41,910 nucleotides of DNA from Folioceros fuciformis (lineage: Eukaryota). The notes beneath the pieces were generated by a model that saw only the letters and a list, made by a program, of their open reading frames with translations, searched no databases and was not told the DNA's origin. How positions within the stretch are numbered: the first letter of the stretch is position 1; each line of letters begins with the position of its first letter. Made by a program: the position numbers and the translations under genes. The stretch covers positions 1-41,910 of the forward strand of contig JBNGIO010004074.1 of the NCBI GenBank assembly GCA_049999805.1, given 5' to 3'. Shown here piece after piece: positions 1 to 41,910 of this stretch.

Positions 1-346
1 AATACTAAACCCTAAGTAACATGTCTAACCCTAGTCTAGGTAACCCAGCGACCGTGATTACTATAATAAACTATGGGGTTTAACATTACGACAACTTCCC
101 TACTCACCGGGCTCACCTAAAATAAGCAATCATCTTGCCAACCTGTGCTCATTACTGCGACTGCGGCCACACCCCGTAGTCGTAGTGTCTTCAGACCACT
201 ATGCCTGCACCCGCGATTCATCTCAGGTGTATTTTTTCACCTGGGATGTTTTATGTTGGATTATGTAATCGATTGATCTCGATCTTCCCTCTTAAATCTT
301 CCAATTGCCCGTACCAAGCTCGTTTTGCACCTTAGGAAGCCATGGC

Positions 347-490
347 TGACTTGCCCTGCTTTGTTTTTTACTTGCCATGTTCTGACCTGCCATGCTTTGC
401 CTCTAACCTCCCATGCTCGGTCTCCGCTCTCGCGCACTTAGTTTCTGACTTGCCACGCTCAGCTTACGACATGTTACGCTTAGTTTTTAC
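347..490. repeat. Degenerate ~21-bp tandem array (consensus ~TTAGTTTCTGACTTGCCATGC), about 6-7 copies
   Basis: Recurring cores ctgacttgccctgc, ttacttgccatgt, ctgacctgccatgc, ctaacctcccatgc, ctgacttgccacgc at mostly ~21-nt spacing. Confidence 0.6.
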
Positions 491-543
491 CATTTCCTTG
501 AGGGCACCTAGATTTTTGTAGTCGTTCTGTTGGTTAAAAAAAG

Positions 544-1290
544 ACCACCTGGAAAGATGAAGGGATAGAGAGGTTGATCACACTGTATCAAGAAAAGTAC
601 TTTTAAGTGAACAAAGGAAATTTGGAGGTGAAGCATGCAACAAGGGGAACACCATGCTCTTGGCCTTTCTTTGAGCAAATAAACTCTTGTTTAGACACAA
701 ATCCTAAGTTTTATGGCATTCCAGTTTCAATTGATGTGGAGATTTTTGCAATTGATGGCACTTTTGCAATTCATGAGGACCCAACCACTCTAGATTTCAT
801 CGACCTTGAGGATGAAGACCTTAACCAAGATACTACAACCTCCCTAGCTAACTTGGTGGCAGGGATATCACACCAACTCTAGTTCCATCTTTAGGGCCAT
901 CTATAGATTCTTGTGCCGGTGATGGGCGAACGACGCCAGATATTCCTCCATCACAAATAGAGAAGCTTATTGGTGTCGACATAACATAGCCAGGGCAAAG
1001 GAAAGACCAAGAAGTTATACTTCAGTGGCAAGTTAGATTTTGGGAAAGGTATGCAAGCTTTTGTTCAAAGTCATGTGCAGATTGAGGAAGCTAAGTTGCT
1101 TTATGCACGGGAGTTGGAGAGACAAAGACTTGAGTTCATGCAAAGCATGGAACATGCTAGAGTTCTTCATGACTTACAACATCAGTAGATGCAAGCCGAA
1201 GTCCAACTGAAAATAGCAAAATAGTTTGCTAGTTCTCGAGCACAAACAAAACGGATTAGGCCTACTTTAGACTCTGATGATGACAAGTGA
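544..1290 (+). pseudogene. Harbinger-associated Myb/SANT (trihelix-like) DNA-binding protein, disrupted
   Basis: Reads TTWKDEGIERLITLYQEKYF*VNKGNLEVKH..SWPFFEQINSCL (trihelix helix 1 and terminal WxFF, middle apparently deleted), then a coiled-coil ..QIEEAKLLYARELERQRLEFMQ.. with in-frame TAA/TAG. Confidence 0.6.
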
Positions 1291-1386
1291 TATTGCATAT
1301 TGTTTTTGAGTTTGTAGAGCTTTTTTTTTTTAATGTGTTATTTTAAGTGGGCAAGATGGCTTCACATACAGTGTAACAAACAATAG

Positions 1387-1503
1387 CTCTACAATTACCC
1401 TACATACAATAACTCTATAATTACCCTACATACAATAACNNNNNNNNNNAATTACCCTACATACAATAACTCTATAATTACCCTACATACAATAACTCTA
1501 TAA
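1387..1503. repeat. 26-bp tandem repeat (CTCTATAATTACCCTACATACAATAA) spanning a 10-N gap at 1440-1449
   Basis: Two copies on each side of the N run, seen directly; the true copy number is unknown. Confidence 0.9.
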
Positions 1504-1599
1504 GTGCCCTCATCAATTTCTATACAACCTATCAACGATATGTTGTGGCCCAAAACTCCAACAATGCTTGTCTTTGTTTGTTGCCCACTCACCCAAGCT

Positions 1600-2800
1600 A
1601 CTCCTCTACAACATTCTCCAAATAAAATGGGTGATGTTGCATGGGGGATAAGGATTTGGATTTTCCCACACATTAGCCACATCAGGCTCCTTGTGCATGA
1701 TGCAAAAATTATGTAGCATTATGCAAGCTATTACAATTTGCGCCACATAAGGGAGAGCCACATTTATGTCCCTTAAAATATGCTACTTGTTTTTCAAATT
1801 TTCAAATGCACTTTCAATTTTCACCCTTCCTTTGAGAAGATTTATGTTGAACCTTCACTTGTTTGATGAGTACGGTGTATCATATGGCTTCATAAGAAAA
1901 GGCATAATTAGATAAGCACTAACGCCAACAATAAAAGGTCGAACATTGGTGTTCTTAATCAATATTGTTGGCTCTGTCAATATATCATGTCGATGCAATC
2001 TTGCCCACACACTATTCTTTCGTAGCACAACAAAGTCATGAACACCTCCTAGAGCAATGCAGCTTACATCCAAAAATATTTGATTATAGTCATAAACTCT
2101 TTGAAGAATGACATTTTATGCATATCATGGTGTGACCAATAAGCAACTGGATTGTACTTGTTAGTAGGCCTAGCAGCTAATTTAATATGTGAACCATTGA
2201 TTGCACCCACCATATTTGGAATTCTTGTAATTGCAAAAAACTTATTTGCACATGCTATTTGTCTTTGGCCACTTGGCATGATAATAAACTTTGAAGCCAA
2301 CTTCCTTGGATTACTAAGGATGCTAGTAATCAGCTTGGTGTACTAATGTCACAATGGACGGTTCAACTCCATAAGTGTTAGTGACAACTTTAGCAAATGC
2401 TCCATAAGCTAGCTTGTGCAAGACCATGGCAACTCCATGCTCAAGTTGTAGAGGTGACCTGTTAGACTTTTTTTCAATGTAAGGATGTAATTCTTCCACC
2501 AAAAACTTGGAAGTTGTGTGTTCATCCAACTGTTCTTGCCCCATAAGGTGCCAAGCATGCATATGTAACGAACTCCAAGTTGTATTTTGGGTTGGAAACT
2601 TCCACTTGAATCTCGGTGAAGAATGCTGCTCAATATGCAAATCAAAGAAACAAGCTCCAACCAATGAAAGTACTAAAAAACATCCATCATTACTCATCAT
2701 AACATCATCCCATTGTGAGCTCCAAACCATAGGTAGGTCTATGCATTCTACATAAAATTTAATGAGAAAGTTAAATAACATTAGATCCATGGACAAAACA
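1600..2800 (-). pseudogene. Harbinger/HARBI1-like DDE transposase, fragmented
   Basis: Ordered motifs across several frames: VAMVLHKLAYG..YGV (HTH), IPNMVGAINGSHI (GAIDGTHI), GGVHDFVVL, IVGVSAY (LGDSAY), FMKPY-like LMKPY, FN..GRVKIESAFENLKNK*HIL, IACIMLHNFC. Confidence 0.85.
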
Positions 2801-3686
2801 AAGACAACTCTAGGACTAGTGCTAGGCACACGACACAAGAGCGGACTTGAAAGGAAAATGGCATACGAAGGAAAATGAGCACACTAGACGAGTCTATGTA
2901 TCGTCGAGAAACCGAGGAGACGTTATTTCTTTAGTAGATTATTAAGATCCTAACATCGCGGGTCATGGGACCACGGCTCGGCCACCACCCGGTCCTGGGC
3001 CTTGCTGCGCAGTACTGCATCGTATGTTTTGGTTAAAGATACCGAAAAAGACGGAATTTGCCCGTTCTTCACGGTGAGCCTAGAACGCCGGGTCCCTCTG
3101 TGAATAGCCCTTGATTCGAGAAGCAGCCAACTGGTTTCGTAGGAGTTGAGCAGGCCACCACCCGCCACTTGTCCCGTCAAGTCTTACTCGGAGCAGCTCG
3201 ACGCTTGGCTCTAGTTGGCACAGCACCTGCATCAAGGAGACCTGATCAATCCAGGACTTTGGTTTTCTACTCCATCTTTCTTGGCTGCTACACTGCCAGT
3301 TTACGTTTCTACAAGTTCGAGCGCCATTGGTCGCCTGGAACTCTTTTGAATCAGTGGCGTTCTGTCCTAGCAGCGCCGTGGCCTTGCTCAATGGCCCCGC
3401 CACGGTTTGCCGCCCACCGAGTGGCAAGACGCGGTTACTCCTGTTGCACCCAGTTTGCTCATGATAGGCCGGTGGCACAGAAAGTAAACATCGTCGTGCG
3501 GGCAGTTTTGAAAGATGACTCCTGGGCTCAGAAGGTTCCAGGGTAGCCGTCACTCGTTTACACACTTATGCAGATGTACCTTTGAATGTCCGACAGGGGT
3601 AGAACGGCCGTCCCACTGGTCGCGTCGAGACCTCGTGAGTTTCTGGACAGGTCTTTTCGAGGACGTGCTTCCGGAATTGGTCGGAC

Positions 3687-5643
3687 ATGGCGGCTGCTTT
3701 GGGTAGGAACCGGAATGGGAACAGGAATGCGGGAGAAGATGAGGATGCGATGATGGACTTCGAGACCAGCTCGGGCGTGGATGTCATCTATAGCTTTGAC
3801 CAAATGGGGATCAAAGAGGAGCTGCTGCGGGGCATATATGCTTCTGGGTTTGAAAAGCCCTCTGCCGTCCAGCAGCGGGCTGTGATTCCCGTTATCCTTG
3901 GGAGGGATGCCGTAGCGCAGGCGCAGTCCGGGACGTGAAAGACTTTTATGATTGCGCTTGCAGTTTGTCAGATGATCGAGACAACCACTCGAGAGTCAGT
4001 TTGGACGATTGGATGCCTGTCTGTGGGTTGCAGATACGGATCTGCCAGAGAATGACTTTTTAGTTTGAGTACAAATCAAGGCTAAAAGGTGTCCGTGTAG
4101 GGTGCAAGCCCTAATCCTGTCTTCAACCAGACGGAGAAGGTGATTCTGGCCATCGGTGATTATATGAAAGGTCAAGCCCATGCTTGTATTGGTGGTACAA
4201 GTATCGGGGAGCACATAAGGAAGCTGGAGTGTGGGGTGCACGCGGTTTCAGGAACACCAGGAAGGGTCTATGATATGATTAAGAGGAGAACTCTGAGAAG
4301 CAGGTCTATAAAGCTGCTTATCCTGGCATGCAAGTTTCACAGCTGATGTTTCCATATGCCTCACATATCTCGTTTCACACTTTGCTGACGTTTGTGACAC
4401 TTGCAGGATGAATCTGATGAAATGCTGAGCAGGCCTTTCAAGGACCAGATTTATGATGTGTACCGATATAGGACCTTCAGGCGTGAGTGAACCCTGGCTG
4501 GGGTTTATTCTTATTTTCCCCCGTTGTCGGAAAGGAAAACTCTGTAGACTTCAGTGTGACTTTGCTAACGGGTTGTGCGTTCCAGGTGGTGCTAGTCTCT
4601 GCTACTTTACCTCATGAAATACTGGAGATGACAAACAAATTCATGACGGATCCAGTTCGAATCCTTGTGAAGCGTGACGAGCTCTCACTTGAGGTCTGAT
4701 ACCCTTTTCTTTGGGTTTTGTCTGTACGTTTGCATCGTTGTCATCTAGAGAGGGATTCATACCTATAAGAGGGCTCAAATAAAGATGCACACTCGATATC
4801 CGTGTCCTGGATGCCCAATTATCAGGAAGGCAGATGGAGGTCAGTATGCTACTTGTGACTGAAGGAATGGGTATATTGAGGCACTGGAGCGTGAGGAATG
4901 GAAACTTGATACATTGTGTGACCTCTATGACACTCTTATCATAACATGGGCTGTTATTTTTTGCAACACAGAAAGAAAGGTTGGTTAATAACGTGGAACT
5001 CTTCTCGTTCCTTCTCAGTTGTCTCCTTGCGGTACTCATAGTTTGAGTTTGTGCATTTCAGGTCGATTGGTTGACAGAGAAGATGAGGAGCAACAGCGTC
5101 ACTGTCTCTTCCATATATGGGGATATGCCACAGAAGAACGGGATGCTATCATGGCTGAATTTCGATCAAGCAATACCCGTGTGTTAATCACCACAGATGT
5201 ATGGGCTCGTGGCCTTGATGTTCAGCAGGTCAGTTTGTGCGACTTGGTGAAGTTCATGCGTAGTTGTAATAGCCGCTGCTGTTTCTCCATTGTTTCTCGT
5301 GGCTCAACATGTTGCGTTCTTCAACTGACTCTGTTTTTGCAAAAATAGGTTTCACTTGTTATCAACTACGACCTAACAAACAATTGTGAGCTTTACATCC
5401 ATGGAATTGGGCGATCAGGTCGTTTTGGTCGCAAGGTACTGTTTAGTCTTTTTTTTGGTCAGATGTGCTGCTCTGTTGGCAAAACAGACCTGTTCAAGGG
5501 GAGGTTTGACACAAGTACTCGTGGTGTAGGGTGTTGCCATTACTTTTGTGCGGAGCAATGACGTAAGGATTCTTCGTGATATTGAGCAGTACTGCAGAAC
5601 TCAAATAGATGAGGGGCCTGTAAATGTGGCTGACCTCACCTAG
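3687..5643 (+). pseudogene. EIF4A3: eIF4A-III (exon-junction-complex DEAD-box helicase) unprocessed pseudogene
   Basis: Exons give [74 protein letters not shown] and end NVADLT* at 5641-5643. Lesions: TGA 3936-3938 in Walker A, frameshift deletions near 4130, 4470 and 5137, a lost exon start near 4885, HRIGR->HGIGR. Introns retained. Confidence 0.92.
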
Positions 5644-6084
5644 GTTGTGTCCTGGAGTAAATCTACGGAACATTCAGCTGTGAGGGACGGATGCTGTCGT
5701 GGTACCTCGTTCGGTTCCAGGACTTTGGAGAGCCACCTTTTTCGGAGCCGAGGCTTTAAGAGGCGAAGTTTGCGGCGGAATGGTACTCCAATTTTGGTCT
5801 GAAGGACGCATCCACGGAATTCATGTACATTAGTCGATCGGTTCACTGTGCTGATAAGCTTCAAGCATTTTAGCGCAGATGTTCATGGCATTTTGATCAA
5901 TCGGTTTCTGAAATTTGTATGGCTTGACATCCGGTAGGAGCTGGGCGATGTTTTCGAATGTCTTGTTTGGAGCCCTGTTGTACTCACGGTGAGAAATCTG
6001 AGCTCAGTACGAGCATGTGTGCATGCGTCACGAACATTCTCGACAGGAAAAGGTGAAGACACTGACGTGAGCCTCGTTTAACTA

Positions 6085-9000
6085 TCATTGATGATCTCCG
6101 CAGGAACACAGGCCATCCTTAAAATGATGCACTCGGTGTGCGTCCCTAACAACTATCTCCCGCTTTTCAATCTTGGAGATAATCTTCGTTCCCGTGTGAC
6201 AGTGCTCGCACATGCGGAGGTTCTTTGTGACAACTAAAGTTGAGCCTTCCGCTGTATTGAGGAGACCAAACGCCAGTGCTAGCTTCTCGGCATGTGCACA
6301 CAGGCTAACGCCCTGCGACTCATGCGACAATTGCCCTGAGGAGTGGGGCAAATTTTCAGTTTCCCGTGTCTCTGCGTTCAGTTTCTTTAGCTTGACCGAA
6401 GTATCTTCCCGCTCCTGCCCTACAATGAACGCCTGTACTGTGTTCTGTACTTCAATCAAAGCTTCTGCCGACTTTCTCGAGACTCCCGCTTTGCCTCTCA
6501 TGGTTTGTATATCCTGTACACTTTCGAACCTTCCAGCGTCACTGTATATTCTGGACATGAGAACATATGCAGCAGGTTGTTCTGGATCAACCTTAACAAT
6601 TTGCTCAAAACATCGACGGCCCCTCTCAACATCAGCATATGATTTGCAGGCACTTAGTAGCGACATCCAACCCACATTGCATGTCTCAAAGGGCATGGTT
6701 TGCAACAAGTTCTCTGCCTCATCCAAGTGTCCCGATCGACCAAGAAGATCAACCATACATGTATAGTGCTCGATTGTTGGAGCAGTACCAAGATCTTCTT
6801 CTATCATCTGGAAGTATCGCCAACCCTCATTCACAAGGCCCAGGTGACTGCACGCGACGAGAAGTGAGGTGAAAGTTGCAGCATCGGGCTCCACTCCGTG
6901 TAGTTTCATATTCTCGAAACACTCAACGGCCATTTTTTGGTCATTATGATGACCATAGCCATTGATAAGTGCGGTCCATGTCACCACATTCTTCGTCGGC
7001 AATCTCATAAACACCAGCACCGCATCCGTAGGGCTCCCACATTTCACGTACATGTCTATTAACGCACTTCCCACGCGCACATCTTCTTCGAGACCCCTTT
7101 CCAGAACCTGCATATGGACTCGCTTGCCTTTCTGGATGGCTCCTGAAAAGCCACAGGCTCTTAAAATGGACACGAAAGTACCCTCATCAGGGGTGCCATG
7201 ATCCAGTTGCATTGCCTCATAAAGATGAATTGATTCTGTACCAAGCCCATGCTGAGCGTAACCTGAAAGCATGGCATTCCATGTCACCCTATCTTTAGTC
7301 AGCAGTCTATCAAATATTCTGCGCGCATCCTCGAGGCTCCCACATTTTGCATACATGTCCACCAGAGTATTTCCGACAATCGCATCAGTTTCCAGGTCCA
7401 AGTCCAAAGCTTGGGAGTGGATCTGTCTACCCTCGTGAATCGAACCTACGCTACTGCAAGCTTTCAGAACACAGGCAAGAGTGACATTGTTCACTGGCCA
7501 TAGACCCTCCTGTTGCATCGTTGCATAAAGTTTGAGAGCTTCATGACCAATTCCAGACTGGCTGTATGCAGCGATTATACTACACCAGGCCACCACATCT
7601 CTATTTGGGAGTCTGTCAAACACCGTGCGAGCATCTTCGAGGCTGCCAGACTTACTGTACATGTCCACCAGGGCACTGCCAACTAAAGGATCTTTTTCCA
7701 GATCCCTCTCCAGGACACGTGTGTGAACGTGTTTGCCCTCCTGTAGAGCTCCTAGGAAACCACACGCTTTCAAGGCACCAAGAAAAATGACTTGGTTAAA
7801 TAGGCTGTCGTCCTGTGGTATGATGGCAAAAAGATCCAGGGCTTCCTGTGCAAGTTCATGCTGAGCATACCCCCAGATCATGGCACTCCATGTCACCACA
7901 TCTCTGGTTGGCAATCTGTCAAACAGATTGCGAGCAGTCTTCAGGCTGCCACATTTGGCATACATATCCACCAAGGAGCTTCCCAGGATGACATCAAATT
8001 CTAGTCCTGCTTTGCATATTTGAGAATGCACCCGCTTGCCCTCTAATATATCCCGCAGGCTGGCACATGCTTTCAGAATGCTCACAAAGGTCACTTTGTC
8101 TGGTGCTAAGCCATCATCTTGCATGGCAGAGTAAAGGTTAAGGGCTTCTTCACCCAACCCACATTTAGCATAGCCTTCTATCATAACACTCCATGTTATC
8201 ACATCTTTTTTTGACGACGCGTCAAAGACCTTCCGAGCTTCTGCAATGCATTCACACTTTACATACATGTCCAAGAGGGTGTTTTTGACAAAGACGTTAG
8301 ATTCAAACCCACCTTCCACGACATCTGCATGGATTACCTTGCCAGATGCCAAGTCCTTCAAATGGGAACATGCTCTAAGGACAGCGACAAAGATATAATC
8401 ATTCGGTTTTGCATCAGACTTTCGCATCTGGTGGTAAAGCTCGATAGCTTGCACACCATGTCCATGCTCACAATGCGCAGATATGATTGAAGCCCACATG
8501 AAAGCATCTGGTGCGGGCACTTTCCAAAAAACTCTCTGTGCATCCTCCAAAGATCCACAAGAAGCATACATCCGGATAACATGATTCGCAAGAAACCTGT
8601 CCAACGCGTAACCGATGTTTACTGCAAGTTCATGCACACTCCTCCCCACTTTAAGATCATGCATCGCAATGCACCCCTTCAGTAGACGGTACACCCTATC
8701 TCTGGATATGTACACCCCAAGGTGAGCCATGATGTGCGTCCCTTGAAATGCCTCGTCGACCTTGCCCTCTTCACAGAGCTTGTCCAACTGTTCAAGATCA
8801 GTTGAAACTTCCCTGAATACCAAGCTGAGCAGTTTGCAGGACAGTCAGAAAACTGTTGTTCCATGCATCCCAAAAAGCAATTTATTCTAAAAACTTTCCC
8901 GGGCACTACCTGCCAGCCTCCAGTCTGTTACGTCCCGGGGATTCATAAGGAGAGTCGAACGCTACACGTGGAACAATATCCTGGGATTGGGCTGATTTGG

Positions 9001-9575
9001 GAGACCAAACGGAGTTGGGGTAAGAATCAAGCGATCCGCGCTTCAATTTCCTGCTTTGCACCGAGTCCGGTTTTCTCTGCAAAGCTCATCTGGTCAGCGG
9101 GAGTGCGAACCAAGCGGAGCCTGCACACGAAACGCGTGGAAACCACACTGCTACCTCTGTTCTGATGACTTCCTGCGTGGTTGCCTTCCTCCAGACCACT
9201 GGATCCGAGAGAAAACATTCCCACAAAGGCGCCTGGCCTGCTGCAGCCAGTTGGGGTCATCAATTCAAAACGTGGAACTCACAAAGGCTCAGTTGAATCG
9301 AGACGACCGCACTCACCGGGGTTCTGGCGAACCAGCGATTCCGGGACAGCTGAGAGCCGCCTGTGGAATTCCGCCAAGGAGGGGCAGGATAAACAGGGGT
9401 TGCAGTTGCTGTCCCTCAGTCGGACAACGATTGCACATCGCCTCATCTGGTTGGCAGGCAAGCGTAAACATACCCATCGGGGGAAAAGCAGAGACGGTCG
9501 ACTCTCGAATTTTGGAGGTCTCAACTCATCAGGCCCCAGGGAAAGAACACGCGCCCTAACCTGGCAGCCAAGCAT
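6085..9575 (-). CDS. PLS-class PPR protein with E1/E2 and variant DYW deaminase domain (DYW:KP/DRH-like); organellar RNA editing factor
   Basis: 912-codon ORF of P-L-S triplets (TWSAMIWGYAQH / VTFVSILKAC / SLVDMYAKCGSL), E motifs, HAEKLA..CEHCH..CSCGDHQ. By-eye model: exons 9575 (or 9446)-9317, 9240-9155, 9076-8910, 8812-6085, joined by GT-AG introns of 76, 78 and 97 nt that keep the frame open. The 5' exons are less certain than the main exon. Confidence 0.9.
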
Positions 9576-11147
9576 TAACCGGCGGCTCTATGTTTGTTGT
9601 GTTCGACCCTGTGAAACACAGCGTCAAGAGCAAGATCGAATGCATCATTTGCTCGCATGAGCTGCCCGTTCTCAGAAGCGGGGCTGGCTGGGTACAGCCT
9701 GCGGACGTGCGCGTACAGGGTTCTGGGAATCAGCTCTGCTATCCTCGCCCGCATAGCGTCTACAGCAGGGGGTGGAATGCCTTCTAGAATGCTCAACACG
9801 TTTTCTTTGGTCACGCGTTCCATGGGAATGAAGACAGAGTACCCTTCGCCATCCTCCGGCAAATGAGAAACGTACTGCGTCCAAGCGGAGTTCTTGTTGA
9901 AGATAACCGGGATACAGCCGGCCAGCATAGAGTCGAAGAAAGAGCGTCGAGTAGGACTGTCTCCAGGAGGTTGAAGGCAGAACTGCGATCTGTGGAACAC
10001 AGACATAAGCAGGGACGGATTCCCGCAAGAAGCTTGCAGTGTTTTTCCCTCAAACCCTGGAAAAAGCTTGGTAACTCTCATATCTGCTCCGACATTGTCA
10101 CAGACAACATTGGTGCATCGAGGGTCGGATTCACACTGATGCATGACCTGCCTTCTCACACTGTCCCCGATTCTCTCCGGCCTTCCTTTGCCGGCAAAAC
10201 TAGCAAGTGAAGAACGCTGATATGACTGCCGCAGCCAGCGGACGAGATCTTCGATCTGCGAATCCGTAAAGGGATGGAAGTAGCTGGGATACGGCACAGC
10301 GAGCTCATTGTCGAACTGCGCCGTCTTGGATGTTGTCCTCTCAATTGTAAGCTTCACCATCTTCTGCCAGTCAGAGTGGAACATCATCTGCCAAAAATTC
10401 CACTGTCAGGCTCCTCACCATCTGCAAAACGAACGGCTCCCATCGGCAAGACAGGGTAGGCAAGCCCGCTGTTCAGCAGGCAGGAGGCACCTGATTTCCC
10501 CATGCGCTGCCGTCTGCCCGGCGGAAGTCCGATCCAATACGTCCCAGCACTAGGAAGTGGTCCAGGCCCCCGTTGCGCTGCCACGCCGGTTGTGGCTTGA
10601 GCCATTCCAGCAAATCCAGGTGGAGCTTGTTCCGGGGCAAGCGATGTGAGATCCTGCGCATGAGATCCAAGCCAGAGAAGAAGGGCACGAAAAAAGCGCT
10701 GGCTTCCTCCTCCCTTGATGTCAAACAGGGGTACACCTTCAAACGCTGGAAGAAGTAGAGTTCCAGAGAGAACTGCCAGGTCTTGAACCACACTTTGCTG
10801 TCACTCTGATTCAGAGTTGGCCCTCCGGCGTCAGCTCCAAACTGAAAGACGGGTCCCATTCCATCGTTCTCCATGTAAGGACAGAAATGATCGTTTCTGG
10901 GATCTGTCTTCCGCCTCAGGTTCTCACAGTCTGCAACCAGGTCCATATTGAAAACGGTAGAGATGTTGTAGACAAAAATCCATCTCCCTTTGCAAAAATC
11001 CGTGACAGACGGCTCCTTTGGAAATGTGAGTTCCGACGACACCAGCGCACGGCCTGAGCTTGGTGCGTATTGTTGCCACAGTACAAACAAGCTTATTCCC
11101 ATGGCAAGCACACCCACGAGAAATCTCATCTGAGCAGATGCAGCCAT
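9575..11147 (-). CDS. GT47/exostosin-family glycosyltransferase (MUR3/XLT2-like)
   Basis: Type-II TM anchor (FLVGVLAMGISLFVLW), CKGRWIFVY, TWQFSLELYF, AFFVPFFSGLD, GGLDHFLVLGRI, AVPYPSYFHP, FCLQPPGDSPTRRSFFDSMLAGCIPVIF. One GT-AG intron 10490-10388 joins the two ORFs in frame. Alternative start at 11201. Confidence 0.92.
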
Positions 11148-12615
11148 TCTGTGCGCGTAAACGTTGAAGCGGAAAGGTCTCCGAGCCCATCGCCCTTCCA
11201 TCCCTCACCAAAACTCTCGCCTTGAAGGCACGCAAGAAGTCGGCATAGCTGAACATGGAAGGACCTGTACTGTACCGTAGATGAGACCAAGCTATGTACA
11301 TATGTACGTACGAAGCTACGTACATATTTTTGCGACAATACCTATTTTTCCTACAATACCTACAATACATTTTTCAATACCAAGGTCGAAGTATAAAAAT
11401 ACTTATTGTGCCACAGGGGTACTCGCCTATCTGATGGCCTGACCTTCTCCAGTCCACTAAAGACGGATGGAAATGTACATATTTGGCGTATCTACTACAA
11501 AACAAAAGGAAACAAAACAAAACAAAACAGTCTCGCTGTCTGTTTGAATTCCATGGAGATCGTAGAGGAGCAAGGGTCGGGTGATTGCCTTCCCCACCCC
11601 ACTCTCGTGGGCTTCAAGCTACCATCCTGTGGTTGGAGCCAAAACAGAAGACTGCCTGAATTCTTAATCCTTGATGCTCGTCTTGTTCACCACTGGATGC
11701 ATCTGTGTATGTCGTTGTGTCCCGCACCTGTCAAACTGACTGTAAATTAGCCCCAATTCGTGTAGTGTGCTGCACACATATGTCCAATCTTTCTGGATCA
11801 ATGCTCTAGCAAACCAACACACCCATCAAGCATGTATCTACGTCTGTACGTCTGTCTCCTCCACAGCATGTTGTGCAGACGCTCACCTCGTTTGTGCAGG
11901 AGCGTGTAAGTGCGTGTTGTATCGTGAAGTTCAGAACAGACGTTTACGGTAACAATAGCACCCCAGCACGACTTTCTTCGTCTTTGGGAAGCGTAGGCTT
12001 TCTCATAATTCTGCTTCGCTTGGATGCTCCTGACTATCTGCATCTCGAAAAGGCAGGCCCACTCAAGCAGGTATACGGGCAACCATTTCCTTCACTTCAA
12101 ACCGAAGGATGGAGATAGACTCTTTTCCCCATCTACTCACCATTGTGACTCATCTCAATCATCTGCGTCCCTGCTATGGCATACCAAACAAGACACTCCC
12201 TCTCTCTACATACTTTATTGTTTTCTCACGAGGTATCTACCGGGATATCCATGCTCGATTCCCGGGAACTCGACGTCCTGTTTGGGCATCCTTACAAACC
12301 AGACAATGCACCAAAGCAGACACAACAAGCGCACGGGAGCGCACATAGCCTAACCGCAAAAGCACTGGAACGCGTTCTGCTGCCTACGTACGTGGGCACA
12401 CTGTTTCAGTGCAGTGCAAGCGGTGAATCCCCAGCTTTTTCAGCTCATACTCTGTTTTCGATGGTGCAAACTCTTACCATCATTGCGAACGCGATTGTTG
12501 GCGCTTTTCTGATTACTCATTTGTTTTCAGATCAAGATATGCACATTCAGAATCCCCACAATCACGAGGTTGCAACTCGCGCCTTCTCTGTTCACCGCAT
12601 TCTAGGCATTTGCGA

Positions 12616-12990
12616 TCAATCACTCGTTCGACGTTCAGTCCATGCCGTGGCCCACACGCAGCCGGCTCCATCGTCTATCAATATGCGCACCCGGTACATC
12701 ATTGAGCTTCCCATACTTTCTCCGCACTTCCGACATCGCTCCGTCTGCAGGGCCGTCTTGCAGTTGTTGCAGCCAACGTACAGGAGGAACCGGGAGGTGT
12801 CGATTGCGCGGATGACCGCATCCACTTCAATGTTTCTTGGCTGGCCTATCCTTCCAACGATTGCCTCCTGTACAGATGCCAACGTCCACTTGTTCAACGA
12901 GGTGGTTGCTCCGTGCGCCATTGCCTCCCTGCCGACAGAAGTCGATGCCTCGGATGCGAAGGCCCCCATGTTCACAGCAGAAGCTGCCAC
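12616..12990 (-). pseudogene. Truncated RPA70 C-terminal-like OB-fold/zinc-ribbon coding fragment
   Basis: VDAVIRAIDTSRFLLYVGCNNCKTAL..RCRKCGE..YRVRILIDDGAGCVWATAW fits the RPA1 DBD-C pattern (Y..CxxC..CxxC..Y....I.D.TG..W.T.F), then stops a few codons later. Confidence 0.6.
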
Positions 12991-13342
12991 TTCCCTTCAA
13001 CTTTCTCGAGCGGGCTTACCGTTTTCTTCTCCCACCCTTGGATTCCAAACACCTGCAATGTCGCCACGATTCCCTCCTCTATCCCTTTTCTCAAGTATGC
13101 CGGTTTATATCGTGCTTGCCATTCCAAATACGGAATTCGTTGATTTTCTGGATGATTTATTACCCTCATTGTCGGGCTCTTGCCACTCATATATTTGCCA
13201 ATTTGTCTAACATGCATATTGAACACATTGCAAAGGCAGTTTGTAGGCGGTACACATTGGTGTGCCTATATTGCAAGTGACGGAATGTTAATTTGGAAGA
13301 CCAGGTGTGGACATGGAATGAGGCTGAGTGCAGCTTGTGGAA

Positions 13343-13409
13343 ATGGAGGGCAATCAACTTGTGGACATGGAGGGCAATCAACTTGTGGACATGGAGGGCA
13401 ATCAACTTG
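13343..13409. repeat. 24-bp tandem repeat ATGGAGGGCAATCAACTTGTGGAC, ~2.8 copies
   Basis: Seen directly; a degenerate copy (tgtggacatgga) precedes it near 13306. Confidence 0.9.
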
Positions 13410-13597
13410 CTATGCGGGTTGTTCGTCGAAGGGACTACCGCAGGCTGCTAGGTAGTTGTATTTTGACGAAAGTCACAACTTTTGTGCCTTGGGTCTTAGA
13501 GGAAATTCAGATCTTGTGTGCATTGGGTTAATTGGACATTGCAAAGGTCTACAGCATTTGTCCGAGGGCATTGGAATGGAAGTGTGACATCGCGTTC

Positions 13598-13641
13598 GTG
13601 ACCTGAACGCTCATTTGTGACCTGAACGCTCATTTGTGACC
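13598..13641. repeat. 19-bp tandem duplication GTGACCTGAACGCTCATTT, ~2.3 copies
   Basis: Seen directly. Confidence 0.85.
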
Positions 13642-14090
13642 CTCACCACGATGTGCACCCGCCTACAAGGGAGAAGGGCAGGATAGGCATCTGTACAGGG
13701 CTGGGCAGATTGGGAGCAACGTCCACTCCTGTGAGCTACCACCTGGGTTACCTCCTACCTGCTTTATACTCAGTTTGCATAGACGATCGCAACCAGAGAG
13801 CGCCAAGCCCAATGGACGTGGTGACCAAGCTCTTTGCTCAGAAACCAAGGTCCATGGCCGAAGGCTGGCAGCAGCTGTCGGGCGGACAGAGGAAATGGAC
13901 AGGGGATGGACTTTGAGCCTCAGACCCTCTGAAGCCACGGGGCCGCTTGACGCCCAAGCCACACCCCTTGATGTCCATCCGCATCCAATTCGCATCCTGG
14001 CTGTGGCCATCAAATTCAGCGGGGAAGCCACGCTGCGGGTAGCGACCCTTCAACCCAAACGAGAGGGTCAGTGTGGCTAGAGGCAACAGA

Positions 14091-14172
14091 GTTCGCAGTG
14101 CGTGCGCGTTAGTGGAGATTCCAAGCGCGTTCGCAGCACATGCGCATTCCTGGAGAGTCCAAGCGCGTTCGC
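14091..14172. repeat. Degenerate 38-bp tandem duplication
   Basis: gttcgcagtgcgtgcgcgttagtggagattccaagcgc / gttcgcagcacatgcgcattcctggagagtccaagcgc / gttcgc. Confidence 0.7.
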
Positions 14173-15266
14173 TTTCCATGGTTTGCAAGAAAAACTGCTG
14201 GTAGAAGTTACGCGAAACCGAAGATGTCCTGCGCCATGCCGTTGTAAGCCCCCAGATGTCTCCTTCGGGAAGGGGGGTTGCGGTAGTTTGGGGACCACAG
14301 CGGACTCCCGACTCTCAGCATTGTGGTGCAAGAACACAGATACTCTCTTTCTTGTTTGGTATTCCGTACCCTGCTCACTCAAGCAGGTCTGCAAACAAGC
14401 ATTTCCATATATCAAAGCCAAAGGATCAATATAGGTGTCTTTTCCCCATCTTCTAACCCATTGGGCATTGCTCTCGAGATCTGTGAGGGCAGCCACCGAT
14501 AGTCACCTTCGTTTGTGAATGCGTGCCTTTGAAACCTGTTCTCTACACTGGGTCATGGTTCTGCAACCATGGTGTGTAGGCCTTGCTAGCTCGGGTCATA
14601 TGGATAAAGCTGTCGTGTTTCAAAATTCCGTATTTTCTTTCCACGTCCGGCGCTGTAGGACTGCAGGAACCAATTCATTATCACGTGCCCTTTCCTGGTA
14701 TACCGCATTACATCCCTCATGTCATCGGAAGAACGTAACACCTGCAGCGAGGACCCATGGAAGTGGGAATCTACAGAAAAGGAGAACCTGTCCAGCAGCC
14801 TCGAGCAGCGATGAAAAAATGAACAGTACGCGTATTGGCAGAAAGAACACAGGGCTTCGTGCCCATCCCAAAACGAGATATTAAGGTGGTCCGCATGAAG
14901 AGCAACTGGCACGTCTTGCAATTGACATGGGAAGCCAACCAGGGATCCCAAGCCAAGCAGAGTCCACAAAACAACAATCGGAATCTTGTCTGGTCAAACG
15001 TAAGCAATCACCTGACGCCCTACAACATCGAGGGGCAAGGGCATATGATGTCAGGCCTCTCAATAATCAGACCTTAGAAGTGGTAACTGTAGCAAAAGCT
15101 GCTTGGACCATATACAAGCAGCATCATATGGCATCATCTAGGTCGCAGAAAGTGACCCACCCCCTACCCACTAAGCTATGGGGACACACCCGGATCTTGC
15201 GTCCTCCAAAATACATTTCCTGTCCTGACCCGAGCTTCATGCCAAGAGCATCAAACTATCACTTAT

Positions 15267-16434
15267 CTAATCGGCCCCTACCGCCACCTCTGCTTTCTCA
15301 ACAGGAGGACTCAAAGTCTTCTCCAATTTCGCCTCTGACTTCTCGGCAGTCTCCTTTTCCTTCTCGTCCGTGGCTTTCTCGGTAGTGGATGCTCCTGGTC
15401 CCTTCTCCCCAGTGGTAGCTGCTTCTGGTGTTTTTCCTTCTGTAACCCTCAAGTCGTCGAGTAAGTTGGCAGCCTCATCTACAGCCTCCTCCTCCTCCTC
15501 TTTGACAGGTCGTCTACCTGATTTCTCTTGGGCAGCTTCATACGTGTCCTTGAACTTCTGAGCGTCTAATACATGCAACGCAGTCCATCCATGAAGAAAG
15601 TGCCTGGAGCAGCAACCAAGAAAACAAAAACAACACCACAACCAAGGGGAAAGAACATACTCTCGATACTTCCAAACCGAATGCAGAACAACTCCGCCTG
15701 GAGCTTCCCCTCCGAAAAGTCATTGGCATGCCAGACCCACGACTTGTCACTGCCAGCGTGCTCCTGTAAAGTTGCCGCTGGCGAGACTGCAGCAAGAGGA
15801 ACATTCCCGGATTCCTCATTAGCCACAGTCTAAAAGAACTCCGAAGCCTACATCGGAGCACTCCAGAGACGTGTCACACGATTATACATGTGAGAAAAAC
15901 ATGTGTGTACATAACCTAACATTCAGCACCGCCCAAGCAACACATGTGGTCAAAATTTCCCAGGTACAGCAACCCTATCAAAAAACGCACAAGATTCACA
16001 AATTCGAATGTTCTCCACCGAAGCTGCAGGCAATTACCCAGATGATTTGCGCAGATCTTAAGAGTTCTGTTCTGCCGCATCAACAGACGGATCTTCTTGG
16101 TTTCCTTGTGCTCAAGGAGCTTAATCTGACCCGCGCCCCGCTCCTTCCACTGATTCCCCTCCTTATCAAACCGATACAACTTAGCCTTCCTACATACCAC
16201 AGCACAATGGCGTGAGAATCGGCAGCAGCACGCAATCAGAATGCCTCAAATCCGGAATGCAGAATCACCGACATCCACACCAGCCACTCACAGGTCAATG
16301 AGAACGTCTTCGTACTCTTCGCCCGTGGTGACAGTCACCTCATCCAGCTTCACAATAGGGGCGATCTGGGCGCCGGTATCTTCTTCCTCCTTTCCGGCCT
16401 CATCGGCCTCCTCCCGATCCTCACCTCCTCCCAT
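15267..16434 (-). CDS. RANBP1: Ran-binding protein 1 homolog, 4 exons
   Basis: [85 protein letters not shown], acidic tail; GT-AG introns. Confidence 0.95.
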
Positions 16435-16754
16435 CTCCCTTCCGTTCCACGATCCGCACGGCAGCGCTGCGAATGAGGGCGCACGTCTGCCTTTGTGCTT
16501 TCGGTGGAAAGGTTTCCAACCCTAGCGCCGCCTGAAATAGAAGTGTGAAAGGAAATATAAATATGAAAGGAAATATTACATAGGTGTGAAAGGGAACAGC
16601 GGTTTTCTGCTTTCAGGCTGTGCCGCTATATATGTAGGTCTCAGTACATACATTGCTGGTTGCTGTGAACGTCCAGACATCCAGCCGAAGCGTTAAGCTT
16701 TCTACTTACCTCCGTTTTCCAAGGAGGAGGAGAATTCGTCCCCGTTCGCCAGCT

Positions 16755-18057
16755 ATGTCGTCGCTACGAAATGCCGTCAATAGGAAGACGCACAAAGAGA
16801 GGGCGCAGCCGTGAGTTCCTCAAACCGAATCTCTCCTGCCTGATGCTCTCGCGAAGGATGAGCGAGATGCTCACGCGTGTGGGTTTTACAGAGCCGCGAG
16901 AGCCAGACTAGGGTTGTTGGAGAAGCGCAAAGACTATCTGCTTCGGGCCAAGGATTTTCACAAGAAAGAGCAGACCATCCAGGTAGAGTACCGGACGCTC
17001 GCAATCTTTTGCTGGAACTGTGTAGTTATGCTGTGAATGTGAAACACTTCGCTCGTTTTGATGCAGGTGTTGAAGGAGAAGGCTGCGCGGAGGAATCCGG
17101 ATGAGTTCTACTTTGATATGATCCGCTCTCGGACGGTTGACGGAGTTCACCGGCCACAGTAAGCCCTTCTGCAGGACCTTTGTGTCTGAGGCAGTAGCTG
17201 CGGATGATGTGATTTCTCAACGAGGAATTTTTTTGCAGAAGTGACGCCAAGAAGTACACGCATGAGGAGCTGCGACTAATGAAAACGCAGGATATAAAGT
17301 ATGTACTGAATAAAGCACAGGCAGAGAAAAAGGTACGACCGTGCCGGTGTTTGCCCATGAACTTTGCATTCTATCGCGATGCTGGGCTTTGGGTCTGAGC
17401 CTCTCCTCTCTCACTGCAGAAAGTGGAGTCTATTCGGAGTGTTCTCCACTTAACTTCTCAAGCACCATGCAACACGCACTTGTACTTCGCTGAGGGCAGG
17501 TAGACCTACCTGGGTCAGCTTTTTGTACTGAATTTTCGGCCCAGCCGTCAGCATAGTAACGAGTTTAGTATTATGGTTGTAGGGACGAGGCACGACAGCT
17601 GCGACCTGCGTTGGCAAGTGAGCCAGTTGGGGCGGGAAAGGAATCTCGATTGCCGAAGAGAATCTGGAAGTATGTTGCCTCTGGCGTTCAGGTTTACCAT
17701 AAGCGTGCATGGTTGCATTTATTTATCTTCTGACGCTGTCCTTGAATGCAGAAAACGCGAGTCTGCGTATAGAGAATTGACCGCTCGAACCGAGAGGGTA
17801 GAGAAGTTCCGAAGTATGATGTCAACTATGACCTTGGAGAAAGAGCTGATGGTGAGTTGTTTTGGTGTCCAATGTTGCCGTACAAGCTTACAAGACGTGA
17901 CGCCTAGCAATCAGATGTGTTGTGAGCTGGAACTTGCTCTCACCAGGGACCTTCCCTTGCGCAGGGTAAAGGAAGGAAACGGAAGCTAACTGATGCTGAG
18001 CTGGCGAATCCTGGAGCAGAGACTGTGTACAAGTGGAGGCAGGAAAGGAAAACATGA
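16755..18057 (+). CDS. UTP11: U3 snoRNA-associated protein 11 (SSU processome), multi-exon
   Basis: MSSLRNAVNRKTHKERAQP, LGLLEKRKDYLLRAKDFHKKEQTI, KAARRNPDEFYFDM, LMKTQDIKYV, GKGRKRKL..VYKWRQERKT*. Confidence 0.93.
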
Positions 18058-18440
18058 TCACCGTCAAACTCAATTGTAGACGGGAGGTAGATTGTAAGCT
18101 TGCATGAATTGGCACAGGGCAAACTTCTGGAACTGTGCGGTAGATCATCAATGAAGATATTGCTAACGCTAGATGGCTCGGAGCGAAGATGGATCAATTT
18201 CCCTCGGGCACTACCAAAGGTGTTTTGAGGCAAACACTTTCAACTTCAAAAGTGCAATTGGAGATTTGTTTGCGAGTGTGAAAAATGAGAGAAAGGAGGC
18301 TTAACAGTCACCTATGTTACAGGGGCGTGGATCATGACCAACCAATTGCCCTCCGGAGGCTGCCCAGCAAGGCCAATCATCTCCAGCCCAAGGATAAGTC
18401 CCTTCAACGGGGGTGAAACTACTACGGCATGACCAGCTAA

Positions 18441-21101
18441 TCAATTGTTGATAGCATCCAGCAGGTCACTATAAGTAACGACATCCCTGTGTTGGTCCGC
18501 TTGCCTAATTTCATCTAAAACAGCACGGGCCTCTTTCCACCGATCTGCTCTCCCTAGAACATGTATGAGAGCACTGTAAGTGACCAGACTTGGTTGAATC
18601 CCTTGGGTCTTCATGTTTTCAAACAACTTCAGGGCTGAATCCACATCCCCGTTGATTCCCTGCCCGTGAATGAGAGATGTGCAGGTAAACACATCCGCTT
18701 TCATTCCCTTCTCTTCCATTTCATAATAATATTTCCAAGCTTCGTCCAAAAGTCCTGCTTGGGCCAGTTTGTCGATGAGAGTGTTGTACGTGAAAATGTC
18801 AGGAGCAATTTCCTTTCGTTGCATCTCCTCGAAGAGCTTTCGAACTTCATCCATATCACCAGCCTTCCCATATACTCCAATGAGGGCGTTGTACGAGACC
18901 ACATCTAAGGCCACGCCGTGAGCATCCATCTCCTTCACCAGCAGCTTAACTTCATCCGCGCCAAGTAAACTGTTACCAATTGCATCAATAAGGGAGTTGT
19001 AGGTTACAAGTGTCGGAGATATACCATTTGTCTTCATCTCCTCAAACATGCTAAATGCTTTATCAATCTGACCCGCCTTGCCCAGTCCATCAATGAGAGT
19101 ATTGTACAACACTACATCTAAGAGATGACCTCCTTCCTTCATATCATCCACGAGCTGGAAAGCTTCGTCAAGCTTTCGGGCTTTAAGCAATCCCGAGATG
19201 AAGGTACTGAATAAATACGAATCGGGTGTGTGGCCCTTCTCTTGAAATTCCGCGAACACCCTTCGGGCTTGGTTCAGCTTACCCATTTTACAAAACCCAT
19301 TGATCAAAATGGTGTAACTGACCACATCAGGTTCGCAACCACTCTTCTCCATCACTCTAAACAGATTAAGAGCCTCGTCGACTCTCTTTGCCTTGCACAT
19401 CGCGTTCATAAGCGCAGTATAGACAACGGCATCAGGCACTATACCATTCTCTTCCATCTCCGTATACACCTGCTTCGCCTCGTCCATAAACCCGGCCTTG
19501 CCCAACCCATCAATCAGTATGCTGTAAGTGATCACATCCGGTGCACAACCCTGCTCCTTCATTTCCTCGAAGAGCTCTAGGGCCTGCGTTATCCTCCCTG
19601 CTTTGGACAGCGCCATCATGACAGAACTGTACACAGCTTGATCAGGTTCGCACCCGCCCCTCCTCATATCCTCGAACAGCTTTACGGCCTCATCCACCTG
19701 TCCTAACTTCCCTAGCTCACTGATAAGCACATTGTAGATGAAAGCGGTGGGCGCGAACCCATCCCCTTTCATCTCTTCAAACAACACCAAGGCACGGTTC
19801 AGTTGACAGCCACACAGCGTTTGTATCAGCAATGCGTAAGTTGAAAGCAGCGGGCGCACTTGATTCACCCTCATGTCCCGAATCAGCGAGCAGGCATCGT
19901 CCACTTTACCTGCCCCGACGAACTGCTCCAGCAAAGCTCCACATGTAGCTGAGCTCGGAAAATGCCCTTGCTCCTTCAACTCCCTCACCAGCTCGCAAGC
20001 CTCGGCCAGCTTCCCCTCCTGACTAAACCCCCGGATCAACGCATTCAAAGCATGATGGTCCGCCACCAACCCCTTCTCCCCCATCTCCTTATGGAGATCC
20101 ACCGCAGCCCTCAACTTTCCCCCCGTCACCAAAATCAATATCAAACAACTATACGCCCTCGCATCCGGCTCGCACCCGATCTCCTTCATGTAATGAAACA
20201 CCCGCACCGCCCCTTCCGGATTCCTCGCCAAGCTGTAGCTCACCATTACGGTCGTATACACAAAGACGTTCTGGAAACATCCGTCACTGTGCATTTTCTC
20301 AAACAAAACCCAGACCGCATCAAACTGCTTCGCCACTCCCAACATCTTGATCATCTTGCTGTAAGTGTACTGGTTGTGCGAAAACCCCGTCTGCTTTGCG
20401 GCCCATTTGAAGAACTCCAACGCCACCCCGGCGTCACTTAGCTGCTTCAGCACAGCCAAAACCATAAACTGATCCACCTTGAATTTCAGCCCTGAAAGCT
20501 CAGCCTCCGTTCCCTCATCCCATCCTCTGTCCAGAATCTTCCGCAGCCGCTCGACCCTCCTCTCATTCTTCATTCGCGGCCCATCCAACTTGGCCTTGAA
20601 TTTCCTCGTCCCCGAGGAAGAGCCCTCCCCCTTCCCCTCCTCCTTCCCTTCCTCCTTCTCATCCTCCCCATCCGAGTCCGAATCCGAGTCCCACGACTCA
20701 GACTCCGAGTCACCGGCCTCCCCCCGCGCGTCCGTCAGCCTGGCCGCCAAGTCCCATTCCGGAGTCCGAAGACCCGCCCGCCGCCGCCACACCTGCTCAA
20801 CTGGGTACATTTCCGCGGGGGCCGAGGGATACATCCTCTCGGTCTCCACAGCCACCAGCTCCAGCTGCGCCCCGGAGTCCGGCTCCGCGACAGGGCTGGC
20901 CTGTCTCAGACCCCCGTCGCCGGCGCGCGCCAGCCCCAGATACTTCCCGGACGCTTCTCCGCCGGCCGGCCATGGCCTAGGCCAGAGGATCCCGACTCGC
21001 CTGGGGGCCGCATGCCGGACTCCGGCCAGGCTAGTGCATAGGCTCCTGCATCCTAAACCTACGCACGATCCTTCCCCTGGCGTCAGGAAGCACATATCCA
21101 T
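18441..21101 (-). CDS. P-class pentatricopeptide repeat protein, single exon, probable organellar targeting peptide
   Basis: 886-aa ORF: transit-like N-terminus, acidic linker, ALEFFKWAAKQTGFSHNQYTY, then a long array of 35-aa repeats (PDVITYSILIDGLGKAG..). Confidence 0.95.
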   Translation of the reverse strand: MDMCFLTPGEGSCVGLGCRSLCTSLAGVRHAAPRRVGILWPRPWPAGGEASGKYLGLARAGDGGLRQASPVAEPDSGAQLELVAVETERMYPSAPAEMYPVEQVWRRRAGLRTPEWDLAARLTDARGEAGDSESESWDSDSDSDGEDEKEEGKEEGKGEGSSSGTRKFKAKLDGPRMKNERRVERLRKILDRGWDEGTEAELSGLKFKVDQFMVLAVLKQLSDAGVALEFFKWAAKQTGFSHNQYTYSKMIKMLGVAKQFDAVWVLFEKMHSDGCFQNVFVYTTVMVSYSLARNPEGAVRVFHYMKEIGCEPDARAYSCLILILVTGGKLRAAVDLHKEMGEKGLVADHHALNALIRGFSQEGKLAEACELVRELKEQGHFPSSATCGALLEQFVGAGKVDDACSLIRDMRVNQVRPLLSTYALLIQTLCGCQLNRALVLFEEMKGDGFAPTAFIYNVLISELGKLGQVDEAVKLFEDMRRGGCEPDQAVYSSVMMALSKAGRITQALELFEEMKEQGCAPDVITYSILIDGLGKAGFMDEAKQVYTEMEENGIVPDAVVYTALMNAMCKAKRVDEALNLFRVMEKSGCEPDVVSYTILINGFCKMGKLNQARRVFAEFQEKGHTPDSYLFSTFISGLLKARKLDEAFQLVDDMKEGGHLLDVVLYNTLIDGLGKAGQIDKAFSMFEEMKTNGISPTLVTYNSLIDAIGNSLLGADEVKLLVKEMDAHGVALDVVSYNALIGVYGKAGDMDEVRKLFEEMQRKEIAPDIFTYNTLIDKLAQAGLLDEAWKYYYEMEEKGMKADVFTCTSLIHGQGINGDVDSALKLFENMKTQGIQPSLVTYSALIHVLGRADRWKEARAVLDEIRQADQHRDVVTYSDLLDAINN

Positions 21102-21478
21102 CGCCAGCAGGAGAAAGCAGGACTCTCAAGCGAAAGGCCTCCAAGTCTTAATCCTCACAGCCCGCTTACCCGCGCCCCCTGCCCCGTGCTGCTTAGGACG
21201 CTCCATGTCCGACGCGCGGGATTCCGGCGTCGCATAGTTGAGGTGGAAAGGCTGGCGAGCAGGTGCCGCGCTCAAAGCGTCACCAGCTGGTGGAATGTTG
21301 CGGCGGCGTGACGGCCATGGTCACGGGAGAGCTCAGCGTGGCGGCCTCTGGGCTGCACAATTTGAGTTTTTTTATATTTGAGTTCGAGAATCGCATTAGG
21401 GAGGCAGATTGATACATTATGCATTACAACCGGAGAGAGTTCGGATGGAAGAGGGGAGAGCGAAGGGGATGGGGCTCC

Positions 21479-24358
21479 TCACACAGAGCCGTAGGTGCTG
21501 TCCGAAGTGCGAGGAATTGCTCTGACGGGGCCGGAGGATGATGATGATGAAGGACGCTCCCTCGTCAGAGCAGTGGCGTCTTCGGCTCTCGCGTAGCCTC
21601 CTCCGCTGCGGTCTTTGCTGACCTGAATCACGTAGCCCAAGGGCACAGAGACAGAGAGAGATGAGTGAGGGCCTTGCGAGGGAAGGAGGAGCGAAACGGG
21701 CTTGGTGGGGGACATGGGTTACCAGATCGAGACAGCTTGCGAGGGTTTGGATCCCTGGGAGGGCGTCCAAGCCATGCTGCAGGGACAGTTGAGAGTTAAT
21801 AATGAGGAGTAAAATATGTGAAAGCAAAACAGTGTGTTGCATTTCACCTTGTTTTCAACTCGAGTTTTGTAGCAGAAGCCGCCACAGCACCCAGCCAACG
21901 TGACAAGGAAGAAGCTGCAAGATAATAAATTTAGTGACGGAGGCGAGTCATGAGATGCTGGTAGCTTGGCAGTCAGATCACAGTGCGGAATGGATTCAAC
22001 TGGTTACTCACAAGAACGAGAGAACACCAAAGGTTGTCCATCCACTTGAGCCTGATTTCTCAGTAACTTGCTTATATTCTGCAAAATCTATTGTCAGACT
22101 TGGAGAAAGGGCATAGGATATACTGCACATCTTAAACCATCAACAAAAGCAGGTAGCGTGTATGAGCTTACGGCATCCCTTGCCCAAACTGAAGACAACA
22201 GGGTCGTAGTCCTTAACTGGAATGCTCACATTCACGACATAAGGACCCATTTGGGCTGTGCTGCCTGCAAGATCCAGAAACAATGGCCCAGTTCGCTGAA
22301 TGCACAGACCAGATTCGACCAGCCAGCCATAGAAGTAACAAAAGCTGAACGAACTATAATCAGGAAGTCCAATGCAGGGTCGTACACTGCCACTGCACTT
22401 CTAGGACGCTGGGAGACTCTGTTGTTGGGGCTGCGCCACCAGTTGCAGAGCCGGACAGCTGAACATCCAATCCCTTTTCAGGAGAAACCTGCAAACATCC
22501 AATCATACACAAAGAAGACTGACTTGTGACTTGATCTTTGGATGGATACAGCAGGGGTAATCCAGAAACCACTGCTTGAGTCACTCACACTGTAGGTCGG
22601 CTTTCCGACGTTGCTGGCAACCTCACTTCGTGCCGTCAGATACAAATATGTCCGCAATTGATCAGTGCCAAAACTGGGAGACACGCAATTGAAACTATGA
22701 ATGCTGATCGACAGTGTGTTCTCATGAGTTGCAAACAATGCGCTAGAAGGTAAACTTCTGCATCGGCTCTACCAATTACCTGTAGTCGCTACGGAATGCA
22801 TCGAATCCCCACTGCGTAATCCCATTCTCCACCTGTCAAGCACCCAGCGTGAAGAGGAGAAGAGCTTACATATTCTACCATCCCAAAAACTTCAAAATAT
22901 GGTTCAAAACTAAGGTCACAGCCCTCGGGTAACGAGCCATGCTGAAGAGGTTCCTTGAAGAGGTTCTCAGATAACTAACCACTTCCTTGCCTCTTGGGCT
23001 GAAGCCGACTGTGAAGCCACTGAAGACACGAGGTCCTGATTTAACACAGGACACGGCAATAACTGCACTTATCCTGTCTCCGAAAGAACGTGCTTGTCAT
23101 GTCAGAATATCCCCTGACTGACAGAACGTAGCAAAGGGGAGCACACCAAATCCAAGGAACCCACATGCAACTCGAGGAATCCAAGCTGACACTGCAGATG
23201 CATCCATGTTCATCTGCCATTGCACAGCACAACGCATAAGGTTCCTTTCATACAGTGATGGAACAAATGCCAGACACGTTCAACAGTCCACCACCTCTGC
23301 AACTGATCGATCCTGGGCAGCTTCCACAAATAATAGCTACCTGAGAGCATTAAGTCAGCTGGTCAGATTCAGCTGCGTGTCGTCACACCCATGCATCTGA
23401 AAGATGGCTTCTAACTGGCTTGCCAATTACCTCAGCAGAACGGCCACTCATATCAAAACCTTCAGTTTCACAACCTTTCAAATCCCCATACCGATACTCC
23501 TGCACCATGCATGAGATGAGATGAATAGGAGGAGGAAGGGTGGGGTATCCTACACATACGTCAGACACCTGCAAACTTGGCATTTTAACAAACACGGACA
23601 AGGCTGAAAGCAAATACAACGATCAATGTCGAGGAATTCCGCAGTTTATTGTTGGTGAGCTCTCAGATACTCACTCACTTGAACAAAATCGACTCCACTG
23701 CTAGTGCTTGGTTGGAAAGCTGAGAAACGGCCATAATTGGTGTAGGCCTAATCTCAAGACAGCAACTCACAAGTTAGAACGGATATAACCTAACTCTTCC
23801 GCAAGTGCAATCAACTGGTAATACTTTTAACCAAAGGCTTGGCATGCTTCAAAAAAGGTCAAGAGCAATGAGAAGGATTCCAAACTAAGCGCACGAGCAT
23901 ACCGAATCTGAAGACCTCTTCTGGAAGTCTTTGCAGAAACGAATGGTGTACGTGGAGCTCTGTGCAAGGAGGAATAAGGATGGGAAACATCTTAGACGAA
24001 TGAAAAAACCATAGAAACAAGCTCTGTGAACCGCAATGCTTACTTACTTCTTGATCATAGTTGAAGTCCTTCCCTACCCAACTTGTCTGCCCTAGAGGTT
24101 AAGGATAAAATCGCAAAACACTGCGGCCTCATGCAACCCTGCTCGATGGCAGCTCTCTCAGATTTGGTACAAGGATACGAAGTCGTACAGATGATTGTCC
24201 TTACTCAAAGAGTAACAATTCGATGCAGGTAAGGTAAAAGCTTCCACAACAAAAGATGGCGCAATAAGCGTGAGCGCTGCAAAGAGAAGAGCAGAGACCA
24301 CGACCCCGCTCCGCCCAGTGGCCACAGCTCCGCTATCATCGCTTGACCAGGGCGCCAT
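21479..24358 (-). CDS. Conserved plant type-I membrane protein (AT4G36440-like; Cys-rich luminal domain), many short exons
   Basis: Signal peptide; PASNCYSL..LYDF, TIRFCKDFQKR, YGDLKGCE..GRSA, GCICSV, GPRVFSGFTVGFSPR, NGITQWGF, LYLTA..VGKP, VSPEKGLDV, TM then CCGGFCYKTRVE, HGLDALPG, C-terminal TYGSV*. Homology is recalled from memory. Confidence 0.8.
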
Positions 24359-25048
24359 ACCTAGGGCTGCACCGAAGGTCCTGCCTACTCGCTAGAAGGA
24401 TCAATTTCTTTGAGAACAAAACACAGATTTGACCCACACGATCGAAGTCATTCTGCTTGGCACCGTCTCGTCCCCGGAGCTTCCCACCCCGACTCCAGTA
24501 GATCATGAATTGCAAGCATTTCCCTCCTTCGGACCGACCGAGCCGGGGACATAACTTTTGCCCTACTTGCAGACTGTGACGATCTGAGGGACCTTCAAGC
24601 GGCAACACCAGCGATCTAACATTTCGGACGAGTAGGCTGATCTCTGCCTCGTGTGCATCGCCGATTGCTCATCTTTTTACTAAGACTTTAGAGTTAACCT
24701 TGAAAGGTTCGCGAGATAAGGCGTTGATGCTACTAGGCGCATCCCGGTACAGGATACAAGCGTCATCGGAGTCTTGCGAGAAGGAGCCAAAATCTGAAAG
24801 TACTCAGTGAATTAACATCCTCTCACGCGACCACAGGCAGAGAATCGGGCCCAACCTCAGCCATTCGGCGCGAAGATGTCTACAGAAGCAAGCGAACAAA
24901 ATTGGGCAGCCAAAGGGCCGAGAGAACAGCAATGCGAACTACATCTAACCTTTTTTCCCCTATCCCCGATCGCAAATTACGACCACAGCTCCTCCAAGGA
25001 ACGACCGCCTCACGTACTCCTCGGGGAGTCAAAACGCAACAACCATGG

Positions 25049-25504
25049 TTACAGCCGACGACCTCTGCGTCCTCCCTTCCTCCTCGTGCTGTCAGTGGGA
25101 ATAGGCGTGACATCTTCAATACGGCCAACTTTCATCCCGGAGCGGGCAAGCGCGCGCAGCGCTGACTGAGCCCCGGGTCCAGGAGTCTTAGTCTTGTTCC
25201 CGCCGGTGGCCCTAAGCTTAATGTGCAGGGCTGAGATTCCCAGCTCCTTGCACCTCTGCGCCACGTCCTGCGCCGCCAGCATGGCTGCGTAGGGGGACGC
25301 CTCGTCCCTATCCGCCTTCACCTTCATCCCACCGGTCACCCGCGCGATGGTCTCCTTCCCTGACAGATCAGTGACATGCACAAAGGTGTCGTTGAAGGAG
25401 GCGAAGATGTGTGCCACTCCGAACACAAGCTCCCCTTCCCTCACAGTCGGCCCCAGCGTCACGTTCTCTTCCTTCGCCTCGCGCACCTTCTTCTTTCCAG
25501 ACAT
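25049..25504 (-). CDS. RPS14: 40S ribosomal protein S14 (uS11), intronless CDS
   Basis: [64 protein letters not shown] at 25504. Confidence 0.98.
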
Positions 25505-25624
25505 GGCGACCACTTGCCTCCTCCCGCAGCTGATTAGCTTCCTCCCGACTCAAAGTCTCCGGCCACGGCGAGGAGAAGAGGCGTGAGGGCTGCGATCTTC
25601 GTCTATGTACTGAAAGGCTCGTTA

Positions 25625-25632
25625 TAGGGTTT
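25625..25632 (-). promoter_or_regulatory. Telo-box (AAACCCTA) upstream of RPS14
   Basis: TAGGGTTT on +, ~120 nt upstream of the RPS14 ATG. Telo-boxes are common near starts of plant ribosomal protein genes. Confidence 0.5.
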
Positions 25633-26095
25633 GTGCAACCTTATGTAAGAAACTGAGACGGAAAAGGTGCCCGACAAAAAATATAAAGGGGCTACGTTAC
25701 TGATATGTACAAATGTACACATGTATGTTGTCCGATTGGGGAAAAACGAGATAAAGAGGGAAGGAAACGAAACGAACCTCTTGGTCTCAAGGTATTACTT
25801 GCTCGCTGACAGTAATGACACCCACCTGCCTATGATCTCAATATCGGCCTCGGTAGGTTTTAAGCCAGGAGGGAGCTTGCCCGATCAATAATATATGTAG
25901 GTACTGGAGGCGTGGAGAAGAGCAGACGAACGTCCACACAGTCCCTCGAAAGACATGGACGGACTTGCTGTGTTTTGCATACTACGGTGTATCGGGGCAT
26001 GTGTTCCGCAGAGTCGCAACATGATCAGACTGTGACTGGAAGGTGTCCGAAATTCTTCGAGGCTGTGTGTCAAGGTGATTGGAGGAGGAAGGACC

Positions 26096-27433
26096 ATGGA
26101 ATCCGATGAAGAGTATGCTTTTCAGCTTCAGATCATAGAAACCATACACGCATCCACGAACCAATCAGGTGCTGCTTCGTCAAATCCTGTTCGACTCGCC
26201 AGTGTTGTATATGCGGGTGTACCTTCAACCCTATTTGAAGTACCAGCATCAGGAGCTTCAGTCCGATTTCCTGCAGTACCAGCAGCAATACCAGTATCGA
26301 GGAGAAGCGGGAAGGGAGTTGCGCAGGAGCACCGAAAGGAAGTTGCAAAGAAGGAGCGGAAGGTAGTTGCAGAGGAAGTCCGGGAGGGAGGTGCAGAGGA
26401 TGTCTGGAAGGGAGTTCCAGAGGAAGTCCGGGGTGGAGATGCAGAGGATGTCTCGGAGGGAGTTGCACAGAAGGCTTCGGGCAGTGACAGGGGAAGGAGG
26501 AGAAGCGGAAGAGGCAAGGAGAAAAGAGCCAGAGAATTGGAGGATCCAGGGACGGAATTAGAGTGGGGAAATAGGGAATCGAAGAGCAGTTCGAGGGAGA
26601 GGAGATCCATTGGAAGGGGGAAGGAACCAGTTGCAGAAGGAGGGAAGGAGGCGCTTGTCCCGAGTCGGAGGACTTGCGAAATTTGCATGCAGGTCAGGTC
26701 GGGTTCGAAATTTCGTGGTGCAAGAGGTTGTGACCATACTTTCTGCGTAGACTGTATGAGCCGACATGTGGAAGCGAGAGTGAACGATGGACAGGGTCCT
26801 GTGAGGTGCCCGGAGCCAGAGTGCGCGGGAGTCATCGGAAGTTTGGAGTGCGGAAGCCTGAGATGTTCGAAGAACACTGTTGAAAACCTGGAGAGGCTTG
26901 AGGTTTTGTCTTGCATCCCGGAAGCTGAGAGATTCTACTGCCCGTTCCGCGACTGCTCGGCTATGATGTGCCAGCCGCGTACGAGTAGCAGTACCTCCCA
27001 CTCCTCCACGCAGAGTCGGATAACATCGGTGGAATGTTTCAGCTGCAATAGGCTGTTTTGTGCTGAGTGCAAAGTGCCGTGGCACGCGGATCTGACCTGC
27101 AAGAAGTTCCAGCGACTTGTACAGGGGGAGTCTGTTGATGCGATTGATGCGCAGTTCCGCAAGCTAGTGACGGCTAAGAAGTGGAGAGAGTGCCCGAATT
27201 GCATGTTCGTAATCGAGCTCAGCGAAGGGTGCATCCACATGACCTGCAGGTAACTTCGATTTCACACAGCCACTTCCCTGTAAGCATGTAACCGGATGCT
27301 GACTCCGGAAGGTCCACCTCGGTATGTCAGGTGTGGGTATCAGTTTTGCTACGTATGTGGACGGAAATGGGAGAGCCGTGTCTGCTCTTGTGTGGGGGAC
27401 GCTCCCATGGGGATACCGGTCCGATGGCGTTGA
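26096..27433 (+). CDS. RBR (RING-IBR-RING) E3 ubiquitin ligase, 2 exons
   Basis: DEEYAFQLQ, RING1 CEIC..CDHTFCVDC..CPEPEC, IBR YCPFRDC..CFSCNRLFCAECKVPWH, RING2 CPNC..EGCIHMTCR/CGYQFCYVCGRKW; intron 27250-27330. Confidence 0.93.
26369..26467 (+). repeat. Coding 48-bp tandem duplication in the RBR N-terminal linker
   Basis: AEEVREGGAEDVWKGV / PEEVRGGDAEDVSEGV, with a weaker 24-bp sub-period extending upstream. Confidence 0.8.
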
Positions 27434-28429
27434 AAGAACAAGCTCTTTTCATGTTCCTTCAGGATGTCGCCAAGCAACCAAAACAGGTTGTACATTAGCG
27501 CAGACTACCGAGTGTCTTTGATGGGTAGACCGCCGACTTAATTTATTAGGGTCGGTTCCCGGAAGTGGGTTATTTTGTGAGAATAGAGCGAGACATATTG
27601 AAGAGGACAATTTGTAACAGGCAGCCCCCTAGGACTTTTGCGTCAGGGAATGCTTAGCAGTGAGCACCGACTCAAGGATGTTTGACAGTGGAGTTCCGAC
27701 CACGGCTGCTTGGCGGTGTGGCGGTCCACTGTCAGTTTTGGGAGGTGAGTTTCATACTCGCCTAGTTCCGAATTAGAAGACACTCTTCAGGAGTAGGAGC
27801 CCCAACCAAAATGGTCGGGCAGTTACGCAATTAGGACCAATCACTAAACTCCAGCTCCTAGCTCAATAAAATTCCTTAATGACAAGATCCGTCGCGGGTT
27901 AGATATTTTTAATGAAGATTTTAATTTCGAGTAAGTCACCTTCTGGGGGTTACCAAAAGTCATGCGGGCTGAAGGATCTCTGTAGAATCTTGTCTTCAGA
28001 GCATCTTTGCGCATGGAGATATTTTGTCTTCCTTGGCCTGAACGTCTCTTTTGCTCGTGGGTCCGAGATCCCAAGAACGCATGTCAAAAAAATCCACACC
28101 TCGCAAGGCTACGACAGCGAGGGATGACTTCTAGATCTGTAGATGCTGACAACCGTCAGACAAGATGGACCGATGGGATTGGGCACACCACATGAGATAC
28201 TATCAGGGCTTTAAAAGACGTTTCTTGCATGGAATTTGACGTGTTCTGGTGTAGCACGCTGTTCTGTCTTTGAAGGGAGTCAAAAAGGGGTTGGCGTGAA
28301 GTCGAGGTCTACCACACGCTGTGATACATCAAGCGTGACGGCATTGCAGGTCACGATGAAGTCAGGGTGAACAACTAGATTAGTGATCTCCTTTCAGTCT
28401 GTCTACCAGTCACGTTCAGTGGGAGACAA

Positions 28430-31265
28430 TCATGAAGCCACACGGCCGAAGAAATGTTCCAATTGCAAGTATCCTTGCCTGTTGTTGCCATGAGAATCTG
28501 TTAACTTCGAGCGCTTTGGTCGAGTGGGTTTGCTTGGAGTGGACACCGGAGAAGTTATTCCCTATTGTAAGCCAAAACTGTGAGAAAGTTCATTGTTTCA
28601 AATCCATAACCACGTAGCAACAACTCATTCTTTCACCTACCTGTCCCAGAGATGTCTGAGAAGGTTTCAGAATTGTCACACGACCTCCACGTCCATCAGC
28701 TCCTGAAGAAATATACTTCCCGCTAGAGACTCCCTGCAAGACTGATGTGATTCCAGCTGTACGTATTTTCTTGGAGTCCAAGGGGATGCTGGGCCTGTTA
28801 TCGTCGTGATAAACTGTTGACATGTTGATGAAGCTGCTTGCTCCCCCTCCGTGGCCCTCGTCCACGGCATCTGACGCAAAAGGTGTCCTGGGGCCTGCAA
28901 GGGTGGGCAGTCACTCACTGTAAGACGCAGGCTGCTGGTTCAGTGATGTGTTTTCGGCGCAGGCAGCTTCAATGGTGGCTATCTTACAACATATGGAAAA
29001 GAGAAGGGCTTGTACACAGCAGCAGATGCTTACTTGAAGATAGGAAGCGAGGGCTGGAGCTTTGTGCCCGTGGGCTGGAACCCTGTGCCAAAGACAGCTC
29101 TCTTCTTATAGGAAGGGAAACCCCAGCTTCTAATGTGTCGGGTTCCTGGTGCATCAAAGTCTTGGAGCATGTGGTATCGTCATTGTTGTTGCTGGGTCTG
29201 GATGGATCACAAGTGAAAACAGGGTGGGACAAATGCCCTCCAAATTTCGGAGAAGAGTTGCATGCCTCTGTGGTACACCTTTCCGTGTCGGAAAATCCTA
29301 CATCAACCACCGCCTTTACTGCGAAGGTCTTGCTTCTACTCGGTACCAAGACGTCCGTCCCGCATTTGCTGGCAGGAAAGGATCTTGTCCTCAGCACCGG
29401 GGATGTACCCAAGGTGCTGCTCTGGCCCATAGCGAGATAATCAGACAGACGTCCGGTCTCTCCATGCACACCTAGTGTTGCCATGGCACTTGTCATAGTA
29501 CTAGTAGCGTGCATGGAAGATGCGTTTCTAAGCATGCCATCATCACCAACAAAGGTTCTCGGAGTTTCCGCTCGGCTGTCGGAGCTCTCATCGGTTGGCA
29601 TCCCTATCAGTTCACCCATTTGCTGCCGGCTACAACCTGTTTCATCTTCGAGACTTCCACATGCAAGACTGGCAGATAGCCTGGTAATTTTAGTCAACCT
29701 CTCCCTGCATAAGGCCGCCGAAGTGGGTGGCTCAGTTTGACGTGCAACTTGCCCTGTAGCTCCTTCCCTGGGTCCGTCACGTCGCAGGATAGACCTCAAC
29801 TTGGCATTCTCTTGCACTTCCAGCTTCCTCTCTAGTTCTTGAACCCTGGCCTGCACTCCCACAGTTTTAGAGGAAACTCGAGCCTTCCGTAACACCATCT
29901 GACTGCGTCCAGATATTCGGTACCAGGGTGGCTCACCTTCAGCTTCTTCATCTGTTCAAAAGATTTCTCACACTTCCGAACAGCTTGCCCCTCACTGAGG
30001 CCTAACTCGTTACACCTTGCCATCAAGTCCTTGTAGGTCCTGTTACAACCAGTCCCTCGATGAGACCACATCTCCATTGTGCATCAAGCACGCATTTCAT
30101 GTCCACGTTTCGTACCTGTTTCGCAGGACCAGAGACTTTGTGAGAGTATCTATGATGTCCTCCTTGTTGGAACTTCTCCCTAAACTTGCCAGCCTTAACA
30201 CATCCTCCTCAGCTATATCTGTATCTCCAATTCTGCCACAAGAAGTAACCCCGTTCAGACGAAATGCCGGCTTGTACCGTCACATACCCATGCCTCACTA
30301 TACACTCGAAACTCACAATTTGTGGGCAGCAAGCTCCTTAGCCATGGCAATATTCTTCTCGAGCAGCATAGACCGCTCCATCATCGATCTTCGCAATTCC
30401 TGTGGGACACAGATGAAGATGTCAACCAAAATGGAGCAAACCTACAGCCCACCTGCCCAAATGCAGCCCAGGAACTAACATCACCTCTTGAGTTCTGGCA
30501 AGAGCTTCTTTGCAATATGATCTCTCTCTGCTAGCTTCGGCACGTGCAGCTTCAGCCTTGTCAACTCTCACTATGTACTCGGACAGCTGCAGACGGCAAA
30601 TCACATTACTGCCACTTACACCTTTTAACAAACCCATACTTTGCATCAACTTGCACCATGAATGCCCACCTGGCTATCAAGGTCCGTCAGTTGCTCCTGA
30701 TAAGAGCTCAAGGCGGCTTTTGCAACGGAGAGCTGGCCTTCCAGCTTGATGACAAGAGCTTCGTCGGCCTGCAAAAATCAGCCATAAATGATAGGCCAAC
30801 CTAAACGTCAGGCCAAAGACATGTGTAAGAGGACTAACCACAGATCTCTCAGCGCAAGGTGCAGATTTTGAAGCAACTCCCAGCTGATTCCTAATCTTGG
30901 CGGTGTCGGCAGCGGACTGGAAGTACAACCGATGCGTCTCCTTACTGGTGCATTCTTTCTTACACAAAGGACAAGTCGCCTTCCTTCCGCGCGGCGTGTA
31001 CTCAATCCACTGCTGCAAGCTTCACAGCACACACACACACAACACACATTATCATCACACTCGACATGCACCAATGGAATTCAAACACGCCCACAACTCT
31101 GTCACCACAGACACAAGCTCAGTCCCTAAGTCACTCGTTCCATCACTCCACTCACCATATGTCGTGGAACACATGCCCGCAGAGCGAGATAGACAGCAGG
31201 TCATCAGCAATCGGCCTGGCATCCTCGTAGCAAATGGCGCATATTGCGTTAGCCTCCGCCGTCAT
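28430..31265 (-). CDS. TRAIP/NOPO-like RING E3 ligase (RING, coiled coil, low-complexity tail), multi-exon
   Basis: ICAICYED..SISLCGHVFHDIC/LQQWIEY..TCPLCK..RLYFQS; EEDVLRLASLG..DIIDTLTKSLVLRN/TYKDLMARCNELG; GADGRGGRVTIL; ends LQLEHFFGRVAS*. Confidence 0.85.
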
Positions 31266-32346
31266 CTCTGCACTCCGCCTACACCGAAGCCCGTCCTGAG
31301 TGCCAGGTCTTGGGCATCATCTCGTACCACCCTACACTACCGCCCACAACAACCCGACCGTCTGCTATGAATTGCGCTTCACATCCACACAAAATCTTCC
31401 ACCCTGCCCTGTCCTGGCCACCCTCTTATGCTCAGCTAGCTGCAGTGCAGAGAACTACGTCCATCAAACGCGGCCTGCGGGGATCCGTGCAGCGCAAACC
31501 GAACGCATTGGTGGCTCCCTTTGCCCCGGGCTGGAAGTTGCTAATTCAGCTCGCTTGGCCGCAATCCTTCCGTGCCTGGCATTGGGTCCGATTCATACCA
31601 ATTGGGCGTCAGCAGCAGGAGGAGGAGGATATGGCGGTGAGCAGGGGCAGCGCTCTAGGGGGTGGGGGACTGCAGCAGCAGGGAAGTAGCCGAAGCATGT
31701 GAGCACGCTCGAATTTTTGGCGCCAAGGGCGCGGAGCCTTGAATTGAGGGGCCGCGCCATCAAGAATGCACGAGGACCTCTGGCTCGTCTCCGTAGAGCC
31801 CGCCGACTGCACTATCATGTCATATCTCTACATCTCGCCTCCACCAATTGCCGCGTCGTCAAATTCGACTCCATATGGTCAGGGTTTTGTTCGTACAGTT
31901 GCAGTTTCAAATTGCTGCAGTGCGCAAACTATGAGGTGCGTGATGTCCTGCTACTTCAAGTCCAGCAGCAATGCAGAGTCCGGAGGCCCTGGGCCTGGAA
32001 AGTCCAGACCTGGTGAGTCGGTGTGGTAGCCAGAGGAGCGGCAGGGTGATTACAAATGTGAAGTCACATGTGAGTTGGGCTCTGCTTGGACAGATCTGAG
32101 GCACGAAGTTTTCACGAGAGACAAGAGTGCAATGGCAGATTGCTCATGTCACACATTAAATTTTATGATAAGTATACAACAGATCCAGTATTTCACATAT
32201 ATACAGCACATCCATGGCACCCTCTTGAGATGCACCTGTACCACCTTAAATGGCTACATACATGGTTTTCAGTATCCTGTATTCACAATATGGACAGTAA
32301 TACACACAACGTGGGAGGAAGCCCACGCCCTCCAGCTTCAAGCTCG

Positions 32347-34471
32347 TTAAGCCTGCAAAACCTCACGACACGAGTGCGGCAGGATGTGACAGACTAGGTG
32401 CGCAGATCATAATACACCTGCCGTCTCTTGCACAGCATACCTGTTTCTGCTGTCGTCTTTTCTGCTGACGAAGATGGCTGAGTTCGTCTCGTAGCCGAGC
32501 TGTGAGCCACGAGGAACAGCAGGACCCATTAGCATACGGCGATGACCTGCTGACAGTGGAGAATATTTGCAGGTAGGATACACAAGTGACAAACCTGCAT
32601 CACCATAGCGTTCTTCGACAGCTGCAATCATCAAGCTCCGAACCAGCACGAATTCTTCAGATGCAAAGTCAGACTCCGCTTCAGGCCTGCATCCAGAGCG
32701 TACGATGATTACGTATGTGTCTGAAGGACAAACAGCAGGAGCTGAGACAGCTGGAAAAGAGAATATCGTGAAGCACCGGTCCAGCCCAGCAATGGAGACT
32801 CCCAACGAGGCCCGGATCTGCCTTGAGGGCAACTTTGCTGGGTCACTCACAATCCGAACGCCATCGCTGTAGGCAAGGGTCTTGTTGACTTGGATGGGAA
32901 TCTGAATGATCAAGAATCAAATACGTCAAACACGATGAAGGATGTATCATGGCATAATTCGTGCTACAACAAGCAAGCTGCCACAGGCCAGAACCCACAA
33001 GACTGAGAAAGATCCATTTCTTCTTCTTCCCCGCGATACGAAACCCACCGAGGACGGAAGAACCATCTCAAAACCCATAAGCTGAGATCAGCAGTGGCAT
33101 ACAAAGGTGCATTGCCATACCTTGCATCTGGCAGCCAAGTTGATCGCATCTGATGGCCGAAGATCCAGACTCACAATTTTCTGCGTGTCTTCATGTTTCT
33201 GGATATTGAGGGGTCCAAAATTTCAACAGAGTGCGCGTAACAAGGTCCCGAGCAACAGACCCAGCGGACAGTGTACGGAGGATAGGGACACTTGCCTTGC
33301 ACAAATAAATACGAGCATAATAGGCTTCATTCACTCTGCGAGTCACCCGAGCTAACTTGGCCTGGAGAGCACAGACAACAATATCGTGGGCATGTGAGTT
33401 CACCTTCACCAGGGTCCACAACGGTTCAACCACTCCGGCTACACTCATAAATGTGCAATAGGTGACATGAGATGGTGCAAGTCAGATGGCGTGTGACACT
33501 CAACAAAAAACACACCGACTACCAAGATGGTGTCAACCAAGGGATCATTTTTATTCATACCTGATAACCCATGACGTCGAGCATGTCCTTGATAACATGA
33601 TATACAGTAGGCCTAGCCTGTAATTCACACAGCACATGAACAGAGACACCAATATCAAGATCTCAAAGCGAGTCCATCATCAGCTGGTGCAAGCAAGCAG
33701 CTATAAATGAAACGACTCTTGATACTCACAACTTGCACGTCTCGGATAGCCTCCATAAGCATCGTGCTCGGCAGCTCCGCTGTCCACCGCGAAGACCGTT
33801 AGACATCCACCAAGCCAATCGGGCGTGCACCACCATATCCGAACTGAAGCTCAAGAACAAGGGAAGGAAGCTTGCCAGAGGGCATGTTACATACTGACTA
33901 TGATTGGAAGCATAAGGTTGCTACCATCTTCCATTTTCAGCACGATCGCAGGCTGCGGCGCGTAGTCGGGCAGTGGACTTCCTTCGGGATTGTTGTGAGA
34001 ACACTTCACGAGTCTCCCGTCACGCATTTTGATGAGAAACCCCTCTGATCCGCTCTTCACCTCCACTGCGGACATGGCCGTATGCTCTCAAGACATGAGT
34101 GAGGCACAAGAAGCACTGAATCCAGCCCCGAAACCAGGCAATCAGAATCAACCCACACCTGCTTCGACAACCGACGACTCCACGTAGTCTTCATCGTGCT
34201 CGTCAAACCCATCAGCCATACCTCCGTTGTTGAAAGACATGCTGGTGTGGCAGGGGCCCTTGCACTCGGGCGACAACACGAGCCTTTGTCCTAGGAGCTG
34301 CGGCTTAGCAGACATCCAGGATGGCCGTACGGTTTCCAGCCTGTTCTTCAGGCAGGCAGATCTCCTGGGCCCGGGAGTGGCGAGCGCAATAGCGATGTCA
34401 TGGTTTAAAGCCGCGGCAGTGTGCACCGCCGCCACTGCGTTCATGGCTGCCCCTTGGAACACGGTTGCCAT
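32347..34471 (-). CDS. Bifunctional nuclease (BBD/BFN; DUF151 plus UVR-like helix), multi-exon
   Basis: DEDYVESSVVEA, VEVKSGSEGFLIKMRDGR, LPDYAPQPAIVLKMEDGSNLMLPIIV, ARPTVYHV, YYARIYL, LDLRPSDAINLAARC, IPIQVNKTLAYSDGVR, AAVEERYGDA/ARLRDEL. The last micro-exon (A*) is tentative. Confidence 0.92.
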
Positions 34472-35350
34472 TTCTGCGCACGCACGGAGGAACATTTCCG
34501 CTTAACCCAGACCCCAGGAACCCGGAGAACAAAGCTGCCCACACATCCAGCACCGCCCCAAATGGAGCCGGAGCCTTCTTGAGTGTCAGACCCATTTGGG
34601 TTGGTACTCCCGGCCACACAACCCACCACACCAACCTTCTCCAAATCTAGCAACCGGACTGCGCTCAGGCGCTTGCTCTACCTTCTCCACTCACTAGCAT
34701 CACGGACGAATCAGGCAGAGCAGTAGATGCAAAGGCTGGCCAGCCCCAGTCCAGCCCAGTTCTCAAGATCCGACGGAACAACACACTTGCGAGAGCGGCA
34801 AGGAGCAACAGCAAGGCTGAACCAAGGAAATCTACGCGACAGCATCGCACACGCCCAGGCGAAGCAAATATCAACTCACCTGTCCGAAATCAGAGTGATG
34901 CTCCTGCTGCGGGAATGACGGCAGGCTGGTGTTAAAAGTCTGTGAGCAGCCTTCTAAGCTGGGGTCAGGCACAGCCACAACAAACGCTGCCGCCTACAAC
35001 AGGAAAGAAGACGCAAGCTATATGTATATATATTCGTGCACTGCACCGGTCCTCAGTTATTATCTCGGGAGGTTAGGCCTTGCGAAGGAGGACGGAAGGT
35101 GTCTGATTGAAGTGTTATCTGCAAAAGTGGATCTGCTCTTTTCGGCAGACTTTTTTTTTTTTTTTCCTTCTCTGGACGGCTGAGCTCAGAATGTCACACG
35201 TTCCTGGCTGGCACAGTGTAAAAGATCCAGTCAGGCTAGATATGATTGGTGTGTAATACGGCCCGCGTACTGACAGTGTACATATGTACATATGTACATG
35301 CATACGTCTGGGAGGCCAGGTTTGTGTTGGAGAACCTCGAAAGCTCCGAA

Positions 35351-36904
35351 ATGGAGTTGGGCTTGGGAGGTGGTTTCGATGACAAGGCATTAAGGGGCGC
35401 TCTGACCGTGGAGTACATCAATGGGAAGTCGGTGGCGAGTCGAGTCTTTGCTCGCTATCCCCTGAAATTCATGATTCCCGAGAAGGTGAGTCCGGGAACA
35501 TCTTTGTTCTCGGAAATTGAGACCTAGTTTATCTTGATTGTGCCTGTAGGAGCAAGTCGCTTATCATGCATGGTATGCAGATGGCTGCATCTGAGGTGGA
35601 CGTGGTTTGGGTCTACGCAATCACATACGGGGGTGGAGTTGTTTCGGTGAAAACCTTAAGCCCATAGTGTTGGGGATTGGCCAGAGGTGGTCTTCTTACC
35701 TGGGATGTTAGTTTGATCTAACATGAGCTGTGTGATAACGTCATATCAGGGTGACATTATAGACTACAGAATTGATGTAGCTGGAGCATGCACTGTAGTG
35801 CTCACTACCCAATCTTCAACGAAGGTGTGTGATGCAAAGTTTTGGTTGGCTTGTCGCTGTTGGTCGAGCAGTAACAGGCATATCTCTGCTTTCCTGTCTT
35901 GGGTTGCCAGGTGTTTAAGTCTCTCGGTGGAATGCTGGCTGAACAGAGGCTTACGGTAAGGCTAAGTTGGTGCATCAAGTCATTCTGGTGTGTAACCATT
36001 GTGGAGCCTCGCTAACTGGCCTTCTGTCATCGTCTGTGGGGTTAGGCATGTGTCGGAAGTGGTGCATTGTTTGCGTTGCTGCCCGATCCTGTCACTTGCT
36101 TTGCAGCTGCAAAATTCTCCCAGCTTCAGGTCTTCAGTTTAGCTTCTGATGGCAATCTGATCCTCCTAGACTGGCTAACAAGTGGTCGAAGGGAGCGTGG
36201 GGAAATCTGGGCTTTTGAAAGCTATAAAAGCAGGAACCACGTGTACATTGGCCAAAGCGAAGTGCTGATGGTGGACAATGTAAGTTGTTGATGTGGTTTT
36301 CTTGAAAGGTGGAAGCCTCCTCTAAAGAAACTCTGTTTGTGACAGCACATTGTTCTCATTTTCCATTGCAGGTTTTTCTTGAGCAAGGGGCGGGTCTATC
36401 TGTAGCAAAGCGCATGCAGGGCTTTCATGTTGTTGCCATGCTTACAGTCTACGGGTAGGTGTTGGGTACATCGAACCAAATCAACACAAGTGGAAAAGGA
36501 GGCTGACAGAAGAATCTGCTTTGCTTTTGTGTGTGTGCAGGACCCGATTGACGGCCTTCAGGCTGCAACTGCAAGATAGGGTACGCTCGTTTACAAGAGA
36601 AAGCCTCGGTCAAAGGCAAATTCAGCGAAGGCAGAAACGGGTTGGCGGATCAAGCGAGTGTGAGCAGACCATGTTCATTTCATCTTGCAGTCTGGGAGCT
36701 CATGTATGTCTGACAACCAAGGCATTTTGTTTTCTTCTTACGTTCTCCGTTCGGCTCAATGTCTTCATGTGGTGATGGATGCAGGATCAGGGCATAGTGA
36801 TTCGTATCACAGCAAGGACGACGGAAGCCGTCTACGATTTCTTGCGAGAACAATTTGCGTGTATTTTGCCTTTATTGGGAGCCCTTCCGTTTCTCGGAAG
36901 ATGA
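35351..36904 (+). CDS. URED: Urease accessory protein D, multi-exon
   Basis: RYPLKF, VVWVYAITYGGGVVS/GD, LTTQSSTK/VFKS, LLPDPVTCF, LLDWLTSGRRERGEIW, RITARTTEAVYDFLREQ. Confidence 0.93.
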
Positions 36905-37019
36905 TCTGATGTGAGCGTTCTTCGTCACCACTTACCCAACAACTTTTCCTGCTTTCAAAATTGGACGGTTGTTGAAGAGCTTACGCTCATGGGTCGTGAA
37001 ATTGAAAACTTGGGGAGTG

Positions 37020-39754
37020 TTAAGATTCGTCCGTTTCGTAGTTAGGTTCGACGTCCTCGTTGGGGTGTACTTGCACGTAGCTGCTCTTTGTCACTGCTAT
37101 TGGCCGTGGCACAGGAGGGATGGACAGCCCAAGGAGAAAGGCAACCACCTGCAGCAGAGGGCTTAGTCAGATGCAGTAGAATACCAGATTCAAGCAGCTT
37201 GTTCTGTTCAGGTGACGATCAGCAGGGCGCAAAGCGCTCGTAGTCACAAGCTGCCCGATTCCAGAGAGGCAAGATTTGTGTGAGTTCGGGCTACCATGGC
37301 AAATCCGGAGCAGATAATGCTGAACCCTGGGCAATGGAAGGGTGCCTTGTCGGACAGAAAGAGAGCTGCACAGGTAAACGGTAGGTGGTGGTCAGTACCC
37401 AATACATCAATGATTTAGAAGGGAAGTTCAGTTCCTCGTTTTACCTGTCAAAGGGCTAGTTATGAGAGGAGCCACTATGCTGGCAAACGAGCGCACACCT
37501 GCTACAAATCCTTGCAACTTGCCCTGCACAAATTTTCCAGAGTGTGCATATGAGTTTTTGCTAAAGCATGTGATGCTCATAGTTATCTCTGGCCTCTTTG
37601 CAGAGAACACACCTGCTCATCCGGCACAGCAGCTTTGGAAACGAGACTCCCAATCTGCATACGGCCGGCCACATGAGCCACAGGTAGGGGAGTCAGACTC
37701 ATACACGTTCATCTGCTGTCCCTACAAATTATATGAACAGTTTGGCAGCCAAGGTACTTACAATTGGAAAGACGAATACAAACAGCACTCCTGTCAGGGC
37801 AGCAGCATAGGGGACCTGTGATTACTAACTGTTAGCGCAGCAATGAGAACGTTAGGCTGCCTGTGTAAGACAGGAGATGTAAGCTGACTGATTACCCAAG
37901 GTGACCAGGCTATGCCATACAGGAAGGCCTGCATGCCGGAACAGCACGGCTTGTCAGTCACACGCTGAGGTAGTTCCTTTACGTAGGTCGACAGTATTTG
38001 CAAATGACCGCTAGTTGGTTATTGACACTGCCAGATGCATCATCCTTACGTGAACGAAGGATGCAAATAGGCCAATGCAGAGAACTTTCCGATCTCCAAG
38101 TAGGTGAACGAGAACTGGCATCACGATTATCTGACACACATGAAAACATCAGTATCCCGAATGAAAGTGGTTTGACCTAAGGTTGAGATGGTCAACCTAA
38201 CAATCAGGGAGAGTGGAAGGCCTCACCTGAGAAATGACCGAAGCTCCCCCGGCAATGAGCATCAACTCCGCAAACTGATCTTTCCCGAAATTGAAAGTGG
38301 CTTTCAAGTAGTACTGCGGTTGTGGAAGTTGAAATACAAAATTGCTTGTATTGCAACATAAAACCAGGTGACGAATGGTGTTGTGTAATCAACCTACCAA
38401 GAGCGAGCTCTGAAGTCCGGCTTCTCCAAGATTGGAGAAAAATGCGACCAGAGTGACTCGCATGAGCAATTTGCTGGTCCCCAGGCAAGACTATTAGATC
38501 CAGGACGACATCTCAAGGATCCGAGGATTGCAGATACAACTGAGAACATGGAAGCTATTTGCGGAGAGGATGAGTCCCTCACCTGCCTCGAACAAGTCCG
38601 GCAGTCTGTTGTATAGAAGTTCGACTGCGCATGATCATAGGTGCTGATGACATCCATGCGGGTTTTGGCTGCTCTGTGGTCTGATCCGGGGGAGTTGCTC
38701 CTGTGCTCATGAGTGGCTGCCTTCGATTGGTCTCCACCAAGAACACTTTCAAGTAAACGGCAGCGGCGAGGGAGAGCAATGCTGCTGCCTGGTGCGGGCA
38801 CCCAAGCACAATCAGAAGACGGAACATTGGCTAGCAGTGTACCCAAGTGAGATGAATGAGACTTTCAAGACATGAAGGTGTGTCTCACTTTGAAGACATG
38901 GTCCTCGCCAAGGCATCTGGCTAGCAAAGTTCCCATGACGAAGCCTGTTGAGAGAGAGCCCATCATGATCCCAAACGCAGGTGCCCTCAGCCTTTCCTCC
39001 ACAGTATCTGCCTGCCCACAAGCCTTACAGATTTCTGTCAGCCACAAGACGTTTGAGGCAGGAACCTGGCCACGCTGAAGGGTTGTTGCAGTCTTTACCA
39101 CATAAGCCAGAGCGAGGCATGTCGTGCTGCCTTCACTAACAACTGCTGCAATGGTGCGCAGGATGAAGTAGATGTAGACGAAGGTTGTGTTTCTGCTGTA
39201 GGACAAAACAGCTGGTTGTGCAATGGCGCGTAAACGATTAGCCAGTGAGACTCTCTAAAACAGGTGACAGTGCAACCGGCACAGCGTCCAGGCAATGCAA
39301 GAACTGGTAAGAAAACACCAGGATCGGTCTGTCTACGAGTACCAATCGGAATGATGGATGCCGTGAAAGGCACCAACAACAACGGTTTCCGCCCGTACTC
39401 GTCCGATAAACCTCCGAGTACTGGTGTTGCTAGCATGGTGCCTATGCCAGCTACCTGCGATGTTGCAGCCCTATTCAGAATCTCTGCAAGTTGCTTGTCA
39501 AGACAGGAGGTCTTGCACCTTGCCAGCAGCGTTGGCGTTAGACTCAAACTCACCGCCTGCTGGAAGCCAGACAGAAAGATGGCCAAGCTGCATTTGTTCA
39601 GGCCAGGGCAAAGAGCTGCCAGAGTGACATCGATGAGGGCAGGCCAGACCATCACAGCTGCCGTGTAATGGAGAAACAGAGCCAGCATGAGATGGGCAAG
39701 GGGTCGGACTACCCCAACCCTCTCCCTCATACTCCCCATAGCTGACTGCCTCAT
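37020..39754 (-). CDS. MFS transporter (HIAT1/MFSD14, tetracycline-transporter-like), multi-exon
   Basis: PALIDVTLAALCPG..CSLAIFLSGFQQA, PVLGGLSDEYGRKPLL (motif A), CLALAYV, YYLKATFNFGKDQFAELMLI, EQ/GKLQGFVAG, LFLSDKAPFHCPGFS. Start ATG uncertain (39754, 39739 or 39730). Confidence 0.92.
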
Positions 39755-40732
39755 CTTGGAGGCCGCCTAGAAGGCTTTCAGTTCAAATACCCGCACGCAT
39801 CTTCAATCCTTACTTGCAGTGCTTGTGAACAGACCCACGATGCCATCCATTCAAGGCTGCAATAGCGACGACGGCTTGACTGGCCACATTTCTGCAGCCC
39901 GCTTGCCTGGCCCGCATCAGCAAAAGAGAGCACTGCTGCTGCCTGAAACACATTGATGAGCAGGTGATCACTTCACAATGAAGCAAGACTTGTTTATCGC
40001 TTCATCCCCTCGTCGAGTCTACAGACTGCCAATTCTAACTCTACCGTTCAACCATGGATAACACAATGCTCTGATACGAGTCTCCCACTGCTGCCACTAC
40101 AGCAAGTCGCCTCCCCTCCGAATACCAACAGCAAGGGAAACCCACATGAATGCCTGTCTTCCTTGGCCCGTGGGTGTAAGCAAAAGCTCAGGCTGTTCTG
40201 AAATCTCACAACGTGATCTTGGGCTGGATAAAGAAGAGTCGGGCCAGAAAGCTACAGCCATCAACTTGAAGCTTGCTGCACACAGACTTCTTGACATCCT
40301 GGTCCGTCATTCTGACACAGCACCTGGACGTCTCCAGACACTGGGCCGCAATACCTTGCATCAAGAATCACTGGAGGGCAAACCTTCATCATTCTCCTGT
40401 TCCAAAGGAGCAAATCGAGCTAATTCACGCAGCGTTGTACACGTTGCGCGGACTGCAAACCTAAGCAAGAAGCCTCCGTTTTGGGACGTCGATCCTAAGA
40501 CGGACAGCAGAGTGTATCAAGAATCGCAGTACGTACAGCCGCACCCGATGTCCGGTTGTACAGGTAAACCTGCAGCGATCTCGTGCGGGACACAACGGAT
40601 CGAGGCCCGGGCTACCGCATGCAGCGCACAATATGCGCATACAGTAGTGTGTGGAGTTGTCATTAAAGACGTCCAAATTGGGAAACACTAGGTCATCTGT
40701 AATTCCAACAGTGGGCTTTACATGTACATACT

Positions 40733-40813
40733 GTTGGGCTCCGTCGCAACTAACGGTTCGCAGTTCCGTGTCGGAGCCCAACTAACGGTCCGCAGTCCTG
40801 TGACACGGAACTG
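40733..40813. repeat. Interlocked inverted and direct repeats
   Basis: IR gttgggctccg (40733-43)/cggagcccaac (40772-82); IR cagttccgtgtc (40761-72)/gacacggaactg (40802-13); direct repeat caactaacggt(t/c)cgcagt twice. Confidence 0.85.
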
Positions 40814-40979
40814 TGACAGTTGTTATATCAGGGCACGTGTCCAGGCAGCCTATGTGTCTTGAAGAAATGTATCTCAGAAGTATACGAACTGATTTCCAGA
40901 GGAAAGCATCACAAGGAGAAGGCATTACAAATCTCGACCGTAGACATACCAAGGAGAAGGACCGAGGGAGAGTGTCAGA

Positions 40980-41370
40980 ACTTTTTCCTAACACCCTGGC
41001 GCTCCCTAACACGAAGATTTTCCCCTGAACATGAAAACCCATAGCAAAGTACTTTTTCTCCCTTGTTGGCAGGCCAGGCTGAGACCATTGGTTTGGCAGC
41101 ATCCCTGCAGTGTCAGGGCATACCGGCCCCGACCGCTTTGAGAAGGCCCCAGATACTCTATCAAAAGATGCTCCCACTGTATCCTCTTTGGTACGTCATA
41201 TCTGGAATGTGGCATAGGGTTTGAAAAACATAGCATACAAAGCAACCGAGAGAGCTGATCCGTCGCGACTCCTGCGCGAGAAGGAAACCAACAATTTCTT
41301 CTAGGGTTTGGGATAGCTGACTCCGTTCCTTGCGAGGATGTAGGGATTTGTGCCCATGCTCCCTAATGTT
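40980..41370 (-). pseudogene. Possible degenerate kelch-repeat gene remnant
   Basis: Fragments YDVPKRIQWEHL and NQWSQPGLPTREKKYFAMGFHVQGKIFVLG in different frames resemble kelch repeats; no coherent ORF. Confidence 0.3.
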
Positions 41371-41910
41371 GATGTTGTGTCAGGTATGTTGTGCAATGCT
41401 GATTGCAGATCTCGAATGCAGGACTTTCCGTGAAGGGATTTCTCCGCTTGCTCTTGAGCTTTAGTGTTTTGTTCCCAGTGCTTTCACCTTTGCCTTCTCT
41501 CTACGAGGCTTGGCGTTCTCTCAACAAGGGAATCTTGCCTGATGTTTGATCCACCCTGAACCAACAGAAAATATCCTGAGGCTTCGGCCAAGGGAGGTGG
41601 CTGAATTAATTTGTCTGGCGACGAGGTGAGGGGATGCAAACTATGGAATAGAGAATAGTAGAGACTAGAAGAAATCGCAGAATGACAGGAGAAGGATAGC
41701 TCAGAACGGAAACGGCAATTCAAGGCGTACAGCGACTGGCGATGGAGTAGGAAAAGATAAAAAGAAAAATCTGGTCAGCAACCCTGCGGTGCAAGGCAGA
41801 TCGCCTGTCAGCCATGGCTTCCGGAGAAAAACGTAGGAGAAGGAGCTCTGGAGACAACGACGGCGGCGATGAGGATGCACAACCACCTCCTTCGAGGACA
41901 GCTAAAAGAG

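Follow-up and report, generated by a model that had tools for sequence, protein, structure and literature searches.

Background

The closest described systems to the protein reported here are the DYW:KP editing factors, a subfamily of PPR-DYW proteins that has been linked to U-to-C editing and of which DRH and GRP are the hornwort types (PMC9478123). Members are recognized by an Ala or Cys in place of the Ser that follows the zinc histidine in the HxE motif (PMC11845758), by a missing xHP segment, and by a domain length of 132-133 residues as against 136 (PMC11845758, PMC9478123). They belong to the lineages in which U-to-C editing takes place, namely hornworts, ferns and some lycophytes. We took the family criteria from PMC9478123, PMC11845758 and PMC11332814; the defining papers, Gerke et al. 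2020 and Gutmann et al. 2020, are drawn on through citations of them. Anthoceros reportedly has close to one full-length KP factor for each U-to-C site (PMC13263110).

What the sequence-only reading of this locus had said of the KP clade and of U-to-C editing agrees with this literature, with one limit. Activity has yet to be demonstrated for any natural KP protein, and the activity data all come from consensus-designed KP domains (PMC11845758). Among these designs, KP1, KP2 and KP3 were built on the hornwort DRH and GRP variants, U-to-C editing was obtained in only three of seven, and KP6 also performed C-to-U editing (PMC9478123). A lysine-base crosslinked intermediate has been proposed for the designer proteins, in which Lys88 is essential (PMC11845758).

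Gene structure and transcription

The window, by which we mean the whole 41,910-nucleotide stretch of DNA that was analysed, contains a minus-strand frame at 6085..8823 that is open over 912 codons, with a translation ending in ...CSCGDHQ and a stop at 6085-6087. The gene is described by the following features.

6085..8824, minus strand: main coding exon, carrying the PLS-class PPR tract, E1, E2, the DYW:KP domain and the stop (open frame, Pfam and X3 contigs)
8825..9316, minus strand: predicted intron of 492 nucleotides, GT..AG (X3 record 12 and splice signals)
9317..9477, minus strand: predicted 5' coding exon of 161 nucleotides, about 54 codons, with its ATG at 9477-9475 (X3 record 13)

Two contigs from sequencing run X3, record 11 (5528..7354) and record 12 (7338..8824), span the PPR exon in full, with 0 differences. 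This run is labelled 'RNA?' and was taken as RNA for its intron skipping alone, since its contigs skip GT..AG introns of both neighboring genes that are present in the DNA run X1. According to this run, which behaves as RNA, the PPR-DYW gene at 6085..8824 is transcribed.

The fit of record 12 stops at 8824, right after an AG (8826-8825), and leaves 169 more letters unplaced, while record 13 is placed on 9316..9507 and is followed by 82 unplaced letters. A GTGAGT donor is found at 9316, and a second in-frame AG acceptor at 8814-8813. Joining 9317 to either 8824 or 8812 keeps the PPR frame open, over 966 or 962 codons respectively, with a single terminal stop. Given that the first ATG in the PPR frame does not occur before residue 32, and that RNA-derived contigs end exactly at the AG acceptor, the gene most likely has a separate 5' exon. 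Its position at 9317..9477 is a prediction; a joint of 9317 to 8824 is not among the joints listed for X3. The predicted N-terminal exon encodes several acidic residues and is not obviously a transit peptide. An in-frame ATG at 8868 was also considered as the protein start, and was rejected because a TGA is reached after 7 codons. The locus is compact, at roughly 50% GC, and its introns are short. Together with the DRH/GRP-type relatives described below, these traits suggest that the plant is probably a hornwort. The neighboring P-type PPR gene has Marchantia MpPPR_17 as its best named match (39% identity over 63% of the query).

PPR tract and predicted RNA target

Upstream of the deaminase domain, the protein is made up of PPR and E motifs.

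6679..8805, minus strand: 21 PPR motifs, arranged as six P-L-S triplets, of which the first has a degenerate P and L, followed by P2-L2-S2 (motif parse and Pfam)
6475..6678, minus strand: E1 and E2 motifs (motif parse, and Pfam PF20431 E_motif over residues 729-777, E 1.7e-08)

Pfam searches of the translation matched PPR_2 (E 1.5e-82), PPR (5.9e-79) and PPR_1 (1.9e-45), as well as PPR_3. The parse assumed fixed motif lengths and was adjusted by eye for a 36-residue P1 motif at residue 410. Taken together, parse and Pfam give the order PLS triplets-P2-L2-S2-E1-E2-DYW, as in DYW:KP factors. From the fifth and last residues of the P and S motifs, the PPR code predicts a binding site that reads, 5' to 3', U-(A)-n-U-G-n-G-A-n-G-(A)-n-U-U-n-A-G-n-n, followed by 3 nucleotides and then the target. 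A search by way of the PPR tract yielded no orthologue among 8000 candidates scored (6274 proteins at E <= 1e-30), the best identity being 48%; a search of the ESM Atlas returned 'Streptophyta, DYW' clusters only.

The deaminase domain

The C-terminus of the PPR protein matches Pfam PF14432 DYW_deaminase (E 8.6e-31), and when all six frames of the window were scanned with our own DYW profiles, this was the single DYW domain found. The span 6085-6500 singled out by the sequence-only reading takes in the domain and the end of the E2 motif.

6088..6474, minus strand: DYW:KP-type deaminase-like domain, 129 residues long if the count starts at the K of 'KS' (Pfam, alignment, profiles and model)
6298..6417, minus strand: gating segment, running from VG to the zinc His; it has 41 residues where most relatives have 44-45, and its beta-finger part is divergent
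6286..6294, minus strand: HAE (zinc His, KP-typical Ala, catalytic Glu), with H, A and E unchanged in all 50 other HAE-type rows
6223..6225, minus strand: lysine matching Lys88 of KP6 (K84 in our own count), an invariant K
6196..6210, minus strand: CxxCH zinc motif, CEHCH, with C, C and H invariant

Every one of the invariant columns (H, E, K, C, C, H, H, C, C) is kept in the domain, and K84 is 46 residues away from the C-terminus, the same distance as in the 133-residue KP domains of ferns. The xHP segment is absent, and at 129 residues the domain is shorter still than the 132-133 of the KP literature, owing to its gating segment. The N-terminal box reads K-S-A-E-A-L-I-E-V, without PG or SW, and its positions A3, A5, I7 and E8 agree with 47, 44, 44 and 47 of the 50 HAE-type relatives. 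An AlphaFold2 model of the domain (pLDDT 82.2) has structural matches in the DYW domains of 9kfx, 7o4f/7o4e and 7w86 (Foldseek E 2.6e-15 for 9kfx_A and 2.0e-11 for 7o4f_A), and a phmmer search of the PDB with the domain recovered the same three proteins. The predicted fold is that of a DYW deaminase.

Profiles built without the present sequence gave 202.9 bits for hornwort-like KP, 166.9 for fern KP, 152.6 for the HCE type and 142.2 for PG, so that the fern KP profile lies 36 bits and the PG profile 60.7 bits below hornwort-like KP. Each of seven control rows whose class was known had its highest score on its own class, though these rows were included in their own profiles. In a tree of 114 rows, the split between PG and KP-like sequences has an SH-aLRT of 100, and the domain falls in a 32-row group (92) together with DRH and GRP, outside the fern clade (97 SH-aLRT). 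A maximum-likelihood tree of 63 rows, computed without bootstrap, places it as sister to P0329 (87.8), among hornwort-like rows. When the domain and PG were constrained to one clade in the 63-row set, the AU test did not reject the arrangement (delta lnL 27.2, p-AU 0.152); the corresponding p of 0.731 for 114 rows carries no information, as the constrained tree exceeded the quick free tree by 20.4 lnL. The 63-row AU result, which does not formally exclude a position beside the PG clade, is what favors reading the protein as a canonical DYW:PG C-to-U factor that has a few unusual residues. Such a factor would, however, have neither a PG/SW box nor an xHP segment, would carry HAE for HSE and would not end in DYW; its own class profile scores far below KP, and the free maximum-likelihood trees put the domain on the KP side. 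We consider this explanation extremely improbable. By motifs, profile scores and tree position, the domain appears to be of the KP type and not of the canonical PG type.

These results bear on most of what the sequence-only reading had claimed. The strings that it quoted are all in the translation: RKSAEALIEV, FIVGQERED (with no xHP), CAHAEKLA, TKNLRMCEHCH, RDAHRVHHF and the DHQ end. Its identification of a PPR-DYW protein of the KP type is supported by the motifs, bit scores and tree position. Of the checks that it proposed, profile scoring came out on the KP side, and the DYW phylogeny did so as far as the free trees go, with the placement beside PG left unrejected. Its description of the domain as intact was likewise confirmed, the zinc ligands, the catalytic Glu and the equivalent of KP6 Lys88 all being present, and the gene is transcribed as well. 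Being of KP type, intact and transcribed, the PPR-DYW gene is a legitimate candidate for a U-to-C editor. It is a new member of the large known DYW:KP family, with a somewhat shortened regulatory loop.

Unusual features of the domain

The gating domain has been defined in PMC7611903. Here its beta-finger is 3 residues shorter and divergent, yet 7 of the 50 relatives are equally short or shorter. Residues G40, K54 and E55 (our own numbering), kept by 41-42 of the 50, are missing from the finger, and the gating segment carries E40, Q54, G55 and A60, each found in 0-1 of the 50 relatives. Residues 55-65 of the model have a pLDDT below 50. Just before the zinc histidine stands A, not G or E, a state that none of the 50 relatives shares.

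Other departures are less singular. The 'P' position of KP is occupied by S, which is also found in 1 of the 50 relatives, with P in 36; since 14 of 50 relatives are without a P, the KP proline is a consensus and not an invariant residue, and we did not treat a missing literal P as excluding KP membership. The C-terminal triplet takes 32 forms in 51 HAE-type rows, D-H-x occurring in five others and DHQ in none of the 50 others. From these alignments, S for P and the variable end are within the range of the family, and the real peculiarities are the shorter, divergent beta-finger and the A before the zinc His. A domain of 129 residues with a short, divergent finger is less usual. The sequence-only reading had seen the domain as deviating further from the KP consensus; this stands for the gating segment, now with the finger 3 residues shorter and the A before the zinc His added, but not for KS and DHQ. 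The suggestion that such an outlier is relevant to editing direction was not borne out, as nothing in this analysis ties the peculiarities to direction.

A short and poorly conserved beta-finger might, speculatively, exert weak autoinhibition or none. On that view there could be a natural KP sub-lineage of 129 residues or fewer, outside the DRH and GRP clades, in which the finger is shortened, conserved residues are lost and the domain acts as a constitutively 'open' aminase. We regard this as a long shot; if true, the sub-lineage would have a regulation or a reaction direction unlike that of the 132/133-residue KP domains studied so far.

Proposed function and alternatives

The explanation that we favor, as a probable one, is that this is a nuclear PLS-class DYW:KP gene of a land plant, encoding a site-specific organellar editing factor of the type to which reverse (U-to-C) editing is attributed. 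The 21 PPR motifs would recognize some 20 nucleotides in a single organellar transcript, S2 lying at -4 from the edited base, and the E1 and E2 motifs would set the C-terminal domain over the uridine to be edited. The zinc/Glu center and the active-site lysine (K84; Lys88 in KP6) would then convert U to C by way of an intermediate in which lysine and base are crosslinked.

The protein might instead be KP by descent while editing C to U, or in both directions, in vivo. KP6 edits both ways in human cells, and single substitutions flip the direction (PMC11845758). The substitutions E64G, L113V and F133H favor C-to-U, and the present domain has A, V and Q at those positions, with V in common; D116A and I119V, however, favor U-to-C, and the domain carries A and V there (PMC11845758). 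It also keeps the lysine required for U-to-C. Moreover, most of the hornwort-like group shares these states, with A found in 30, V in 39 and V in 33 of the 50, and that group takes in the GRP type, the basis of the U-to-C-active designs KP2 and KP3 (PMC9478123). We consider C-to-U or dual editing unlikely.

A catalytically weak or inactive copy, whether an RNA binder only or a gene starting to decay, seems quite unlikely. Removal of the beta-finger in OTP86 markedly lowers editing (PMC7611903), so by analogy the divergent finger could weaken the enzyme here. The length deficit, the loss of the three conserved residues and the low model confidence in this region point the same way, as does the lack of an orthologue in our searches, with best identities of 48% for the PPR tract and 60-63% for the domain. 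On the other hand, a PG protein whose gating-region residues were changed to alanine retained more than 90% of activity (PMC13324415), and comparably short segments recur among the relatives. The 912-codon open frame, the intact zinc, Glu and Lys positions and the presence of the gene in RNA-derived contigs also argue against decay.

To our knowledge, U-to-C is the one RNA-editing transition for which there is no characterized programmable natural enzyme. Any intact, expressed natural KP gene is a usable test object, and in this one the gating segment is also naturally shortened and the residue beside the zinc histidine unusual. It is probably one of hundreds of such genes in its genome, and nothing that we found sets it apart functionally.

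Comparison with known systems

Canonical DYW:PG proteins (OTP86, DYW1 and synthetic PPR-DYW; PDB 7o4e/7o4f, 7w86 and 9kfx) have the same fold, with TM scores of 0.58-0.83 normalised to the present domain, and share with it HxE...CxxCH, the second zinc site and the conserved lysine. In contrast, the PG/SW box, xHP, HSE, N-R-F-H-H-F and DYW end of these proteins are replaced here. Their gating segment is also longer, at about 55 residues in OTP86 (PMC7611903) against 41, and PG domains catalyse C-to-U editing.

The DYW:KP proteins of ferns and lycophytes, represented by designer KP6, which among enzymes editing U to C and C to U has been studied most, share the subfamily characters with the present domain and have the active-site lysine at an identical count from the C-terminus. 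Unlike the present domain, they have the fern features C-E-H-A-E, R-D-(D/N)-C-C-(I/V)-H-H-F, a D-M-F end and a length of 133 residues.

The hornwort-type DYW:KP proteins (DRH and GRP) are nearest. The present domain belongs to neither the DRH nor the GRP subclade, ends in DHQ, and carries S at the KP proline and A in place of G ahead of the zinc His; its gating segment counts 41 residues against 44-45, with a divergent beta-finger. Even the nearest domain is only 60-63% identical, and the hornwort origin of the relatives is taken from their DRH and GRP ends (PMC9478123). Shared with the hornwort type are the PLS-E1-E2 architecture, the box K-x-A-x-A-x-IEV, the lack of xHP, HAE following a small residue, T-K-N-L-R-M-C, R-D-A-H-R-V-H, C-S-C and an end other than DYW.

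An intact, transcribed PPR-DYW gene

On the minus strand, 6085..8823 forms a single open frame of 912 codons, closed by a TGA at 6085-6087 directly after CSCGDHQ. Pfam finds many PPR repeats in its product (PPR_2, E 1.5e-82; PPR, E 5.9e-79), an E motif (E 1.7e-08) and a DYW_deaminase domain (PF14432, E 8.6e-31, residues 831-911), the sole DYW domain across the 41.9-kb window; this is not a chance match. The C-terminal motifs quoted in the sequence-only reading are all present as written: RKSAEALIEV stands at the site of the canonical PGxSWIEV, followed by FIVGQERED, which is without the xHP residues, and then by CAHAEKLA, TKNLRMCEHCH, RDAHRVHHF and the terminal CSCGDHQ. In a 54-sequence alignment the zinc His and catalytic Glu (HAE), the lysine before NLRMC, CxxCH, the His and Phe of HHF, and CxC are invariant and all present in the query; they are likewise invariant in the 51 HAE-type rows.

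The locus is carried by two public sequencing runs from the same coded organism: X1, which is DNA-like, and X3, which is labelled 'RNA?' and is RNA-like. Since X3 contigs skip introns of the upstream plus-strand gene, as well as one intron of a GT47 gene (10387-10491), and none of these joints was seen in the X1 contigs, X3 behaves as RNA.

Features at the PPR locus
3687-5560, plus strand: multi-exon gene with five GT..AG introns, all short (82-132 nt), which X3 contigs skip and X1 keeps
4299-4403, 4691-4824, 4977-5060, 5226-5347, 5433-5528, plus strand: the five introns of that gene, X3-skipped, with GT..AG joints
8812-8826, minus strand: two AG acceptors 12 nt apart, giving an exon start at 8824 or 8812, both in frame with the putative 5' exon

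Two X3 contigs (5528..7354 and 7338..8824) cover the whole PPR exon with 0 differing letters. The open frame has no ATG ahead of residue 32 and starts inside a degenerate P motif. The fit of one X3 contig ends at 8824, directly past an AG, with 169 letters unplaced, and another fits 9316..9507 and ends at GTGAGT. An exon running from an ATG at 9477 to 9317 keeps the frame when joined to 8824 or to the acceptor at 8812 (966 or 962 codons). From these contig ends and frame-keeping joins we infer that a 5' exon of 161 nt lies ahead of an intron of 492 nt; the N-terminus so encoded contains a number of acidic residues and does not look plainly like a transit peptide. Two different X3 contigs end in agreement with one acceptor each (8824 and 8812), which suggests that alternative splicing includes or omits four codons. 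The frame, the X3 coverage and the retained catalytic residues bear out the description of the gene as intact, and it is transcribed.

Word depth within 6976-8111 reaches 400-556 at 7260-7543 and 47-90 at 7828-8111, in DNA and RNA runs, and many non-canonical 'joints' lie inside the PPR tract in both X1 and X3. These look like assembly cross-talk among many paralogous PLS repeats; if so, the genome would hold a large PLS-PPR family.

The deaminase domain is of the KP type

As described in three papers (PMC11845758; PMC9478123; PMC11332814), DYW:PG domains occur in all land plants and act in C-to-U editing, whereas DYW:KP domains occur in hornworts, lycophytes and ferns and are linked to U-to-C editing. 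The former have a PG box, Ser after the zinc His (HSE), the xHP residues and a DYW end; the latter have a KP box, Ala or Cys after the His, mostly no xHP and a variable end. PMC9478123 assigns DRH and GRP ends to hornworts.

Searching the protein collection with the domain gave 91 matches at E <= 1e-3 out of 425 candidates. The closest are unnamed proteins of 50-60% identity, with KKPAKAxIEV, CGHAEKLA and RDAHRVH(H/R)F and ends including DRH, GRP, DHR, DHV, DHH, DHL and DDL; named fern proteins (Adiantum, Ceratopteris; CEHAE, end DMF) come next, with PG-type proteins below them. When 1.84 billion cluster representatives were searched exhaustively, 2178 matched at E <= 1e-3, seven of them at E <= 1e-30, and none exceeded 63% identity to the query domain. 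For the PPR tract, a search of the protein collection found no orthologue among 8000 scored candidates, 6274 of them at E <= 1e-30 (top identity 48%).

Scores of the query against four class profiles built without it
Hornwort-like KP, 30 rows: 202.9 bits
Fern-like KP, 16 rows: 166.9 bits
HCE/xHP-retaining type, 23 rows: 152.6 bits
PG, 144 rows: 142.2 bits

Each of seven control rows whose class is known had its top score on the matching profile, a generous control because these rows sit in their own profiles. A first tree was built from 114 domains: all 77 collected rows without HSE and 37 HSE rows (17 chosen and 20 random, with ~140 omitted). A split with SH-aLRT 100 divides it into a PG side of 37 rows and a KP-like side of 77. 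Within a 32-row group (92) that also contains every DRH and GRP row, the query is sister to one related domain, P0329 (87). A second maximum-likelihood tree, made from 63 rows and 141 columns under LG+G4, agrees with the first. Although the best profile and both trees thus put the query with KP, a placement beside the PG rows is not rejected: in the 63-row set it costs 27.2 log-likelihood units (AU p 0.152). The AU test on 114 rows (p 0.731) is uninformative, as the long constrained search beat the quick free one. About 140 columns only weakly fix where the PG clade joins the KP tree, and a constrained solution can simply shift that attachment to beside the query. The case for membership of the KP type, as originally read, is therefore based on diagnostic characters and profiles (202.9 versus 142.2 bits) more than on a significant tree test. 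The identification made in the sequence-only reading is right: the gene is transcribed and encodes an intact PPR editing factor of the KP type, a fair candidate for U-to-C editing.

Divergence within the KP type

Query residues rare among 50 other HAE-type domains (position 1, K of 'KS')
Position 2: S, in 1/50 relatives; usually P (36)
Position 15: A, 0/50; usually E (39)
Position 31: K, 1/50; usually S (31)
Position 40: E, 0/50; usually G (42)
Position 54: Q, 1/50; usually K (41)
Position 55: G, 1/50; usually E (42)
Position 60: A, 0/50; usually G (34) or E (13)
Position 75: A, 3/50; usually P (41)

The gating segment, from VG to the zinc His, has 41 residues in the query versus 44-45 in most relatives (36-41 in 7/50). 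Its counterpart in OTP86 is the gating domain, defined there as H837-G891 (PMC7611903). The divergent residues of the segment sit in the beta-finger, which is also the sole part below pLDDT 50 when the C-terminal 141 residues are modelled with AlphaFold2 (mean pLDDT 82.2, pTM 0.75). The DHQ end occurs in 0/50 other rows; yet the 51 rows carry 32 endings, five others of the form D-H-x. Of the further deviation from the KP consensus first proposed, S for P and the end fall inside the range of the family; the short, divergent finger is real.

In a PG protein, >90% of the activity survived alanine substitutions in the gating region (PMC13324415). Deletion of the whole OTP86 finger cut editing markedly, and those who solved the OTP86 structure proposed that strong autoinhibition may be dispensable in KP proteins (PMC7611903). 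Taken together, these leave the short finger, as seen in the sequence, a real but unexplained peculiarity, and the single feature deserving a bench test.

PPR architecture and predicted target

Motifs were parsed by fixed lengths of 35 (P), 35-36 (L) and 31-32 (S) residues, except that one P1 of 36 residues was adjusted by eye. The protein has six P-L-S triplets (the first P and L degenerate), P2-L2-S2, E1, E2 and the deaminase domain. Fifth and last residues of the P and S motifs, N-terminal first, are ND, AN, ND, SD, SD, SN, SD, CN, ND, ND, SN and TD, with TC in S2. In the PPR code ND specifies U, SD and TD specify G, SN specifies A, and AN and CN are weakly A-like. The predicted site would be U-(A)-n-U-G-n-G-A-n-G-(A)-n-U-U-n-A-G-n-n, then 3 nt, then the edited base, with S2 at -4.

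Neighbouring genes

The window has a GC content of ~50%, one gene per few kilobases and X3-skipped introns of 82-132 nt. Together with relatives that carry the hornwort-assigned DRH and GRP ends (PMC9478123), these features would fit a hornwort. Exon translations of 3687-5560 look like an eIF4A-type DEAD-box helicase; Pfam gave no match on its first exon (83 residues). One X3 contig (5528-7354) links the final exon and 3' terminus of this gene directly to the 3' terminus of the minus-strand PPR gene. The 3' ends of these convergent genes abut or overlap, and a two-gene contig is no proof of one transcript.

Other genes of the window
9557-11187, minus strand: gene of two exons encoding an Exostosin GT47 glycosyltransferase domain (PF03016; E 1.2e-30 in one exon, 9e-22 in the other); an X3 contig skips its intron at 10388-10490
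18441-21125, minus strand: P-class PPR gene, 894-residue frame (PPR_2, E 5e-170), with no E or DYW domain; N-terminus acidic and Ser-rich, in a GC-rich stretch (58% at 20001-22000); top named relative Marchantia MpPPR_17 (39% identity)
25049-25549, minus strand: single-exon cytosolic ribosomal protein, S11/uS11 family (PF00411, E 1.5e-46)
26036-27253, plus strand, adjoining the S11/uS11 gene: gene with IBR half-RING domains (PF01485, E 2.5e-11), resembling an RBR-type E3 ligase

Comparison with known editing factors

The query model matches a synthetic PPR-DYW/RNA complex (9kfx; E 2.6e-15, TM 0.83), the DYW domain of OTP86 in its active and inactive states (7o4f, 7o4e) and DYW1 (7w86); a PDB sequence search returns the same three proteins. 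At 129 residues, the domain is shorter than the 132 and 133 aligned in the KP literature. The 133-residue fern domains match KP6, a designer KP domain that edits both ways, at all six published mutation sites. Because the query lysine lies 46 residues from the C-terminus, as in those fern domains, it is equivalent to KP6 Lys88, a residue that U-to-C editing requires (PMC11845758). At the sites of D116A and I119V, two changes that favour U-to-C, the query carries A and V; at the site of L113V, a change that favours C-to-U, it carries V. It has A at position 64 (neither E nor G) and Q at the last position (neither F nor H). The states at 116, 119 and 113 are those of most of the hornwort-like group and so say little about the query itself; the computed features do not support its promotion as a specially informative variant for editing direction. 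It belongs to a known, very large family, and Anthoceros is reported to come close to one full-length KP factor for each U-to-C site (PMC13263110).
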